Shown here: positions 1-64,000 of the stretch, one piece after another
Position numbering within the stretch: position 1 is the stretch's first letter
Layout of the letters: the number at the start of each line of letters is the position of its first letter
Origin: Candidatus Latescibacterota bacterium
GTDB taxonomy: Bacteria; Latescibacterota; UBA2968; UBA8231
NCBI GenBank assembly: GCA_965248355.1
Contig: OZ252098.1
Coordinates: 1,024,001-1,088,000, forward strand
Direction: 5' to 3'
DNA: 64,000 nucleotides
Position numbers and translations under genes: made by a program
Notes under the pieces: generated by a model
The model's database searches: none
Told to the model about the DNA's origin: nothing
Seen by the model: only the letters and a program-made list of their open reading frames with translations

Positions 1-1
1 G

Positions 2-964
2 ATGTACAACAAGATGTGGCGGGCGGGAGAGGAGGTGGACGGGCGCCGCGTCGACGGGGGGGAGGTGGTCTGGAGCCCATCCAACCTGCAGGACCGGGAA
101 TGGTGGTACTGGCGGGTGCGGGTCACGGACGACGTGGAGGTGCCGGACGCGGAGAGGCGTGATTACGGCCCGTGGTCGAAGACGGGGTACTTCTACACGA
201 ACTTCGGTGACGGCACACCGCCGTCAGGCGTGCCGGAGCGCGTCCTCGACGCCCTCGCCGACGTGGCGCGGAGAGCGGAGATGAAGGCTCACCCGTCTCG
301 AGCCCCGCCTGAACCGGCAGCCGCCGAGCCCAAGGCCGAGTTGCTCTGGCCCGCCCCGGGCGAGGTCGTGGCCACGCCGAATCCCAACTTCCACGCCCGC
401 GTGCCGGCGGTGCCGGACTCGCTCGAGCTCTACTTCGAGGTGGACAGGCTGCCCACCTTCGACGGGGAGTGGCTCCAGCGCTCCACGGACTGGCCCCTCA
501 TGTTCCTGGCCTTGTGGCGTGACGTGCGCTACACGGGCGACCGGCGCGACAACGACGGCGACGGCCTCGTCGACGAGGAGCTCTTCAACCTGGCCGACGA
601 CGATGGCGACGGGGTGGCCGACGAGGACTTCCGTCACCCCCTCGACGGCTGGAAGTGGCCCATCATGGTCTTCGGCGCCGGCTTCGGATTGGTCATGTAC
701 TTCGGCCTCTCCTTCCTCGGACTGCCCGTCTTCCTGATCTGGGGGTACGTGCAGAGCGTCCTGGGTATCCCCACCAGTCTCCTGCCCCAGATCTTCGGGG
801 CCCTCCTCGCCCGGTTCTACTTCTGGAAGCGCTACGGCAGGCAGGAATGGCGCCGCTACGCCATGGTGCTGACCGTCGGCTTCGGTGTGGGCATGTCCCT
901 CATCGGCATGTTCTGCGCCGCCCTGGCCATGGTCAGCAAGGCGGTCTCGGCCCTGCAGTACTGA
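2..964 (+). CDS. 5'-partial membrane protein; C-terminal TM region resembles OPT-type peptide transporters, with a large soluble insertion carrying DxDxDG repeats
   Basis: ORF open from the window edge; DNDGDGLVDE and DDDGDGVADE repeats followed by about three hydrophobic helices. Confidence 0.5.
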   Translation: MYNKMWRAGEEVDGRRVDGGEVVWSPSNLQDREWWYWRVRVTDDVEVPDAERRDYGPWSKTGYFYTNFGDGTPPSGVPERVLDALADVARRAEMKAHPSRAPPEPAAAEPKAELLWPAPGEVVATPNPNFHARVPAVPDSLELYFEVDRLPTFDGEWLQRSTDWPLMFLALWRDVRYTGDRRDNDGDGLVDEELFNLADDDGDGVADEDFRHPLDGWKWPIMVFGAGFGLVMYFGLSFLGLPVFLIWGYVQSVLGIPTSLLPQIFGALLARFYFWKRYGRQEWRRYAMVLTVGFGVGMSLIGMFCAALAMVSKAVSALQY

Positions 965-971
965 CAGCCCC

Positions 972-2078
972 TCAGGGGTGCTCTCCGGGACTCGCCATGC
1001 CATTGGCCCGCGGTCCCTTTTCCCGGCGCGAGCGGCGGCGCCGCTGCAACATGGTCGGAAGTCCGACGGCCAGGTAGGTGAGGTTGGCCAGGGCGTGGAC
1101 GGTCGTGGCGCAGGCCATGGCCGCCGCCAGGGGCACGGCGAAGAGCACGTGGAGGGAGTATCCGTAGAAGTAGTGGTATGGCCCCGTGCCGGCCGGCGCA
1201 GGGATCACCACCCCGATGGACGAGACGGCCATGACGACGAGGGACTCCGCCGCCCCCAGGACCCAGGGCGGGCGGTCGAAGCCGAAGGCCACGTACGACT
1301 GGTAGATGATCATGATGTACGCCAGGTTCAGCAGACAGGAGCTGACCAGGATCTCGAGGCAGGCGGAGGCGGAGCGGAGGGCCAGGAGTCCCTCGACGAA
1401 CCTTTCGAGCATGCCGCCCGCGCTCGAGGCCAGTCTCGGGGACACGCGGCCCAGCAACAGCTCAAGCGTGGAAACTCCGCGGTTCCCGAAGGCGTAGGCG
1501 AAGGCCATGCCGCCCACCACGAGAACGCAGACGGCGAGGACGCAGAGCGTGACCTGGTCCAGGGAAAGGCTCAGGGTGAGCCCCCAGAGGGTTGTCTCCC
1601 AGGGAAAGAGAGTGGCCATGCGTCCCGGCACGAGGACCAGGGAGAGAGCCAGCAGGGAGGCGAGGCACAGCAGGTCCAGCGCGCGCTCCACGACCACCGT
1701 GCCGAGGACCGCGCTGACGCTGGCGTCGCGGCGCCACTTGAGGCTCAGCGCCCGCGCCGCTTCTCCGGCCCGGGGAAAGACCAGGTTGGCGCTGTAGCAG
1801 ATGCCCAGGGCCAGAGTGGCGTCGACCACGGTCACCGCGGGCGCCACCGGGCGCAGCAAGACCACCCAGCGCCACCCGCGCAGCAGGAGGGTGAGAACGG
1901 TGGTGCCCGCCATGGCGGCCATCCACCACGGCGAGACCGCCCGCGCCGCCGTCCATAGGGACGCCCCGTCGATCCCCTGAAAGGCCCAGTAGAGGAAGAG
2001 GGCCATCAGGCCGAAGCCGACCGCGTATCGGGTGAGGCCCTTCACGCGGCGGCCCACCTCGAAGGGGCCCCGGTCCAC
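972..2078 (-). CDS. Lysylphosphatidylglycerol synthase TM-domain (UPF0104/flippase-like) protein
   Basis: Multi-TM; RGWRW, N-x-x-x-P-RAGE, VVERALD and PAPAGTG motifs; start uncertain. Confidence 0.8.
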   Translation of the reverse strand: MDRGPFEVGRRVKGLTRYAVGFGLMALFLYWAFQGIDGASLWTAARAVSPWWMAAMAGTTVLTLLLRGWRWVVLLRPVAPAVTVVDATLALGICYSANLVFPRAGEAARALSLKWRRDASVSAVLGTVVVERALDLLCLASLLALSLVLVPGRMATLFPWETTLWGLTLSLSLDQVTLCVLAVCVLVVGGMAFAYAFGNRGVSTLELLLGRVSPRLASSAGGMLERFVEGLLALRSASACLEILVSSCLLNLAYIMIIYQSYVAFGFDRPPWVLGAAESLVVMAVSSIGVVIPAPAGTGPYHYFYGYSLHVLFAVPLAAAMACATTVHALANLTYLAVGLPTMLQRRRRSRREKGPRANGMASPGEHP

Positions 2079-2085
2079 AGGCGGA

Positions 2086-2475
2086 TCAGGTGTAGACCTG
2101 GTCGGGGTCGAAGAGGCGCTCGTCCACCACTTCCCAGCGCTGCTGTTCGCCGTTCCAACGCCTGTAGTAGCAGGAGTAGTATCCTCGGAAACAGGCGGCT
2201 ACTTCCTGATCGACGCGAATCTCGAGGGAGTTGCCGTCGCAGTTGAGACGGATCTCGCGCACCCTCTGCACGTGTCCGGAGTCGACGCCCTTCTTCTGCA
2301 CCCGTTCCTTCGACCGCCGGTACACGTGCACCAGGCCCGTTTCGAGGGTGAGCTCCAGGGCCTCCCGGTTCAGGAAGCAGAGCACCAGGAGGCGTCCCGT
2401 TTCCCCATCGGTGACCGCCGCGGGCACCAGACCATCGGATCCGAACTCGACGTCGCCGGTGAGACTCATGGCCAC
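2086..2475 (-). CDS. hisI: Phosphoribosyl-AMP cyclohydrolase (divergent)
   Basis: GLVPA..D..TG, KG..SGHVQ.V, NCDGNSL and AC...SC motifs. Confidence 0.8.
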   Translation of the reverse strand: MAMSLTGDVEFGSDGLVPAAVTDGETGRLLVLCFLNREALELTLETGLVHVYRRSKERVQKKGVDSGHVQRVREIRLNCDGNSLEIRVDQEVAACFRGYYSCYYRRWNGEQQRWEVVDERLFDPDQVYT

Positions 2476-2520
2476 CTCATGGGGAGGGGATCTTCCCTTT
2501 TCTCAAGGAGACCGTCAACG

Positions 2521-3261
2521 TCACTCCAGGAGGTCTTCGGCCACGTCCGCCACGAGGGTGCCGGCGTTCTCTCCCTCGCAGATCCTCTCCACCGTGCCTG
2601 TCTCCGTGACGTCGAAGACGTGCAGGGGCAGGCCGTTGTCCCTGGCGAGGATGACGGCCGTCTGATCGATGACCCGCAGGTTGCGGCGCAGGATCGTGTT
2701 GTAGTGCATGCGCCGGTACATTCGCGCCTGCGGATCGGTCTTCGGATCGGAAGTGAACACCCCCCGGGCGTCGTTCTTGGCGTAGAGGATGGCGTTGGAG
2801 CGCGTCTCGAGGGCGCGCTGCACGGCCGGGTAGTCGGTGGTCAGGTACGGCTGGCCGAGCCCCCCGGCGAAGATGACCACGTACCCCTTGTCCAGATGGT
2901 GGATCGCCCGCAGACGGATATAGGGTTCGGCCACGGTGTTGATCTCGATCGCCGTCATCACCCGGACCTCCACGTCGCCCCCGGACTTGGACGTCAGCAC
3001 GCCGCGCAGCATCAGGCTGTTCACCACGGTGCCCATCATGCCGATGTTGTCGGCCTCGGCGCGCTCGATGCCCCAGTTCGAGGAGAGGTCGCCGCGGAAG
3101 ATGTTTCCGCCCCCGATAACGACCGAGACCTGCACCCCGCAAGCGTGAAGGCGGAGCACTTCGTTGGCGATGTGGTCGAGGGCGGCGTGATCGAATCCGT
3201 ATTCCTGCCCGCCGGAGACCGCCTCGCCGCTGAGTTTGAGAGTCACGCGTCGGTAGCGCAT
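2521..3261 (-). CDS. pyrH: UMP kinase
   Basis: LKLSGE, VIGGGNIFRG, GVFTSDP, VIDQTA motifs. Confidence 0.9.
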   Translation of the reverse strand: MRYRRVTLKLSGEAVSGGQEYGFDHAALDHIANEVLRLHACGVQVSVVIGGGNIFRGDLSSNWGIERAEADNIGMMGTVVNSLMLRGVLTSKSGGDVEVRVMTAIEINTVAEPYIRLRAIHHLDKGYVVIFAGGLGQPYLTTDYPAVQRALETRSNAILYAKNDARGVFTSDPKTDPQARMYRRMHYNTILRRNLRVIDQTAVILARDNGLPLHVFDVTETGTVERICEGENAGTLVADVAEDLLE

Positions 3262-3295
3262 GGATGCCTGGGAACAGGGTTGGACGGGAAGGAAC

Positions 3296-4792
3296 TCAAA
3301 GAAGGGGACTCTTCTCGACCTGGTTCGCCGCCGGCCACCTGGCCACCAGGTCGTCCACGCGGCGCGAGAACCGATCGACCTGATCGGCGGCGAGCCCCAC
3401 GAAGTCGGCGCTGCGGGACAGCAAGTCTTCGATCTGGTCCGTGCTCAGGGGCACCCGGTCGTCGCCACCGAGGCGCCGGGCCAGGTCGTTGTCCGTGGCG
3501 CCATGTTCCCGCAAGGCCAGGGCGGCCGCCACCGCGTGCTCCCCGATGGCTTCGTGGACCTCCTCTCGGCCTCCGCCTCGGCGGAGGGATTCCATCAGCA
3601 GCGTCGTCGTGGCCAGGAAGGGCAGGTAGCGCTCGAGCTCGCGTGCCAGGACCACCTCGTACACGCCCATGTCATCGACGACGTGAAGGGCCGTCTCCAG
3701 CAGGCCGTCGAAGGCGAAGAAGCTGTCGGGCAGGGCCACGCGGCGCACGACCGAGCAGGAGACGTCGCCCTCGAACCACTGGTCTCCCACGAGGCCGCCG
3801 AGCATGTGCACGTAGCCGCCAAGGACGACCTGCAGGCCGTTGATCCGCTCGGCGCTGCGCGTGTTCATCTTGTGCGGCATGGCCGAGGAGCCCACCTGGC
3901 CGCGGGCGAAGCCCTCGGTGGCGCTCTCCGCCCCGGCCATCAGCCGCAGGGTGCGGGCCAGGTTGGCCATGCCGCCGCCCATCTGGTAGAGGCAGCTCAC
4001 AACCTCGAAGTCGAGGCCGCGAGGGTAGATCTGTCCCACCGATTCGATCCGGCCCTCGAACCCGAGATGAGCCCGGACTCGTTCCTGCAACTCCTCCACC
4101 TTGTCCGCCTCGCCTTCGAACAGGGTGAGCTGGTCGAGTCCGGTGCCCACGGCGCCCTGCAGACCCCGCAATGGGTACGAGCCGATGAGAGAATCGAGCC
4201 GCCGGAAGGCGATCAGCATCTCCTCGCCGAAGGCTGCCAGACGCTTGCCCATGGTCGTCGGCTGGGCCGCTGCGTGGTGGGTGCGAGCCACGATGGGCAG
4301 ATCCCGCCACTCGACGGCCCGGCTCCGGAGGCGTTCGAGGAGGTGGACGTACTTGGGGGCCAGCAGGCGCAGGCTGGTGAGGACCTGGAACTGCTCGGCG
4401 TTGTCCGTCAGGTCCCGGCTCGTCATGCCCTTGTGGATCTGCTCGTGGCCGGCCAGGGCGCAGAACTCCTCGATGCGGGCTTTCACGTCGTGGCGGGTCC
4501 GGGCCTCGCGGCGGCGGATCGAGACGAGATCGACCTGATCGGCCACCGCCTCGTAGGCCTCGACGGCGCCGGACGGCACCTCGAGCCCGAGGTCGCCCTG
4601 AGCCTTGAGCACGGCGATCCAGAGGCGCCGCTCGAGCCGTACCTTGCCCTCTTCCGACCACACCGCCCGCACCGCGGGACTGGCGTAGCGGCTGGCCAGT
4701 ACGTTCGGATTCGAGTCCGGCCTTGGGTGAGTCAAGATTCGAGTTCTGGGGACCGGGGAGAGCGCCAGCGGGAACGACGGAAAAGGAATCAT
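3296..4792 (-). CDS. purB: Adenylosuccinate lyase
   Basis: TRHDVKA, AQPTTMGKR, GSSAMPHKMN signature; true start probably somewhat downstream of 4792. Confidence 0.93.
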   Translation of the reverse strand: MIPFPSFPLALSPVPRTRILTHPRPDSNPNVLASRYASPAVRAVWSEEGKVRLERRLWIAVLKAQGDLGLEVPSGAVEAYEAVADQVDLVSIRRREARTRHDVKARIEEFCALAGHEQIHKGMTSRDLTDNAEQFQVLTSLRLLAPKYVHLLERLRSRAVEWRDLPIVARTHHAAAQPTTMGKRLAAFGEEMLIAFRRLDSLIGSYPLRGLQGAVGTGLDQLTLFEGEADKVEELQERVRAHLGFEGRIESVGQIYPRGLDFEVVSCLYQMGGGMANLARTLRLMAGAESATEGFARGQVGSSAMPHKMNTRSAERINGLQVVLGGYVHMLGGLVGDQWFEGDVSCSVVRRVALPDSFFAFDGLLETALHVVDDMGVYEVVLARELERYLPFLATTTLLMESLRRGGGREEVHEAIGEHAVAAALALREHGATDNDLARRLGGDDRVPLSTDQIEDLLSRSADFVGLAADQVDRFSRRVDDLVARWPAANQVEKSPLL

Positions 4793-4844
4793 AGCGATTC
4801 CCTCATCCAGTCGCTACCGACCCGGCCGGCAGCTCCGCCGTGCG

Positions 4845-6245
4845 CTACATAGGGCCTGCCCAGCGCCAGTACAGCACGTTCAGCGGTGCCAGCAGGAGCA
4901 GGGACAGCGAGGAAATCAGGAACATGGAGGTGGCCAGCTGGCGGGGGGTAAGGGTGCCGTACCCGAGGGCGACCATGAACGGAGCCGACTGGTAGGGAAG
5001 GAAGGCCACCGTCGTGGCCATGGCCACGCTCAGGGCGCTGGCCAGCGGCCCGAGCCCTGCCCTCGATCCCACCTCGAGGAGGCTGGGTGTGGCCACGGCC
5101 CCCACGGCGGCGATGTCCATCAGGAAATCGAGGGGCACGGCCGCGGCGGTCAGCCTCAGGTGCGGATCGAGCCAACCTCCGGCCACCCCGCCCAGGAGGT
5201 CGATCACTCCCGACAGCAGGCGCCCGCTGAAGCCCGTTTCATCGAGGACGGCGCCGATTCCGAAGAGGGCCGCCAGATAGAAGAAGAAGGGGAAGTCCAC
5301 CTGGCGCAGACGCTGCGGCGCCAGGATCCCCAGGCCCGGCGTGACGGCCACGAGGACGAGTCCGAGGCCGACGAGTACCGGAGGGAAGCCGTGGACCACG
5401 TCGCTGGCCCACAGGGCGACGCCCACCAGCATCAGGAACAGGGCGCGTCGCTGTTGCGGGTTGGAGACGTGGGGGGGCGACGCCGGTCCCTGCGCGGGGA
5501 GGGGCCGCAGGCGCCGACCCCAGAGCACCCAGATCACGGCCGCGCACAAGAGGGTGCGCAGCGCCCCGATGACGGGGAACATCCAGAGCAGCCATTCGCC
5601 CCAGTAGACGACGCGGCCCGTGACGGCTTCCAACTGGCCCGCCACGATGATGTTCGGCACGGTGCCCGTGAGGATGCCGGCACCGCCGTAGTACGTGCCG
5701 TACAGGATCGACAGGGTCACGACCGGAGGCAGTGCGGGATCCTCGCCCTCGGGGTCGAGAGCGCGGATCAGGGCGGTTGCAACCGGCATCAGCAGCAGGA
5801 CGCGCACCACGCCGGAAGGAACGAGGAAGGCGGCCATCAGGCCGAGAGCGTGCAGACCGAGGAGCAGTTGCAGGCGGCCTCCGGCCAGCACGGGAAGGGA
5901 CGCCCTCGCGAGTCGATCTCCGAGGCCGCTCGCCGAGACCATCAGACTGAGGACCATCCCGGAGAACACGAGCCAGATGGTGGACCCCGCGAATGGCGCG
6001 AAAGTCTGGCCGAAGTCGAGCAGGCCGCTCCCCGGAAGCAGCACCAGCACGGCGAGCGAGGTCCAGGAAATCGGTACGGGCTGAGCCGTCCACAGGAGCA
6101 GGGCGAAGAGAGTGATCCCGAGGGCCCGCTGCTGCGCTGCCGGCAGCCATTCCAGGGGCGCCAGGAATCCGGCCGCCAGAAGGACCACCGCCGCCGCGCC
6201 GATCCAGCGGGCCGCACCGGTCTCCGCCCGGGGGCCCATCAGCAC
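4845..6245 (-). CDS. SLC13/DASS-family anion permease
   Basis: Many TM helices; VPS..R, LTGTVPNII and FLPYQSAP motifs. Confidence 0.75.
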   Translation of the reverse strand: MLMGPRAETGAARWIGAAAVVLLAAGFLAPLEWLPAAQQRALGITLFALLLWTAQPVPISWTSLAVLVLLPGSGLLDFGQTFAPFAGSTIWLVFSGMVLSLMVSASGLGDRLARASLPVLAGGRLQLLLGLHALGLMAAFLVPSGVVRVLLLMPVATALIRALDPEGEDPALPPVVTLSILYGTYYGGAGILTGTVPNIIVAGQLEAVTGRVVYWGEWLLWMFPVIGALRTLLCAAVIWVLWGRRLRPLPAQGPASPPHVSNPQQRRALFLMLVGVALWASDVVHGFPPVLVGLGLVLVAVTPGLGILAPQRLRQVDFPFFFYLAALFGIGAVLDETGFSGRLLSGVIDLLGGVAGGWLDPHLRLTAAAVPLDFLMDIAAVGAVATPSLLEVGSRAGLGPLASALSVAMATTVAFLPYQSAPFMVALGYGTLTPRQLATSMFLISSLSLLLLAPLNVLYWRWAGPM

Positions 6246-6297
6246 CCGGGTCCGGGGGCCTGCCGCTCGAACCGGTTCCCGGTGGCTCCCACGCTTG

Positions 6298-7605
6298 TCA
6301 GTCCAGGGCGAACAGGCTGAGGGCGGGGACGTAGGTGATGACCAGCAGACAGACCAGCAGGATCAGCAGGAAAGGCAGGGAGGCCCGGTAGAGACTGAGG
6401 ATGGGGCGCTCGAAACGGGCGCTGGCGATGAACAGGTTCAGCCCCACCGGCGGAGTGGAGTAGCCGATCTCCAGGTTCGCCAGGAAGATGATTCCGAGAT
6501 GCACGGGGTGGATGTCGTAGGCCGCGGCGACCGGGAGAATCAGGGGAACGACGACGACGAGGGCGGAGAACATGTCGATCATGCAGCCCACGGCGAGGAG
6601 AAACAGGTTCAGCAGGATCAGGAAGACGAGTCGGCTCTCGATCCCTTCCTGAACGGTCCCCAGCAGGCGGGCGGGGATCTCGGCGTCGATCAGATAGGAG
6701 GTGTAGGCCATCGAGGCGGCTAGGATCAGGTAGATGCCGCCCACGAGGACCATCGTCTCCCGGATGATTCCCGGGAGCTGGGCGGGCCGGATCTCGCGGC
6801 GCACGACCATCTCCACCACGACCACGTACATGGCGCTCAGGGCGGCGGCCTCGCTGACGGCGATGAACCCGGAGTAGATGCCCCCGATCACGGCTGCGGG
6901 GAGCAGCAGCTCCCAGGCCGCGTCGAGGCAGGCGGAGACCGCTTCGGAAGGGGCCCCTACCGAACGGTTCCCCTGGACTTCCCCCGTCGGCTGTCCGCCG
7001 TCGGGCGAGACGGGGGTGCGGCCCACGCGCCGGCCCACGACGAGGCCGTACCCCGCGAGGGCCAGGACCAGCAGCAGTCCGGGCGCCAGGCCGGCGATGA
7101 ACAGCTGATCGATGGGTGTCTCGGAGACGATGCCGTAGAGGATCAGGGGAATGCTCGGCGGGAACAGCAGTCCCAGGCTCCCGGAGGTCGTCAGCAGCCC
7201 GAGGGAGAAGGACTCGGGGTAACGGCCTTGTTGCAGGGCGGGGAACAGCAGCCCGCCCACCGCGATGATCGTCATCCCCGAGGCGCCGGTAAAGGCGGTC
7301 AGCAGGGCGCATAGCGAGAGGGCCATGATCGCCAGCCCTCCCGGCAGCCACCAGAGGAGCGCCTCCGACAGCCGGACGAGACGTCGGGCCGCTCCGCTCT
7401 CGGCCAGCAGAAAACCGCTGAAGGCGAACAGGGGTATCGCCGTCAAGGCCGGTTCATCGGCAAGACGGTACATCTCGATGAACAGCACGGTCAGGTCGAC
7501 GCCGTCGGAGGCGAAGGCGATCAGGGCCAGGACCGCGATCACCACGAACAAAGGCGTCCCGACCGCTACGAGCAGGAGTCCCGTCAGGGAGGTCAGGGAG
7601 GACAC
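6298..7605 (-). CDS. dctM: TRAP transporter large permease (DctM)
   Basis: AIPLF, FTGASG, LGLLFPPSIPLILYG, TPPVGLNLF. Confidence 0.92.
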   Translation of the reverse strand: MSSLTSLTGLLLVAVGTPLFVVIAVLALIAFASDGVDLTVLFIEMYRLADEPALTAIPLFAFSGFLLAESGAARRLVRLSEALLWWLPGGLAIMALSLCALLTAFTGASGMTIIAVGGLLFPALQQGRYPESFSLGLLTTSGSLGLLFPPSIPLILYGIVSETPIDQLFIAGLAPGLLLVLALAGYGLVVGRRVGRTPVSPDGGQPTGEVQGNRSVGAPSEAVSACLDAAWELLLPAAVIGGIYSGFIAVSEAAALSAMYVVVVEMVVRREIRPAQLPGIIRETMVLVGGIYLILAASMAYTSYLIDAEIPARLLGTVQEGIESRLVFLILLNLFLLAVGCMIDMFSALVVVVPLILPVAAAYDIHPVHLGIIFLANLEIGYSTPPVGLNLFIASARFERPILSLYRASLPFLLILLVCLLVITYVPALSLFALD

Positions 7606-7606
7606 G

Positions 7607-8095
7607 TCATTCGGGCTCTGAGCCCCGCAGCCTTCGCCAGCCGTTGATCAGGAAGCGCAGGCCCATGCCGGCGAACACGAAGGGAAAGACGAGCTGGGCG
7701 ACCCAGGCCGGCATGCCGGGGAAGGCCTCGGCTCCGTAGGCCCGCTCGTCGAGGACGAAGCGCAGGGCGATGGGGGCCAGGATCCCGCAGAGGACGGCAC
7801 CGGTCAGGTCACCGAGGGCACCTGCGGTACGCTGCCAGCGGGAGGGGAGCAGACGCAACACCGCGTCGATGCGGATGTGCCGGTCCTGTCGGGTCGCGAT
7901 CAAGGCGCCGAGAAAGCTGGACCAGAGAACGAGGTGACGCAGCAGCGGATCGGCCCAGAACCAGGTCACCTGGAACAGATTGCGCATCAGGATCTGCGCG
8001 AAGGCGAGACCGAGGAGGCAGGCCACGAGGGCGACGAGAACCGCCTCCTCGGCGCGTAGATGGAGGGGCCGGCGCGCCGGGCCGGGGTTCTTCAT
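7607..8095 (-). CDS. dctQ: TRAP transporter small permease (DctQ)
   Basis: 4 TM; LW..FLGA..A...HIRID; start at MKNPGP overlaps the dctP stop. Confidence 0.88.
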   Translation of the reverse strand: MKNPGPARRPLHLRAEEAVLVALVACLLGLAFAQILMRNLFQVTWFWADPLLRHLVLWSSFLGALIATRQDRHIRIDAVLRLLPSRWQRTAGALGDLTGAVLCGILAPIALRFVLDERAYGAEAFPGMPAWVAQLVFPFVFAGMGLRFLINGWRRLRGSEPE

Positions 8096-9150
8096 CCCCC
8101 GTCCTGCCGCCGGAACTCCGCCAGGTGTCGCAGGATCTTCTCGTACACGGGTGCGGAGAAGGCACCGCCCACGAGCTCGGCCTTCGACTCCTCGACCAGG
8201 GACCGGAAGGACGCGACCTCGGCCTCTGACGGCGTGACCGGCTGCAGGCCCTCCGCCCGCATCACCCGCAAGGCTTCCTCGTTGTCGCCGCGCCCTCGCA
8301 GATTGTGCTCGTGGATGCGGGTGGCGGCGATGCCCGTGAGGAGCTCCTGGTGCTCCGCGGACAGAGCGTCGAAGTACTTGCGATGCAGGACGAAAGCGCC
8401 AAGGGTGTAGTTGATCGGCAGATCGGTGTAGTATCGAACCCGCGTGAACCACTGAAGGAGGATGGCCGCCGCCGGAGAGGCGTAGACCACGTCCACGAGG
8501 TTCGTCTGCAAGCCGAGCAGCACGTCCGGAATCGACAGGGGAACCGAAGTGACGCCCGCCTTCTCGAAGAGCACCTCGGTGATCGGCTCACCCTGCAATC
8601 TCCAGACCTTCGGACCCCGGAGATCTCCGGTACCTCGAACCGGCTCCCTTGACAGCAGGTGCACGAAGCCGATGTCGGCCCAGCCGAGGAGGACGTATCC
8701 CTGCTCGAGAAAGAGGGCCTGGAAGTCATCTTCCGTCTGTGTCAGGACGTAGTCGATCTCCTCGTAGCGATCGAACAGAAAGGGCATTTCCAGGGCGAGC
8801 ACCTCCCGGCAGACGCGGCTCACGCCGGTGCCCCCGAGGGCGGCGCCCTGAAGCTGGCCGATACGGATCTTGCGCAGCATCACCTCTTCGTCGCCCTGCA
8901 CCCCTCCCGGATAGATGCGCAGCCCCAGGCCGTCGCTTGTGGCGGCTCTCAGGTCTGCGTCCATCTCGCGCAGCGCCCGGGTCCAGCCGCTGCCTTCGGG
9001 CGCGAGGGTGGCGAGCTTGAGAATCGTGGCCCCTTCCGCCGGGGGCGGCCCCGGAACGGCCAGGGCCAGGCTCGCGGCCAGGGCCGCCAGCAGCTCCCGC
9101 AGGGACCGCCGCCGCTCTGGGAGGACTTCAGAAGTAGTCATCGATTCCAT
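8092..9150 (-). CDS. dctP: TRAP substrate-binding protein (DctP/TatP)
   Basis: Signal peptide, LKLATLAPEGSGW, IYPGGVQGDE. Confidence 0.9.
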   Translation of the reverse strand: MESMTTSEVLPERRRSLRELLAALAASLALAVPGPPPAEGATILKLATLAPEGSGWTRALREMDADLRAATSDGLGLRIYPGGVQGDEEVMLRKIRIGQLQGAALGGTGVSRVCREVLALEMPFLFDRYEEIDYVLTQTEDDFQALFLEQGYVLLGWADIGFVHLLSREPVRGTGDLRGPKVWRLQGEPITEVLFEKAGVTSVPLSIPDVLLGLQTNLVDVVYASPAAAILLQWFTRVRYYTDLPINYTLGAFVLHRKYFDALSAEHQELLTGIAATRIHEHNLRGRGDNEEALRVMRAEGLQPVTPSEAEVASFRSLVEESKAELVGGAFSAPVYEKILRHLAEFRRQDGG

Positions 9151-9994
9151 CCAGGAGGCGGCGGGCCTGGCGTTGGGCGGCCGCGTTCTGCAGGGTGAGC
9201 TCCGGCACCTCGTCGACGGGGCGATGGAGGACCTCCAGCAGCAATTCCTCGTAGAGCTGTCGGTCGAAGATCTGCCGTGCGTAGTAGCGGGCCATCTGGA
9301 CCAGCACCATCAGGTCCTTCCGTTCACTGAGCTCGAGAGCCCGGGCGAAGTGCCCGAGCGAACGCTCCGGATCGCCGCCCAGCATCGGCGGCCGAGCGGC
9401 GTGATAGATGCCCAGGAAGACGTGAGGACCGCCCCCTCGGTAGGCTTCGTTCCGCTCGAGAGCCCACTCCATCAGATAGATGACCCTCGGGAGCTGGGCC
9501 AGTGCCGCCATCGACTCCAGATGGGTGCCGATCCAGGCGCCCCAGGCGCTGGCGGTCCAGAAGACCCAGGGCAGATCGTCCTCCCTCAGATGCCGGTCCA
9601 GCAGGGAGAACTCTACGAATGGCGCCTCCCGCAGCCCTTCGAGCGCCGGCCTTCGCGCCACGAGACCATCCCATCCATAGTCCCTGGCGCGGCGGTACAG
9701 GCGGCCGGCCCTGGGCGCGTCGTCCAGCTCGATCAACGCCGCATAGGCGGTGTAGCCCTCGGCGGCCGCCAGCAGAAGCTCGTCGTCGTCCGGGTCGGCC
9801 TCTATGAGACCTTCGAGGAGCACCAGAAAGGTGGGCACCGCCTGGGCCACGAGATCGATGTCGTCGTGCCGGGCGGACGCCGCCGCCACCTGTTCTCTCA
9901 GGCTGCCCATGGCGGCGGATCGGAGGTATCCGCAGGAAGAGGCCAAGCCACAGATGAGGATGGCGCAGAGCAGGAATCGCTCCTGGCGGCGCAT
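9128..9994 (-). CDS. TRAP TatT component lipoprotein
   Basis: Lipobox-like LASSC, helical repeats, RPPMLGGDPE motif, directly upstream of dctPQM. Confidence 0.8.
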   Translation of the reverse strand: MRRQERFLLCAILICGLASSCGYLRSAAMGSLREQVAAASARHDDIDLVAQAVPTFLVLLEGLIEADPDDDELLLAAAEGYTAYAALIELDDAPRAGRLYRRARDYGWDGLVARRPALEGLREAPFVEFSLLDRHLREDDLPWVFWTASAWGAWIGTHLESMAALAQLPRVIYLMEWALERNEAYRGGGPHVFLGIYHAARPPMLGGDPERSLGHFARALELSERKDLMVLVQMARYYARQIFDRQLYEELLLEVLHRPVDEVPELTLQNAAAQRQARRLLDGIDDYF

Positions 9995-10070
9995 GATCGG
10001 ATCTCTGCGAAGCGGGGGTACGATCAGGAAGAGGGAAGTGCGGAATGGTGCTTCGATTCTCGCGCAAGCC

Positions 10071-10100
10071 ATAATATCAGCAGCATCGGAAGATCGTCAA
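10071..10100 (-). promoter_or_regulatory. Candidate sigma70 promoter for tatT-dctPQM
   Basis: Minus strand TTGACG-18 nt-TATTAT with extended -10 TGn. Confidence 0.5.
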
Positions 10101-11149
10101 GGAACCTGGCTCTGCTGCACGCAACTCCACGGATCGCCCGTGTGGGCGCACGCCGCCAGTGCGGCGACCGTGGCCGGCAGATCTCCCTGGAACCGGGCAA
10201 GGACGGCCTCGAAGTCCGCTTGCCGGCTGTGATAGCGCCGATAGGACAACAGCAAGGCGTTGTTCGGTTCCCAGTCGAGGAATCCGTCGTAGCGAGGGCC
10301 GAAGTCGCCCCGGTTCCTCCGGTAGTCCCCCTTGGCCTGCCGGAACAGGTCGCGCCGCTTCCGAAGGACCTGATCCAGGCTGTCCCCGGCGCTGTACAGG
10401 CTGTCGAGGCGCGCCGCTACTCCCTGGACGAACGCGGTGAACCGGTCCGCCTCGCGCCGTCGACGACGGGACCGGCGGACCTCGGCGGAGTCCGCTCCGT
10501 AGCGCTCGGTGAGATACCTCAGCGTACCCACCCGTCCCACGAAGGTGGCGGCGTTCTCGTTGTAGTCGGCGTGTCCCTCGGCGTAGATGTCGGAGTGGGT
10601 CAACTCGTGCAGGATCAGCTCGGCGAGGCGGTCCTCGGAAGAACCGACCATGGTGCTCAGCACCGGGTCTTCGAGATAGCCGAGGGTGCTGTAGGCGGAC
10701 ACGGACCGGACGATGGCGTCATACCCCTCGGAGCTCAGACGATCCCGTTCCACCCTGGCGCGGTCCACGTCGAAGTAACCCTTGTACGGCAATTCGCCGA
10801 GGACGGGGAACCGCCAGAGGAAGGGCTCGAACCGGTGGGACGGGGAGGCGGAGACGTTCCAGGCCACGGGACCACCCCCGGTGTCGAAATAGCGGGTGTA
10901 TCCCTGGGAGGCCGTCAGTCCGACGCTCTCGCGGCCGAAGCGGCGCAACTCGCCGACGCGCTCGAGAGCGGCTCGGACCTCGAGTGGGGTCGAGGGCTCC
11001 GCCAGTACCTCGCCCACCGCCTGGCTGGTGAGCAGGATACGGCCCTGGCCCCGGGCGAGATGCAGGTAGTAGTCGAGCTCACCGCACGCCGACAGCAGCG
11101 GCAGCAACGCGGCGAGGGCCAGCCTCAGGTGGCGGTCGCTCAGGGGCAC
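10097..11149 (-). CDS. Putative zinc aminopeptidase lipoprotein (PF10023-like)
   Basis: Lipobox LSAC, W.FP..G..PYKGYF, AYSTLG, HELTH...NE zinc motif. Confidence 0.8.
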   Translation of the reverse strand: MPLSDRHLRLALAALLPLLSACGELDYYLHLARGQGRILLTSQAVGEVLAEPSTPLEVRAALERVGELRRFGRESVGLTASQGYTRYFDTGGGPVAWNVSASPSHRFEPFLWRFPVLGELPYKGYFDVDRARVERDRLSSEGYDAIVRSVSAYSTLGYLEDPVLSTMVGSSEDRLAELILHELTHSDIYAEGHADYNENAATFVGRVGTLRYLTERYGADSAEVRRSRRRRREADRFTAFVQGVAARLDSLYSAGDSLDQVLRKRRDLFRQAKGDYRRNRGDFGPRYDGFLDWEPNNALLLSYRRYHSRQADFEAVLARFQGDLPATVAALAACAHTGDPWSCVQQSQVP

Positions 11150-11300
11150 GGTCCGGTCCAACCCGCCCCATCCCCTGGCCCTTCTCGCCCAAGGAGCGGT
11201 ACGCCTTCTCTCGGTCACCCGGGGCAGCCGCCGTGACGTGAGATACGGGAGTTCTCCACCGGATCGGGTCGCCTTCCGAAAGGCTGCGCCCCGGGCAGCA

Positions 11301-12065
11301 CTACAGGCGAGCTCGGGCCTGCTCAAGCCCTCGCAGGGCGAGCTCGGACCGCGGAGCGACGATCAGAGCCTTCTCGTACTGGGCCGCGGCCTCGAGCCAG
11401 CGGGATTCCTCTGCCAACAGAGCGCCGAGCCCGAGGTAGGCGTCGAGCGCGTTGATGTTGATCTCGAGGGCCTGCTCGAATGCCTGGCGGGCGCCATCGG
11501 TGTCGCCCGCACTCGACAGCGCCTTGCCGAGGAGGATGGAGCTCTCCGAGTAGTGGGGATTGGCGGCCACTGCGCGCTGGAAGCAGGCGATGGCACTGTC
11601 CTGACGGCCTTCCGCCAGGGCCAGCTCTCCGAGCCGGAGGAGGGCCAGGGGGTGGTGCGGCATGACGCCGTGAGCCTGACCGAAGGCGGACCGGGCGCGA
11701 TCGGGACGATCCTTGGCGAGCCACTCGAGTCCCCGGCTGTAGTGGATGAAGAACGCCCGTCCCCGGTACTGCTCGGCGAGCTCGGACAACCCCTTCGCCT
11801 CGTAGACGCCGGCCAGACCGGTGATGGCCTCGACGCTCGAGCTGTCCTGCCGCAAAGCTCTGCGGAACCCCTCGGTAGCGCGATCGAGCCTGGCCGCCGC
11901 CCGCTGGGCCTGGGCCCACGCCAGCAATTCGGCGATCCCGGCCTCGGCGGGCATCTCGTCGGATGGGCCGCAGAACGAGAAGAGGCACGCAACCGCCATG
12001 AGGAGCGCGATGCCCGGCAACCGCCGGGAAAGGCAGGGGGGGTATTGCCGTCGGGAAGGACTCAC
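11301..12065 (-). CDS. Tetratricopeptide repeat protein, probably exported
   Basis: N-terminal hydrophobic stretch with Cys; several TPR-like repeats. Confidence 0.7.
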   Translation of the reverse strand: MSPSRRQYPPCLSRRLPGIALLMAVACLFSFCGPSDEMPAEAGIAELLAWAQAQRAAARLDRATEGFRRALRQDSSSVEAITGLAGVYEAKGLSELAEQYRGRAFFIHYSRGLEWLAKDRPDRARSAFGQAHGVMPHHPLALLRLGELALAEGRQDSAIACFQRAVAANPHYSESSILLGKALSSAGDTDGARQAFEQALEININALDAYLGLGALLAEESRWLEAAAQYEKALIVAPRSELALRGLEQARARL

Positions 12066-12559
12066 TTCCGTGGAGGTGTCACGGTCGTGCCGTCGTAGAT
12101 GACCTCGCCGTTCCGGTCGAGGATCCGGCCGTCTTCGGTGAACTCGTACTTCATCGCCTGACCCAGAGTCAGGTGCCGTTGCACTTCCTCTGGATCCCGG
12201 TACTTCTCTATCAGCTTCTCGATGGGACCCTCGAACTCGGTGGCCTGGTACTTGGGGCGATCCTTGTCTCTTGCCTTGCGTTCCTCCGCGGTCATGATCG
12301 GCAGGCGCTCCGCCGCCGGCGTGGTGCGGCCTCCCATGGCCTGCCGGCGGCGGTACTCCTCATGCCGCTTCTCCGACTCGGAAAGCATCTGTTCCGGCAG
12401 GGAGCCCAGTCCGGTCCCGCGCTCCAGCGGGGAAGAGGCCTCGTTTTCCTGCTTGCGCTGCGCCTCCTCCACCTCGCGGGCGAATCTCTGCTCGCGCTCC
12501 TGCTCCAGGTCGATGTCCGTGCCGAGCTTGCGCAGCACGTTCTTGGCCGCTCTGTTCAT
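12062..12559 (-). CDS. Hypothetical charged protein
   Basis: Coding-like Glu/Arg-rich composition; stop overlaps the next start; start set at MNRAAK. Confidence 0.6.
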   Translation of the reverse strand: MNRAAKNVLRKLGTDIDLEQEREQRFAREVEEAQRKQENEASSPLERGTGLGSLPEQMLSESEKRHEEYRRRQAMGGRTTPAAERLPIMTAEERKARDKDRPKYQATEFEGPIEKLIEKYRDPEEVQRHLTLGQAMKYEFTEDGRILDRNGEVIYDGTTVTPPRK

Positions 12560-12714
12560 CGTCGCCGATCTCCGTACGCGGGGGATCATGGTCCCGAGGA
12601 ATATAAGGCCCGGTCCATTCTTCAGAAAGCCGCTCCTTGTGGACAGACCCGCCCCGGCACCGCTATCTTCCCCGGATGTTTTTACGGACATCGATTCGAG
12701 CCGAGCGAAGCTGA

Positions 12715-13734
12715 ATGGCGTTCATATCGAGGTTCTTCTCGAACGACATCGGCATCGATCTGGGTACGGCCAACACCTTGATCTACGTGAAGGGCGAAGG
12801 GATCGTACTCAACGAGCCTTCCATCGTCGCTCGTCAGGTGATGACGAAGAAGGTTATCGCCGTGGGCCACGAAGCGAAGGAGATGATGGGACGGGAGAAC
12901 TCGGAGATCGAGACGATCCGGCCCCTCAAGGACGGGGTCATCGCCGATTTCGAGGTTACCGAGGAGATGATCCGCTCCTTCATCCGCATGGGAATGAGGA
13001 ATCGCTTGTTCGTGCGGCCCCGGATCGTCGTCTCCGTGCCTTCCGGCAGTACCGAGGTTGAGAGACGCGCCGTCCGCAATTCCTGCGAACGCGTCGGCGC
13101 CCGGCAGGTTCATCTCGTGAGCGAGCCCATGGCGGCTGCCATCGGCATCGGCCTGCCAGTGGAGCAGGCCGTAGGGTCGATGGTCATCGATGTCGGCGGC
13201 GGGACCACGGAGATCGCCGTCATCGCCCTGTCCGGAGTGGTTGCCGCCGAGTCGATCCGGGTCGCCGGCGACGAGATGGACCGGGCTATCACCGAGTGGG
13301 TGAGGAAGAAATACAACTTGCTCATCGGCCCTCGATACGCAGAGCAGTTGAAGTTCCAGATCGGCTGCGCCATGCCTCTGGATCCCGAGGAAGAGGCCCT
13401 CGTGCGAGGCCGGGATCTCGTCGAGGCCATCCCGAAGACCCTGATGGTCGACTCCCGGGAGATCCGCGAGGCCCTGTCCGATCCGGTGGCCCAGATCGTC
13501 GCCGGTGTCCGGCGTGGGCTGGAACGCACACCTCCCGAGTTGGCGGCCGATATCCTCGACCGGGGCATGGTCCTGTCGGGCGGCGGTGGCAAGCTGCGGG
13601 GGCTGCGAGAACGCCTGATTGAGGCAACCAGCCTGCCCACCTACCTCGATGACGAAGATCCGCTGTCGGCGGTCGTCCGCGGCAACGCCCGCGTTCTCGA
13701 CGAATTCGAGCGCTATCAGAAGGTCCTCTACTGA
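12715..13734 (+). CDS. mreB: Rod shape-determining actin MreB
   Basis: IDLGTANT, RPLKDGVIADF, DVGGGTTE. Confidence 0.97.
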   Translation: MAFISRFFSNDIGIDLGTANTLIYVKGEGIVLNEPSIVARQVMTKKVIAVGHEAKEMMGRENSEIETIRPLKDGVIADFEVTEEMIRSFIRMGMRNRLFVRPRIVVSVPSGSTEVERRAVRNSCERVGARQVHLVSEPMAAAIGIGLPVEQAVGSMVIDVGGGTTEIAVIALSGVVAAESIRVAGDEMDRAITEWVRKKYNLLIGPRYAEQLKFQIGCAMPLDPEEEALVRGRDLVEAIPKTLMVDSREIREALSDPVAQIVAGVRRGLERTPPELAADILDRGMVLSGGGGKLRGLRERLIEATSLPTYLDDEDPLSAVVRGNARVLDEFERYQKVLY

Positions 13735-13763
13735 GCCCTGCCCCACGCCCGGACGGGTCATTC

Positions 13764-14546
13764 GTGCTCCAGCGCCACCGTGAGTACCTCTGTTTCGGCT
13801 TGGTGGTGGTGGCCGCCGGCATGTTGTTGGGAATGCCTCCCGCCCAGCAGGAGAGAGTCGCCCGAGGCCTGCGAGCCGCGTCCTGGGGAGCCGGGCAGTG
13901 GGTGTTCTCGCGAATCATCCGTTTCGCCCGGAACCAGGAACAGTCCAGGTACCTCCTGACGCAGAACGTGCAGTTGGCCCTGGAGAACATGCGCCTCCGG
14001 GAGTCGGCCGAGGAAACCCTCCGTCTGCGCCAGGCCTTGCAGTTTCGGGAGCGCAGCCAGATTGGCGAACTGACGCCCGCGGAGGTGATCGGCCGGGACC
14101 CCGATCAGGGACTCGGTGTGCTGATCATCAATGGCGGCCGGGATCTGGGCTTGCACGAGGACTGGCCAGTGGTCACTACGGAGGGTCTGGTGGGGCACCT
14201 CCAGCAGGTCGACGCCCACAGCGCCGTGGTGCGTCTGATCCTTGATGCAAGGGTGGCCGCCCTGATCCACGGCAGCCGGGCTCAGGGTATCGTCTCCCCG
14301 GTCCGGGGGAACCTCTTCGAGCTCGGCTATGTGGACGCCAGCAAGTCCGTAGCGGAAGGCGACCGAGTCGTCTCGTCGGGCATGGGGGGGAGATATCCGA
14401 AGGGGATTACAATTGGTTACGTAACCCAGGTCAGCCGGCGCGAGGACAACCCCCTCTTCAAGCAGATCCTGCTGGAATCGGGCGTCGACTTTCGGGGGCT
14501 GGAAGAGGTGTTCATCCTTCGTCCCGGTCCCGGGGAGGGTCGTTGA
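13764..14546 (+). CDS. mreC: Rod shape-determining protein MreC
   Basis: TM, coiled coil, GLVG, SGMGGRYPKGITIG; follows mreB. Confidence 0.92.
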   Translation: MLQRHREYLCFGLVVVAAGMLLGMPPAQQERVARGLRAASWGAGQWVFSRIIRFARNQEQSRYLLTQNVQLALENMRLRESAEETLRLRQALQFRERSQIGELTPAEVIGRDPDQGLGVLIINGGRDLGLHEDWPVVTTEGLVGHLQQVDAHSAVVRLILDARVAALIHGSRAQGIVSPVRGNLFELGYVDASKSVAEGDRVVSSGMGGRYPKGITIGYVTQVSRREDNPLFKQILLESGVDFRGLEEVFILRPGPGEGR

Positions 14547-14571
14547 CAGCCCCCTGGGCGGTGGTTATTAT
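14543..14571 (+). promoter_or_regulatory. Sigma70 promoter for HU/small protein/tRNA unit
   Basis: TTGACA-17 nt-TATTAT. Confidence 0.7.
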
Positions 14572-14701
14572 GCAGATGGCCATCAGTTGCGTAAGCGTCT
14601 GGCACACAAGCGGAAGCGTCGGGGGCGACTCCGCCGGATCAGACGCCGGATGGCTGGGTTGTTGCCGGCCGGGGTTCGACCGAGAACGAGAGGGGGCGGC
14701 C

Positions 14702-15034
14702 TTGACCAAGGCTGATATCGTCCGTCAGATCGCCCAAGGCACTGGGCTGACGAAAACCGACACGGGCGCAGTCGTCGATGGCTTCATTGAAGCTGTGGTC
14801 AAGGCTCTCCAACAGGGCGAGCACATCGAGATCCGGGGTTTCGGCACCTTTAAATCCGTCAGCCGAGCCCCCCGGACGGGGCGCAATCCACGAACCGGCG
14901 CCGAGGTCAAGATCTCTCGCCGCAAAGCCCCCGTCTTCAAACCATCCAAGGAACTGCGGGCTCGTGTCGGAGCCGACGGAAGTCCCAGAGGAGAGGACAA
15001 GGATGCCTTGTGGAAGGAAGAGAAAGCGGCATAA
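14702..15034 (+). CDS. hup: HU/IHF-family DNA-binding protein
   Basis: TTG start, MTKADIV, IRGFGTF, RTGRNPRTG, PVFKPSKEL. Confidence 0.93.
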   Translation: MTKADIVRQIAQGTGLTKTDTGAVVDGFIEAVVKALQQGEHIEIRGFGTFKSVSRAPRTGRNPRTGAEVKISRRKAPVFKPSKELRARVGADGSPRGEDKDALWKEEKAA

Positions 15035-15098
15035 GATCAACACGCACAAGCGCAAGAAGCGCTTGCGCAAGAACCGTCACAAGAAGCGCGACCTCTAG
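15003..15098 (+). CDS. AURKAIP1/COX24 (bS22-like) small basic protein, 31 aa
   Basis: MPCGRKRKRHKINTHKRKKRLRKNRHKKRDL with purine-rich RBS. Confidence 0.85.
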   Translation: MPCGRKRKRHKINTHKRKKRLRKNRHKKRDL

Positions 15099-15152
15099 TT
15101 CCGTCTCGCTGCTGGTCGGTGGGCCAAGGTTCCGTCGCGCAGAAGATTGCGT

Positions 15153-15229
15153 GGGCTATTAGCTCAGCTGGATAGAGCGCTTGCCTCCGGAGCAAGAGGT
15201 CACAGGTTCGAATCCTGTATAGCTCACCA
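15153..15229 (+). tRNA. tRNA-Arg(CCG)
   Basis: Cloverleaf; anticodon arm CTTGC-CTCCGGA-GCAAG, TTCGAAT loop, encoded CCA. Confidence 0.97.
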
Positions 15230-15237
15230 TCGCCGGT

Positions 15238-15314
<77 letters not shown>

Positions 15315-15423
15315 TTTTCTTGCCAGTTCGCCGGGCCTCGGCGGTTCCTTCGGGAATCTCCCGAGGCCTGCATCTCATTGGCGCCGGGTGTCGGCACCCC
15401 AATGTCGACCCGAGCGCTTGCGT

Positions 15424-15501
15424 CGGGGTGTAGCGCAGTCCGGTTAGCGCACCTGCTTCGGGAGCAGGGGGTCGGCGGTTCGAATCCGCCCACCCCGACC
15501 A
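15424..15501 (+). tRNA. tRNA-Pro(CGG)
   Basis: CGGGGTG/CACCCCG acceptor stem, CCTGC-TTCGGGA-GCAGG, CCA. Confidence 0.97.
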
Positions 15502-15571
15502 CCCCCTAGGACCCGCAGATCGCCCTCCAAGAAGCGGCCCCGGGGGGCTGATCGCCTTTCCTTCCCTACGC

Positions 15572-16537
15572 GTGACCCGTCAGGCACGAAGCATCGTAAT
15601 CGTCGGTCCGACCGCGGTTGGCAAGACCGACTTGGCCTTGGAGCTTGCGGAGTCCATTGGAGGTGAGGTCGTCTCCATCGACTCACGACAGGTCTATCGG
15701 AGTCTGGACATCGGTACTGCCAAACCGACAGCTGAGCAGCGTCGCCGGGTCCGCCATCACATGATCGACCTCATCGACCCGACCCAAATCTATAGCGCCG
15801 GGCGCTTCGGGGCACTGGCTAGAGAGAGAGTAAAACGCCTTGAGGTCAAAGGCCTTACGCCTCTCATTGTGGGCGGTTCAGGACTCTATCTGTCAGCGAC
15901 GATCGACGGACTCTTCGTGGCGCCCCCGACGGATCGTTCCCTTCGTGCCAGGATGGCAGCTCGCCTCAAGGACGAAGGAGCCGAAGCCCTGGTCGCCGAG
16001 TTGCGCCGCCTGGATCCGGCTGCAGCCAGCGATATAGAGCCCGGGGATGGAATCCGTCTGCTCCGAGCTCTCGAGCTGGTCCTGGCCGATGGCCGTCAAC
16101 GGGCGGAAAGGTGGGAGGCGGATGGGGTCCACGGGTTGAGAAAGATGCCGATGATGATCTGTCTTACCCGGGCGCGGGAGAGCCTGTACGAGCGTATCCA
16201 CAGGCGCAGCGTGGCCATGTTCAATGCGGGGTGGCCGGAGGAAGTGGCGAAACTGCTGGCCGACGGCCTCGATCCCGGCGCCGCGGGACTCCAGAGCCTG
16301 GGCTATGCCGAGGTCGTAGACCACTTGGTCGCTGGTCTCCCGAGAGAGCGGGCGATCGAGGCCATCCAGCGCAGGACGCGAGGATTCGCAAAGAGACAGA
16401 TGACCTGGTTCCGGCGCGACCGCCGCCTGCGCTGGCTGGATCTGGATCGGCTTGGCCGCAACGGGGCCAAAGATCGTATTCTGCGCCAATGGGAGGCTAT
16501 CGGGATCTCTGGTGACGCCATTGACACTGGAAGTTAG
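15572..16537 (+). CDS. miaA: tRNA dimethylallyltransferase
   Basis: GPTAVGKT, DSRQVY..LDIGTAKP, GGSGLY, FAKRQMTWFR. Confidence 0.96.
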   Translation: MTRQARSIVIVGPTAVGKTDLALELAESIGGEVVSIDSRQVYRSLDIGTAKPTAEQRRRVRHHMIDLIDPTQIYSAGRFGALARERVKRLEVKGLTPLIVGGSGLYLSATIDGLFVAPPTDRSLRARMAARLKDEGAEALVAELRRLDPAAASDIEPGDGIRLLRALELVLADGRQRAERWEADGVHGLRKMPMMICLTRARESLYERIHRRSVAMFNAGWPEEVAKLLADGLDPGAAGLQSLGYAEVVDHLVAGLPRERAIEAIQRRTRGFAKRQMTWFRRDRRLRWLDLDRLGRNGAKDRILRQWEAIGISGDAIDTGS

Positions 16538-16549
16538 CCCGGTTATCTT
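16521..16549 (+). promoter_or_regulatory. Sigma70 promoter for tRNA-Gly
   Basis: TTGACA-17 nt-TATCTT, about 35 nt upstream of the tRNA. Confidence 0.7.
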
Positions 16550-16583
16550 AACTATCGACTTCAAGTGCGCGAAGAGGACCGGA

Positions 16584-16658
16584 GCGGGAGTAGTTCAGGG
16601 GTAGAACGCAAGCTTCCCAAGCTTGATGTCGCGGGTTCGACTCCCGTCTCCCGCTCCA
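16584..16658 (+). tRNA. tRNA-Gly(CCC)
   Basis: GCGGGAG/CTCCCGC acceptor stem, CAAGC-TTCCCAA-GCTTG, TCCA end. Confidence 0.97.
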
Positions 16659-16892
16659 ATTCCTCTCCATCCTTCCCCAGCAGACCCTCGTGAACGGTCC
16701 AGAGCGGCCTCCGGTTACAAGACCCGATCTACATATGTCCCTTCCGTCGCGAAGAAGGCGTCGAGAGCCTTCCTTGAAGAAGGTGGCGCAAGCCCCCCGG
16801 GCCGCAGAGGAAAGCCCGGCGGCCGGCGGGGTCCTGGGAATCGCCGTTCATGGCGGTCCCTGCTCCGTGGCCAGGTCGCCGGAGGAGGCCGC

Positions 16893-18242
16893 TTGATCAC
16901 GGTTCGAGGGGTGGAATCCGGTTCCCTGGCCGAACGGGCGGGATTCGCGGGCGGGGACCGGATTGCCCGTGTCAACGGCGAGCCGGTAGGCGACCTGATC
17001 GATTTCCAGGTGGCCAGCTCCGAGCCCCGGCTGCGGTTCGAGGTCGAGCGGGAGGGGCAGGTCTACGAGCTGGAAGTGGAGCGCCGGGGGGGAGAGCCTC
17101 TGGGGTTCGACTTCGACGAGATGCGTCTTCGACGCTGCAACAACAAGTGCGTGTTCTGTTTCCTGCACCAGATGCCGGGCGGCATGCGCCGGTCTCTCTA
17201 CTTCGAAGACGACGACTACCGGCTTTCCTTCCTGCACGGGTCCTACGTGACCCTGACCAACGTCAGGGAGGAGGATTTGCGACGGATCGTGGATCAGGGC
17301 CTGACGCCTCAGTACGTCTCGGTCCACGCCACCGATCCCGCGCTGCGGAAGCGATTGCTCGGGCGAAAGAGAGGTACGGTGTCCATCCTCGAGCGCATCG
17401 ACTACCTGGCGCGCTCGGGCATCGAGATGCACACCCAGATCGTCCTCTGTCCCGGATGGAACGATGGCGAGCATCTCGAGCGCACTCTGAGCGACCTCGA
17501 AGGGTTCTACCCTTCTGTCCGCTCGGTGGCACTGGTCCCCGTCGGGCTCACCCGCTTCCGGAGCCACCTGCCCGAGTTGCAGCCGGTCACTCCGGATCTC
17601 GCCGAGCGCTACCTGGCCGACGCGGAGCGCTGGGGCGAGCGCTGTGCCAGGGAACTCGGCGAGCGCTTCGTCTACCCCGGGGATGAGTTGTTCCTGCTGG
17701 TGGGACGACTCCCCCCTCCGGCCGGCTACTACGACGCCTTTCCACAGATCGAGAACGGAATCGGCATGGTGCGGACCTTTCTCGACTGCTGGGAGCGCGA
17801 ACGGGCGACGGTCCGAGGAGAGGTCGAGCGGCCCCTGCACCTGACCCTTGTCACGGGCCGGTTGGCGAGCCGATTCCTGATTCCCATGGTGGACGACCTC
17901 GATAGCAGCGAGGGCCTCCAAGTCGATGTCGTGGTCGTCGACAACGACTTCTTCGGTCCCGGCATCACGGTCTCCGGACTCCTCTCCGGACGGGATATGG
18001 CCAAGGCGCTGCGCGGCGGTCCCTGGGGCTTGGCGGTGCTTCCTCCCAACGCCGTCAACGGCGACGGAGTAACCCTCGACGATCTGACCGTAGCGGAGAT
18101 CGAGGCGGCCGCCGGCATGCCCGTGACGGTAGGAGAGTATGACCTGGCCGCCACCCTCCGCCGGTGCGTGGATCAGGAGAGCGTGGCTCGTGGGCGCGGA
18201 CGTCAGCTCTCGGAACTCGGGTTCTACGTCGGCCGCAAGTGA
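16893..18242 (+). CDS. PDZ + radical SAM-like DUF512 protein
   Basis: GGAGGAGG RBS, TTG start; PDZ-like N-terminus, CNNKCVFC, DDDYRLSFL, QIENGIG. Confidence 0.88.
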   Translation: MITVRGVESGSLAERAGFAGGDRIARVNGEPVGDLIDFQVASSEPRLRFEVEREGQVYELEVERRGGEPLGFDFDEMRLRRCNNKCVFCFLHQMPGGMRRSLYFEDDDYRLSFLHGSYVTLTNVREEDLRRIVDQGLTPQYVSVHATDPALRKRLLGRKRGTVSILERIDYLARSGIEMHTQIVLCPGWNDGEHLERTLSDLEGFYPSVRSVALVPVGLTRFRSHLPELQPVTPDLAERYLADAERWGERCARELGERFVYPGDELFLLVGRLPPPAGYYDAFPQIENGIGMVRTFLDCWERERATVRGEVERPLHLTLVTGRLASRFLIPMVDDLDSSEGLQVDVVVVDNDFFGPGITVSGLLSGRDMAKALRGGPWGLAVLPPNAVNGDGVTLDDLTVAEIEAAAGMPVTVGEYDLAATLRRCVDQESVARGRGRQLSELGFYVGRK

Positions 18243-19642
18243 CGCCTTCGGCACCCACCAGGACGGGCATTCTTCCCGTCGCCCCGGAGGGTCCGGTCGT
18301 GGCTATCGTGGGCCGGCCGAACGTCGGCAAGTCCACACTCTTCAACCGCCTCACCGGCACCCGGCGGGCCATCACCGACGACCAGCCCGGTGTCACCCGC
18401 GACCGGATTCACGGTATCGCCGAATGGGGAGGCCATCGATTCACCCTCGTCGACACCGGCGGTTACGTCCCCCGTTCGGACGGCATCGAAGGCGAGGTAC
18501 GATGGCAGGCGGAGAAGGCCCTGGAGGAAGCGGATCTCGTGCTGCTGGTCTGCGACGCGGCGGAAGGGGTCTCGGGTGCCGACCGGGAGGTGGCCGATCT
18601 CTTGCGGCGGCGCGGCATCCGTTGCCTTCTGGTAGTCAACAAGGTCGATCATCCGGATCCCTACCGGTACGACATGGGGGAGTTCTTTGGACTCGGCCTC
18701 GGGGATCCCCATCCCGTCTCGGGCGCCACGGGGCGCCGCTCCGGCGATCTGCTCGACGCGATCGTCGCCGGGTTCGACCCCGCCGGCCCGCCCCCAGTGG
18801 ACCCGCGGCCCGAGGTGCGCCTCGTCCTCTCCGGCCGGCCGAACGTGGGCAAGTCGACGCTCATCAACCGGCTGTGCGGAGAGCGCGTTTCCATCGTCCA
18901 CGAGCAACCCGGCACGACACGCGACTCCACCGACGTCACCATCCTCAGGGACGGACAGCGCTTCGTGCTGGTCGACACCGCCGGCTTGCGCAGGCGCACC
19001 CGGGTGCAGGACCCGGTCGAGTACTTCAGTGCCCTGCGGGCCTCGCACAGCCTCGAACGGGCGGATGTGGTCGTCGTCCTTCTGGACGCCGTCGAGGGAA
19101 CCACGGCCCAGGATGCCCGGATCATGAGCCGCGTCCTGGAGCTCGGCCGGGGCTTGGTGGTTGCGGTGAACAAGTGGGATCTGGTCGCCGCGACCGAAGG
19201 GGCCGGCCTGGCCGCCTATCGTGACGAGATGAGACGGCGCCATCCCTTCCTTCACCACTATCCGATCCTGACCCTGTCGGCCCTGACCGGCCGGCGGGCA
19301 GCGGACTGCCTGGGCGCGTCCGCCGCCGTCGCCGAACGTGCCCGCGCCCGGGTCCCCACCCCCCGGCTCAACCGGTGGCTTCAGGAGATCACCCGCCGAC
19401 GGGCGCCGGGCGGCGGCGGCGACGTGCGGATTCTCTACGCCACCCAGACCGGGGTGGCGCCGCCTACCTTCCTCCTGTTCTCCAATCGCCCGACCATGCT
19501 CAGCCCTTCCTATTGCCGCTTTGTCGAGAACTGTCTCCGCGAGAGAATCGACCTGACGGGCACACCGGTGCGCATCCACTGTCGGAGCAGCAACCGTCTC
19601 CGCCGGGGCCCGGACGGGGCGGAGGAGGGCCGAGATGAGTGA
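18239..19642 (+). CDS. der: Ribosome biogenesis GTPase Der (EngA)
   Basis: Two GRPNVGKST P-loops, DTGG/DTAG, NKVD/NKWD; GTGA overlap start. Confidence 0.96.
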   Translation: MTPSAPTRTGILPVAPEGPVVAIVGRPNVGKSTLFNRLTGTRRAITDDQPGVTRDRIHGIAEWGGHRFTLVDTGGYVPRSDGIEGEVRWQAEKALEEADLVLLVCDAAEGVSGADREVADLLRRRGIRCLLVVNKVDHPDPYRYDMGEFFGLGLGDPHPVSGATGRRSGDLLDAIVAGFDPAGPPPVDPRPEVRLVLSGRPNVGKSTLINRLCGERVSIVHEQPGTTRDSTDVTILRDGQRFVLVDTAGLRRRTRVQDPVEYFSALRASHSLERADVVVVLLDAVEGTTAQDARIMSRVLELGRGLVVAVNKWDLVAATEGAGLAAYRDEMRRRHPFLHHYPILTLSALTGRRAADCLGASAAVAERARARVPTPRLNRWLQEITRRRAPGGGGDVRILYATQTGVAPPTFLLFSNRPTMLSPSYCRFVENCLRERIDLTGTPVRIHCRSSNRLRRGPDGAEEGRDE

Positions 19643-20084
19643 GAGGAAGCCGGACATCGGCACGAAGCTGTACTACAGCATCGGCGAAGTGGCCGAACTC
19701 ACCGAATTGCCGCCATACACCCTGAGGTCCTGGGAGAAGGAATTCCCCTGGCTGCGCCCCAAGCGGGTGCGCGGAAAGAACCGTGCCTACCGCCCCCGAG
19801 ACATCGGTATCGTCCTGCTGATCAAGCGGCTCCTTCACGAAGAGCGCTATTCGACGATGGGCGCCCTCCAGAAGCTTCGTAACGAGCCGGAACTGATCCA
19901 GGGCGCTGGCCACCAAGCCCTCGTCGGCGAGGGTGCCCCAAACCGCCCCCCCCGCCCTGCCGCCAGGCCCCCGGCGGAGGGCCACGAATCCCCCGAGGCC
20001 GAGGGGGCCGGGGAGGTGCCGTCGAGCGCCCTGCTCCGCGAAGTTCTGGTGGAGCTGCGGGAGATCGCAGGGTTGCTTGGGTAA
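19635..20084 (+). CDS. MerR-family HTH regulator
   Basis: KLYYSIGEVA...LRSWEKEF..LRP. Confidence 0.85.
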   Translation: MSERKPDIGTKLYYSIGEVAELTELPPYTLRSWEKEFPWLRPKRVRGKNRAYRPRDIGIVLLIKRLLHEERYSTMGALQKLRNEPELIQGAGHQALVGEGAPNRPPRPAARPPAEGHESPEAEGAGEVPSSALLREVLVELREIAGLLG

Positions 20085-20103
20085 CGCCTTCCCGGCAGCG
20101 ATC

Positions 20104-20132
20104 TTGCTTTGAACCGTATATCTCTGTAATTT
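20104..20132 (+). promoter_or_regulatory. Candidate sigma70 promoter for rimP operon
   Basis: TTGCTT-17 nt-TAATTT in an AT-rich intergenic patch. Confidence 0.45.
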
Positions 20133-20186
20133 TAGCGACTTGGCACGCTTGGGTGCCTGCCTCTCTCAGTTGGGGAACTGGATGCC

Positions 20187-20675
20187 ATGGCCGAGACAGA
20201 GGCCACCGACCAACGGGCGATCCGATCAGTGGAGCCGGAGGGGTTGCGTCCGCTCCTGTTTGATCTCGCCGAGCCCGTCGTGGCCGATCACGGCGCCGAG
20301 CTCGTCGATGTCGAGGTCTCCGGGTCGGGTAGTTTCAACGTTCGCCTGTCGGTCTATCGAGAGTCGGGTGTCACCGCCGATCTCTGCGAAGCCATCTCCC
20401 GGGAGCTCTCCGATCTCCTCGACATCGAGGATCCCGTCCCTGGACGCTATCGGCTGGAGGTGACTTCGCCCGGCCTCGAGAGGCCCCTGAGGACCGACGC
20501 CGACTTTCGCCGCGCCCACCGGCGCAGGCTCAAGGTCCTCACCTGGGACGGTCGTACCGAGTTCGGCCGCCTCGCCGGTGTTACGGAGACGTCGATCGAA
20601 CTGGATCGCGACGAGGGTCCGCGTTGCGTTGACCGTAGCGACATTTCGCGGGCCACCATCGAAGTGGAATTCTGA
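20187..20675 (+). CDS. rimP: Ribosome maturation factor RimP
   Basis: YRLEVTSPGLERPL; upstream of nusA. Confidence 0.95.
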   Translation: MAETEATDQRAIRSVEPEGLRPLLFDLAEPVVADHGAELVDVEVSGSGSFNVRLSVYRESGVTADLCEAISRELSDLLDIEDPVPGRYRLEVTSPGLERPLRTDADFRRAHRRRLKVLTWDGRTEFGRLAGVTETSIELDRDEGPRCVDRSDISRATIEVEF

Positions 20676-20685
20676 ACGGAGCGGG

Positions 20686-22185
20686 ATGAACGCGGAGTTC
20701 AACATCATCGAGGCCCTGGGGCAGATCGCGCGCGAAAAGAACGTCGACCGCGAGATGGTTATTCAGACCTTGGCCGACGCCCTCGTCTCGGCTGCCAAGA
20801 AGCGCTACGGCAACGTGGACAACTTCGAGGTCCAGACCGATTCGGCAACTGGTCGCATGCGAGTGGTCGCCCGCAAGACCGTTGTAGAAGAGGTCAGTGT
20901 GCCCGAGTTGGAGATCGACATCGAGGAGGCGCGCGGAATCGATCACCAGGCCCAGATTGGCTCGGTGGTCTTCGCGGAATTGAACTTGGCGGACTTTGGC
21001 CGCAACGCCATCCAGACGGCCAAGCAGATCCTGGTCCAGCGGGTGCGCGAGGCCGAGCGCGAGCACATCTACGAGGAGTTCGCCAGTCGCATCGGAAAGA
21101 TCGAGTCCGGCACGGTGCAGCAGATCAGCCACGGCGACATCATCATGAATCTCGGGCGGGCCGAAGCGGGCGTTCCCCTCAAGGAGCAGATCCGGCGCGA
21201 GCGCTACCGTCAGGGCGACACGGTGCGCGGCTACATCTTCGAGATCCTCAAGTCCACCCGTGGTCCCCAGGTCTTGCTGTCGCGGACCCATCCGGAGTTC
21301 CTGCGCAAGCTGTTCTCCCTCGAGGTTCCGGAGATCGCCGAAGGGATCGTGACCATTCACGCCGTCGCCCGCGAACCGGGCGAGCGGGCCAAGATCGCGG
21401 TGAGTTCGAACGATGAACGCGTGGACCCGGTCGGTGCCTGCGTGGGCGTCAAGGGGTCGAGGGTGCAGGCCGTCGTCCGCGAGCTGTCCGGAGAGCGGAT
21501 CGACATCGTGCCCTGGATCGACGAGGCCGACATCTTCATCTCCCGGGCCTTGGGCCCGGCGACGGTTTCCCGTGTCATCACCGACGATCGACGTCACCAC
21601 GCTCAGGTCATTGTGGAAGAGGAGCAGCTGTCCCTCGCCATCGGCAAGTCCGGACAGAACTCCCGGCTGGCCGTTCAGCTCACTGGCTGGGGCCTGGACA
21701 TCATCACCGAAGAGGAGTATCAGCGCCGCCTCCGCCGACTGGAAGAGAGCAAGGTGGAGTTGCGGCACCTCGAGGGTGTCAGCGAGCTCATCTCCCTCAG
21801 TCTCGCCACGTCCGGCTTCATCTCCATCCGGGGCATTGCCCAGGCCGAGGTCGAGATGCTGCGCACCGTGCCCGGTCTGGAAGGAGAGGATCAGGCGGCA
21901 CGACTGAGAGAGTTGGCCCTGGCCTATGTGGAGCAGGCGGAGGTCTCCGGCGAGGAATTGAGGCCTGCCTCACTCGAAGAGTTGGAGTCCGCCGAGCGAG
22001 CCGCTGTCGAGGCCAGGGACGCCCTGCTGGCGGAGGAGGACCAGGCGGAGACCGCTGCCGCGGCGACGGCAGTGGAGGGTGGTGACGAAGACAGATCGGC
22101 CGGGGGCGAAGCCGTGAGCGCCGCCTCCGGTGACGTCGAGGCGCCCAGCCCCGACTCCGCAATCGAAAACGACTTGACCGGTTAG
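20686..22185 (+). CDS. nusA: Transcription factor NusA
   Basis: FGRNAIQTAKQ, S1 and KH domains, DPVGACVGVKGSRV; acidic tail. Confidence 0.97.
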   Translation: MNAEFNIIEALGQIAREKNVDREMVIQTLADALVSAAKKRYGNVDNFEVQTDSATGRMRVVARKTVVEEVSVPELEIDIEEARGIDHQAQIGSVVFAELNLADFGRNAIQTAKQILVQRVREAEREHIYEEFASRIGKIESGTVQQISHGDIIMNLGRAEAGVPLKEQIRRERYRQGDTVRGYIFEILKSTRGPQVLLSRTHPEFLRKLFSLEVPEIAEGIVTIHAVAREPGERAKIAVSSNDERVDPVGACVGVKGSRVQAVVRELSGERIDIVPWIDEADIFISRALGPATVSRVITDDRRHHAQVIVEEEQLSLAIGKSGQNSRLAVQLTGWGLDIITEEEYQRRLRRLEESKVELRHLEGVSELISLSLATSGFISIRGIAQAEVEMLRTVPGLEGEDQAARLRELALAYVEQAEVSGEELRPASLEELESAERAAVEARDALLAEEDQAETAAAATAVEGGDEDRSAGGEAVSAASGDVEAPSPDSAIENDLTG

Positions 22186-22204
22186 TCAATCGAGGAAGCA
22201 CTAT

Positions 22205-24637
22205 TTGGAAAAGCGCAGGGTATATCAGGTAGCGAAGGAGAAGAAGCTCTCCAGCGACGCCCTCATCTCCATGCTGAAAGGGATGGGGCAGGAGGTGAGG
22301 AGCCACATGAGTGTGGTGACGCCCGAGATGCTGGAGGCGATCACCAAGAAGATCGATGAGGAGAAGCGGTCCTCCATCGAGGAGGTGCAGCGCCAGAAGG
22401 TCAAGGAGACCCAGCGAAAGGCCGAGGCCCGAGCCGGGCGGCAACCTCAGGATACCAAGGAGGAGAGCAAGCCGCGGGACAGCCGTACCTCGCAGCGTCG
22501 AGCCGATCCGATCGCACGCCCGGGGATGCCCGCCCCAGCGCCGGATCGTCCGGACGATGGTCGTCGTCGCAAGCGACGGGGGGGCAAGGTCGACGAGGAG
22601 ATGCTCAACGAGCTCCGCGAGACCCATACCGCCGATCGGCCTGCCGAGAAGACCTCCGCCACCCCCTCCTCCACCCCCTCCTCCGGCCCCGATGTCAGCG
22701 GCCGCTGGCGAGCCGGCGGCGGCCGCCAGCGGCGCCGCAAGCAGGTCGACTCGCAGGCCGTGCAGGAGAGCGTCCGGAAAACGCTGAGCCAAATCAGCGA
22801 AGGCCGCACGCGTCGGCGCTACGACCGTTCGCGCGACGAGGGAGGCGAGGAGGCCGGGCTGGAGGAGGCGCAGATCCTCCATATCAACGAATTCGCCACG
22901 GTCGGCGAGCTGGCGGAGGCCATGCATGTCCGGCCGGCTGAAGTAATCGCCGTCTGCCTGCATCTGGGCGTGGTCGTGACCATCAACCAACGCCTGGACA
23001 TGGACACCATGGTGACCGTGGCCGACGAGTTCGGCTACGAGCTCAAGCGCCTGGAAGCGGCCGAAGAAGAGGCGGATCTGGACTTCGCCCACGACGGTCT
23101 GGTCGACGAGGGAGATGTGGGAGAGCCAGCGCCGCGTCCGCCCGTGGTCACCGTCATGGGACACGTGGACCACGGCAAGACCTCCCTGCTCGACTACCTG
23201 CGCAAGACCAACGTCGTCAAGGGCGAGTCCGGGGGCATCACCCAGCACATCGGGGCCTACTCAGTGCGCCTCTCCAGCGGCCGATCGATCACTTTCCTCG
23301 ACACGCCCGGCCACGCCGCCTTCACCGCCATGCGGGCCCGCGGTGCCCGGATCACGGACCTCGTCATCCTCATCGTCGCTGCCGACGACAGCGTGATGCC
23401 GCAGACGATCGAAGCGATCGACCACGCGCGAGCGGCTCAGGTGCCGATTGTGGTGGCCATCAACAAGACCGATCTGCCCACGGCCGATCCAGAGCGGATC
23501 AAACGCGAGCTGGCCGAGCATCAGGTTCTCGTCGAGGGGTGGGGGGGGCAGGTCTCCTGCGCCGAGATATCCGCCACGACCGGCACGGGAATCGACCAAC
23601 TCCTCGAATCGGTGCTGCTCGAGGCGGAGGTTCTGGAGTTGGAGGCTTTCCCGCAGAGACGCGCCAATGGCACCGTCGTCGAGGGCCAGCTCGACAGGGG
23701 ACGCGGCGCCGTAGCCACCGTTCTCGTCCAGGATGGCACCCTGAACCAGGGCGACCCCTTTGTAACCGGCATGTACGGAGGCCGGGTACGGGCGCTGATG
23801 GACGAGCAGAATGCACGCCTGAAGTCGGTGGGCCCGGGTACACCGGTGCAAGTCCTCGGGTTGAGCGGGGTACCCCAGGCGGGCGACACCTTCGCCGTGG
23901 TCCCCTCCGAGCGCGATGCCAAGGCCATCGTCGCCGGGCGCCAGCAGATCAAGCGCGAGCAGGACGCCCGCCAGAGGAGCCTGACCCTCGGCGACCTGCA
24001 GCACCAGATACAGGAAGGCCGCATCAAGGATCTCAACGTCGTGGTCAAGGGCGACGTGGACGGCTCGGTGGAGGCCATCACCCAGGAGCTGGGGGGCATC
24101 ACCCACGAGGAGGTGCGCATCGCCGTCATTCACGCGGCGGTGGGGCCCGTATCCGACAACGACGTCATGCTGGCCTCGGCCTCCGGGGCGGTGATCATCG
24201 CCTTCCACGTGGACATCGACAACTCCGCCCGCGCCACGGCCGAGAACAGCGGCGTCGAGGTCCGGGAGTACAGCGTGATCTACGAGGTCGTGGCGGAGTT
24301 GAGGGCCGCCCTGTCCGGCCTGCTCTCTCCAAGTCTCGAGGAGCGCATCGTCGGCACGGTCGAGGTCCGCCAAGTGTTCGAATCTTCCCGCGCCGGCAAC
24401 ATCGCCGGATGCTACGTGCAGGACGGCCGCATCGCCCGCAGCAGCAAGGTCCGGCTGCGCCGCGAGCAGGAGATCCTCTGGGAGGGCCGAATCTCGTCTT
24501 TGCGCCGTTTCAAGGATGACGTGCGTGAGGTGCTCGAGGGGTTCGAATGCGGCATCTCCCTGGAGGGGCACAACGATGTCCGCGAGGGAGACCTGATCGA
24601 ATCGGTCGATGTCGTCGAAACCGCGCGAACCCTCTAG
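22205..24637 (+). CDS. infB: Translation initiation factor IF-2
   Basis: [27 protein letters not shown]. Confidence 0.98.
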
Positions 24638-24655
24638 AGTTGCGCCTAGGGAACC

Positions 24656-24937
24656 TTGGTCGTCCTGGTCAGCGAAGTGCAGTTGTTTCTGCCCGACGCT
24701 CAGTCCCTGAAGCAGAAACGCCAGGTGCTCAACAGTATCAAGGAGCGCCTGCACAACCGGTTTCACCTGTCCGCAGCCGAGGTCGGTCACGCCGACCTGT
24801 GGCAGCGCAGCACACTCGGCATGGCCGTGGTCAGCAACTCCGGGCGGCAGGCGGACGAGGTGCTGGCCAAGGCGGTGAATTTCATCGAATCCGACGGACG
24901 GGTGCAGATCATCGACTACACCGTCGAGGAGCGCTGA
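24656..24937 (+). CDS. DUF503 (YlxP) protein
   Basis: SLKQKR..L.SIK..L..RF..S.AEV; lies between infB and rbfA. Confidence 0.88.
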   Translation: MVVLVSEVQLFLPDAQSLKQKRQVLNSIKERLHNRFHLSAAEVGHADLWQRSTLGMAVVSNSGRQADEVLAKAVNFIESDGRVQIIDYTVEER

Positions 24938-24939
24938 GC

Positions 24940-25323
24940 TTGGCCAGAAGCCACCGCGTGCAACGCCTGCGCCTGCAGTTGCGCCGCGAGTTGGGCGATA
25001 TCGTGCGCCGGCTGCGTGATCCGCGCCTCGGGTTCGTCACCGTCATGGACGTGGAGGTCTCCAGTGAAGACCTCGGCCACGCCACCTTGTTCGTGAGTGT
25101 CCTCGGTGAGACCGAGGAGCAGGTAAAGGCGGTGGCTGCCTTGAACAGCGCCCTCGGGTTCATCCGCCGCGAACTGGCCCGACGGTTGACGATCCGGCAC
25201 GTGCCCGAGCTATCGGTCCGCTACGACGACACCTCGGAGCGGGCCGCCAGAGTCAGCTCCCTTCTCGATCGGCTGCCCTCTACCGGGGGCGCCGCGGCGG
25301 AGGCCCCGACGGCCCGTGAATGA
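24940..25323 (+). CDS. rbfA: Ribosome-binding factor A
   Basis: DPRLGFVTV, GFIRRELA, VPEL...D. Confidence 0.93.
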   Translation: MARSHRVQRLRLQLRRELGDIVRRLRDPRLGFVTVMDVEVSSEDLGHATLFVSVLGETEEQVKAVAALNSALGFIRRELARRLTIRHVPELSVRYDDTSERAARVSSLLDRLPSTGGAAAEAPTARE

Positions 25324-26210
25324 CCATGGACGGGACCGGGGGGGTCCTCGTCGTCGACAAGCCTACGGGGCCCACGTCGCACGATGTCGTGGCCAGGGTT
25401 CGCCGGGCCCTGGGGATCCGCCGTGTGGGACACTGCGGGACCCTCGATCCCCTGGCCACCGGCGTCCTCGTTCTCTGCGTCGGTCCCATGACCCGGTTCA
25501 GCCGATGGTTGACCGGCGGGGACAAGGAGTACGATGCCTGCTTCCGACTCGGGGCGACGAGCGACACCGACGACGCCCTGGGACGGATCACCGAAACGCG
25601 GTCGGTCAGGCCGCCGGACCGAAGTGAAATCGAGGATGTCTTGGAACGCTTCCGGGGGGGCATCGATCAGGTGCCGCCCGAGCATTCGGCGGTCAGGGTT
25701 CGCGGCCTCCGCAGCTACCACAGGGCCCGGCGCCAGGTGCCCACGGGATTGACTGCGCGACCGGTCCGGATCGATCGGTTCGAAGTCGTCAGCTACGAAC
25801 CGCCCCGGTTGCGGGTACGCGTGCAATGTGGGAAGGGCACCTACATCCGCTCCCTGGCCCGTGACCTCGGCCAGGCCTTGGGTTGTGGTGGTTTCGTGGA
25901 GCAGTTGAGACGTCTTCGTGTCGGCAGCCTGACGATCGGCGACGCCGTCGAGTGGGCAGCCCTGGAGCGACAGGGCGTGAAGGAGAGACTCCTCGATGCG
26001 CGCCAGGCCCTGCGCGGAATCCTGGGCTTCGTCGACGTCGACCGGGAAGACGCAGAGGCCTTCACCCACGGGCGCCCTGTTCCGGTAGAGGCGCGGCCGG
26101 GGGAACGGGCCGTCTTTCATCAGGCCGGTTTTCTCGGCGTGGGGCAAGTCGACGAAGAGGGCCGTTTGCAGCCGAGAAGGGTGGTAGCGGAGTGGTCCCC
26201 CCTTCCCTGA
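25320..26210 (+). CDS. truB: tRNA pseudouridine(55) synthase
   Basis: DKP.G.TSHDVV, GHCGTLDPLATGVL, GTYIRSLA. Confidence 0.96.
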   Translation: MTMDGTGGVLVVDKPTGPTSHDVVARVRRALGIRRVGHCGTLDPLATGVLVLCVGPMTRFSRWLTGGDKEYDACFRLGATSDTDDALGRITETRSVRPPDRSEIEDVLERFRGGIDQVPPEHSAVRVRGLRSYHRARRQVPTGLTARPVRIDRFEVVSYEPPRLRVRVQCGKGTYIRSLARDLGQALGCGGFVEQLRRLRVGSLTIGDAVEWAALERQGVKERLLDARQALRGILGFVDVDREDAEAFTHGRPVPVEARPGERAVFHQAGFLGVGQVDEEGRLQPRRVVAEWSPLP

Positions 26211-26284
26211 GAGAGTCCTGCAGGTCTCCGAAAGCCACGGGAGCCCAAGGCAACGACAGGGCGGCACGACCGGCGGGAGCCGCC

Positions 26285-26671
26285 ATGGAACGGGCGCGGT
26301 GTGACGGGTTTCCGGCCGTGACCATGGAGGGCACGGTGGTCCGGGGAGACGGACGGGGCCGGCGGCTCGGATTTCCGACGGCGAACCTTCGTCTCGACCC
26401 CGATACCGACCCGCCCCTGGGTGTCTTCGCGGCGCGCGTCGAGGGCGCGGGACTCCAGGTTGCGGCCGTGGCCAACATCGGCACCCGGCCGACCTTTGAA
26501 GGCCAGGACGTCTCGGTAGAAGTGCACCTGTTGGACTTCGAGGGCGACCTGTACGATCGGAGGTTGCGGGTTACCCTCGACCGGCGGCTCCGAGGTGAAC
26601 GGCGTTTCGACACGGTCGAGGAGCTGCGGCGCCAGATCGCCGGAGATATCGAACAGGCCCGCGCCCGATAA
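26285..26671 (+). CDS. Stand-alone riboflavin kinase (C-terminal RibF domain only)
   Basis: G.VV.G..RGR.LGFPTANL, NIGTRPTF, EVHLLDF.GDLY; no room for the FMN adenylyltransferase domain. Confidence 0.88.
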   Translation: MERARCDGFPAVTMEGTVVRGDGRGRRLGFPTANLRLDPDTDPPLGVFAARVEGAGLQVAAVANIGTRPTFEGQDVSVEVHLLDFEGDLYDRRLRVTLDRRLRGERRFDTVEELRRQIAGDIEQARAR

Positions 26672-26705
26672 GGGGATGGGCTACACACAACTTGGAGGCA
26701 AGACG

Positions 26706-26975
26706 TTGTCGATCACAGCAGAACGCAGAAAAGAGCTGGTGGTGAAGTTCGGAGAGGCCGAGGCCGACACAGGGTCTGCGGCGGTGCAGATCGCCATCCT
26801 CTCCGAGCGCATTCGCAATCTCACCGGGCACCTGCAGGTCCACAAGCAGGACTTCGCCACGCGGCGGGGATTGCTGAAGCTCATCGGGCGGCGGCGGCGC
26901 CTGCAGCAGTATCTGCAGGGGAAGTCGCCGGAAGCCTACGCGGCTCTGATCAAGGACCTGGACCTGCGACGCTGA
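26706..26975 (+). CDS. rpsO: 30S ribosomal protein S15
   Basis: GGAGG RBS, 89 aa, DTGS..VQIA.L..RI..L..HL. Confidence 0.97.
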   Translation: MSITAERRKELVVKFGEAEADTGSAAVQIAILSERIRNLTGHLQVHKQDFATRRGLLKLIGRRRRLQQYLQGKSPEAYAALIKDLDLRR

Positions 26976-27072
26976 AGCCGCGTCGCAGGAACCGGTTCCG
27001 TCCACGAACGATCCGCCCCCTCCATGCGGCGGATCCCACCCCAACGCTACACAGGAAAGCAAGTCGGAAGAG

Positions 27073-29148
27073 ATGAATCACAAAGTCGAATTGGAATGGG
27101 GCGGGCGCACGCTCACCCTGGAGACCGGCAAGATCGCCGCACGAGCCAACGGTGCCGTGTGGGTCCGTTACGCCGACACGATCGTGCTGGTCACCGCCTG
27201 CCGGTCCCGCCGCGCCGAGGACAGGGGGTTTCTGCCCCTGACCGTCGAATACCGCGAGAAGGGCTATGCCGCCGGTCACATCCCCGGCAACTTCTTCAAG
27301 CGGGAAGGGCGCATGGGGGAGAAGGAGACCCTCAGTGCGCGGATGATCGATCACATGATCCGCCCCCTGTTCCCCAAGAAGTTCCCCCACGAGATCCAGG
27401 TCTTCGTCACCGTCCTCTCCGCGGACGGGGAGAACGAGGCCGACATCATCGGCATGGTCGGAGCCTCGGCGGCTCTGTGCCTCTCCGACATGCCTTTCTC
27501 AGGGCCCATCGCAGCGATCCGAGTCGGCCGCGTCGACGGCGACCTGATCGTCAACCCGACCCTTTCCCAGCTCGGGGAGAGCGACATGGACCTCATCATC
27601 TCGGGCGACAGGGACAGCATCGGGTCCGTCGAAGGCGCCGCTGAGGAGATCTCGGAGGCCGCCCTGCTGGAAGCCCTGGAGTTCGCTCACGAGCACATCC
27701 AGGAGATTCTCGATCTGCAGGAGGATCTGGCCGAGAAGGGGGGGCACGGCAAGATGGAGTACACGTCCCCCGTGGTCGACCCCGAGCTGGTGAAGGCCGT
27801 GAAGGAGGCCGCTGGGAGCCGCATCTCCGAGGCGAACCGCAGCGGAGACCGCGACAGGCGCGGGGCCCTGATCGAGCAGATGGAGGCCGAGGTCAGCTCC
27901 GAGCTGGGAGAGCGCTTTCCCGACTCGGAGAAGGCTATCGGGGAACTGCTGTACGACATGACCCGATCGGACATGCGCAGGATGGTGCTGTCCGACAAGC
28001 GGCGCATCGACGGCCGACAGCTCGACGAGGTCCGTGAGGTGACCTGCGAGGTCGGAATCCTGCCACGAGCTCACGGCTCGGCCCTCTTCACCCGGGGGCA
28101 GACCCAGGCCCTCTGCGCGTCGACCCTGGGGAACAAATTCGACGAGAGGATGATCGAGGACCTGCGGGGCAAGGCCTTCAAGTCCTATTACCTCGATTAC
28201 AACTTCCCCTCCTACAGCACCGACGAAGTCTCCTTTCCCCGGGGTCCGGGGCGGCGTGAGATCGGACATGGCCACCTGGCCGAGCGGGCCCTGGAGCCGG
28301 TGATTCCAACCGTGGATTCCTTCCCTTACACCGTCCGGCTGGTCTCCGACATCCAGTCCTCGAATGGTTCCACATCGATGGCCACCGTGTGCGGCTCCTC
28401 GCTGGCCCTCATGGACGCGGGCATCCCGATCAAGTCCGCGGTCACCGCCTCCGGCGTCGGTCTGATCAGCGAGGGCGAGGAGTACGCCATCCTCACCGAC
28501 ATCCTCGGCGACGAGGACTTCCTCGGCGACATGGACCTCAAGGTGGCGGGGACGGAAGAGGGGATCACGGCGGTGCAGATGGAAAACAAGATCGCCGGCA
28601 TCCGCCTCGAAATCCTCGAGGAGGCCCTGGAGCGGGCCCGGGCGGGACGCATGCACATCCTCGGCATCATGAACGCCTGCATCGAGACCCATCGGGCCGA
28701 GCTCTCCTCGCACGCCCCCAGAATCGAGTTCCTGAAGATCGACCCGCAAAAAATCGGCGCCGTCATCGGCCCGGGTGGCCGCACCATCCGCGAGATCGAG
28801 AAGACGGGGGCCAGCGTCAGTGTCGAGGACGACGGGACGATCACCGTTTCCGCTGTCGAGGCAGAGGCCGCGAACCAGGCCCGGGCGATGATCGAAGCGA
28901 TCACGGCAGAGGCCGTGATCGGCGCCGAGTACGAAGGCACGGTAAAGCGGATCATGCCCTTCGGGGCCTTCGTCGAGATTCTCCCCGGCAAGGAGGGGTT
29001 GTTGCACATCTCCGAGCTCGACCACCACCGTGTGGACACGGTGGAGGATGTGGTCGCCGAGGGAGACCAGGTGGCGGTGAAGGTTCTCGACATCGACAAC
29101 GCCGGCAAGATCCGGCTCAGCCGCAAAGCGATGCTGCCGAGGAACTGA
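27073..29148 (+). CDS. pnp: Polyribonucleotide nucleotidyltransferase
   Basis: FLPLTVEY, RREIGHG, SNGSTSMA, KH and S1 domains. Confidence 0.98.
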   Translation: MNHKVELEWGGRTLTLETGKIAARANGAVWVRYADTIVLVTACRSRRAEDRGFLPLTVEYREKGYAAGHIPGNFFKREGRMGEKETLSARMIDHMIRPLFPKKFPHEIQVFVTVLSADGENEADIIGMVGASAALCLSDMPFSGPIAAIRVGRVDGDLIVNPTLSQLGESDMDLIISGDRDSIGSVEGAAEEISEAALLEALEFAHEHIQEILDLQEDLAEKGGHGKMEYTSPVVDPELVKAVKEAAGSRISEANRSGDRDRRGALIEQMEAEVSSELGERFPDSEKAIGELLYDMTRSDMRRMVLSDKRRIDGRQLDEVREVTCEVGILPRAHGSALFTRGQTQALCASTLGNKFDERMIEDLRGKAFKSYYLDYNFPSYSTDEVSFPRGPGRREIGHGHLAERALEPVIPTVDSFPYTVRLVSDIQSSNGSTSMATVCGSSLALMDAGIPIKSAVTASGVGLISEGEEYAILTDILGDEDFLGDMDLKVAGTEEGITAVQMENKIAGIRLEILEEALERARAGRMHILGIMNACIETHRAELSSHAPRIEFLKIDPQKIGAVIGPGGRTIREIEKTGASVSVEDDGTITVSAVEAEAANQARAMIEAITAEAVIGAEYEGTVKRIMPFGAFVEILPGKEGLLHISELDHHRVDTVEDVVAEGDQVAVKVLDIDNAGKIRLSRKAMLPRN

Positions 29149-29277
29149 AGGCCGCGAAAGGAAGGCGCCAGGCAGGCGCGGGAAGGCTATCGAAGCTCGC
29201 AGGAGGTCCCTCGGCATCGGTAGTCTTCTGTTGATGCATGCACCGGCCTCGACGGTCGGTGGAAGGATGAATGTTCG

Positions 29278-30606
29278 GTGAGGGACGAGGTTTGGGCCCC
29301 GGATGGTGAGCCCACGGTCCGAATCTCCCATATCGCGGAGAGGGAGGGCGAGCGCGTTCAGTTGCACGGCTGGATCTACAACAGCCGCTCCAGCGGCAAG
29401 CTCCACTTCCTTCAGGTCCGTGACGGTACCGGCATCATCCAGTGCGTCCTGTTCCAGGGCGACGTGACGCCGGAAGTGTTCGAACGCTGCCATCAACTGC
29501 CTCAGGAGACGGCTGTGATCGTACGGGGCCGGGTGCGCTCCGACCCGCGTTCCCCCCTCGGTTTCGAACTGGGGGTGGCGGATCTGGAGGTCGTGCATCG
29601 GTCGGAGGAGTATCCCATCTCACCCAAGGAGCACGGCGTCGCCTTCCTGATGGAGCATCGCCATCTGTGGCTGCGCTCGCTGCGCCCACACGCCGTGCTG
29701 CAGGTGCGCGCCGTGGTGATCGATGCCTGCCGGGAGTACATGCGCCAGGAGGGCTTCCTGCTGATCGACGCCCCGGTGCTCACACCCGCGGCCTGCGAGG
29801 GAACGACGACGCTCTTCGAGACCGACTACTTCGGCGAGACGGCCTACCTGACCCAGAGCGGCCAGCTCTACATGGAGGCCGCGGCCATGGCCTTTGGAAA
29901 GGTCTATTGCTTCGGGCCCACCTTCCGCGCCGAGAAGTCGAAGACCCGGCGCCACCTCACCGAGTTCTGGATGATCGAGCCGGAGATGGCCTACTGCGAT
30001 CTGGCGGGCGGGATGGAGGTCGCGGAGGGATTGGTGACCCACGTGGTTCGGAGGGTCCTTGCGGACTGCCGCGGTGACCTGGAGGCGCTGGAACGCGATC
30101 CGTCGCCCCTGGAAGAGGTCGCCGGCGGGCAGCCCTTCCCGCGTATCTCCTATGATGAGGCCATCGAGATCCTTCGCGACGAGGGCAGCGACCTGCCTTG
30201 GGGGAGCGATCTCGGCGGCGACGACGAGACCCTGCTGTCGCGTCGGTTCGACCGGCCCGTACTCGTCCATCGATACCCGGCGCAGGTGAAGGCCTTCTAC
30301 ATGAAGACCGACCCCGAGGACGGGCGGCTGGCCCTGTGCGTGGACATGCTGGCCCCGGAGGGATACGGAGAGATCGTCGGGGGCGGCCAGCGGGAGGACG
30401 ACCTGCAGGTGATCGAAGCCCGCCTCGCCGAGCACGGCCTGCCCGCCGAGGCCTTCGCCTGGTACCTCGATCTGAGGCGGTACGGCTCCGTTCCGCACGC
30501 CGGATTCGGCATGGGGATCGAGCGCGTCGTGGCCTGGCTGTGCGGCACCCGCCATGTGCGCGAGACGATTCCCTTTCCCAGGACCCTGCAGAGGCTCTAC
30601 CCCTGA
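29278..30606 (+). CDS. asnS: Asparagine--tRNA ligase
   Basis: [36 protein letters not shown]. Confidence 0.95.
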
Positions 30607-30608
30607 CC

Positions 30609-33554
30609 ATGGCAGAGACCGCGGCCCGTCACCCCCCCCCGGGGGGAGCGTACGACTTCCAGCGCATCGAGAAGCGCTGGCGTGACTACTGGTTGGCGGA
30701 AGGCACGTATCGGACCGTTGCACCCGGAGAAGAGGGCTACGACCCGCAGAAGCCGAGGTGCTACATCCTCGACATGTTCCCCTATCCCAGTGGCGAAGGC
30801 CTGCACATCGGCCATCCCAAGGGCTACATCGCCTCCGATATCTACAGCCGCTTCAAGCGCATGGCTGGATACAACGTCCTGCATCCGATGGGGTTCGACA
30901 GTTTCGGGCTGCCTGCCGAGCAGTATGCCATCGAGCACAACGTCCATCCCGCCGTGTCCACCGATCAATGCATCGATCGCATGCGCGCCCAGTTGCAGTA
31001 CCTCGGCCTCGGCTACGACTGGGACCGGGAGATCTCCACATCCCACGAGGACTACTACCGCTGGACCCAGTGGATCTTCCTGCAGCTCTTCGACAGCTGG
31101 TACGATCCGGACCGGGAGTGGCACGACAGCTCGGGGAGGTCGATCCGGGGCCGAGCCCGGCCGATCCCCGAGCTGGTGCAGTCCTTTGAGGACGGAACCC
31201 GGAGCCTCACGGTCCAGGACCGCATATCCCTGCTGGAGAGGCGGGCCGGCGGCTCGGTCGAGGCGGGCTGGCAGGAACTGACGGAGGCCGAGCGTCAGGC
31301 GGTACTGAGCAACTACCGCGTGGCCTATCAGAAGGAGGTCACCGTCAACTGGTGCCCCGGGCTCGGCACGGTTCTGGCCAACGAGGAAGTCACCGCCGAG
31401 GGACGCAGCGAGATCGGCGATCATCCCGTGCACAAGCGCCCGCTGAAGCAGTGGATGCTGCGCATCACCGCCTTCGCCGATCGGCTCCTGGAGGATCTCG
31501 ATGCCGAGGCCCTGCCCGACGGCCGCGGCGCCACCTATGCCCTGGACTGGCCGGCGCCGATCAAGCTCATGCAGCGCAACTGGATCGGCCGCAGCGAGGG
31601 CGCCGAGGTGCGGTTCGACGTCGATGGCTCCCACCGGGCCCGATCCACCCTGGAGGTGTTCACCACCCGGCCCGATACCCTCTTCGGGGCCACCTTCATG
31701 GTGGTGGCCCCCCAGCATCCCCTGTTGTCGGAGGCAGGCCGGGTACCGGACACCTGGCCCCTGGAGACGCCCGAGACATGGAAGGGAGAGCCGGAAGCCC
31801 CGTCCCCCAGGGAAGCCGTCCGTCGACACGCGGCCTGGGCGGAGCGATCCGCCTTCTCCGGCTCCGGACAGGATCAGGACAAGAGCGGTGTCTTCACCGG
31901 GATCTTCGCGCGACGCCCGATGGATGGGGAACGCATCCCCATCTTCACCTCCGACTACGTGAGCATGGAGTACGGCACCGGAGCGATCATGGCCGTCCCC
32001 GCCCACGACGAACGGGACCACGCCTTCGCCCTCAAGTACGGCATCCCCGTCATCCAGGTCGTCGAGCCCCCCCCGGAGGCCGCCGGGGAGTTTCCCTACG
32101 CGGGCGACGGAAGGTCGATCAACTCCCCCGGCGCAAGGGCAGGCGATCCGGCGGGGGAGGCCCATCCCTTCTGCATTTCGGGCTTGCCTACGGCCGAGGC
32201 CAAGTCCCGCATCGTCGAGGCGCTGGAACAGGCAGGCCTGGGCCGCAGCGCTGTCAGCTACCGCCTTCGCGACTGGGTCTTTTCGCGTCAGCGCTATTGG
32301 GGGGAACCCTTCCCCTTGGCGACGCACCCCGATGGGTACACCGTGGCCACCGGCCTGCCCGTGCGGCTGCCGGAGCGCGAGGATTTCAGGCCCACCACCT
32401 CGGAGGATCCTGACACCCCGCTGAAGCCGCCTCTCGGACGAGCCGGACGGGAATGGACCCAGGTGGAGGTGGACGGCCAGACCTGTGACCGCGAGCTCAA
32501 CGTCATGCCCCAATGGGCGGGCTCTTGCTGGTACTTCCTGCGGTTCATCGATCCCCACAACGACCGGGCCTTCTGCGACCCGGACAAGGAGAGGAGCTTC
32601 ATGCCCGTCGATCTCTACATCGGCGGGGCCGAGCACGCCGTGCTGCACCTGCTGTACGCCAGGTTCTGGCACAAGGCGCTCTTCGACCTGGGGCACGTGA
32701 GCTCTCCGGAGCCCTTCAAGAAGCAGTTCAGTCAGGGCATGGTCACCGCCGACGCCTTCACCGACCACCGCGGGGTGTACATCGACATCCGCCAGGTGGC
32801 CTTCGACGCCAACGGCGAACCCGTTCACGCCCAGACAGGGCAGAGGCTGACCCGATTCCGCGGCAAGATGGGAAAACGCTACAAGAACGGCCCGCCCCCG
32901 GAAGAGGTGGGGGAGGAGTACGGCGTCGACACACTGCGATTGTACGAGATGTACATGGGACCCCTGGAGCAGAGCGCCCCCTGGAGCATGGAGGGCATCC
33001 GCGGCATGCAGCGGGTCCTGCAGCGCATCTGGAGAAACCTGGTGGCCCAGGACGGGTCGGCCAAGATCGACGACGGCCCCGCACCCGACGGGCTGCGCAG
33101 GCTTCTGCATCGGACCACTGAGAGGATTACCTCCGACCTGGAGGCTCTCCGCTTCAATACCGCCATTGCCGCCCTGATCGAGCTCAACAACGAGCTGGTC
33201 CCGCTCGAGAGAGTGCCGGCGGAGGTGGCCCGGACGCTCATTCTCCTCCTGCACCCCCTGGCCCCACATCTCGGCGAGGAGCTCTGGGAGCGCTGCGGCT
33301 TTGGATCCGGGGATCTCTCCGCCCAGCCCTGGCCCGATTTCGACGAAGCCCTGACCAGGCGCGACACAATCGTTCTACCCGTGCAGGTCAACGGCAAAGT
33401 CCGGGCAACCATAGAGGTGCCGGCCACGACCTCCGAGGAGGCGGTGCGCCAGCAGGTGCTCGGCCTGGAGAATATCCAGAGACACCTGCCGGATTCGGGA
33501 CAGATAAAGAGACTGATCCTCGTCCCTGGGAGAATCGTGAACATCGTGGTCTGA
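30609..33554 (+). CDS. leuS: Leucine--tRNA ligase
   Basis: MFPYPSG, HIGH, FTTRPDT, SRQRYWG, KMGKR (KMSKS variant). Confidence 0.97.
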   Translation: MAETAARHPPPGGAYDFQRIEKRWRDYWLAEGTYRTVAPGEEGYDPQKPRCYILDMFPYPSGEGLHIGHPKGYIASDIYSRFKRMAGYNVLHPMGFDSFGLPAEQYAIEHNVHPAVSTDQCIDRMRAQLQYLGLGYDWDREISTSHEDYYRWTQWIFLQLFDSWYDPDREWHDSSGRSIRGRARPIPELVQSFEDGTRSLTVQDRISLLERRAGGSVEAGWQELTEAERQAVLSNYRVAYQKEVTVNWCPGLGTVLANEEVTAEGRSEIGDHPVHKRPLKQWMLRITAFADRLLEDLDAEALPDGRGATYALDWPAPIKLMQRNWIGRSEGAEVRFDVDGSHRARSTLEVFTTRPDTLFGATFMVVAPQHPLLSEAGRVPDTWPLETPETWKGEPEAPSPREAVRRHAAWAERSAFSGSGQDQDKSGVFTGIFARRPMDGERIPIFTSDYVSMEYGTGAIMAVPAHDERDHAFALKYGIPVIQVVEPPPEAAGEFPYAGDGRSINSPGARAGDPAGEAHPFCISGLPTAEAKSRIVEALEQAGLGRSAVSYRLRDWVFSRQRYWGEPFPLATHPDGYTVATGLPVRLPEREDFRPTTSEDPDTPLKPPLGRAGREWTQVEVDGQTCDRELNVMPQWAGSCWYFLRFIDPHNDRAFCDPDKERSFMPVDLYIGGAEHAVLHLLYARFWHKALFDLGHVSSPEPFKKQFSQGMVTADAFTDHRGVYIDIRQVAFDANGEPVHAQTGQRLTRFRGKMGKRYKNGPPPEEVGEEYGVDTLRLYEMYMGPLEQSAPWSMEGIRGMQRVLQRIWRNLVAQDGSAKIDDGPAPDGLRRLLHRTTERITSDLEALRFNTAIAALIELNNELVPLERVPAEVARTLILLLHPLAPHLGEELWERCGFGSGDLSAQPWPDFDEALTRRDTIVLPVQVNGKVRATIEVPATTSEEAVRQQVLGLENIQRHLPDSGQIKRLILVPGRIVNIVV

Positions 33555-33604
33555 CGAATGGTCCAAGAGCGGCAACCCCAAGTGAGGGACAGGACATATC
33601 CTTA

Positions 33605-33632
33605 GATACGCATAATTTTGTTTATGTATACA
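33605..33632 (+). other. dif-like XerCD site A
   Basis: GATACGCATAA-TTTTGT-TTATGTATACA vs E. coli dif GGTGCGCATAA-TGTATA-TTATGTTAAAT (9/11 and 7/11 arm matches). Confidence 0.7.
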
Positions 33633-33657
33633 CCGCAGCAAGGGCTCGCGGGTGGAT

Positions 33658-33685
33658 TATTTACATAATGCCGATTATATGGCTA
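33658..33685 (-). other. dif-like XerCD site B
   Basis: Minus strand TAGCCATATAA-TCGGCA-TTATGTAAATA; good XerD-like arm, weak XerC-like arm. Confidence 0.65.
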
Positions 33686-33709
33686 TCGATGGAAGACCTC
33701 GTCCTCCAT

Positions 33710-33738
33710 TTGACAAGTGGAAGGTTACTTGGTATAAT
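33710..33738 (+). promoter_or_regulatory. Consensus sigma70 promoter of the recombinase gene
   Basis: Exact TTGACA (33710-15), 17 nt, TATAAT (33733-38), plus extended -10 TG. Confidence 0.85.
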
Positions 33739-33757
33739 ATCCCTTATAGAAAGTAAC
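33724..33757. repeat. loxP-like 34-bp recombination site (13-8-13)
   Basis: GTTACTTGGTATA-ATATCCCT-TATAGAAAGTAAC; arms 11/13 inverted; 10/13 and 9/13 identical to loxP arms. Confidence 0.75.
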
Positions 33758-33782
33758 GACCTCGTAACAAGGGCCTGAGAGC

Positions 33783-34742
33783 ATGCCCTCCAGTCGCAGC
33801 CCACAGACGGCCCCGGCAACCAGCAATCGTACCGACCTCCAGGTTCCCGTCTCCCAGGGCCTGGCCGATCTCTTCAGCGCTTCCATTTCCAGGAACACGG
33901 CCAAGGCCTACGAGGCCGCCCTTGTCCGCCTCGACGCCCGACTTGTCGGCGCGGCTCTTACAGATCACGCCTTCGCCGAATATCTCACCGAACTCCACCA
34001 CGAAGGCCGGGCCCCGAGCTCCATCGCCCTCGTCGTCTCCGCCGTGAAGTTCCGGGCCAAGCTCCAGGGCGTGTCGTCGCCGGTCGGTCCCATCACCAGC
34101 CGTGCCCTCGCCGGCATCCGGCGGGCCGGGAAATACCGCGGTCAGGGGCAGGTGCAAGGTGTCGGGTTTGCAGCCGCCGACGCTGCGGCCGCGGTCGCCG
34201 GCAGCGACGGCCAGAACCTCGCCGGCCTCCGCGACGCCGCATTGATCGCCATCGCCTCCGATGGCCTGTTGCGGGTCTCCGAAATCGCCGCTATCCAGGC
34301 CGCTGATGTAGAGCAAGCGGACGACGGCAGCGGCCGACTGACGATTCGCAGCTCAAAGACCGACCAGGAAGGGGCCGGCCAAGTGCTCTATCTGGGCGCC
34401 TCCACAATGCGCCGGGTGACGGCCTGGACCACCGCCGCCGGAATCACCTCGGGACCGCTGTTCGTCAGGGTCCGAAAGAACGGCCGCCTCGGCGACAAGG
34501 CCTTGTCCGCCGTCTCGGTCCGGCAGATCATCCGCACCCGATGCAAAGCCGCGGGCGTGGAGGGGCGCCTCTCAGGCCACTCCCTGAGGGTGGGAGGAGC
34601 CCAGTCCCTGGCGGCCGGGGGCGCCTCTGTCGTGGAAATGCAGCAGGCCGGCCGCTGGCAGTCGCCGAACATGCCCGGACACTATGCCAAAGGTCAGTTG
34701 GCCGCCCGGGGCGCTGTCGCTCGCATCCGCTACGGCCAGTAA
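33783..34742 (+). CDS. Cre-like tyrosine recombinase
   Basis: N-terminal SAM-like domain; catalytic R (LLRVSEI), K (SKTDQ), HSLR, W (GRWQS), Y (GHYAK). Confidence 0.92.
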   Translation: MPSSRSPQTAPATSNRTDLQVPVSQGLADLFSASISRNTAKAYEAALVRLDARLVGAALTDHAFAEYLTELHHEGRAPSSIALVVSAVKFRAKLQGVSSPVGPITSRALAGIRRAGKYRGQGQVQGVGFAAADAAAAVAGSDGQNLAGLRDAALIAIASDGLLRVSEIAAIQAADVEQADDGSGRLTIRSSKTDQEGAGQVLYLGASTMRRVTAWTTAAGITSGPLFVRVRKNGRLGDKALSAVSVRQIIRTRCKAAGVEGRLSGHSLRVGGAQSLAAGGASVVEMQQAGRWQSPNMPGHYAKGQLAARGAVARIRYGQ

Positions 34743-34797
34743 GCCCTTCGGGCACTGGGACCAGGGGCCAGCCCTGTTCAGGCTCCCTTCAATCTGA

Positions 34798-34825
34798 AAC
34801 AAACATAATCTATATTATGCGCCTA
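34798..34825 (-). other. dif-like XerCD site C
   Basis: Minus strand TAGGCGCATAA-TATAGA-TTATGTTTGTT (8/11 and 8/11 arm matches to E. coli dif). Confidence 0.75.
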
Positions 34826-34854
34826 CTAAAGGCTGGCCGAAGTGGATCGGGCCG

Positions 34855-36648
<1,794 letters not shown>

Positions 36649-36650
36649 GC

Positions 36651-37229
36651 TCAGAGCTCCGGCGTGATCTCCGAGACCCGGCGCTCGAACTCGGCCTGGG
36701 TCAGGCGCCCTTCCTCCAGATCCTGCCGGGCCCGGGCCAGACGCTCCCGTGGACTGCCCTCTCTCCGGTGCCTGCGGGCCTGCTGCACCAGATTGTACAG
36801 GCCGAAGAGGAGGAGGCCGCCCACGACGGCCAGCCATGCGAGCTCCCGCAGCCAGCGCCGATTGTCGGCCCCCATGACCACGGTCACACCGGAGGTGCGC
36901 CAACGAGCGAGCGCCTCGAGCACCAGGGCCCCTTCGGGCATGGGCAGGATGACATCCTTCGCGAGGACCCGGTGGCCCGCCTGCTCGATGACCACCGGTT
37001 GCCGCAGCCGTCCGATCAGCCTTCCCTCGGCCACCTCGACCCGCTCGACCATGTCCTGGGACACCAACTCCTCCATCCGTTCCAGGCCGATGCGGGTCTC
37101 GGCCGGAGCCAGCAGGCTGAGCAGGAGAAGGAGGCCGAGCAGGCCCGACGCAAGGAGCAGGGCCAGCGAGGTAGGCGACAAGGTGGGCGTCGGCTCGGGG
37201 CTTCCCCCCGCCTCAGGGGCTGTTGTCAC
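36651..37229 (-). CDS. Membrane protein resembling the FtsH N-terminal TM-periplasmic-TM module, with a short C-terminal SHOCT-like helix
   Basis: Two TM helices flanking a VERVEV-containing domain; ends LEEGRLTQAEFERR; coupled GTGA start. Confidence 0.55.
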   Translation of the reverse strand: MTTAPEAGGSPEPTPTLSPTSLALLLASGLLGLLLLLSLLAPAETRIGLERMEELVSQDMVERVEVAEGRLIGRLRQPVVIEQAGHRVLAKDVILPMPEGALVLEALARWRTSGVTVVMGADNRRWLRELAWLAVVGGLLLFGLYNLVQQARRHRREGSPRERLARARQDLEEGRLTQAEFERRVSEITPEL

Positions 37230-38134
37230 GTGAGCTCTCCCACGCCCAGCCGACGTCCGAGGCGAGCCGCCCGGCGCACCCATTCGCTCAACAACAGGGC
37301 CCGGCGGAGGTCCTTCGCCAGTGGGTCGGGGGTCGTCTCCCGGCCCTGAAGGGCGGCGAGGAGCTCCTCGTACTGGCGCCGCAGACCGGTCATGCGGGCC
37401 TCGTGCAGATCCTCGTGGACGAGGGCCCGGCCTCCGTGGCCGTAGAGCTCGAAGTCGACGTCGGCCTCCGTCTCCGTTCCAAGGGCGTGAACCTCCAGCA
37501 GGGCCTCCAGGCCGTTGACGAACTCGAGGTGAGCGAGAGCCAGATCCTCCTCCGGCCGGTTGCGCACCAGGGCCCTGGTGTGCGCGGCGACCGTGTCGAT
37601 CCGGCCGAAGAGCTCCTCCAGCAGCAGCGGCGCCCAGAGGTACTGGGAGCCGAGCAGACCGTCGGTCCCGGCCCAGGCTCGCGGCACCCTGACCCGGAGG
37701 CGGGCGTAGACCGGCCCTTCGACCCGGGCCGCGGAGAGACGTGCCTCGTCGGCAAACCCCGAGTGAAGGCTTGGCGCGTCGATCCGCAGCATGCCCTGCC
37801 GCTGCGTCGCCGCCAGAACGGCCGCCAACTCTCCCACCCGGCGCCAACTGGTGGGCGGACAGGCGCACAGGACCCCGTGCCCCGACTCCAGGGCGTGGCG
37901 AATCCAGTATCCGCGCTCCGTCGGTGGAGAGAGCACGGCGACCATGCCCACACGGGGGTCGGCCAACCGTTCCTCCGGGCCTTCTTTCGGTCCTGGCTCG
38001 AGCACGTGCAGACCGGCCACGGAGCGGATGGCCGCCAGATGACGCGCGCGCTCCGAGTGCCCCAGGACGGCGACACCCACCGCTTCGGACACGAGACTCC
38101 GTCTCCAGGCTTCAGGGATTCTCGGGGAGGGCAA
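37226..38134 (-). CDS. Degenerate Gfo/Idh/MocA-like oxidoreductase
   Basis: VGVAVLG, ALESGHGVLC, EDLALAHLEF.NG; canonical EKP is replaced. Confidence 0.5.
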   Translation of the reverse strand: MPSPRIPEAWRRSLVSEAVGVAVLGHSERARHLAAIRSVAGLHVLEPGPKEGPEERLADPRVGMVAVLSPPTERGYWIRHALESGHGVLCACPPTSWRRVGELAAVLAATQRQGMLRIDAPSLHSGFADEARLSAARVEGPVYARLRVRVPRAWAGTDGLLGSQYLWAPLLLEELFGRIDTVAAHTRALVRNRPEEDLALAHLEFVNGLEALLEVHALGTETEADVDFELYGHGGRALVHEDLHEARMTGLRRQYEELLAALQGRETTPDPLAKDLRRALLLSEWVRRAARLGRRLGVGELT

Positions 38135-38212
38135 GGATGATACGGGCCATGCCGCCCCAGGCCAAGAACCCCATGGAGCAGGTCGGGAGGCAACCCTCCG
38201 AGGCCGCGCCCC

Positions 38213-39214
38213 TCAAGGCTTCCCGGAGCCCTCCGCCGGCCCCCTCTCCCCTGTCGCCCTCCTGTGCATCTGCCGGATGAGGCGCTTGTTGAACTCCTGG
38301 GCCGCATGGTAGCCGTCGATCCGGAGCAGGTAGTTGAAGGCGATCGTCTCGGCGATGACGGTGACGTTCTTTCCAGGATAGATCGGCACCATGACCTCGG
38401 GGATCTCGGCCCCGAGAATGGTGAAGGCGCGATCCTCGATGCCGGTGCGCTCGTAATCGAGCCCCTCCTGCCAGTCCACCAGGGTCAGGACGACCTCGAC
38501 TCGTTTCTGCCTGCGGGTTCCGCCGACGCCGAAGAGTCGCTTCACATCCACGATGCCGATCCCCCGGATCTCGATGTGGTCCTGCAGCAACCGCGGCGGC
38601 CGGCCCATGAGCAGGCCCTGGGACTGGCGGGTAATGATGACGGTGTCATCCGCGACGAGACGGTGGCCGCGCTCCACGAGATCGAGGCCGACCTCGCTCT
38701 TGCCGATGCCGCTGCGGCCCATGATCAGAAGGCCCACCCCGTGGACATCGACGAGGGTGCCGTGCAGGGTCGCCTGCGGGGCGAAGTGATCGTCCAGGTA
38801 GAAGTGCAGGAGGTGGATGAACTTGGTCGTGTCGAACTCCGAGCGCAGCAGAGGGATCCCGCACTGGTCGGCGAGGCGGCGCAGCTCGGGCAACAGCCGG
38901 CCCCGGCCGGTGACGACCACGCACGGGAGCTCGAACTGATAGAGGATCTCCAACGCCTGGCGGCGCCGGTCGGGTGACAGGCTTCTCAGGTACTCCAGCT
39001 CATGGTTGCCGAGGATCTGAACCAGGTTGAAGGTGAAGACCTCGACGAACCCGGTCAGGGTCAATCCGGGTCGATGGACATCGCTGCTGTTGATCACCCG
39101 GCCCATGCCCTGCCCGCCGGCCACCAGGCGCAACCCGAGGCGGCGTCCATACCGCTTGAGCAGGCTCTCGATCTTCATCTGCGCCTCGGTGCGGCCACCT
39201 GCGGTGGTGCTCAT
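38213..39214 (-). CDS. hprK: HPr kinase/phosphorylase
   Basis: HRPGL.LTGF, HGTLVDV.GVG, GRSGIGKSE, GHRLVADD, IEIRGIGI. Confidence 0.96.
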   Translation of the reverse strand: MSTTAGGRTEAQMKIESLLKRYGRRLGLRLVAGGQGMGRVINSSDVHRPGLTLTGFVEVFTFNLVQILGNHELEYLRSLSPDRRRQALEILYQFELPCVVVTGRGRLLPELRRLADQCGIPLLRSEFDTTKFIHLLHFYLDDHFAPQATLHGTLVDVHGVGLLIMGRSGIGKSEVGLDLVERGHRLVADDTVIITRQSQGLLMGRPPRLLQDHIEIRGIGIVDVKRLFGVGGTRRQKRVEVVLTLVDWQEGLDYERTGIEDRAFTILGAEIPEVMVPIYPGKNVTVIAETIAFNYLLRIDGYHAAQEFNKRLIRQMHRRATGERGPAEGSGKP

Positions 39215-40139
39215 CCCCCTCCCTCCCTGGCAATGGCGTCGGCGTGGGCCCGCCGAAACCCCTCGTAGCGGCTGCTGGAGATCCGCCCGGCCTCGACCCT
39301 GGCCTGGATGGCGCATCCCGGCTCGTGGATGTGCGTGCAGTCACGGAACCGGCATTGACCGGTGAGAGGCTTCATCTCCCGGTAGTACTGGACCAGTTCC
39401 GACGAGCTCACTCCCCATGGCTGCAGCTGCTTGGGGCCGGGAGTGTCGCCCACGTACCCCCCGCTGCGCAACCGGTGCAGGGAAACCGCCGTCGTCGTGT
39501 GGCGCCCCCGGTCGTGGTGGCGCATCAACTCCTGGGTCCTCAGGCCGAGTCCCGGTTCCAGCCGGTTCAGGATCGACGACTTGCCCACCCCCGAGGCACC
39601 GAACAGCACCGACACTCCTTCGCGAAAGGAATCGACCAGCCGCTCCATCCCGGCCCCCGTGCGGGCGCTGACCTCGAGCACGGGGTAGGAGAGATCCCGG
39701 TAGAGCTCGACCAGGGGGCGGCGGCTGTCCCCCGCATCGACATCGATCTTGTTGACGCAGATCACGATCTCCTCGATTCCACCGCTCGCGGCCATGACCA
39801 GGGCCCGGTCGATAAACCCCGTGCTCGGCGCCGGATCGCGGGCGGCGACGACAACGAGGAAACGGTCGAGGTTCGAGGCGATGACCTGCCGGGTCGGACG
39901 CCCGCCGGTGGCCACGCGGGACAGGTTGGAGGTACGGGGCAGGACCGATTCGATCACTCCCCGACAGGCTTCGGTCCGGATCACGTTGACCAGGTCCCCG
40001 GCCACGACGGGGGAACGTTCCTCCCGCGGACCGGCCTTCAGCCCTCCCCGGAGCTGGCAGAGGATCTCTCCCCCCTCGAGGCCGACCAGGACCTCCCAGC
40101 CGGAGACGCGCAGGGCCCGGCCGCACCGCTCCCGGTCAC
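39211..40139 (-). CDS. rsgA: Ribosome small subunit-dependent GTPase RsgA (start uncertain, possible 1-nt frameshift near the 5' end)
   Basis: NKID, GASGVGKSS, GRHTTT, DTPG, CRFRDCTH.HEPGC. Confidence 0.92.
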
Positions 40140-40858
40140 TCGCCGCGTGCGAGGCGCTCTGCCGCGTAGGCTGGCCAGCCGAGGTCGTGGATCTTCTCCT
40201 GGGTGCGGCGCAGGGGATACTCGGTGCGCCGAAGCTCGACGTGTTCGGCATCGACGTCCCACAGAGCGAAGCTGGCGCGGGGGTCGCCGTCGCGAGGCTG
40301 CCCCACGCTGCCCGTGTTGACCAGGTAGCGGTGCCGTCCGATGGCCACCTCCGAGGAGGTAAGCAGGATGGGCCCGGCCTCCGTCTGACAGAACAGGGCC
40401 GGGTGATGGGTGTGGCCCACGAAGGCGATGCGCCACTCCAGCTGCTCCATGCACCAGCGCACGTGTTCCAGCAGGTACAGGTTCTGCCATTCCTCCGGAC
40501 AGACGGGGTTGGCATGAGCGAAGACTCCGTGCCCTTCGACGTGGCGATAGGCGAAGCTCCGTATGTAGTCGAGCTCCTTCCTCTCCACGAGGGACCGGGA
40601 ACCCAGAAGGGTGTCGCGCGCCACGGCGTTCAACTCGTGGATCCGCTGTCCGTCGACCAGGGCCTGATCGTGATTCCCGAGAACGCAGACCGCGCCGGCC
40701 TCCCGCAACCGGTGGATGCAGGCCACGGGGTCCGGACCGTAGCCCACCAGGTCTCCCAGCACGAGGAGCTGGTCGGCGCCCTCCCGGTCGACGGCGATGA
40801 GAACCGCTTCGAGGGCTTCGAGGTTTCCGTGGATGTCGGACAGGACGGCCAGCAGCAT
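40136..40858 (-). CDS. Calcineurin-like metallophosphoesterase
   Basis: SDIHGN, LGDLVGYG, GNHD, GHTH, NTGSVGQPRD. Confidence 0.92.
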   Translation of the reverse strand: MLLAVLSDIHGNLEALEAVLIAVDREGADQLLVLGDLVGYGPDPVACIHRLREAGAVCVLGNHDQALVDGQRIHELNAVARDTLLGSRSLVERKELDYIRSFAYRHVEGHGVFAHANPVCPEEWQNLYLLEHVRWCMEQLEWRIAFVGHTHHPALFCQTEAGPILLTSSEVAIGRHRYLVNTGSVGQPRDGDPRASFALWDVDAEHVELRRTEYPLRRTQEKIHDLGWPAYAAERLARGE

Positions 40859-40860
40859 GA

Positions 40861-41805
40861 TCACTGGAAGAGCGCGCTGATCGAGGTCTCTTCGTGAATG
40901 GCCCGGATGGCGTCGGCGAAATGCCGGGCCACGGAGACGACGGCGAGCTTGCTCTGGCCGGTCCGCGGCGGTTGCGGCACGGTGTCGGTAACGACGAGAG
41001 ACTCCAGCGTCGATTCCTCGATGCGGCTGGCCGCGTCGGCCGCCAGGGTCCCGTGCACGCAGCCGGCGTGGACGGAACGGGCCCCCCGGGCCAGGACGGC
41101 CTGGGCTCCATCGAGGATGGAGTCCCCGGTGATGATCTCGTCGTCGAAGAGCAGCACGTCCCGGCCCTCCACGGCACCGATGACGCCATGTACCTGGGTA
41201 TCTCCGCCTGCGGTCTGGCGATTGTCGATCACCACCAGGGGCAACCCGAGATGGCGGGCATAGGCCTCGGTCACCTTGGCACGGCTGATGTCGGGAGCCG
41301 CGGCGACACAACGGGACAGCTCCAGGCGGTCGGCGAAGTGACCGCAGATCGAGGGCACGCCGCTCAACTGGTCGATGGGGATGCGGCAGAAGCCCATGGT
41401 CTGGGGGCTGTGCAAGGTCATCGTCAGGATCCGGTCGGCCCCGGCCTCGACGAGGAGATCCGCCACGAGACGGGCTGCCACCGAGATGCGCGGCTCGTCC
41501 TTGCTGTCGGCCAGGGCGTAGGGATAGTACGGCAGGACCGCGGTGACACGGCCGGCGGAGGCGTACTTCAGGGCGTCGAGGGCGATGAGCGATTCCATCA
41601 GGTGGTCGCTCACGGGCGGGCAGGAGGTCTGGATCAGGAAGACGTCACAGCCGCGCACGTTCTCGCAGATCTTGACCTTTACGTTCTCGTTGCTGAAGCA
41701 GACGAACTCGATCTTCCCCGGCTCGATGCCGAGGGAGCGGCAGATCCCCTCGGCCAGGTCCGGGTTGCTGTTGCCCGCGAATACCTTGAGTGTCCTGTCG
41801 CCCAT
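40861..41805 (-). CDS. prs: Ribose-phosphate pyrophosphokinase paralog (degenerate active site)
   Basis: PRS fold motifs (ENVRG.DVF.IQT, PYYPY, VVTDTVP), but IDNRQ replaces IDKRR. Confidence 0.85.
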   Translation of the reverse strand: MGDRTLKVFAGNSNPDLAEGICRSLGIEPGKIEFVCFSNENVKVKICENVRGCDVFLIQTSCPPVSDHLMESLIALDALKYASAGRVTAVLPYYPYALADSKDEPRISVAARLVADLLVEAGADRILTMTLHSPQTMGFCRIPIDQLSGVPSICGHFADRLELSRCVAAAPDISRAKVTEAYARHLGLPLVVIDNRQTAGGDTQVHGVIGAVEGRDVLLFDDEIITGDSILDGAQAVLARGARSVHAGCVHGTLAADAASRIEESTLESLVVTDTVPQPPRTGQSKLAVVSVARHFADAIRAIHEETSISALFQ

Positions 41806-41811
41806 GGTTTC

Positions 41812-42483
41812 TCAGGGAAGCAGGGCCAGTTGCTCGCGGGCCCGCTGAGCGACGGTCGTCTTCGAATACTCCCCAATCACCCGTTCCAGCGCTTCCCGCT
41901 GGCGAGCCCCATCGTCCAGCAGCCGGAAACAGCGGGCGGCATCCATCAGGGCGATCGCCGAGGGCGGGTGGTCGGAATGGTCGTCGGCGTAGGCCACGAA
42001 GGCCTGGGCCGCGGCGGCGAGGTCCCCCTGGGCCTCGAGACAGGCCGCCAGCCCGGTGCGGGCGGCGAACACCAGGGGCGGCTGGTCCCCGTGCTCATCG
42101 AGGTAGCGCTGATACAGCCGCTGGGCGTCGACGTACCGGCCGAGGGTGAAGTAGCGGTTGGCGAGGAGGATGATCCCATGGGACGCCGCCGGCGTTCCCG
42201 CGTACTCCTCGATCAGCTGCTGGGCGATCCCCACGACCCGGTCGATCTGCCCCGATTGCTCGGCCAGGTTGGCCTCGAAGATCATGGCCGCCGCCCGGCT
42301 GCGGGCCTCGAGGCGCTGGCCCTGCAGGAAACTGGCGATGACGATGACGGCCACCACCGCCACCGCGCCGCCGATGAACAGCTGGGCCCGGCTCTTGACG
42401 TACTCCACGGCCCGGAGGATCCACTCGAGAAACCTGTCCTCCTCCAGGTCCGCCTTGCTCGGTCGCCGGTTACGCTCCTCCAT
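41812..42483 (-). CDS. Membrane-anchored TPR protein (YfgM-like)
   Basis: L.EDRF, single TM, TPR repeats. Confidence 0.7.
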   Translation of the reverse strand: MEERNRRPSKADLEEDRFLEWILRAVEYVKSRAQLFIGGAVAVVAVIVIASFLQGQRLEARSRAAAMIFEANLAEQSGQIDRVVGIAQQLIEEYAGTPAASHGIILLANRYFTLGRYVDAQRLYQRYLDEHGDQPPLVFAARTGLAACLEAQGDLAAAAQAFVAYADDHSDHPPSAIALMDAARCFRLLDDGARQREALERVIGEYSKTTVAQRAREQLALLP

Positions 42484-42561
42484 GGGGCTCCTCTCCGGGC
42501 GGGGCCGGTCTCCGTTCGGGGTGGGCCGCATGGGCCACGGGAGGCCGGTAGGTGATCGGAA

Positions 42562-43128
42562 TCAACGCTCTCCTCCGTACTGAACGGCGCACTCTATCCG
42601 GTATGGCTCCAGACTCTTCCTGCCCTCGAGAGGCCTGATCTCGACGAGGAAGGAGAGCCCCACGATGCGGGCGCCGAGGGACTCCACGAGGCGGCAGGCG
42701 GCGCGGGCGGTCCCTCCGGTAGCCAATACGTCGTCGAGGATGAGGACGCCGTCCCCGGGCCGCAGCGCGTCCCGGTGGACCTCGATCACGGACCGGCCGT
42801 ACTCGAGCTCATACTCCTCCCGGATCGCCTCCCGGGGCAGCTTTCCCTGCTTGCGGATGGGCACGAAACCGGCCCCGAGACAAGCGGCCACGGCCGGCCC
42901 GAGAAGGAAGCCCCGGGCCTCGATCCCGGCGACGTAGCCGACTCCGCTCTCGGCGAAGGGGGCCGCCAAGGCATCGACGGCGGCCTGCAAGCCGTGAGGG
43001 TGACCCAGGAGCGGCGTGATGTCGCGAAAGACCACGCCCGCCTTCGGAAAGTCGGGCACGTCCCGGATGAGGGACCGCAGGTCGGTTCCGATCTCTTCGA
43101 GTGTCCCATGGGGGATGGAGGATCGCAC
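42562..43128 (-). CDS. apt: Adenine phosphoribosyltransferase
   Basis: DFPKAGV.FRDIT, EARGF, LEYG, DDVLATGGT. Confidence 0.96.
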   Translation of the reverse strand: MRSSIPHGTLEEIGTDLRSLIRDVPDFPKAGVVFRDITPLLGHPHGLQAAVDALAAPFAESGVGYVAGIEARGFLLGPAVAACLGAGFVPIRKQGKLPREAIREEYELEYGRSVIEVHRDALRPGDGVLILDDVLATGGTARAACRLVESLGARIVGLSFLVEIRPLEGRKSLEPYRIECAVQYGGER

Positions 43129-43134
43129 GTCAGG

Positions 43135-43296
43135 TCAGAACAGGCTATAGATGAAGGGGGCCAGCGCCGGGCCCTCGGTGAGCACGACCAGCGAACCCAG
43201 CAGGAAGAGGGTGACGAAGATCGGTCCCAGCCACCACTTCTTGCGCACCTTCAGGAAGGACCACAGCTCCCACGCCCGTCCAGGCCGGCCCGTCAC
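43135..43296 (-). CDS. DUF5989-family small membrane protein, 53 aa (absent from ORF track)
   Basis: MTGRPGRAWELWSFLKVRKKWWLGPIFVTLFLLGSLVVLTEGPALAPFIYSLF; RKKWWL.P and APFIY.LF motifs. Confidence 0.85.
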   Translation of the reverse strand: MTGRPGRAWELWSFLKVRKKWWLGPIFVTLFLLGSLVVLTEGPALAPFIYSLF

Positions 43297-43315
43297 TTTC
43301 TTCCCTCTTCCCCTC

Positions 43316-44260
43316 TCAACTCAGAAGACGGCTCACCGACTCGCCGTGGTGAATAGCCTTGATCGCGTCCCCGAAGAGGCGCGCCACGGAGATGGTCTCG
43401 ATCTTGGGCGAGGTCTGTCCGGGTGGCAGGGGTATGGTGTTCGTCTTGACGAAGACCTCCACCGGGGAGTCGTCGATCCTCGCCAGGGCATCGCCGGAGA
43501 ACACGCCGTGCGTGCAGCCGGCCATGATGCGCTTCGCTCCCCGCTCCTTCAGCAAGCGGATGGCCTCCATCATCGAGCCACCTGTGAGCACCTCGTCGTC
43601 GAAGATCAGGGCGTCCCGTCCGTCGATGTCGCCGATCACGGTGAGAATCTCGGCCATCTCGTCGTCGGCGTGACGGCGCTTGTCCATGATGGCCAGGGGC
43701 AGGTCGAGACGATGGGCGTAGAAGCTGGCCTCGGTAGCCGAGCCGACGTCCGGGGACACGACCACGGCCCGTCCCAGGTCCTTCGTCTGCAGCAGGTGAT
43801 CGCAGATCAGGTTCGTCGCCCACAGCTGATCGACGGGGATGCGGGAGAAGGCGGCGATCTGGGGCGAGTGCAAGGTCATGGTGAGGATCCGGTTCGCCCC
43901 TGCCGTCTCGAGCAGATCGGCCACCAGGCGGGCGCTGATCGAGATCCGTGGCTCGTCCTTCTTGTCGGAGCGCACGTAGGGATAATAGGGCAGTACGGCC
44001 GTGATCCGGCGGGCCGAGGCGTATTTCAAGGCGTCGATCAGCAGCAGCAGCTCGATGAAGTGGTCGTTCACCGGCGAGCAGGAGGTCTGGATGACGAAGA
44101 CATCGTCCTCGCGGACATTCTCCTCCACCCGCACCTTGATGCTGTCGTTCGGCGTCCTCTCGAAGCTCACGCGTCCCGGCGGACAGTCGAGATAGGCGCA
44201 GATCTCCCCGGCGAGCTCGCGATTGCTCGACCCGGACATGATCTTGAGGTAGTTCTTCAT
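43316..44260 (-). CDS. prs: Ribose-phosphate pyrophosphokinase
   Basis: [38 protein letters not shown]-coupled to hemB. Confidence 0.92.
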
Positions 44261-45294
44261 CCCAGGGAGCGCGCCACTTCCTTGGCGAAGTAGGTGAGTA
44301 TCAGGTCGGCGCCGGCCCGCTTGATGGCGACCAGAACCTCGTCGCGGACGCGGATCTCGTCGATCCAGCCGCGCTCGGCGGCGGCCTTGATCATGGCGTA
44401 CTCGCCGCTGACGTTGTACGCCGCCAGGGGCGCGTCGAAGCGGGCGCGGGCGGCGCGCAGGACATCGAGGTAGGCCAGGGCGGGCTTGACCATGACCACG
44501 TCCGCCCCCTCCTCCAGGTCGAGGGAGATCTCCCGAAGGGCTTCGCGAACGTTGGGCGGATCCATCTGGTACCCCCGCCGGTCGCCGAATCCGGGCGCCG
44601 AACCGGCCGCTTCGCGGAAGGGACCGTAGAAGGCGGAGGCGTACTTCGCCGCATAGGACATGATGGGCACCTCGGCGTGTCCGGCGCGGTCGAGGGCGCT
44701 GCGAATGGCGCCGACGCGGCCGTCCATCATGTCCGAGGGAGCCACGATGTCGGCGCCGGCGGCGGCGTAGACCACGGCCTCGCGGGCCAGCAACTCCACG
44801 GTGCGGTCGTTGTCGACCTGGCCGTCGATGATCACGCCGCAGTGGCCGTGGTCGGTGTACTCGCACAGACAGACATCGGCCAGGACCAGCAGGTCGAGGC
44901 CGGCCTCGCCGATGGCCGTGATCGCCCGGGGGATGATCCCCTCCGGGTCGTACCCCGGGCTGCCGACTCCGTCCTTGGAGTCGGGGATGCCGAAGAGGAT
45001 GACCGCGGGTATGCCCGCATCCACGGCCTCCCGGCACTCCTCCACGAGCACGTCCACCGACATCCGGGCCACTCCCGGCATGGCCTCGATCTCCTGCCGG
45101 ACGCCCCGGCCCGGGCAGGTGAACAGGGGCAGGATGAGATCCTCGCGCCGGACGTGGTGCTCCCGCACCATGGTGCGCAGCAGGCCGCTGCTTCGCAGCC
45201 GCCGGGGCCGGCTCGCCGCCGCCGAGGAACCGGCTTCGGGCCGCTCGCGGAGCTCTGTGAGGGGATCGACGATCGTGGCCATGGAGCCGCTCAC
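44257..45294 (-). CDS. hemB: Porphobilinogen synthase
   Basis: [36 protein letters not shown]. Confidence 0.97.
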
Positions 45295-46487
45295 ACCCTG
45301 TCGAAGGCCTGCTGGAGGTCGGCGATCAGGTCCTCCGCGTCCTCGATGCCGACACTGTACCGGACGAGCTCGTCGGTGATCCCGATGGCGAGCCGGTCGG
45401 GCCGGCTCAGGTCCGAGTAGGAGATGGTCGCCGGATGACTCACCAGGCTCTCCACCCCACCGAGACTGGGAGCCAGGTAGGGCAGCCGCAACTGGTGGAC
45501 GAAGGTCCGCGTGCGCTCGAGGTCGCCGTCGATGTCGAAGCTGACCACCCCTCCGAATCCCTTCATCTGGCGCGCGGCCACGGCGTGGTCGGGATGACTG
45601 GCCAGCCCCGGATAGAACACCCTGCGGACCTTGGAGTGCCCCTCGAGGAAACGGGCGATCCGGAGGGCGGTCTGGTTCTGCTGCTGCATGCGCAGGGCCA
45701 GCGTCTTGAGGCCCCGGATCAGCAGGTAGGCGGTGTTGGGATCGGAGTTGGTGCCGATGACGTCGCGGAACTCCTTGATCGCCCGCACCATGGGAGCCTT
45801 GCCGCAGACGCTGCCGGCCATCAGGTCGTTGTGTCCGCCCAGGTACTTGGTGGCGCTGTGGAACACGAGGTCGGCGCCGAACTCGAGGGGACGCTGGTTG
45901 ACCGGCGTGGCGAAGGTGCTGTCGATGAGAAGACGCAGCCGGTGCCCCTTGGCGAAGGGCACGAGCTTGTCGAGATCGGCCACGTGCAGGTGCGGGTTGG
46001 TAGGCGACTCGGAAAAGAGCACGCGGGTCTCCTTGCGGACGGCCGCTTCGAGCGCGTCGAAGTCGCCCGGGGCCACGCCGGAGCAGCCGATGCCGAATTT
46101 CCCGAGAAGCTCGCAGAGCTGCACGGTACGGCGGTAGCAGTCCTCCATGATCACGAGGTGCTGCCCGCTGCGCATCATGGCCAGCAGAACCGTGGTGATG
46201 GCGCTCATGCCGGAGGAGAACAACAGGGCCTCTTCGGCCCCGTCGAGGGCGGCGAGCTTGACCTCGGCGGCGCGGATCGTGGGATTGCCGTAGCGACCGT
46301 ACTCGAAATGGGGGCGCCTGCCCTGCTTGTATTCCTCGAACTCGTCGAGACTGTCGAATACGTAGGTCGCCGTCTGGGCGATCGGCGTGGTCACCGACCG
46401 GGCGTGCTTGCGGCGCGCCTCGCCGCCGTGGACCGCCCAGGTGGATGGACCGCCCGCGGCGGCCGGCGAGGAATCTTCTTCGCTCAT
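45291..46487 (-). CDS. metB: Cystathionine gamma-synthase (plant-type, Cys/Met PLP family)
   Basis: [36 protein letters not shown]. Confidence 0.8.
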
Positions 46488-46494
46488 CGGTCGT

Positions 46495-47832
46495 TCAGGC
46501 GTACACGGAGTCGAGGGTTTCGAGGACGGTCCGGCGGACCTGCTCGATATCGGCGGCGACCTCCACCGGCCGGTTGGCATGACTCGGCGTGACGTGGAAT
46601 TCGCCCAGTCGATCCTCGTGGTAACCCACCTTGAAGTCAGGAAACTTGAGGCCCAGGGCGGTGGAGAGCACCACGACACGGCTGTCGCGGGCAATGGTCC
46701 CCCGGGCGATCAGCTTCTCCAGCGCTGCCAGGGCGACGCCTGTGTGCGGGCAGGTGAACAGGCCGCTGCGGTCCGCCCGTGCGCAGGCGTCGGCCAACTC
46801 GGCCTCGGTCGCCTCTTCGACGACACCGTGGAAGCGACGCATGACGCGAATCGCCCGCTCCCAGCTGACCGGATCGCCGATGCGGATCGCCGAGGCCAGG
46901 GTGTCGGAGGCCTCGACGGGTTCGAAGGACTCGAAGCCCCCTTGATAGCTGCGGTAGAGGGGATCGGCGTTCCGGGCCTGGGCCACCGCCAGGCCCGGGA
47001 GCCGGTCGATCATGCCCATCTGCTGCATCTCCAGAAAGCCCTTTCCCAAGGCGCTCACGTTCCCGAGGTTGCCTCCCGGGATGACGATCCAGTCGGGGAC
47101 GATCCAGTCGAACTGCTGCAGCAGCTCGATGCCGACCGTCTTCTGTCCTTCGATCCTCAGCGAGTTCATCGAGTTGGCCAGATAGACGTTCTCGCTCTTG
47201 ACGAGCTCGCGCACCAGGCGCATGCAGCCGTCGAAGTCGGTCCGGATCGACAGGGTCAGGGCGCCGTTGGCGATCGGCTGGATCAGCTGCGACACGGAGA
47301 TCTTGTCCTTGGGCAACAGGACGATCACGGGGATGCCGGCCGCCGCTCCATAGGCCGCCAGGGAGGCCGAGGTATCCCCCGTGGAGGCGCAGGCGATGGC
47401 GGGGATCGCCTGTCCGTCAGCCCGCATCTGCTTGACCATGGACACGAGCACCGTCATGCCGAGGTCCTTGAAGGACCCCGTGTGGCTGTTGCCGCATTGC
47501 TTGATCCACAACTCCCCGACGCCCATCTCGTCGCCGAGGCGCTCGGCCCAGAACAGGTTGCTGCCCCCCTCGTAGATGGAGACCACGTTCCCGTCCTCCA
47601 CGGCGGGACAGACCATCTCCTTCTTGCCCCACACCCCGCTCCCGTAGGGCCACACGGTGCCCATGTAGCGCTGGTCGAACAGGCGCCGCCACTCGGTCCC
47701 GGGCCGCCGGCCCAGGGCCTCCAGGTCATGGACGACCTCGAACAGCCCGCCGCACTCGCACTCGTAGATCACCTCGTCGAGGTCGCGGCGGCTGCCGCAA
47801 CGGATACACTCGAACCAGGCCTCGTAGTCCAA
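46495..47832 (-). CDS. thrC: Threonine synthase (plant-type)
   Basis: HTGSFKDLGMTVLVS, CASTGDTS, NSMNSLRIEGQKT, PGGNLGN; TTG start; N-terminal Cys cluster. Confidence 0.93.
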   Translation of the reverse strand: MDYEAWFECIRCGSRRDLDEVIYECECGGLFEVVHDLEALGRRPGTEWRRLFDQRYMGTVWPYGSGVWGKKEMVCPAVEDGNVVSIYEGGSNLFWAERLGDEMGVGELWIKQCGNSHTGSFKDLGMTVLVSMVKQMRADGQAIPAIACASTGDTSASLAAYGAAAGIPVIVLLPKDKISVSQLIQPIANGALTLSIRTDFDGCMRLVRELVKSENVYLANSMNSLRIEGQKTVGIELLQQFDWIVPDWIVIPGGNLGNVSALGKGFLEMQQMGMIDRLPGLAVAQARNADPLYRSYQGGFESFEPVEASDTLASAIRIGDPVSWERAIRVMRRFHGVVEEATEAELADACARADRSGLFTCPHTGVALAALEKLIARGTIARDSRVVVLSTALGLKFPDFKVGYHEDRLGEFHVTPSHANRPVEVAADIEQVRRTVLETLDSVYA

Positions 47833-48031
47833 TCGGTCGTCCGAGCGAAGTGGAGGGGTGCGGGGGGGCAAGGGGCCCAAAAAAACTACCGCAGGGGTCC
47901 ACCGGCGGCAAGGATATAACCCACACCGGGCAAAGGACATGGAACCGGCCACGTAGCTCCGGATGGAGAGGGAGACGTTCCCGAACCTCTCCGCCAGATG
48001 AACGGACCGGCCCCTGTCGGTAAGCGCCGCG

Positions 48032-48544
48032 TCAGTCTCGCAGACGGCGCAGGAGCAATGGCATGGCACCTGCGGCGACAATGGTCTCCGGCACCATGTA
48101 GCTGCAGTTGTAGAGGAGGGAGTACTTCCACACCGGCGTTCCTTCCGGGGCCAGTTGGCCAAAGTAGACGATGCCGGACAGGACATGGCTTGCCAGCCGT
48201 ACCAGGCTGGCGCCGGCCACGGCCGTGACGATGACCAGGGAGCCGCTCCTGCGGGAGGCCATCAGGCCGGCCAGGCCCAGGCTGCCGAAGGCCGCGGGAT
48301 AGTCCAGGATGAGTTGCACCGGGTGCACGAAGTACGGAGTCATGGCGAAGTTCACGAACCCGTACGCGGCCCCGGCCAGGATGCCGGCGCGGGGGCCCCG
48401 TCTCAGCGCCAGAAAGAACAGGGGCAGCGTGTGCAGGCTCACGGATCCGCCGTACACGAGGTGAGGCAGCTTGATGCGGAGCAGGCTCAGAACCGCGGCA
48501 AGGGCGATGGCGACGGCGGTCTCGGCGGCGGGTCGGGTCCTCAC
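48032..48544 (-). CDS. thiT: ECF-type thiamine transporter S-component ThiT
   Basis: GGSVSL, HPVQLILDY..AF, H.LSG..YF...APEG...W.YS..YN; GTG start with GAGG RBS. Confidence 0.85.
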   Translation of the reverse strand: MRTRPAAETAVAIALAAVLSLLRIKLPHLVYGGSVSLHTLPLFFLALRRGPRAGILAGAAYGFVNFAMTPYFVHPVQLILDYPAAFGSLGLAGLMASRRSGSLVIVTAVAGASLVRLASHVLSGIVYFGQLAPEGTPVWKYSLLYNCSYMVPETIVAAGAMPLLLRRLRD

Positions 48545-48572
48545 GAAAGACCTCTGCGATTGTGCAAGGAGT

Positions 48573-48587
48573 TGGCACGAATGCTGC
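48573..48587 (+). promoter_or_regulatory. Candidate sigma54 (-24/-12) promoter
   Basis: TGGCAC-GAATG-CTGC, one mismatch to TGGCAC-N5-TTGC. Confidence 0.4.
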
Positions 48588-48598
48588 CTCAGGCCTCT

Positions 48599-48722
48599 CT
48601 GCTGGAACAGGGGAACCCGTCGGCCCCGAGCGGCTTCCAACGGGGGCGGGCCATCCCGGTCTTGGCTCGCGCACCTCCCTGGCGGCCGGAGGCGGTTTCT
48701 CGTCTCCGGCCGCACTCGTTCT
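48599..48722 (+). ncRNA. Candidate structured small RNA
   Basis: Stems CCCGT..CCCCG/CGGGGGCGGG and GCGGCCGGAG/CTCCGGCCGC whose G-U pairs favour the plus strand; follows the sigma54-like motif. Confidence 0.3.
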
Positions 48723-48732
48723 GCCCCGGGGA

Positions 48733-49788
48733 TCAGTTCAGGCGCTGCAGCAGCATGTAGCCCTGGGCGATACGTATCGGACCGCTCACCCCCCCGACCT
48801 CCAGGTCCAGCACGCTGCCCTCGACCTGGGGGAGCATCTCTCCGGGCCCGAAGAAGCCGAGGTCGCCGCCTTCCCGGGCGTTCGGGGCCTGGGAGAACCT
48901 CACGGCCAGTTCCCCGAAGTCGTCCCCGGCCTCCAGCTTCTGCAGGATATCGAGGGCCTGAGCCTCGGTCGGCACGAGGATGAAGCGAGCGCGCATCTTG
49001 CCGTCCAGGATCGCCCGGATAGCCTCCATGTTGAGATGGATGGCATGCTGGAGATTCGGGTCCCGGGCCAGGGCCTTGGTCTTTGCGTACCACTCAAGGG
49101 CTTCGGGGTACCGCTTCTGAGCGGCCAGCAGGTAGGCCATGTTGTTGTGTGACTCCACGTCGTCGGGAACCAGTTCGAGCGCCATGTGATAGTGCACGAG
49201 GGCGCTGTCCGGCTTCCCCGTGTGTGTGTGGTACAGGGCCAGCAACCGGTGCGCGTGAGGATTGCGGTTGTCCAGCGAGAGTGCGGTGTCGAGCTGGGCG
49301 CGGGCGGCGGCCAGGTCCCGGGCCTGCAGGTGCAGGAAGGCGAGCTGGGAGCGCACACCCGAATGGCCCGGGGCCAGGTCCAGCGCCTGGTGCACGTAGT
49401 ACAGGGCGGAGTCGAGCCGGCCAACGGCCAGGAAGGCGTCGTTCAGCATGGAATAGACCGGAAGTTGCGAGGGCTGCTCCTGCAGGGATCGACGCAGCAG
49501 TTGAACGGCCCGCTCTCCGTTTCCCTTGATGAGGTAGAGCTCGGCGATCCGGTTCAGGACCTGGGCGCTGCCGGCTCCCTCTTTCAGGGCCTGCTCGTAG
49601 CGAAGCAGCGACTGGTCGAGCTGACCGCGGCGGGCTAGGCCTTCGGCCTCCTTCACCAGTTGCACCAGCCTGGGCTCTTCGTCCTCAGCCGCGCTGTCCT
49701 CCGCCCGCGCAAGGACCAGCACGAGCCCCGCCAGCAGGACAAGGGCCCCGGGCCCGGCGGCCCGAGCGGCGCCATGCAATCCGGTCAC
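48733..49788 (-). CDS. Exported TPR protein with C-terminal parvulin (PpiC) PPIase domain
   Basis: Signal peptide, TPR repeats, F..LA..FS......GGDLGFF..G.M. Confidence 0.85.
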   Translation of the reverse strand: MTGLHGAARAAGPGALVLLAGLVLVLARAEDSAAEDEEPRLVQLVKEAEGLARRGQLDQSLLRYEQALKEGAGSAQVLNRIAELYLIKGNGERAVQLLRRSLQEQPSQLPVYSMLNDAFLAVGRLDSALYYVHQALDLAPGHSGVRSQLAFLHLQARDLAAARAQLDTALSLDNRNPHAHRLLALYHTHTGKPDSALVHYHMALELVPDDVESHNNMAYLLAAQKRYPEALEWYAKTKALARDPNLQHAIHLNMEAIRAILDGKMRARFILVPTEAQALDILQKLEAGDDFGELAVRFSQAPNAREGGDLGFFGPGEMLPQVEGSVLDLEVGGVSGPIRIAQGYMLLQRLN

Positions 49789-49804
49789 CGACCCACCTCC
49801 ACCA

Positions 49805-50572
49805 TCAACCGCCTTTCGACTGGAGCCTGCGCACGACCTCCCGGGTGATCCGCTCCACGAGGTCCGCCGAGGAGCTTCCGTCGTCCGGGGCGCAACCTGG
49901 CCGACCGCTGATTCCGAACCGGGCGCGCAGCTCGATCAGCTCGCGTACTTGATCGCTGTCGAGGGTATTCGTGGCGCCCAGCTGCCGCGAGACGAGGACG
50001 ATCCGGGCGAAGTGCTCGACCGTCTCCATCTTGAAGTGGGCCTCCTGCACCGACTTGCCGAGGGTAACGGCGCCGTGATTGGCCATCAGCACGGCATCGT
50101 ACTTCACCAGCAGCGGACGCATGGGCTCGAAGATATCGGGGCCACCGGGTGTGCCGTAGGGGGCGAGGGGCACACCGCCGAGGAGTACGATCACCTCGGG
50201 CAGGACACATTCGGTCAACTCGAGGCCCGCCACGGCAAAGCCGGTGGCCGTGGGGGGGTGCGCGTGGACCACGGCGGCCACGTCCGGCCGCAACCGGTAG
50301 GCCTCCAGATGCATGCGGATCTCCGAGGAGATCTTCATCGGGCCCGAGACCTGGGTCCCGTCCATGTCACAGGTGGCCAGCATCTCCTCGGTGAGGAATC
50401 CCTTGCTGACCCCTGTGGGTGTGCACAGGATCCGGTCGACGCCGAGCCGGGCCGACAGGTTGCCGTCGTTGGCGGCGACGAATCCGCGCTGATAGATCCG
50501 GCGCCCCATCTCGCAGATCTCGCGGCGGGCGGCGAAGGCGGAGGAGGCGGCGGCTACGGGATCAGCGGGCAT
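49805..50572 (-). CDS. Class II aldolase/adducin family protein, BMC-associated type
   Basis: ANDGNLS, TPTGVSKG, SSE..MH, VVHAHP, MANHGA; amphipathic C-terminal helix. Confidence 0.9.
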   Translation of the reverse strand: MPADPVAAASSAFAARREICEMGRRIYQRGFVAANDGNLSARLGVDRILCTPTGVSKGFLTEEMLATCDMDGTQVSGPMKISSEIRMHLEAYRLRPDVAAVVHAHPPTATGFAVAGLELTECVLPEVIVLLGGVPLAPYGTPGGPDIFEPMRPLLVKYDAVLMANHGAVTLGKSVQEAHFKMETVEHFARIVLVSRQLGATNTLDSDQVRELIELRARFGISGRPGCAPDDGSSSADLVERITREVVRRLQSKGG

Positions 50573-51461
50573 GGGCCGGCCCCATGACGGGCAGGAGCGA
50601 CCAGCGGGCCTGCCCGAGGACGATCAGGCCGGCGAGGCCCGGGACGACGACGTTTACGGCGCACAGCAGCAGCGAGGCCTGAACAGCCACGGCCGGCTGC
50701 ACTCCGGCCAGGCCGAGGACGGCGACGGCCGCCGACTCGCGCACCCCCAGATCGAGGAAGCTGATGGGCAGCAGGGTCTTGAGCGCGAACACGGCGGGCA
50801 CGCTCCAGATGACGGAGGAGGGCAAGGGACCGGCAGCCAGCAACAGCAGATGGAACTGGAGGAAGAATACAAGATTGAACATCACCGAACCGGTGATGCC
50901 CGCAGCCCAGTCTCGAGCCGGCAGGGCGCGCACCACCTCGAGCCGCCGTGGCCGCATCCTGCGCAGGAGGAGCCATCCGCCCCCGGCGATCCCAGCCACG
51001 GAGGCGCCGCCCCCCAGGATCCAGGCACCCCGGACCTCGGGGATCACCGCCGCCGCGGCCATGGCGCCCGCCAGCAGGGTTACCCCGGCCGAGAGCAGCC
51101 GATCGACGAGGGCCAGCTGAGTGGCGGCCATCCTCCGCCCCGGCAGCACCAGCCCCCGGCCCAGCTCACCGAGCCGGCCGGGGGTGAGCAGCCCAAGGCC
51201 GAAGCCGGCCAGCAGCGAGCGCAGCGCCGCGGCGCTGGAGACCTCGGGAGCCGCCGTCCGCAGCAGGACTCGCCACTTCCACCACTGCAGGGAGAGACCG
51301 ACCGGCAGCAGGGCCAGGGCCGCGCCTGCGAAGCGGAGGTCTAGCCCGGCCACGGTGCGCAGCAACTCCCGGGGCGACGTGGTCAGGCCGATGACGGCGG
51401 CCAACAAGCCGACGCCGACGACGATCCTGATGGATGTCGTGGAGAGGACTCCCGGCCGCAT
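50562..51461 (-). CDS. Lysylphosphatidylglycerol synthase TM-domain (flippase-like) protein
   Basis: KWRVLL, TPGRLGELGR, DRLL, LPIS..DLGVRE. Confidence 0.78.
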   Translation of the reverse strand: MRPGVLSTTSIRIVVGVGLLAAVIGLTTSPRELLRTVAGLDLRFAGAALALLPVGLSLQWWKWRVLLRTAAPEVSSAAALRSLLAGFGLGLLTPGRLGELGRGLVLPGRRMAATQLALVDRLLSAGVTLLAGAMAAAAVIPEVRGAWILGGGASVAGIAGGGWLLLRRMRPRRLEVVRALPARDWAAGITGSVMFNLVFFLQFHLLLLAAGPLPSSVIWSVPAVFALKTLLPISFLDLGVRESAAVAVLGLAGVQPAVAVQASLLLCAVNVVVPGLAGLIVLGQARWSLLPVMGPAHAR

Positions 51462-51754
51462 CAGGGGCCGGGCCTGGTCTGGACGGAGGAGCTCAGCAGC
51501 GGCTCGAGGGATGGGTGCGGTCTCGGAATCACGTGGACGGCGATGACCTCCCCCACGGCGCGAGCGGCCCGCTCCCCGGCCTCGGTGGCCGCGCGCACGG
51601 CGCCCACGTCTCCACGCACCAGGGCGGTGATCAGGCCCCCGCCGATGGGGTGCCAGCCCTGGACCTCCACCTCTGCCGTCTTGACCATGGCGTCACTGGC
51701 CTCGATCAGGGCCACCAAGCCACGGGTCTCGATCATCCCGAGGGCCTCGCCCAT
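51461..51754 (-). CDS. Bacterial microcompartment hexamer shell protein (BMC-H)
   Basis: [36 protein letters not shown]. Confidence 0.95.
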
Positions 51755-51869
51755 GGCGGATAACATTCTCGGAGAAAAGGACTTGCAGGGCCCTGGCAGG
51801 GCCGCGGATCAACCGGCAGATAATCGTCCCGCCCCCACGATGGGTCAAGCGACCCGGCCGGATCCCGGA

Positions 51870-51899
51870 TTGACAGGCCCGTGCGAGGCGGGATAGCTT
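51870..51899 (+). promoter_or_regulatory. Candidate sigma70 promoter for the cytochrome-porin gene
   Basis: TTGACA-18 nt-TAGCTT. Confidence 0.45.
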
Positions 51900-51939
51900 G
51901 CGCCCGGCTGTCCGTGCGATCCGCAGAAAGGACCGGCCC

Positions 51940-53079
51940 ATGTCCGGAACCCCCCGCCCGCGCGCCCCCGGCTGCAGTCCGAGATCATCCGGCCACTGGC
52001 CGAAGGTGCTGCTGCTCCTCCTGCCCGCCGGCGTGGCCAGCGGCGAACCCCACATCGCCCTGCGGGAAGGGCTCAAGTGCTCCACCTGCCACGTGAATCC
52101 CACCGGAGGCGGTCTGCGCAACGGCTATGGAGCGCTGTTCACTCAGACCTCGGTTACTCCTCTGCTTCGGGAGATGTCGAGGCGGTCGCCCGACTTCTCC
52201 GGCGACCTGGGTTCCAGCGTAACCCTCGGAGGAGATCTCGTGGTCGCCAACCGCAGCCAGTTGCCCATCGAGGGCGAGGGCGCCCGCAACAGCTTCGTCG
52301 TCGACAGCGGAAACCTCTACATCCAGGCCCGCCTGATCCCGGGCCGGCTCTCCTTGTATATCGACGAGAGCGTGGCCCCCGGGGGCGCGAGCAACCGGGA
52401 GGCCCTGGTGCTGGTGGAGGGGATCGGCGCTGCGGGCTACCTCAAGGCGGGACGCCTGGTGCGGCCCTTCGGGATCCGGCTGGCCGACGACGAGGCCTTC
52501 GTCCGCCAGGTTACGGGCTTCAACTTCGACAACCAGGATCTGGGCGTCGAGCTCGGTCTCGAGCCAGGTCCCCTGTCGCTGGCGGTGGCCGTCACCAATG
52601 GCAGCGGAGGCACCATCGACGAGAACCTCGGCAAGCAGGTGGCCGTCTCCGGTTCGTTCTGGACGGAGGCAGCCGTCCTCGGCGCCTCGGCCGCGTACAA
52701 CGACGCCCGGGGGGTCCGGCGAATCGTGGTCGGCCCCTTCGCCAGCGCCCATCTGGGGGCCGTGACCCTGACGGGAGAGATCGATCTCATTCGTGATAAG
52801 GTCCGGGACCAGGGCCGTGACGACAGGGCTCAGGTGGTCGGTTTCGCCAGCCTCGACTACTGGTACCGGGATGCCATCGACTTCCGGCTCTCCTTCGACT
52901 ACCACGATCCATACGCCGACTTCGGCGAGGACGAGCGCAGCCGCCTGAGCCTGGGCCTCGAGGCCTTCCTCACGCCCTTTCTGTCCGCCAGCGCCTTCTA
53001 CCGGTTCAAGGACAGCGTTCCCCAGGACGGACCGGGCAACGCCGATGTCCTCGTCGTCAGCCTGCGCACCTTCTTCTGA
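51940..53079 (+). CDS. Monoheme c-type cytochrome fused to an outer-membrane beta-barrel
   Basis: Signal peptide, CSTCH, alternating beta strands, C-terminal Phe. Confidence 0.7.
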   Translation: MSGTPRPRAPGCSPRSSGHWPKVLLLLLPAGVASGEPHIALREGLKCSTCHVNPTGGGLRNGYGALFTQTSVTPLLREMSRRSPDFSGDLGSSVTLGGDLVVANRSQLPIEGEGARNSFVVDSGNLYIQARLIPGRLSLYIDESVAPGGASNREALVLVEGIGAAGYLKAGRLVRPFGIRLADDEAFVRQVTGFNFDNQDLGVELGLEPGPLSLAVAVTNGSGGTIDENLGKQVAVSGSFWTEAAVLGASAAYNDARGVRRIVVGPFASAHLGAVTLTGEIDLIRDKVRDQGRDDRAQVVGFASLDYWYRDAIDFRLSFDYHDPYADFGEDERSRLSLGLEAFLTPFLSASAFYRFKDSVPQDGPGNADVLVVSLRTFF

Positions 53080-53087
53080 ATCCGCTC

Positions 53088-54176
53088 TCAGCGGAAGAGG
53101 AAGGTGATCACCTCCCCGTCCCTGACGACGTGATCCCGGCCCTCCGCCCGCAACCTGCCCCCGACCCGCAGCCGGGCCATGTTTCCGGCCACCGAGATCA
53201 GATCCCCGACTGTGGTCACCTCCGCGCGGATGAATCCGGCCTCCATGTCGGAGTGAATGCGCCCCGCCGCGGCCGCTGCCTTCGTTCCATCGGGGATCTG
53301 CCAGGCCTGCAGCTTGTCCTTGGCCAAGGTATAGAAGGTGATCAGGCCCAGCAGATCACGGGCCGCTCGCAGGAGGCGGCCGACGCCGCTGTCCGCCAGG
53401 CCCAGGAAGGCGAGAAACTCCCCCCTCTCCTCCTCCCCCAGCTGGGCGAGCTCGGCTTCGATGCCCGCGGAGATCGCCAGAACCCCCTGCGGGCCGTAGC
53501 GGTCCCGGAGGCCGCGGGCGGTCCGGCCCTCCGCCGCATCCCCCTCCGAGACATTGGCCACGACGAGCACCGGCTTTTCGGTCAGGAAGCCGTACCCGCG
53601 CAGCGCGGAAAAGTGCTCGGCCGAGAGTCCGCCCAGACGCAGGGGCAGCCCCTTCGCGAGGGCCGCATGGGCCGAGCGCAGAGCGGCCAACTCGGTCTGC
53701 CGGACCGACTTCGGATCGGATCGGACCACCTTGTCGAGTTGTGGCAGATTCCGCTCGGCCACTTCCAGATCGGCGAGAATGAGCTCGGTGTCGACCGTGT
53801 CGGCGTCGCGCAGCGGGTCGAGGTTCCCCTCGACATGGGAGACGGTCTCGGCCTCGAAGCAGCGCACCACGTGCAGCAGCGCCTCCGCAGGCCGCACATC
53901 GGCGAGAAACTGGTTCCCCCTCCCCTCTCCGCGGCTGGCGCCGCGCACAAGGCCCGCGATGTCGGTGAGCTGGACCGTTGCGGGGGTGCAGGTGGCCGGT
54001 TGCAGCAACTCCTCCAGCCGGCGCAGACGTGGATCGGGCACGTCGACGACGGCCACGTTCGGCTCGATGGTGCAGAAGGGGTAGCTGGAGGCAGCCGCCG
54101 AGCCGCGGCTCAGGGCGTTGAAGAGGGTCGACTTGCCGACGTTGGGAAGGCCGACGATCCCCGTGGAAAGACTCAT
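53088..54176 (-). CDS. ychF: Redox-regulated ATPase YchF
   Basis: GIVGLPNVGKSTLFNAL, YPFCTIEPN, DIAGLV, IHSD...GFIRAE. Confidence 0.96.
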   Translation of the reverse strand: MSLSTGIVGLPNVGKSTLFNALSRGSAAASSYPFCTIEPNVAVVDVPDPRLRRLEELLQPATCTPATVQLTDIAGLVRGASRGEGRGNQFLADVRPAEALLHVVRCFEAETVSHVEGNLDPLRDADTVDTELILADLEVAERNLPQLDKVVRSDPKSVRQTELAALRSAHAALAKGLPLRLGGLSAEHFSALRGYGFLTEKPVLVVANVSEGDAAEGRTARGLRDRYGPQGVLAISAGIEAELAQLGEEERGEFLAFLGLADSGVGRLLRAARDLLGLITFYTLAKDKLQAWQIPDGTKAAAAAGRIHSDMEAGFIRAEVTTVGDLISVAGNMARLRVGGRLRAEGRDHVVRDGEVITFLFR

Positions 54177-55870
54177 GGGCCCTCCTCCGCGGGCAGCAGG
54201 GACGGCTGCACCATCAAGGTCTTCTCGCGCTTCACCGAGGCCAGCCCCGGGGGGGCCCCCCGGGGTTTGAAGACGTACTTGGCGAGGGTGTAGACGACGG
54301 GGACCCTGTTGGCCGTGCGGCCCTTGCTCCAGTAGGCGGCCACCGCCGCGGCCTCCTCGAGGGTGGTCCTGGATGGCTCTTCCTTGCGTCCTTCGCGGCG
54401 CAGGATCACGTGCGATCCGGAATACCCGCGGGCGTGGAGCCAGAGGTCGTTCTGAGCCGCCAGGCGGTGGGTGAGCAGATCGTTCTCGCGATTGTTCCGT
54501 CCTGACCACACCGACCATCCCGTGGAGGTCCGGTAGCGGCGCGGGTGAGCAGAGGGCTCCTGGCCCGGGGACCCCCGCCTCCCCTGGCTCGTCCTGTTCA
54601 ATCCCAAGCGGCTCTCCAAGAGCTCCATCTCTTCCTCTGGCAACGGCTTGATCCCTTCTCCCTGAAGACGCTCCAGAAGTTCCCGCGTCTCCTGCTGCTG
54701 TTCCTGGAGGCGCTGAAGGCGCGGCGGCAGCACCTCCAGTCTGCGGCGGTAGCGCCGCGCCCGCTTGAGCATGCGCCCGGCCTGGCCCGCGGCGGACCGT
54801 CCCGGCTCCAGCTCGACGACGATGGTTGCCTCGGCGGCCGGGTCGTGCACATCGGCCACCTCGAGGCGGCCGGGCCCCCGGACCGCCGTGTCCCCCGATG
54901 CCATCAGGGAATGGGCGGCCCTCTCCAGATGGTCCACCCGGCGGGCCTCCTCGAGGTCGGACTGCAGGGCCGCGGTCCGGCGCTCGAGGAGGTCGAGGGC
55001 CCTCTTCAGCCGGGCCTGCTGACCGGCTCCGGGCCGGAATTCGTCAGGTTCGGACACGGGGGACCGCAGGGCCTCGCTCACGGAGGCGAAACGCTCCACC
55101 TCCCGGTTCACGGGCTCCAGAACGGAGACCCGTACCCATCCTCCGCCCGCGGTCCACCGGAAGACATGGTGGTGGGGTCCATGGTGCAGCCGGCGACCAG
55201 CCTCGCCCAGGCCTTCGGCCACGTCCCGGCCGCAATCGGCCAGTGCTCGGCCCGGTTCGGCGCCGGCGTCGGCGCACAATCGGGCGATGACGTGCCGGTC
55301 CATCCCGGCCACCGAACGACGCAGCGCCTCCTCCAGGGTGCCCGGCCCCGAGAGCAGGACTTCCCATTCCGCCCTCCCCAGGGAGGCTGGATCGGCGCGG
55401 TCGGCGAGACCCTGGAAGCGAGGGAGATCGCCGATCCGGGGGGCGCGCCGGTCACCCTCGCCCGACCAGGCGCCGAGGATCCGGCCGTGGCGCTCTCCGA
55501 CGAGGCACAGCCGGTACCGGGGCGGGATCACCATGACCATGAGGACGCCGTAGGTCGGTTCCCCCGAGGCATCGCTTCTGCGGAGGCGAACCAGGAGGAC
55601 CCGGTCCCCTTGCTGACAAGTGACCGACTCGACACGGGCGCCCATGAGATACCGCAGGGAGCGGTCGGGCCGCTCTTCCCGCACCGGGGAGGATCCCAGG
55701 CCGATGCGGCCCGGCGGGCCGAAGGCGACCTGCAGCGAGTGCGCCGGCGCGCCCTGCGCCTCCAGCGACATCCCCGCCCCGTCGGCGGTGACACGGTGGA
55801 GGCGGCGGCCTTCCCAGGCGGCGTGCAACTCCGTCGAGAACCGCTCGAGCGTGATCCGGTCGAGGAGCAT
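54173..55870 (-). CDS. NFACT/Rqc2 (RqcH)-family protein
   Basis: DR motif in N-domain, coiled coil, NFACT-R GRNNRENDLLT...LWLHAR...GSHV. Confidence 0.82.
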   Translation of the reverse strand: MLLDRITLERFSTELHAAWEGRRLHRVTADGAGMSLEAQGAPAHSLQVAFGPPGRIGLGSSPVREERPDRSLRYLMGARVESVTCQQGDRVLLVRLRRSDASGEPTYGVLMVMVIPPRYRLCLVGERHGRILGAWSGEGDRRAPRIGDLPRFQGLADRADPASLGRAEWEVLLSGPGTLEEALRRSVAGMDRHVIARLCADAGAEPGRALADCGRDVAEGLGEAGRRLHHGPHHHVFRWTAGGGWVRVSVLEPVNREVERFASVSEALRSPVSEPDEFRPGAGQQARLKRALDLLERRTAALQSDLEEARRVDHLERAAHSLMASGDTAVRGPGRLEVADVHDPAAEATIVVELEPGRSAAGQAGRMLKRARRYRRRLEVLPPRLQRLQEQQQETRELLERLQGEGIKPLPEEEMELLESRLGLNRTSQGRRGSPGQEPSAHPRRYRTSTGWSVWSGRNNRENDLLTHRLAAQNDLWLHARGYSGSHVILRREGRKEEPSRTTLEEAAAVAAYWSKGRTANRVPVVYTLAKYVFKPRGAPPGLASVKREKTLMVQPSLLPAEEGP

Positions 55871-55918
55871 GGTGGTCTGGGGGGTCGCGGCGGTGGGTCC
55901 GGGGGCCGGACCCACCGC

Positions 55919-58696
55919 TCAGGCCTCGAGCATCTCCAGGCTCGCGGACAGCCTGGAGAGGCTGGCGCGGTATTCCTTCCGGCGCAGCCGCTCCTTCTCG
56001 ACCACCGCTGCGGGCGCCCTGGCCAGGAAGGCGTCGTTGTCCAGCTTCCCCTCCAGTCCCCTCACCAGGCCCTGCAGCTTCTCGATCTCCTTGCGCAGCC
56101 TGCGGCTCTCGGCGTCGACGTCGATCAGGCCCGCAAGGGGGATGAAGATCTCCACGTCCCCCACCACCGCGCTGCCCGAGGAGGGGGGTTGCGGAAGTCC
56201 GGCGCCCACATCGAGGGATCCGGTGCCCACCAGGGTCTCCAGGTAGGCTCGGTGGCGGTCGAGGGAGGCGGCGCTCTCGGCCCCGCCCGTGGACACGACG
56301 AGGTCCACCTGCCGACTCCGGGGCACGTTGAGCTCGCTGCGGATGGTGCGCGCCGCCGAGATCACCTCCTGCAGGAAGCCCATCTCCCGCTCCGCGTCTT
56401 CGTCCAGGTCTCCCTCCTCGGCCACCGGCCACGAGGCGACCATCAGGCTCTCGGGCGCGTCCTGCACCGGCAACTGCTGCCACAGCTCCTCGGTGACGAA
56501 GGGCATGATGGGGTGCATCAGGCGCAGGGCCTGCTCGAGGACCGAGACCAGCACCTCCCGCACCTGGGCCCGCTCCGCGGCGGATCCGGCCACCAGCCGG
56601 GGCTTGGCCAGCTCGATGTACCAGTCGCAATAGTCGCGCCAGAGAAAGTCGTGCAGGGCCCGGGTCGCATCGCCGAATCGATACGCCTCCTGGGCCTGAT
56701 CGACGAGTTGCACGGTGCTTGCCAGTCGACTGCGGATCCAGCGGTCCGCCAGGTCCCCGGGAGGCCTTCCGGGCGGCGGCGTCCCGGACCCGTCGAGGTT
56801 CATCAGCACGTAGCGGACCGAGTTCCACAGCTTGTTGCAGAACCGCCGCCCCGCCTCGGCGCTGAGGCTCACCTTGACCTCGTTGTCGATCACGTCGGCG
56901 TCGAAGCGCATGTCCTGGGTCGAGCCGCACTGGGCGAGCAGGCTCCAGCGGGTGGCGTCGGCGCCGTACAGGCGCACCAGGTCGAGGGGGTTCAGACCGG
57001 TGCCCAGGCTCTTGCTCATCCGCCGCCCGTCCCGGGTGAATACCGTGGGGTGAACGAGAACGGTGCGGAAGGGGATCTCCTCGACGAACTCGACGGCGGT
57101 CATCACCATCCGCAGGACCCACAGGTAGAGGATCTGCCGGTCCGTGATCATCAGGTCCGTGGGATGGAAGTAGTCGAGATCCTCGGTGGACTCCGGCCAT
57201 CCCAGGGTGGCGAAGGGCCAGAGGGCCGACGAGAACCACGTGTCGAGCACATCGGGATCCTGGACGATGCGCCGGCCCCCGCAGTCCTGGCAGGCGGCCG
57301 GTGGTTCGAGGCGGACCATGGGCCGGGCCCCGGCCTCGACGGAGACGCGGAAGGCGCCGGCAGCCAGGGCCTCGTCCCGCGGGTACCCGCTCAGGGGCTC
57401 CAGACCGCCGCCCGAGCAGTCGACGCAGTAGTAGGCGGGGATCCGGTGCCCCCACCAGATCTGCCGCGACAGGGCCCAGTCGCGGATGTTGTCGAGCCAC
57501 TCCAGCGCGTAGCCTCGATAGCGGTCGGGCACGTAGGCGACCGGGTCCGCGGGGCCTGCCCCCTCGAGGTGGGGACGGATCTTGCGGGCCAGCCCCTTCA
57601 TGTCCATGAACCACTGCTCCATGGGCAACGGCTCGATCACCGTTCCGCACTTGTCGTGGTGCGGCACGGCGTGCTCGTGGTCCTCGGAGGTCACCAGCAG
57701 ACCCGCCGACTCCAGGGCGGCCACCACGTTCTTCCGGCACTCGTAGCGGTCCTGGCCGGCGAAGGAGCCCGCCCCGGCCGTCATCACCGCGTCGAAATCG
57801 ATGACGAGAATCTGGTCCAGTCCGTGGCGGGCGCCGACCTCGTAGTCGTTCGGATCGTGGGCCGGGGTCACCTTGAGCGCTCCCGAGCCCATCTCCGGGT
57901 CGACGTAGTCGTCGGCCACGATGGGTATGGGCCGATCCATCAGGGGCAGCATCACCTTCCGGCCGACGGCGGTCTTCCAGCGCTCGTCGCCGGGATGGAC
58001 GGCCACGCCCGAGTCTCCGAGCATGGTCTCCGGGCGCGTCGTGGCCACCACCACGTCGGGGCCCCCGTCGACGCCGGGATAGCGAATGTGCCACAGCCGG
58101 CCGGTCGTCAGGATCTCCTCGGTCTCCAGGTCGGAGATGACGCTGCCGCACTTGGGGCACCAGTTGATCATCCGGGTGCCGCGGTAGATCCAGCCCTTCT
58201 CGTGGAAGCTCTGGAAGGCCTTCAGGACGGCGGCGACGTACCCGTCGTCGAGGGTGAAGCGGGTGCGCTCCCAGTCGTAGCTGCAGCCCAGCTTGCGCAT
58301 CTGGTCGTAGATCGCCTCTCCGTAGGTCTCTCGCCAGGCCCAGATGCGCTCCACCAGGCCCTCTCGGCCGAGGTCGTGGCGGGTCCGGCCCTCCTCCTTC
58401 AGAAGCTGCTCCTCCACCTTCATCTGGGTGGCGATCCCGGCGTGGTCGGTGCCGGGGAGCACGAGCGCCTCGTACCCCTGCATGCGCTTGCGGCGGATGA
58501 CGTTGTCGTGGATCGCGTGCTGCACCGCATGCCCCATGTGCAGCTCCCCGGTGACGTTCGGGGGCGGGATCGTGATGCAGAACGGCGTGCGTTCCGGGTT
58601 CGGCCGGGCGCGGAAATAGCCCGCCGACTCCCATCGTCCGTACCAGTTCCGTTCGCAGCTTTCGGGGTCGTATCGCTTGGGAAGCTCGCCGGGCAT
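55919..58696 (-). CDS. valS: Valine--tRNA ligase
   Basis: PPPNVTGELHMGH, DHAGIATQ, SRQIWWGH, RMSKS, C-terminal coiled coil. Confidence 0.98.
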   Translation of the reverse strand: MPGELPKRYDPESCERNWYGRWESAGYFRARPNPERTPFCITIPPPNVTGELHMGHAVQHAIHDNVIRRKRMQGYEALVLPGTDHAGIATQMKVEEQLLKEEGRTRHDLGREGLVERIWAWRETYGEAIYDQMRKLGCSYDWERTRFTLDDGYVAAVLKAFQSFHEKGWIYRGTRMINWCPKCGSVISDLETEEILTTGRLWHIRYPGVDGGPDVVVATTRPETMLGDSGVAVHPGDERWKTAVGRKVMLPLMDRPIPIVADDYVDPEMGSGALKVTPAHDPNDYEVGARHGLDQILVIDFDAVMTAGAGSFAGQDRYECRKNVVAALESAGLLVTSEDHEHAVPHHDKCGTVIEPLPMEQWFMDMKGLARKIRPHLEGAGPADPVAYVPDRYRGYALEWLDNIRDWALSRQIWWGHRIPAYYCVDCSGGGLEPLSGYPRDEALAAGAFRVSVEAGARPMVRLEPPAACQDCGGRRIVQDPDVLDTWFSSALWPFATLGWPESTEDLDYFHPTDLMITDRQILYLWVLRMVMTAVEFVEEIPFRTVLVHPTVFTRDGRRMSKSLGTGLNPLDLVRLYGADATRWSLLAQCGSTQDMRFDADVIDNEVKVSLSAEAGRRFCNKLWNSVRYVLMNLDGSGTPPPGRPPGDLADRWIRSRLASTVQLVDQAQEAYRFGDATRALHDFLWRDYCDWYIELAKPRLVAGSAAERAQVREVLVSVLEQALRLMHPIMPFVTEELWQQLPVQDAPESLMVASWPVAEEGDLDEDAEREMGFLQEVISAARTIRSELNVPRSRQVDLVVSTGGAESAASLDRHRAYLETLVGTGSLDVGAGLPQPPSSGSAVVGDVEIFIPLAGLIDVDAESRRLRKEIEKLQGLVRGLEGKLDNDAFLARAPAAVVEKERLRRKEYRASLSRLSASLEMLEA

Positions 58697-58753
58697 GCGA
58701 TCTCGGAAGAGGACTTCGTTGAATGGTGTAACCGCGTGTCAGATAAGGAGTTC

Positions 58754-58782
58754 AATATAGGAGGGAGGGTCTGTACTGACAA
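58754..58782 (-). promoter_or_regulatory. Sigma70 promoter for valS
   Basis: Minus strand TTGTCA-17 nt-TATATT. Confidence 0.6.
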
Positions 58783-58819
58783 TCCTCCAGAAGCCCCCAT
58801 CCGGCCTCCGAGGCCGGCT

Positions 58820-58848
58820 TTGCCGTCCCCCGGGGCGGCTTCTATACT
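58820..58848 (+). promoter_or_regulatory. Sigma70 promoter for murQ operon
   Basis: TTGCCG-17 nt-TATACT. Confidence 0.55.
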
Positions 58849-58911
58849 TGGCCGGGCCCCGGAGTCCGCTCCACCCCGACTGGCCCAGCGACTCGAAGCC
58901 GCGACCCCCCG

Positions 58912-59820
58912 ATGACGGACTGGTCTTCCCTGTCGACGGAACAGCGCAATCCGGCCAGCGCGGAGATCGACGAGCTGGACACCCTGGACTTGGTGCGCCT
59001 GATCAACCGCGAGGAGGCCCGGGTGCCGATGGCGGTGGAGAGGGTATTGCCCGAACTCGCCCGGGCCGTCGATCTGGTGGTCGGGGCGGTCCGTTCGGGA
59101 GGCCGTCTCTTCTATGCCGGCGCCGGGAGCAGCGGCCGCCTCGGGATCCTCGACGCCTCGGAATGCCCACCCACGTACGGCACCGACCCGGAGCTGGTGC
59201 AGGGCCTGATCGCGGGCGGCGAGGGCGCCGCGTTCCGGGCCGTGGAGGGGGCCGAGGACGACCCGGACGGGGCGGTGCCCGAGTTCGAGGCCCGGCGCCT
59301 GAGTTCGAAGGACATCGTCGTGGGCATCGCCGCCAGCGGCGTGACACCCTGGGTGCTCGGCGCCCTGCGCCACGCCCGATCGCGGGGCTGCACGACCTTC
59401 CTGGTCTCCTGCAGCCCCGGCGCCGCGGCGGCGGTGGAGGCGGACGTGACGATCGTGCCGGAGGTCGGCCCCGAGGTCGTCACCGGCTCCACCCGCCTCA
59501 AGGCGGGTACGGCGACCAAGCTGGTCCTCAACACCCTGACCACGGCCGCCATGGTCCGTCTGGGCAAGACCTACGGAGACCTCATGGTCGACCTGAAGCC
59601 GACGAATGCCAAGCTCCGGGACCGCAGCGGCCGGATCCTGTCGGTCCTGTCCGGGATCGACCCGGAGACGGCGCGCCGACAGCTGGAGACGGTGGGTTGG
59701 GACCTGAAGCTGGCGCTGGTGATGCGGATCTGCGCCGTGGACGCCGCCCGCGCCCGCCAGCTGCTGCAGACCAGCGGAGGTCACGTGAAGCGGGCCGTCG
59801 CCCTCGCCGGAGGCGCTTGA
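58912..59820 (+). CDS. murQ: N-acetylmuramic acid 6-phosphate etherase
   Basis: TEQRNP, GAGSSGRLGILDASECPPTYG, GPEVVTGSTRLKAGTA. Confidence 0.95.
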   Translation: MTDWSSLSTEQRNPASAEIDELDTLDLVRLINREEARVPMAVERVLPELARAVDLVVGAVRSGGRLFYAGAGSSGRLGILDASECPPTYGTDPELVQGLIAGGEGAAFRAVEGAEDDPDGAVPEFEARRLSSKDIVVGIAASGVTPWVLGALRHARSRGCTTFLVSCSPGAAAAVEADVTIVPEVGPEVVTGSTRLKAGTATKLVLNTLTTAAMVRLGKTYGDLMVDLKPTNAKLRDRSGRILSVLSGIDPETARRQLETVGWDLKLALVMRICAVDAARARQLLQTSGGHVKRAVALAGGA

Positions 59821-60771
59821 TTGGAGACCCGCACCCTCGGCTCCACCAACCTTCGCGTCTCCGCCCTCGGCCTCGGCACGGTGGAGCTGGGCATCCCCTA
59901 CGGGATCCGCAAGCCGCCACCACCGGATGACGGCCTCTGCCTCCGGCTCCTGCACAAGGCCCGCGACGAGGGCGTGACCTACTTCGACACCGCCCCGGCC
60001 TACGGGCGCAGCGAGGAGATCGTGGGCCGCGCCTTCCCCGGTTCCCGCGGCGTCGTCCTGGCTACCAAGGTCTCTCTTCTGGACGGCTCCGGGGCCTTCC
60101 CTCCCCCGGAGAACCTGTCCCGAGCCGTCATCGACTCCGTGGACCGCAGCCGCCGGCGCTTCTCGCTGGAGACGCTCGACGTGCTGCAGATCCACAGCCT
60201 CGGGGACCAGGGGGACATGAGCGAGGCCCTGCTGGCAGCCATGGCCGAGCAGGTGGAGGCCGGCCGCGTGCGTCATTGGGGCGTGTCCACCTACGGCCGG
60301 AGGGCGCCCCGGAGGGTGCTGCGGCAGAGGCAGGCCATCGACGTCCTGCAGGTGGCCTACAGCATCCTCGACCGCACCCTCGAAGAGGAGATCCTGCCCC
60401 GCTGCCGCGAGCAGGACGTGGGCCTCGTGGTGCGCTCCGTCTTCCTGCAGGGGGTGCTCTCGGCGAGGCGGCGCCATCTCGGCGCCCGGCTGGCGCCGCT
60501 ACGGCTGGCGGCCGGCGCCGCGGGCCGGGTCGCCGACGGCCTCGGGATCGGCCTGCCCGAACTCGCCTTGCGTTTCGCCCTCCACGAGTCCGGGGCCCAC
60601 GTGACCCTCGTCGGTACCGCCCATCCGGAGGAGCTCGACGCCAATCTGCGCGCCATTGCAGCCGGTCCACTGCCCGCCGACGCGGTGGCCGAGCTGCGCC
60701 GGATTCACATCGAGAACGAGCGTCTGCTCGATCCAGGAACCTGGACCCCTTCCCCAGAAGGCCCAAACTGA
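59821..60771 (+). CDS. Aldo/keto reductase
   Basis: LGLGT, FDTAPAYGRSE, ATK, LDVLQIH. Confidence 0.88.
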   Translation: METRTLGSTNLRVSALGLGTVELGIPYGIRKPPPPDDGLCLRLLHKARDEGVTYFDTAPAYGRSEEIVGRAFPGSRGVVLATKVSLLDGSGAFPPPENLSRAVIDSVDRSRRRFSLETLDVLQIHSLGDQGDMSEALLAAMAEQVEAGRVRHWGVSTYGRRAPRRVLRQRQAIDVLQVAYSILDRTLEEEILPRCREQDVGLVVRSVFLQGVLSARRRHLGARLAPLRLAAGAAGRVADGLGIGLPELALRFALHESGAHVTLVGTAHPEELDANLRAIAAGPLPADAVAELRRIHIENERLLDPGTWTPSPEGPN

Positions 60772-61871
60772 TGCCACATCCTTCCCAGTCCATCGGTCTG
60801 CCGGTGGACGAGCTCGATACGCCGGCCCTGCTCGTCGACCTGAATCGCTTCGAATCCAACGTGGCGCACCTGGCCGGGTACTGCCGCGATCACGGCGTCT
60901 CCTGGCGCCCGCACAGCAAGGCCCACAAGAGCCCGGAAATCGCCGCCATCCAGCGCTCCGCGGGTGCGATCGGGGTCACCTGCGCAAAGCTCAGCGAGGC
61001 CGAGATCATGGTCGACCACGGGGTCGAGGATGTGCTGCTGGCGAACCAGGTGATGTCCCATGCCAAGCTGTGCAGACTCTCCCGGCTCCAGGAGCGGGCC
61101 CGGGTGATCGGCATCGTCGACGCCGAGGAAGCGCTGCGCGCCGCCTCGGCCGCCGCCGTGGAGACCGGCCCCCCGATTCCGTTGCTCGTCGATGTCGACA
61201 TCGGCATGCACCGCACCGGCGTCTCTCCCGAGGCGGTGCTGCCCCTGGCGCGCCGGATCGCCAACGCGCCCGGCACCCGGCTCCTCGGCGTGATGGGATA
61301 CGAGGGCCACGTGCTCAACGAGCATCCGGCCGAGGTCAAGGAACGAGCCTGCCACGAGGCCCTCACCAACCTGGGGCGGGCCCGGGAAGAGCTGCTGGCC
61401 GACGGCCTTCCCTGCGAGATCGTGTCGGCGGGAGGCACGGGGTCGTACGCCCTCACCGCGGCCTGGGAGGGGATCACGGAGATTCAGGCCGGGGGCGGGA
61501 TCTTCATGGACGCCATGTACCGCGAGGTCTGCCACGTCGGCGAGGAGCTCGGCTTCGCTCTCACCGTGCTGGCCAGCGTCACCGGCCGGCATGGCGGCCA
61601 CATCGTCCTCGACTCCGGCTTCAAGACCCTGTCCGCCTTCCATTACCCGCCCCGGGCGCTCGACCGCGACGACCTGGAGTTCCGCTACCTGTCCGCCGAG
61701 CACGGCGTATTCGATATCCGGGGCGGCGGAGGCCCCGCTCTGGGCGAGCGTATCCACCTGCTGCCCGGGTACAGCGACTCGACCACCGTGCTCCACGACG
61801 CGTTTCTGGGAGTTCGCGAGGGCCGCGTCGAGTGCCTCTGGCAAATCCTCGGCCGCGGGGCCCTGACCTGA
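60771..61871 (+). CDS. DSD1/D-threonine aldolase-like PLP enzyme (alanine racemase fold)
   Basis: LDTPALLVD, RPHSKAHK, HRTG, GYEGH, SAGGTG, SAEHG. Confidence 0.85.
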   Translation: MPHPSQSIGLPVDELDTPALLVDLNRFESNVAHLAGYCRDHGVSWRPHSKAHKSPEIAAIQRSAGAIGVTCAKLSEAEIMVDHGVEDVLLANQVMSHAKLCRLSRLQERARVIGIVDAEEALRAASAAAVETGPPIPLLVDVDIGMHRTGVSPEAVLPLARRIANAPGTRLLGVMGYEGHVLNEHPAEVKERACHEALTNLGRAREELLADGLPCEIVSAGGTGSYALTAAWEGITEIQAGGGIFMDAMYREVCHVGEELGFALTVLASVTGRHGGHIVLDSGFKTLSAFHYPPRALDRDDLEFRYLSAEHGVFDIRGGGGPALGERIHLLPGYSDSTTVLHDAFLGVREGRVECLWQILGRGALT

Positions 61872-61878
61872 CGGCCAC

Positions 61879-63072
61879 GTGAACCTGCTCCTGGTCTCGG
61901 TCGACAGCCTGCGCCTCGATCACGCGGCCCGGGCCAGCGACGCCCAGGTGCACACGCCGCGCTTCGAGACCCTCACGGGCGGGTTCCATTTCACCGAGCG
62001 CTGCTTCTCCGTGTCCTCTGCGACCCGGCCGGTACACGCCACCCTGGTGACGGGTCTCTACCCCTTCGAGCACGGGATCCAGGGCCAGTACGACCAGCGC
62101 CTGCGGCCCGGCGCACCCCGCCTCTTCGGCCGCCTCCAGGAGGCCGGCTACCATGTCGGCTTGTTCTCGGAGGCCGCCTCGATCTTCCACGGCATCGATT
62201 TCGGCGCTCCCCTCCGGGACCTGGATCCGAGCCCGCCGGCCGGGCTGGCCCGCCTGCGGGCCTGGCTGGCGGAGACGGACGGCGCACGAAGACGCTGCCT
62301 CTTCGTGCACTACTGGAGCACCCACGCCCCCTATGGGGCCTCCGACGGCCTGGCCATGGGGGAGACGGCGCGACTTCTGCGCGGCGGGCGCTCCCAGGTC
62401 GTCAGGGAACGCTACCGGGCGGCGGTGGAGAACCTGTTCGAGCGGGGCCTTGCTCCCCTCCTCGAGCGGATCGACCTGGGGCGGTGGTCGATCGTGATCT
62501 TCGGCGACCACGGCGAGAGCTGGACCCCCGACGAGCTCTATCACGGCAAGACCCTGCGCAACTCCGTTCTGCGGGTGCCCTTGTGGGTGCACGTGCCCGG
62601 AGCCGGACGGATCGGGTGGGGACCCGGCGAGGTCGTCAGTCTCATCGACCTGTATCCCACTGTGGGCGGGCTCTGCGGCCTGGGGGAGATGGAGCCGGGC
62701 TTCGGGCGGGACCTGAGGCACCCCTCAGAAGGGCCCAGGTACCACCTGGCGGAGATCCGGCCCGGCGGCGACGACGATGCCCCGCAGAGGTCGCCGACGC
62801 CTCCCCCGGCCGCCGGGACGCGCTGGAGCGTCCTGGACCACCGCTACAAGCTGCTCGGCGGGGACGACGGCTGGGAACTCGTCCACACCTGGTCGGAGCT
62901 GCCGGCGCGCGGGGAGGGCCCAACGGATCTGGCCGAACCCTACCTGAAGGCTCGGAAAGCGATGCGGCGGCAGTCCCGGTGGACGAGAACCTCCCCGGAG
63001 CCGATCGCGGAGGGGGAGGACGAAGAACTGCGCCGGAGGCTGCGAGCCCTCGGCTACCTCGACGGCTCCTGA
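61879..63072 (+). CDS. Sulfatase-like/alkaline phosphatase superfamily hydrolase
   Basis: NLLLVSVDSLR.DH, T.P.H..L.TG, HAPY, GDHGE, RLRALGYL tail. Confidence 0.8.
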   Translation: MNLLLVSVDSLRLDHAARASDAQVHTPRFETLTGGFHFTERCFSVSSATRPVHATLVTGLYPFEHGIQGQYDQRLRPGAPRLFGRLQEAGYHVGLFSEAASIFHGIDFGAPLRDLDPSPPAGLARLRAWLAETDGARRRCLFVHYWSTHAPYGASDGLAMGETARLLRGGRSQVVRERYRAAVENLFERGLAPLLERIDLGRWSIVIFGDHGESWTPDELYHGKTLRNSVLRVPLWVHVPGAGRIGWGPGEVVSLIDLYPTVGGLCGLGEMEPGFGRDLRHPSEGPRYHLAEIRPGGDDDAPQRSPTPPPAAGTRWSVLDHRYKLLGGDDGWELVHTWSELPARGEGPTDLAEPYLKARKAMRRQSRWTRTSPEPIAEGEDEELRRRLRALGYLDGS

Positions 63073-63488
63073 TCCCTCGACGGGGGCACGGCCCTGCGCC
63101 TGATGGATGACTTGTAGCGCTCGGGCTCGAAGGCCTCCAGGGTGACGATGCGGCACGCCGGAAAGGCCTGGGCCAGACCCGGCGGCGCCTTCTGATCGTA
63201 CCCGAGAGCGATCACCTGCGGGTCGATGTCGGCCACCACCCGGAGAAAGTCGGCGCCCGGGTAGCCGAGACGGGCGTCGTCAACGGCTTCGTGCCCGGAG
63301 ACCAGCCGCAGGCGTTCGCTCTCTCCCTGGTCCGGCGCCTTCCCCTTGATGCGCAGCACGTTGGCATCGCGCGCCACGACGACGAAGAGCTCGTGGCCGA
63401 GACGCGCCGCCTGACCCAGGAAGGAATCGTGTCCCGGATGGAGGTGATCGAAGGTGCCGCAGCACATGACCCTCCCCCTCTCGCTCAT
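63054..63488 (-). CDS. Cytidylyltransferase-family FAD synthase (RibL-like)
   Basis: GTFDHLHPGH, VVVARD, ER...V, IALGYDQ, YKSS. Confidence 0.75.
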   Translation of the reverse strand: MSERGRVMCCGTFDHLHPGHDSFLGQAARLGHELFVVVARDANVLRIKGKAPDQGESERLRLVSGHEAVDDARLGYPGADFLRVVADIDPQVIALGYDQKAPPGLAQAFPACRIVTLEAFEPERYKSSIRRRAVPPSRDQEPSR

Positions 63489-64000
63489 GGGCGGCGGCCC
63501 TTCTCACTGGCTCGGCGGTCCACCCAGAACGGGACGCCATGCTCGCGGCTGAAGAGCTCGCCGAAGCGGTCGGCCTGATCGCGCCGGGCGAAGTAGCCGA
63601 TCCGGATGCGGACCCCGCGGTCCGAGGCCAGGCCGTAGGCGGGGTAGCCGAGGGCCTGGAGCTCCCGCAACCGCTCAACGGCCCGGGTGCTGTCCGCAAA
63701 GGTCCCGACCTGCACCGTGTACTCCCCCTTGGGGTCGAAGGGAATCCGATCCCCGGCGGGGGCCGGGGAAGCCGCGGCCTGGCCATCCCCCTCGCCGGCC
63801 TCCACCGACGGCGGAGGACTCCCGGGCCTCTCGGCTTCGGTGGACTCGGACACGATGGAACGGTCCCGCGAGCTGTCCGCGAGCACGTAGACGATCTCGG
63901 TGCGGGTATCCCCCGGCTCCTCGTCCCCGGACCCGGTGCGGTCGCCGGCACAGGCGTACAGGAAAAAGGAGATCCACGGCAGCAGGAGGGCGGGGCCCGG
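63485..64000 (-). CDS. SPOR-domain lipoprotein (5'-partial)
   Basis: Frame open to the window edge with LYAC lipobox; YTVQVGTF...RIRIGYF SPOR motif. Confidence 0.8.
   Translation of the reverse strand, partial: PGPALLLPWISFFLYACAGDRTGSGDEEPGDTRTEIVYVLADSSRDRSIVSESTEAERPGSPPPSVEAGEGDGQAAASPAPAGDRIPFDPKGEYTVQVGTFADSTRAVERLRELQALGYPAYGLASDRGVRIRIGYFARRDQADRFGELFSREHGVPFWVDRRASEKGRRP

Follow-up and report, generated by a model that had tools for sequence, protein, structure and literature searches.

A Cre/lox-like module probably stands in place of a resident dif-linked recombinase at the chromosome terminus of a Candidatus Latescibacterota bacterium

The DNA analyzed here (the window) is a 64,000-nucleotide stretch of the chromosome of a Candidatus Latescibacterota bacterium (source genome G000). 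It holds a short slot bordered on the left by leuS, the leucyl-tRNA synthetase gene (positions 30198 to 33554, plus strand; Pfam tRNA-synt_1_2, tRNA-synt_1, and Anticodon_1), and on the right by mutL (34855 to 36903, minus strand; MutL_C, DNA_mis_repair, and HATPase_c_3). The span given for leuS is that of the longest open reading frame, and the true start probably lies further downstream. Three dif-like sites were found in the slot. Site A (33605 to 33632, plus strand) has the 11-6-11 layout GATACGCATAA-TTTTGT-TTATGTATACA, with a XerC-type arm followed by a XerD-type arm. Sites B (33658 to 33685; TAGCCATATAA-TCGGCA-TTATGTAAATA) and C (34798 to 34825; TAGGCGCATAA-TATAGA-TTATGTTTGTT) both lie on the minus strand, and on the plus strand site C reads as a D arm and then a C arm. 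A gap of 25 bp separates A from B, relative to which A is inverted, and B and C are direct repeats, identical by hand count at 15 of 22 arm positions and 2 of 6 spacer positions. Read on the plus strand, the spacers of A, B, and C (TTTTGT, TGCCGA, and TCTATA) are all unlike. Allowing at most one mismatch, CATAA-N6-TTATG occurs three times in the window, where 0.05 occurrences would be expected, and 0 of 100 shuffles reached this count; the core WTAA-N6-TTAW occurs six times in the whole 5,503,661-bp genome, four of the six inside the 1.2-kb leuS-mutL cluster. Sites B and C enclose only a promoter, a lox-like site, and a recombinase gene, and they form the left and right edges of a replaced segment; the original prediction had described this arrangement and the differing spacers correctly.

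The single gene of the cassette (33783 to 34742, plus strand) encodes a tyrosine recombinase of the Cre family, P0001 (319 amino acids; PF00589, 50.7 bits). Its identity to P1 Cre is low and was detected by phmmer only, which returned 17 Cre or Tre chains from the PDB (E values of 2.2e-19 to 8.4e-17), with alignments spanning P0001 residues 65 to 315, or 66 to 315 in the match to P1 Cre with the lowest E value. As seen in this alignment, the motifs LLRVSE, SSKT, GHSLRVG, GRW, and GHY of P0001 correspond to LLRIAE, RTKT, GHSARVG, GGW, and MNY of Cre, and equivalents of the six catalytic residues R173, K201, H289, R292, W315, and Y324 are present (Cre residues as listed in the available text of PMC10250229). 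The scores against NCBIfam Xer models, with their cut-offs, were 47.1 versus 220 bits for XerA, 35.8 versus 329.6 for XerD, and 33.3 versus 335 for XerC, and the XerS model gave no score. Overall, the alignment indicates that P0001 is a true Cre homologue, in agreement with what had been proposed for this gene. Its closest homologues (P0007 to P0017) are 80 to 87% identical, a scan of metagenome contigs for homologues reached 58 to 65% identity only, and the gene in strain X1 carries two differences, both synonymous on hand checking.

Upstream of the gene lies a sigma-70 promoter (33710 to 33738, plus strand) of the form TTGACA-17-TATAAT, with 12 of 12 matches and a TG extension; the promoter scan gave two promoter-like sites against 0.3 expected. 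Its −10 box falls inside the left arm of a palindrome (33724 to 33757, plus strand) with the 13-8-13 organization GTTACTTGGTATA-ATATCCCT-TATAGAAAGTAAC, which can also be written as an 11-6-11 site (33727 to 33754; ACTTGGTATAA-TATCCC-TTATAGAAAGT). The arms of this palindrome are symmetric at 11 of 13 positions, and a hand count found 10/13 and 9/13 identities to the loxP arm, taking as reference a loxP string that occurs verbatim in the published literature. The homology of P0001 to Cre and this comparison bear out the earlier description of the gene as Cre-like and of its site as lox-like. The site lies 26 bp upstream of the P0001 ATG, occurs once in the genome, and is presumably where the Cre-like protein binds and recombines DNA. 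Equivalent sites precede Cre-like genes in three other genomes (G046, G061, and G053) and in many other phyla. The same arrangement of promoter and site was recognized by eye at three loci of a second genus, g21, and, with GATAAT as the −10 box, at loci L004, L007, L008, L009, and L030. The lox-like site could also serve as an operator only.

The leuS-mutL locus is the replication terminus of the chromosome. The dnaA gene, at genome position 3,753,410, coincides with the minimum of the cumulative GC skew (3,752,337), and the site cluster (1,057,605 to 1,058,825) lies 2.69 Mb (49%) away from it, on the skew plateau. Strand-skewed octamers were picked outside the region from 0.7 to 1.4 Mb, and the highest ranking of them, GGGGGAGG and GGGGAGGG, conform to the KOPS consensus; their polarity switches between 1,056,908 and 1,063,202, a 6-kb interval that includes the cluster. 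The genome also encodes an FtsK gamma domain. In all seven single-contig relatives tested, the slot lies at 46.6 to 53.3% of the chromosome from dnaA. Skew, the antipode of dnaA, and the polarity switch thus place the sites at the organism's real terminus, as had been assumed.

We then compared the slot among relatives. The original prediction had the cassette arriving as a circle at a single chromosomal dif, which should remain alone between leuS and mutL in strains that lack the insertion. None of the 17 relatives' loci was empty: 14 hold a gene of a different, Xer-like type (P0003) and 3 a Cre-like gene, and in every resolved slot (17 of 17, and G000) the content is a recombinase and no other cargo. 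In substance, this is the outcome that the prediction itself had named as refuting it. The P0003-type gene has its own palindrome and similar, sometimes incomplete, dif-like flanks. It adjoins mutL in 14 loci and has leuS on its opposite side in 13; in the remaining one, G019, leuS is not adjacent and the cassette is inverted relative to mutL. Identity among P0003 proteins follows that of LeuS, from 88% down to 59%, indicating that the gene is vertically inherited in the family. Of 49 other family genomes, 41 carry it as a single copy; it was seen in none of 51 genomes from three sister families, and G000 has no orthologue of it. Five family genomes without P0003 stand outside the slot counts: four lack an assembled slot or mutL end, and the fifth, G074, has a different synteny, and the 1.5 kb next to its mutL stop codon contain no recombinase gene.

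The multiple dif-like sites are likewise not confined to loci with a Cre-like gene. Among the P0003 loci, G004 has all three sites, one directed away from leuS and the next two flanking the cassette as direct repeats, whereas G007 and G002 have the two direct repeats only and G006 one site on either side. Sites resembling the leuS-side site (S1) lie 50 to 80 bp past leuS in G006, G004, G011, G013, G015, G017, and G023, and by position site A is their counterpart. In G004, G007, G002, and G005, the counterpart of site B (1b) repeats the mutL-side site (S2) in direct orientation, and a site of the S2 type is present in 12 of the 15 loci that reach mutL. Site C shares the spacer TCTATA with S2 of G006 and matches it at 8 of 11 positions in each arm, which suggests that site C is the resident mutL-side site rather than an integration hybrid.

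These layouts bear on the idea that the cassette is a classic IMEX, in which the host Xer recombinases would have put a 1.14-kb circle, made up of the Cre-like gene with its lox-like site and a degenerate mimic of dif, into a single dif, leaving B and C as hybrid junctions locked by the mismatch between their spacers. In favor of this idea, the direct repeats B and C bound exactly the segment without DNA homology to sister species; the homology stops at the leuS stop codon and resumes at C or mutL, starting again at 34803 in the comparison with G006. The outer arms of B and C, in addition, fit the dif consensus of the family (CGCATAA, and TTATGTAAATA as in G011 and G013, whose XerD-type arm is identical to that of site B), and B could be a hybrid, its inner arm containing TATAA as does the lox-like site. 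Mismatched spacers are also a reasonable ground for stability, since altered flanking sites are described as stabilizing LME-1 in the available part of PMC9765430. Against it stand the missing empty allele, the match of site C to the resident S2 of G006, and the fact that resident P0003 genes sit in a multi-site layout. Moreover, the element would encode its own recombinase, unlike IMEXs as defined.

The distribution of the Cre-like genes was informative in both directions. The three relatives with a Cre-like slot are all the genomes of genus g21, which lack P0003; there the gene occupies this slot in the orientation seen in G000, is accompanied by a site of the same type, and is 63 to 67% identical to that of G000. 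Within g21 these genes diverge alongside LeuS and MutL (84 to 87% versus 84 to 95%), with dN/dS values of 0.10 to 0.12, which points to vertical inheritance under strong purifying selection and weighs against an IMEX. In the tree, the genes of G000 and g21 fall into separate well-supported clades. The tree came from a rapid search that left its backbone unresolved, so that two separate captures, although likely, are not proven. The clade of the G000 gene also takes in an integrase of G006 located after an AlpA-like gene, which suggests a mobile element. Elsewhere, Cre-like copies adjoin primase, terminase, transposase, and defense genes, and units of about 1 to 1.2 kb, consisting of the gene and its upstream region, are repeated within other genomes; for the 1.2-kb units of a Poribacteria genome, no clear boundary site was found. 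The gene thus belongs to a horizontally mobile family that behaves elsewhere as a mobile-element integrase. Two broader generalizations were considered and rejected. The family is not terminus specific in other phyla, as copies in five complete genomes lie at 11 to 43% of the chromosome from dnaA. Nor do dif-like sites generally flank genes of the Cre-like family, for outside the family studied here they were seen in one gammaproteobacterial MAG only (L017 and L030), whose extra sites resemble a genome-wide GCGCGATAA-N6-TTATCGCGC repeat. Overall, the lack of homology to sister species in exactly the B-to-C segment and the mobility of the gene family agree with the original prediction, and integration of an IMEX into a single dif we consider distinctly unlikely.

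The arrangement was also followed in contigs assembled from sequencing runs of three studies (X1, X3, and X7), all of which show the same order of sites and contain the cassette; X3 or X7 may itself have given rise to the assembly. The 28 bp of site A are unchanged in them, X1 having a 9-bp duplication just outside the arm, and B alone among the sites varies between strains (positions 33658, 33660, and 33672). Contigs of four runs contained no B-C joint, as expected from excision, and no A-C joint, as expected from inversion; because contigs lose rare forms, the absence of the B-C joint says nothing about excision. One of the runs, X2, contained a small share of the sampled words (0.11) in scattered pieces and was left out of the interpretation. 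Two contig joints, 34224 to 34890 and 34279 to 34623, were rejected as rearrangements because they lie on low-depth contigs of paralogues.

In another possible reading, the slot is a chromosomal dif module and the recombinase its passive cargo; XerD and a partner would shuffle, invert, and exchange the content between A and C, with the Cre-like gene playing no role in chromosome maintenance. Sites A and C are indeed inversely oriented with their XerD-type arms inside, the geometry of a D module as described in the available text of PMC13141974; the content varies by lineage between P0003 and a Cre-like gene, inversion has occurred in G019, and an intact XerD-like gene is present in the genome. 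A general cargo site, however, would not be expected to hold a recombinase as the sole content of every resolved slot, and the purifying selection and vertical descent of the g21 gene do not suit a passenger. The three different spacers make present-day exchange unlikely, and such modules have so far been described on plasmids. We therefore regard this reading as unlikely.

The tyrosine recombinases of G000 number three. The XerD-like gene is intact (299.6 bits). By alignment, the catalytic tyrosine is missing from the canonical XerC-like gene, which lies downstream of topA, and from that of G011; it is kept in G017. With P0003, and then the Cre-like gene, as the only other tyrosine recombinases, the Cre-like protein might have replaced the lost partner at the dif-like sites, binding next to XerD on the CGCATAA-type arm of A or C, while the lox-like site would be an operator only. 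The core ATAA-N6-TTAT, common to all the sites and the lox-like site, is compatible with such a role. It is opposed by the outer arm positions of A, B, and C, which are unlike the lox-like arms, by the lack of correlation between arm type and recombinase type across 18 loci, and by the homotetramers that Cre-type enzymes form on symmetric sites (PMC10250229, in the text available). We consider this replacement of a partner improbable.

As described above, the cassette lies at the terminus, where relatives keep another recombinase, and so it looks like a swapped-in module for untangling chromosomes rather than a passing parasite. The reading that we favor, with a probability of roughly 60%, is that, in the segment from B to C, a self-regulated Cre/lox-like module has taken the place of the family's dif-linked recombinase. 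The displacement of the resident gene and its recurrence in a second genus are observed; the route of displacement, the binding, the autorepression, and the resolution of dimers at the lox-like site we infer from sequence. The leuS-mutL interval would be the dif region of the family, housing a recombinase gene amid dif-like sites and with its own palindrome upstream. In most members the resident would be a P0003-type gene, and here a Cre-family recombinase from mobile elements would have taken over, bringing its own promoter and lox-like 13-8-13 site. The Cre-like protein would bind this site and, since the site covers the −10 box, repress its own gene. In a chromosome dimer, the two copies of the lox-like site, brought together by KOPS-guided FtsK, would recombine and resolve the dimer, which is probably the function of the module. 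Resolving dimers of the P1 plasmid is part of the natural job of Cre, and Cre/loxP also resolves chromosome dimers in E. coli when placed at dif. Sites A, B, and C would be the resident dif-like sites of the family, their unlike spacers blocking excision of the cassette. The XerD-like gene together with well-formed sites A and C might also suffice for dimer resolution. Unchecked Cre-type recombination can itself generate dimers.

More tentatively, and with somewhat less than even odds, the family as a whole may have moved dimer resolution from canonical XerCD to an exchangeable recombinase housed at dif, which Cre/lox-type modules of mobile elements would have replaced at least twice in nature; the canonical XerC-like gene has lost its catalytic tyrosine in G000 and, by alignment, in G011, but not in G017. 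Cre-loxP can replace XerCD-dif within ter, provided that FtsK translocation takes place (PMC2680272, in the text available), and the module would then be a natural counterpart of that laboratory experiment. If the Cre-like protein does resolve dimers at the lox-like site, no earlier case would be known of a Cre/lox system that does housekeeping work on a chromosome in nature; the terminus recombinase would be a swappable part, and the locus a concrete case of the domestication of a mobile-element integrase. None of the papers listed by the literature searches reported a Cre-type module occurring naturally at the terminus of a chromosome. In addition, P0001 adds a new and compact member to the Cre-type recombinases, one with a predicted target site, and such pairs are wanted for genome engineering, according to the available text of PMC10250229.

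Several known systems share features with this locus. The pdif/dif modules of Acinetobacter plasmids have inverse XerC/XerD-type bounds, comparable to A and C with their XerD arms inside, and the inversion and exchange of content seen among relatives resemble their behavior (PMC13141974, in part). Here, in contrast, the location is a chromosomal terminus, the cargo is always a recombinase, the third site, B, breaks the alternation, and the spacers all differ, whereas movement of pdif modules relies on a shared 6-bp spacer. IMEXs such as CTXphi, TLCphi, the gonococcal island, and LME-1 similarly place foreign DNA at dif between nonidentical direct dif-like repeats that hinder excision (PMC9765430, in part). 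By the usual definition they rely on host Xer, whereas this cassette encodes a recombinase; it replaces a resident gene instead of adding to an intact site, its flanking sites appear to be older than the cassette itself, and none of the 17 relatives has an empty allele.

A parallel may also be drawn with the single-recombinase systems XerS/difSL, XerH/difH, XerL/dif, and some XerA/dif, in which the gene adjoins its site at the terminus as a "single module" (PMC5357621 and PMC9765430, in the portions available) and, as here, an FtsK gamma domain is present and KOPS-like polarity converges on the module. P0001 differs in lying far below the XerA, XerC, and XerD cut-offs, with no XerS score, and in coexisting with a XerD-like and a degenerate XerC-like gene and with extra flanking dif-like sites; the function of the module here is a predicted one. 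In its components, the module resembles Cre/loxP of P1 and other Cre-type systems (Dre, Vika, Nigri, and Panto among them), with which it shares homology over the whole core, the six catalytic residues, and a symmetric 13-8-13 site less than 60 bp from the gene, its arms identical to loxP at 9 to 10 of 13 positions. The pairing of gene and site as a module is the criterion by which such systems have been sought (PMC10250229, in the text available). Unlike these phage or plasmid systems, the present module belongs to a bacterial chromosome of 5.5 Mb and sits at its terminus, with a lox-like site that overlaps the −10 box and is embedded among dif-like sites.

The interval between leuS (stop at 33554) and mutL (minus strand, stop at 34855) harbors a single open reading frame, encoding the 319-aa recombinase P0001 (33783 to 34742), and three dif-like sites of 11-6-11 format. 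Site A lies on the plus strand at 33605 to 33632 (GATACGCATAA-TTTTGT-TTATGTATACA), and sites B (33658 to 33685; TAGCCATATAA-TCGGCA-TTATGTAAATA) and C (34798 to 34825; TAGGCGCATAA-TATAGA-TTATGTTTGTT) are read on the minus strand. Upstream of the gene, a perfect (12/12) sigma-70 promoter, TTGACA-17-TATAAT, at 33710 to 33738 is overlapped by a palindromic lox-like site at 33727 to 33754 (ACTTGGTATAA-TATCCC-TTATAGAAAGT), which as 13-8-13 spans 33724 to 33757. The recombinase cassette among dif-like sites noticed in the original prediction was thus confirmed, and the letters, strands, and spacers reported for the sites were all correct on re-reading of the sequence. The clustering of these sites is far beyond chance. 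CATAA-N6-TTATG with at most one mismatch occurs three times in the window, where 0.05 occurrences are expected, a count reached in 0 of 100 shuffles, and four of the six WTAA-N6-TTAW matches in the whole 5,503,661-bp genome fall inside the cluster.

A Pfam search with P0001 returned PF00589 only, and its scores against the NCBIfam Xer models were 33 to 47 bits, with cut-offs of 220 to 335. The sole strong matches among solved structures were 17 Cre or Tre chains (E values of 2.2e-19 to 8.4e-17, query residues 65 to 315), and the R, K, H-x-x-R, W, and Y residues of Cre were each aligned in P0001. At the sequence level, P0001 is a Cre homologue. Cre-type enzymes are described as having a 13-8-13 site no more than 1 kb from the gene (PMC10250229). 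The arms of the lox-like site, GTTACTTGGTATA and, reverse-complemented, GTTACTTTCTATA, share 10/13 and 9/13 positions with the loxP arm by hand count, and the equivalent arm in the relative G046 shares 11/13; the loxP reference string was confirmed verbatim in 258 papers. The promoter's -10 box, TATAAT, falls within the left arm of this palindrome; once bound there, the recombinase should therefore shut its own promoter, suggesting autorepression of P0001.

Next, the position of the site cluster on the chromosome was evaluated. The genome is a single contig of 5.5 Mb (68.9% GC), in which the cumulative GC-skew minimum (3,752,337) coincides with dnaA (3,753,410) and the maximum is a plateau at 1.00 to 1.10 Mb. 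The cluster (genome positions 1,057,605 to 1,058,825) lies within this plateau, at a distance of 2.69 Mb (49% of the chromosome) from the origin. KOPS-like motifs were sought as the ten most strand-skewed octamers, picked solely from sequence outside 0.7 to 1.4 Mb. The top two genome-wide, GGGGGAGG (179 versus 388 in the training set) and GGGGAGGG (146 versus 278), match the Escherichia coli KOPS consensus, GGGNAGGG. The octamers converge on the dif-like cluster, where the orientation walk peaks at 1,056,908 to 1,063,202 (about 32,900 to 39,200 in the window), and the genome also encodes, at another locus, an FtsK that has a gamma domain. Therefore, given the skew, the dnaA position, the KOPS-like polarity, and the FtsK gamma domain, at least one site of the cluster is very likely the working dif.

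Only three PF00589 genes are present in the genome, encoding P0001, the XerD-like P0002 (XerD model score, 299.6 bits), and the XerC-like P0004, which lies outside the window directly downstream of topA (genome positions 2,237,600 to 2,238,548; L070:1601-2548, plus strand). In an alignment with the XerD-like protein, P0004 lacks two catalytic residues, the second histidine and the nucleophilic tyrosine. The G006 and G007 orthologues share 83% identity with it; the tyrosine is also missing from the orthologue of G011 and is retained in that of G017. A decaying XerC would explain the retention of a third recombinase at dif.

The whole arrangement was also present in Logan contigs of sequencing runs from three studies. 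X3 is identical and X7 differs by two substitutions and one gap; the assembly may derive from either of them. X1 covers the region in several pieces, and its two differences within the P0001 gene (34685 and 34698) are both synonymous by hand check. The 28 bp of site A, the 11-6-11 core of the lox-like site, and site C are unchanged across runs, and site B is variable (33660 and 33672 in X1; 33658 in X7). X1 also carries a 9-bp tandem duplication (AGATACGCA) at 33603-33604, on the outer edge of the left arm of A, and lacks 1 bp at 33642; neither change touches the 11-6-11 core of A.

To compare this slot across relatives, intervals were retrieved with the LeuS C terminus, giving a census of 18 loci including the source genome. 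No empty allele was found in the 17 relatives' loci. A different, Xer-like recombinase of the P0003 type (317 aa; 116 bits on the XerC model), occupies 14 of the 18, convergent with leuS in all but one (13/14; the exception is G019). P0003 identity declines alongside LeuS identity (P0003/LeuS percentages of 88/89, 87/89, 75/74, 73/75, 70/72, 70/70, 64/67, 62/64, 59/67, and 60/61), which identifies it as vertically inherited. Of 49 other family genomes, 41 have P0003 as a single copy; it is absent from all 51 genomes of three sister families, and without an orthologue in the source genome, where its best match is the XerD-like gene (29% identity). In all seven single-contig relatives tested (G011, G017, G046, G049, G079, G081, and G083), the slot lies 46.6 to 53.3% of the chromosome from dnaA.

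P0003 likewise has a palindromic 11-6-11 site 90 to 380 bp upstream, e.g., ACCAACGATAA-TGACTG-TTATCGTTGGT; a palindrome of either type was detected in 15 of the 18 loci, and the other three have no more than 211 nt of sequence upstream. Fourteen of the 18 loci have dif-like sites on their leuS side; of the 15 loci that reach mutL, 12 have them on the mutL side. G004 shows the same three-site pattern as the source genome, with the leuS-adjacent site reading C arm then D arm and two opposite-sense direct repeats bracketing the cassette. The mutL-side site of G006, ATGACACATAA-TCTATA-TTATCCGCCAT, has the spacer of site C and 8/11 identity in each arm, and DNA homology between the two genomes restarts at 34803, at site C. 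The multisite layout in P0003-bearing relatives therefore indicates a landing pad older than the Cre cassette.

In G019 (L091, G019:C1:980656-984546), leuS is not adjacent, and relative to mutL the P0003 cassette has the reverse orientation, the order being palindrome, gene (plus strand), dif-like site, and mutL. A dif-like site, ATGCCGTATAA-TATATT-TTACGTAAATA, is present upstream. This layout is consistent with inversion between inversely oriented sites. In the family member G074 (L108, G074:C117:4491-8045), mutL is followed by another convergent gene, no recombinase lies within 1.5 kb, and a dif-like site, TATTTACATAA-ATTAAT-ATATGCGAATT, is located just upstream of the mutL start (L108 position 3276); slot synteny is therefore not universal. 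P0003 of G004 (L055, G004:C270:3677-5618) matches in two overlapping pieces (query residues 1 to 152 and 167 to 317), suggesting a frameshift or an assembly error in a fragmented genome.

P0003 is also absent from the three genomes of another genus of the family, g21, whose slots all contain a Cre-like gene 63 to 67% identical to P0001 and on the same strand. In each, a lox-like site covers a TATAAT box (ACTTCGTATAA-TTGTAG-TTAACAAAACT, AGTTTGTATAA-TTCACG-TTATCAAAACT, and ACTTTGTATAA-TTACAG-TTAACAAAAGT), and a dif-like site adjoins mutL. In G053 (L107, G053:C11:191000-197800; reverse complement about 1985 to 2000), a deletion removes half of this mutL-side site, which therefore seems dispensable; the leuS-side and lox-like sites are intact. 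The g21 genes are 84 to 87% identical to each other (LeuS, 87.5 to 94.7%; MutL, 84 to 93%) with dN/dS of 0.10 to 0.12, which marks them as old, inherited, and constrained genes. A quick maximum-likelihood tree of 68 proteins, whose backbone lacks resolution, places P0001 in a clade of 16 with full support, including a G006 copy located behind an AlpA-like gene, and the g21 genes in a separate fully supported clade of 11. The simplest reading, although not a proven one, would be two separate captures of Cre-like genes.

Homologues 50 to 61% identical occur in MAGs labelled Acidobacteriota, Binatia, Trueperaceae, Latescibacterota, Gammaproteobacteria, Poribacteria, and Dehalococcoidia, often as several copies or fragments per genome. 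The unit repeated within genomes is the gene plus 100 to 350 bp upstream, where many copies have a palindrome with GATAAT as the -10 box. Neighbours include D5_N primase, terminase, IS3-type transposases, ThsB, and AbiEii, and in five other complete genomes the copies lie 11 to 43% of the chromosome from dnaA, off the terminus. The wider recombinase family is thus mobile and a source of ready-made modules of gene plus site; location at the terminus is peculiar to this bacterial family. In a gammaproteobacterial MAG (L030:3150-4530, L017:6655), several copies of a palindrome, GCGCGATAA-N6-TTATCGCGC, surround a decayed Cre-like gene; this looks like a dispersed REP-like repeat, unlike recombination sites.

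The original prediction interpreted the cassette as an IMEX, a circle carrying a Cre-like gene that integrated at a single chromosomal dif and was locked in by mismatched spacers. A foreign cassette, a real dif region, the bounds at B and C, and spacers locking the cassette in all hold. However, the core of that reading does not, since the evidence speaks against a single split dif, none of the 17 relatives has an empty allele, and the cassette, which encodes its own enzyme, does not exploit Xer for want of one. The best-supported explanation is displacement in place of the dif-linked resident recombinase by a Cre/lox-type module. This module would have taken over the resident's job and now probably resolves chromosome dimers under FtsK guidance. 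The literature searched yielded no description of a Cre-type module occurring naturally at the terminus of a chromosome. There is a laboratory precedent, in which Cre-loxP substitutes for XerCD-dif within ter and requires FtsK translocation (PMC2680272). The nearest natural precedent is the single-recombinase Xer systems, with the gene beside its site (PMC5357621; PMC9765430), and for exchangeable units flanked by Xer sites in inverse orientation it is the dif modules of Acinetobacter plasmids (PMC13141974).

Follow-up and report, generated by a model that had tools for sequence, protein, structure and literature searches.

A candidate Cre/lox-type recombination module between leuS and mutL at the replication terminus of a Latescibacterota bacterium

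Organization of the leuS-mutL locus

The locus described here belongs to a 64,000-nucleotide stretch (the window) of the genome of a Candidatus Latescibacterota bacterium (GCA_965248355.1, contig OZ252098.1, positions 1,024,001 to 1,088,000 of the forward strand); coordinates are those of the window unless genome positions are indicated. A slot bounded on the left by leuS (30198-33554, plus strand; Pfam tRNA-synt_1_2, tRNA-synt_1 and Anticodon_1) and on the right by mutL (34855-36903, minus strand; Pfam MutL_C, DNA_mis_repair and HATPase_c_3) contains the gene for a 319-aa Cre-like tyrosine recombinase, P0001 (33783-34742, plus strand), preceded by a 34-bp lox-like palindrome (33724-33757, plus strand). 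The intergenic DNA at the locus is 45-47% G+C, compared to ~68% in the surroundings.

Two dif-like sites flank the recombinase gene, namely, GATACGCATAA-TTTTGT-TTATGTATACA on the leuS side (33605-33632, plus strand) and the minus-strand TAGGCGCATAA-TATAGA-TTATGTTTGTT on the mutL side (34798-34825). Both match CATAA-N6-TTATG exactly and form an inverted pair in the repeat search, and this exact motif occurs only at these two positions in the 5.5-Mb genome. The relaxed motif xATAA-N6-TTATx is found five times in the genome, four of these at the P0001 locus, including a third, weaker core, CATAA-TGCCGA-TTATA, at 33664-33679. The format of the leuS-side site is the 11-6-11 arrangement of the dif sites that PMC2731167 lists, and beyond a short core, the arms of the dif-like sites are unlike those of the lox-like site. 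The mutL-side site, with the identical TATAGA centre, also adjoins mutL in the relative G006, and DNA homology with that genome picks up again at 34803, within this site.

By cumulative GC skew, the locus lies at the replication terminus: the skew maximum is located at genome position 1,074,876 (genome length 5,503,661), 17 kb from the lox-like site (genome position 1,057,724). For proteobacteria, PMC2731167 gives a median dif-to-maximum distance of 7.3 kb and a third quartile of 21 kb. In two other genomes, the sampled skew turns from positive to negative across the slot (positive windows, 18/20 vs 1/20 in G119 and 16/20 vs 2/20 in G017). The genome has a canonical-looking dif site and a XerD-type gene (300 bits, NCBIfam PRK00283).

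Contigs from three other studies, in which rare forms would not be visible, contained the same arrangement only, and no inversion or excision joints touching the sites were found in contigs from other samples. Among the differences listed for those contigs, the sole change within the lox-like site is 33724 G>T. One listed joint, a 343-nt skip inside the P0001 gene, rested on a side of 26 letters. The second listed joint is in an RNA-library contig from a related strain, which carries 55 other letters in place of 34742-34834; an RNA-library contig spanning 33300-34351 cannot show transcription.

A Cre-type tyrosine recombinase

The 319-aa ORF reported in the first-pass annotation, with its ATG at 33783, was recovered unchanged, and alignment to Cre bore out the completeness of the R-K-HxxR-W-Y catalytic set: R164, K192, H266, R269, W292 and Y301 correspond to R173, K201, H289, R292, W315 and Y324, which are listed as the catalytic residues of Cre in PMC10250229. 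Every row of a 20-sequence alignment (A1) has R164, K192, R269, W292 and Y301, and at least 90% of the rows have H266; within the SKTDQ motif pointed out in the same annotation, S191-K192-T193-D194 are invariant and Q195 is nearly so.

The expectation that this protein would match Cre rather than XerC/D proved correct in both sequence and fold comparisons. In a phmmer search of the PDB, matches 1 to 17 are Cre or Tre (E-values from 2.2e-19 to 8e-17), the best one aligning residues 66-315 of P0001 with residues 73-338 of Cre (E = 2.2e-19), and the first match to any other protein has an E-value of 0.009. The structure model of P0001, which is of medium confidence (pLDDT 71, with residues 275-319 below 50), retrieves Cre throughout Foldseek ranks 1-30 (8e-13), followed by XerA (1.5e-6). 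With the NCBIfam models, P0001 reaches 33.3 bits for XerC (cut-off 335) and 35.8 bits for XerD (cut-off 330), and thus falls outside the Xer family; for the invertase model, the score is 15.5 bits (cut-off 222). These comparisons, in which both domains are more similar to Cre than to Xer or lambda Int, support the classification of P0001 as a Cre-type, not Xer-type, tyrosine recombinase. Judging by its sequence, the ORF encodes an intact member of the Cre family with predicted recombinase activity.

As anticipated, the pair formed by this gene and the adjacent palindrome differs from those already described: the top-ranked match to P0001 in phage and plasmid collections is 35.8% identical, and no phage or plasmid record in these collections reaches 60%. 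In viral contigs, only 4 loci were detected, with 29-34% identity to P0001.

A lox-like site embedded in a promoter

The palindrome, GTTACTTGGTATA-ATATCCCT-TATAGAAAGTAAC, ends 25 nt before the ATG of P0001. It has the loxP geometry attributed to it previously, with 13-bp inverted arms complementary at 11 of 13 positions and an asymmetric 8-bp spacer, ATATCCCT; the repeat search also admits an alternative reading, with 14-nt arms (86% complementary) separated by 6 nt. A count by hand again gave 10/13 and 9/13 arm positions in common with the P1 lox site (ATAACTTCGTATA-GCATACAT-TATACGAAGTTAT in the P1 record). The uniqueness of the site in the window was reproduced as well, the full pattern occurring once at 3 or fewer mismatches and not at all in 100 shuffles; at the same threshold, no second copy was found in the 5.5-Mb genome, nor was there a half-site elsewhere in the window at 2 or fewer mismatches. 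The site is single-copy, non-coding, low in G+C and palindromic, and an Rfam search of the region gave no match. Genome-wide, there are 408 palindromes of the 13-8-13 type with at least 11 of 13 positions paired, which corresponds to an expectation of 0.017 in the 229-nt intergenic stretch; an A+T content of 60% or more is seen in just 4 of them.

A sigma-70-type promoter, TTGACA-17-TATAAT with a TG extension, matches the consensus at 12 of 12 positions and occupies 33710-33738 on the plus strand, such that the left arm of the site fills the spacer between the -35 and -10 boxes, and the -10 hexamer combines the inner end of this arm with the first two bases of the site's own spacer. The predicted transcription start is near the beginning of the right arm. 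Given that the left arm lies outside the predicted mRNA, the palindrome probably acts as DNA rather than as an RNA hairpin. The placement of the lox-like site within a perfect promoter suggests autorepression of P0001: a bound recombinase should block RNA polymerase, holding its own level low. The same site-in-promoter layout recurs in loci L005, L007, L149, L029 and L057.

Homologous loci

P0001 belongs to a large family, with relatives in 16 of 168 genomes scanned in the phylum and in 2 of 9 relatives from the genus; several copies per genome are common, and most of these are non-terminal, with 26 of the 29 checked loci located outside the slot. P0002-P0014 are 77-97% identical to P0001. L004, 72% identical to P0001, is the closest relative whose context is known; it sits after an AlpA-family gene, as in integrative islands, and this non-slot copy is included in the P0001 clade. 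Metagenome contigs from JGI yielded 18 loci, the best of which are 58-65% identical over long matches, and none of the 18 is a member of the P0001 clade.

Other clades of the family also have covarying 13-8-13 palindromes upstream. With a strict filter, under which many of the 80 homologous loci showed no upstream site, a 13-8-13 site was identified within 420 nt upstream in 13 of the 80, a density ~8.6 times that in the rest of these loci. In L031-L037, L056 and L062, a promoter segment lies between two inverted sites immediately upstream of the gene. These paired sites, which have reverse-complement spacers, bound a segment of ~150 bp whose orientation differs between paralogous copies (L031 vs L062 and L033 vs L034). 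Such inversion between paralogous copies is a recombination footprint, indicating that the sites in those loci are crossover sites. A 590-aa ORF upstream of the invertible promoter of L031 has no Pfam match and resembles a surface protein by eye only.

A clean dif-like motif near the gene was found in one of the 80 family loci, L007, which is a slot copy; the one-mismatch matches in L012 and L020 are not dif-like in appearance. Dif-like motifs were therefore rejected as a trait of the family, with 3 one-mismatch matches in 79.6 kb near gene ends vs 10 in 443 kb elsewhere.

Alternative occupants of the slot

The usual occupant of the slot is P0122, a Xer-like recombinase with its own palindrome, which is present in 16 of the 18 relatives of the window genome in family f1, and absent from the window genome and from all 12 genomes of f2 and f3; leuS and/or mutL flank it in 13 of 14 P0122 loci. 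A Cre-like gene in the leuS-mutL slot, with no P0122 orthologue, was found in the window genome (G000) and in one other genus, g17 (including G031 and G032), in which the order leuS-Cre-like gene-mutL is seen in 3/3 genomes. The g17 Cre-like proteins are 63-66% identical to P0001, compared to 66-70% for LeuS and 51-56% for MutL.

The three g17 sites, TAAACTTCGTATAA-TTGTAG-TTAACAAAACTAAT, TAAACTTTGTATAA-TTACAG-TTAACAAAAGTAAT and ATTAGTTTGTATAA-TTCACG-TTATCAAAACTAAT, have conserved arms and 6-8 free central bases, and all are located within a TTGxxx-17/18-TATAAT promoter, so that the site is inherited together with the gene in 3/3 slot orthologues. This conservation, along with the upstream enrichment described above, upholds one part of the first-pass proposal of a cofactor-independent recombinase with a cognate, possibly orthogonal site, namely, the pairing of enzyme and site. 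By contrast, the former episome or landing pad, offered there to account for the single copy, is not supported. The palindrome behaves like a cognate site of P0001, and its sequence pattern supports its identification as the putative binding and crossover site.

In G006, an inverse pair of dif-like sites surrounds P0122 with the same geometry as around P0001 in the window genome; no dif-like motif was found on the leuS side of the g17 slot copies. These comparisons show that the Cre-like module displaced P0122 and its palindrome in situ, in the slot that is shared by almost all relatives within the family. P0122 itself, whose role is a prediction, is likely to be the resident system of this entire uncultured family. 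The g17 slot copies form a clade that one quick tree places, weakly supported (SH-aLRT 80), as the sister of the P0001 clade and a larger quick tree places with other Latescibacterota copies; an AU test gave p = 7e-6, with rows of unknown context pooled with slot copies, and hence is uninformative on one vs two origins.

Comparison with known systems

Cre/loxP of phage P1 is the nearest solved system by both protein sequence and fold. The two recombinases share the catalytic hexad, including the tryptophan, both sites are of the 13-8-13 type, with the arm similarity noted above, and there is one site per replicon, beside the gene. The natural role of Cre includes plasmid dimer resolution. The differences are substantial: P0001 and Cre are 33.9% identical over residues 149-315 (tblastn) and 25% identical over ~295 Foldseek columns; in P1, ~420 bp and three annotated promoters separate lox from the downstream cre gene, whereas the window site is inside a single promoter; and the P0001 module is chromosomal and terminal, as opposed to the phage/plasmid location of Cre/loxP.

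Tested Cre-type pairs include SCre/SloxP from Shewanella sp. ANA-3 plasmid 1, VCre, Dre, Vika, Nigri, Panto and the pairs of PMC10250229. The logic of these predictions, as laid out in PMC3082901 and PMC10250229, pairs a Cre homologue with a 13-8-13 palindrome close by, allowing at most 2 arm mismatches, and the P0001 pair was found by the same logic as the SCre/SloxP-type ones. The inner arm of SloxM1 (CTCGTGTCCGATA-ACTGTAAT-TATCGGACACGAG), CCGATA/TATCGG, is common to many sites of the P0001 family, unlike the inner arms in the window, GGTATA/TATAGA. A search extending 2 kb from where SloxP matches NC_008573.1 did not find the SCre gene. Neither the 34-bp site nor the lineage names appear in one supplement file of PMC10250229; the list of ~500 pairs may be elsewhere.

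Among single-recombinase modules for dimer resolution, XerS/difSL, XerH/difH and XerL/dif (described in PMC5357621, PMC1914069 and 10.1101/2021.09.12.459815) resemble the locus in the window in that the gene directly adjoins one non-coding palindrome, rich in A+T, at the terminus. Unlike these, P0001 is Cre-type, a canonical-looking dif site and a XerD-type gene coexist with it, and its role is a prediction. The dif modules of Acinetobacter and IMEX elements, as outlined in published descriptions, are similar in that the P0001 gene, too, lies between inverse XerC/XerD-type sites, next to the chromosomal dif; those modules carry cargo and rely on host XerCD, whereas the P0001 module has its own recombinase and site. 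Such bounding by an inverse pair is found in the window genome and in G006, but was not seen in the g17 orthologues, and a P0001-type module between dif-like sites was not found recurring in other contexts among the 80 loci, the one case being a slot copy. Finally, paralogous loci of the P0001 family resemble FimB/FimE-type switches in flanking a promoter with two inverted sites and occurring in both orientations, unlike the locus in the window, which has one site and nothing to invert.

A possible role in chromosome dimer resolution

We propose, with a probability of about 0.45, that a self-repressing Cre/lox-type module took over chromosome dimer resolution in this bacterium. The 34-bp palindrome would be the lox-type binding and crossover site of P0001 itself, and the bound recombinase would keep RNA polymerase off its own promoter, so that its level stays low. 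The gene and the site would form a ~1.2-kb module in the leuS-mutL slot at the terminus, beside the conserved dif-like site. With one site copy per genome, the partner is limited to the site on the sister chromosome or on an incoming circle, and the most likely job of the module would be to resolve chromosome dimers at the terminus, similarly to P1 Cre/loxP and XerS/difSL-type modules. As background to such a role, Cre/loxP at the terminus can substitute for dif in E. coli (PMC2731167), and xerS adjoins difSL "as a single module" (PMC5357621).

Several observations weigh against this proposal. The contigs from other studies contain no recombination product. The canonical-looking dif and the XerD-type gene imply that dimer resolution may not need the recombinase in the slot. 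The family is mostly non-terminal and only once found near a dif-like motif, and the closest relative of known context follows an AlpA-family gene. A promoter-borne site is equally expected of a pure operator, and the structure model, as noted, is of medium confidence.

The last point but one can be extended to a reading in which the palindrome is solely an autoregulatory operator, and crossover takes place elsewhere, for example, at the dif-like sites on either side or at sites carried by incoming DNA, or the gene is simply not in use. The overlap of the site with both the -10 box and the predicted start of transcription, the recurrence of this layout in L029, L057, L005, L007 and L149, and the single copy in the genome all fit an operator, and with four of the five xATAA-N6-TTATx cores of the genome at the locus, there are other nearby candidates for crossover. 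Nevertheless, we consider this unlikely because elsewhere in the family, segments that are inverted between copies lie between palindromes of this type, with reverse-complement spacers, which are crossover sites there, and because conserved arms around 6-8 variable central bases, as in g17, are the pattern of a recombination site; furthermore, the dif-like arms are unlike the lox-like ones outside the short core. Chance is still harder to credit, indeed, hardly at all: the composition of the intergenic DNA favors A+T-rich repeats, one of which could have arisen in the promoter region next to an ordinary integrase, but the expectation of 0.017 palindromes, the conservation of the arms in orthologues and the 8.6-fold enrichment across the 80 loci all speak against it. 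Improbable, too, is the decay of an invertible-promoter switch that lost one site and left the promoter locked towards the recombinase gene. The family does include such switches (L031-L037, L056 and L062), and the weak third core at 33664 is 60 nt upstream of the site; however, the window has no other half-site, leuS ends upstream and runs in the same direction, leaving no divergent gene to switch, and the single-site layout is common to the g17 orthologues, L029 and L057.

The remaining alternative, which we regard as a less probable but serious one, is that P0001 and its site are a selfish mobile cassette that entered a recombination hot spot at dif, with no host function, and that P0122 was lost as collateral. 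Entry might perhaps have involved exchange between two inverse dif-like sites, as proposed for the dif modules of Acinetobacter, where, according to the published accounts of the plasmids, modules are bounded by inversely oriented pdif sites. This would account for the inverse orientation, on either side of the gene, of two exact CATAA-N6-TTATG motifs that occur nowhere else in the genome, for the equal geometry around P0122 in G006, where homology resumes at the dif-like site, for the patchy and often multicopy distribution of the family, and for the island copy L004 within the P0001 clade. However, the g17 slot copies lack the leuS-side motif, and the rarity of dif-like motifs near family loci (1/80) implies that dif-flanked transfer is not the usual route of the family. 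In addition, to lose P0122, which 16 of 18 relatives keep, with nothing taking over its function would carry a cost, provided that the gene is important, and the arrangement is retained in all three g17 genomes, in which the identity levels of the Cre-like protein, LeuS and MutL are consistent with long residence in the slot.

The broader form of the dimer-resolution proposal is tentative and somewhat short of an even chance: within one Latescibacterota family, the core Xer-like recombinase would have given way, together with its site and in the same terminus slot, to natural Cre/lox-type dimer resolution by a self-repressing recombinase with a single lox-like site, and this in two or more lineages. 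On such Cre/lox-type systems in nature, PMC2731167 (2009) speaks of "no evidence".

Implications

P0001 and its site make up a small candidate pair of the Cre/lox type that is far from every described one, and the orthologues supply natural site variants, making it a reasonable candidate for an orthogonal recombinase. According to PMC10250229, ~500 Cre-type pairs have already been predicted, and roughly half of those tested were active, so that the value of one more as a tool is incremental. The promoter-embedded site also points to a simple form of autoregulation that synthetic circuits could borrow.

For the biology of this family, the locus points to P0122, an unstudied Xer-like recombinase with its own site. 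The alternation of Cre-type and Xer-type modules in one conserved terminus slot is a natural experiment, through which the long-standing question of natural Cre/lox-like chromosome dimer resolution becomes directly testable. If the proposed role is correct, nature would have arrived in this slot at what has been done in the laboratory by exchanging dif for loxP.

A Cre-type recombinase with its site inside its own promoter

The first-pass annotation described the open reading frame at 33783-34742 as a 319-aa Cre-like recombinase, with the ATG 25 nt past the end of a 34-bp palindrome, and both the reading frame and the palindrome, GTTACTTGGTATA-ATATCCCT-TATAGAAAGTAAC at 33724-33757, are confirmed in the sequence. 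In Pfam, this protein (P0001) matches the general Phage_integrase domain and nothing else, and its scores against the NCBIfam Xer models are a tenth of the cut-offs. The assignment to the Cre type is borne out by the PDB, where the best 17 sequence matches are all to Cre or Tre, an engineered Cre variant (E 2e-19 to 8e-17, residues 65-315), the following match reaching only E 0.009. An AlphaFold model of medium quality, built from 20 family members (pLDDT 71, the C-terminal 45 residues poor), also suggests a Cre-like fold: Cre structures fill the first 30 Foldseek ranks (E about 1e-12), and XerA, XerD, IntI, XerH and lambda Int follow. The predicted catalytic set, R164, K192, H266, R269, W292 and Y301, aligns with the Cre hexad and is conserved in the family. 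P1 Cre is 33.9% identical to P0001 over residues 149-315; the top-ranked plasmid match is 35.8% identical, and identity stays below 60% throughout the phage and plasmid collections.

The arms of the lox-like site pair at 11 of 13 positions and have 10/13 and 9/13 positions in common with P1 lox (ATAACTTCGTATA-GCATACAT-TATACGAAGTTAT in the P1 record), all as originally counted; in a repeat search, the site is equally readable as 14-6-14. It had been reported as single, and the pattern indeed occurs once in the window, with no occurrence in 100 shuffles, and, in the proposed scan for second copies, once in the 5,503,661-base genome with up to three mismatches. Genome-wide, there are 408 palindromes of the 13-8-13 form with at least 11/13 positions paired, only 4 of them A+T-rich, and the chance expectation for the 229-nt intergenic stretch is 0.017.

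The site is embedded in the promoter of the recombinase gene. A promoter scan identified TTGACA (33710) and, after 17 nt, TATAAT (33733-33738) with a TG extension, a match at 12 of 12 consensus positions. The left arm occupies the spacer between the two hexamers, and the -10 box consists of the last four left-arm bases and the first two bases of the site's spacer. Judging by the hexamers, transcription should start near the beginning of the right arm, which would exclude an RNA hairpin and leave the palindrome to function at the DNA level; an Rfam search of the region returned no match. A protein bound at the site would occlude the promoter. In P1, ~420 bp separate lox from cre and contain three annotated promoters, whereas the window site is inside the promoter. 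The promoter-embedded layout recurs in two loci of relatives, L029 and L057.

The family of P0001 relatives and their sites

A protein search with P0001 yielded 1290 matches at E <=0.001 among 8000 scored candidates, mostly unnamed proteins of 305-340 aa. Of 606 candidate stretches in species-representative genomes, 419 contain a gene for a relative, and 80 loci from these stretches were kept for comparison. They span Latescibacterota, Poribacteria, Acidobacteriota, Thermodesulfobacteriota/Dadabacteria, Gammaproteobacteria, Binatia, Chloroflexota and others, often with several copies per genome; in a quick tree, the copies cluster largely by phylum. Several record titles contain names of sponge-associated lineages. 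The presence of similar palindromes upstream of homologues had been proposed as a check, and 13 of the 80 loci have such a site within 420 nt of the gene start under a strict filter (spacer of 8, arms ending/starting in TA, at least 9/13 paired); the 33.5 kb of upstream sequence thus holds 13 sites vs 22 in 489 kb elsewhere, several of the latter lying just outside the 420-nt interval. The arms covary between clades: ATTACTTGCGATA/TATCACAAGTAAT in L029, ATTACTTATGATA/TATCATAAGTAAT in L057, and TTTATTTCCGATA/TATCGGAAATAAA in L028 and L030. Many family sites have the inner arm CCGATA/TATCGG in common with the tested SloxM1 described in PMC3082901.

Two groups of loci show additional features. 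L063, from a record titled Nitrosopumilus, and L053, from Poribacteria, have identical arms, TTAGCGTTATATA/TATACAACGCTAT, around spacers that differ, and their proteins belong to one clade, which reflects either cross-domain transfer or a mis-binned contig. One clade of Acidobacteriota has its best site, GCTTCCGATA-ACNNNAAT-TATCGGAAGTAGA, 0.5-1.1 kb beyond the end of the recombinase gene (L006 4380-4413, L010 5001-5034, L013 4967-5000, L017 4473-4506, L009 2552-2585), and a weaker look-alike, TTCTGATA-ACTGGGCT-TAACGGATG, immediately upstream of the gene; because homology between copies runs past the downstream site, this site does not mark the end of an element.

In two multi-copy genomes, the copies have ~400-500 bp upstream of the gene in common, and a ~190-bp piece carrying a TTGACA promoter is inverted between copies (L031 2559-2746 vs L062 2820-2633; likewise L033 vs L034 and others among L032-L037 and L056). 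The piece is bounded by CCGATA-ATCGCTAT-TATCGG and CTGATA-ATAGCGAT-TATCGG, the spacers of which are reverse complements. Comparison of the copies thus shows palindromes of this kind to be crossover sites in the family, a demonstration that does not extend to the window locus. A terminator-like hairpin sits between the inverted segment and the recombinase gene, and a divergent 590-aa ORF upstream of the segment has no Pfam match.

Residence at the replication terminus

The lox-like site, at 1,057,724, is located at the terminus: cumulative GC skew of the genome has its maximum at 1,074,876 and its minimum at 3,752,336, and the two neighboring genes, leuS and mutL, are transcribed towards the locus. 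For dif sites, PMC2731167 gives a median distance to the skew maximum of 7.3 kb, with a third quartile of 21 kb. When 20 windows were sampled on each side of the slot between leuS and mutL, positive skew dropped from 15/20 to 4/20 in this genome, with no flip at two control places. Skew also flips in representatives of two further genera: from 18/20 to 1/20 in G119, a relative with a Cre-like occupant (Mann-Whitney p 3e-7), and from 16/20 to 2/20 in G017, where the occupant is the Xer-like P0122 (p 6e-6).

Exact CATAA-N6-TTATG occurs only twice in the genome, at 33611 (site 1, leuS side) and 34804 (site 2, mutL side), in inverse orientation on either side of the P0001 gene. Both sites follow the 11-6-11 layout seen in the dif sites of Carnoy and Roten, such as GGTGCGCATAATGTATATTATGTTAAAT of E. 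coli (PMC2731167). The relaxed form, xATAA-N6-TTATx, is found five times in 5.5 Mb, four of these within the 1.2-kb locus; the only outside occurrence (G000:C1:5079772, TATAA-TAGAGG-TTATA) has arms unlike those of the lox-like site. A third core motif, CATAA-TGCCGA-TTATA (33664-33679), between site 1 and the promoter, has poorly palindromic outer arms and is overlapped by a weak minus-strand promoter-like match (33685-33656). In an RNA-library contig of run X19, from a strain ~94% identical, 55 other letters stand in place of 34742-34834 (93 nt after the stop, including site 2).

Displacement of a family-wide Xer-like module

DNA homology with genus relatives stops at the leuS stop codon and returns at 34803-34855. 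Between these ends, the relatives carry a non-homologous insert of ~1.3-1.4 kb that encodes, on the opposite strand, P0122, a 317-aa Xer-like recombinase (L093 2583-3536, minus strand; also L130-L143). P0122 matches Phage_integrase and a SAM-like N-terminal domain in Pfam, and scores 114-116 bits with the XerC/XerD models, far under the cut-offs. It is present in 16 of 18 relatives within the family (f1), the two without a match being 76% and 81% complete, and absent from the genome studied here (95.7% complete, one contig) and, at E <=1e-40, from 12 genomes of two sister families. Among 14 P0122 loci, leuS is on one side in 12 and mutL on the other in 11; only one has neither within reach. 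A palindrome, ACTAACGATAA-N6-TTATCGTTAGT, whose arms are conserved and whose center varies, precedes P0122 in 8 of the 14. P0122 is a candidate for a dimer-resolution module with a single recombinase in this uncultured family. Several of these loci retain the dif-like site beside mutL, in G006 with the same center, TATAGA, as in the window.

Across the phylum, 168 genomes were scanned, and 16 of them encode P0001 relatives (E <=1e-70). Of 29 loci checked, only three lie between leuS and mutL, all in g17, another f1 genus; the two g17 genomes tested lack P0122, as does the genome studied here. In g17, the arms of the site, the right one (TTA[AT]CAAAA[CG]TAAT) in particular, and the promoter are preserved, and the six central bases differ. 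Thus, in both lineages, the family-wide Xer-like recombinase and its palindrome were displaced in situ. G007, with P0122 in the slot, has an 84-residue fragment (G007:C1:77407-77658), 67% identical to the P0001 C-terminus, which is probably a decayed copy of a P0001-type gene.

A probable role in dimer resolution

The lox-like site would serve as both operator and crossover site. Being unique, it could recombine only with its counterpart on a sister chromosome or with a circle entering the cell; therefore, the P0001 module probably took over dimer resolution. Cre/loxP placed at the E. coli terminus can replace dif, with no natural case known in 2009 (PMC2731167), and xerS with difSL is an adjacent single module (PMC5357621, PMC1914069); XerL is a recently found, divergent single recombinase (10.1101/2021.09.12.459815).

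Several observations argue against this role. No recombination was observed, the contigs of three other studies showing only the same arrangement, and the part played by P0122 is likewise inferred. The P0001 family is mainly non-terminal and mobile or switch-like, and L004 (72% identical; in G006, outside the slot), the nearest relative for which the context is known, directly follows a gene for a 68-aa AlpA-family protein (2578-2784; PF05930, E 2.6e-14), as in integrative islands; upstream of L004, we saw only a G+C-rich hairpin and no lox-like palindrome. Furthermore, the module coexists with a dif site of canonical appearance and with a gene of the XerD type (at 321 kb; 300 bits to PRK00283, over the cut-off).

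The third and last PF00589 gene of the genome, XerC-like and adjoining topA (G000:C1:2237240-2238547; L126 441-1748; also L128, L129), encodes a C-terminal region from which, read by eye, the usual His, His and Tyr are missing (GQLRAACARH...LLDRR...) and which is 82% conserved in G006 and G007. This protein may represent a conserved Xer paralogue devoid of catalytic activity; if so, the slot recombinase may matter more.

By sequence criteria, P0001 and its site are a predicted new member of the Cre type, identified in the same way as the pairs in PMC3082901 and PMC10250229, the latter of which predicted about 500 pairs and reports a success rate of roughly 50%. Our open-access literature search found no paper on the P0001 family. 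What distinguishes this pair is the promoter-embedded site, the residence at a chromosomal terminus and the alternation with an Xer-like module.
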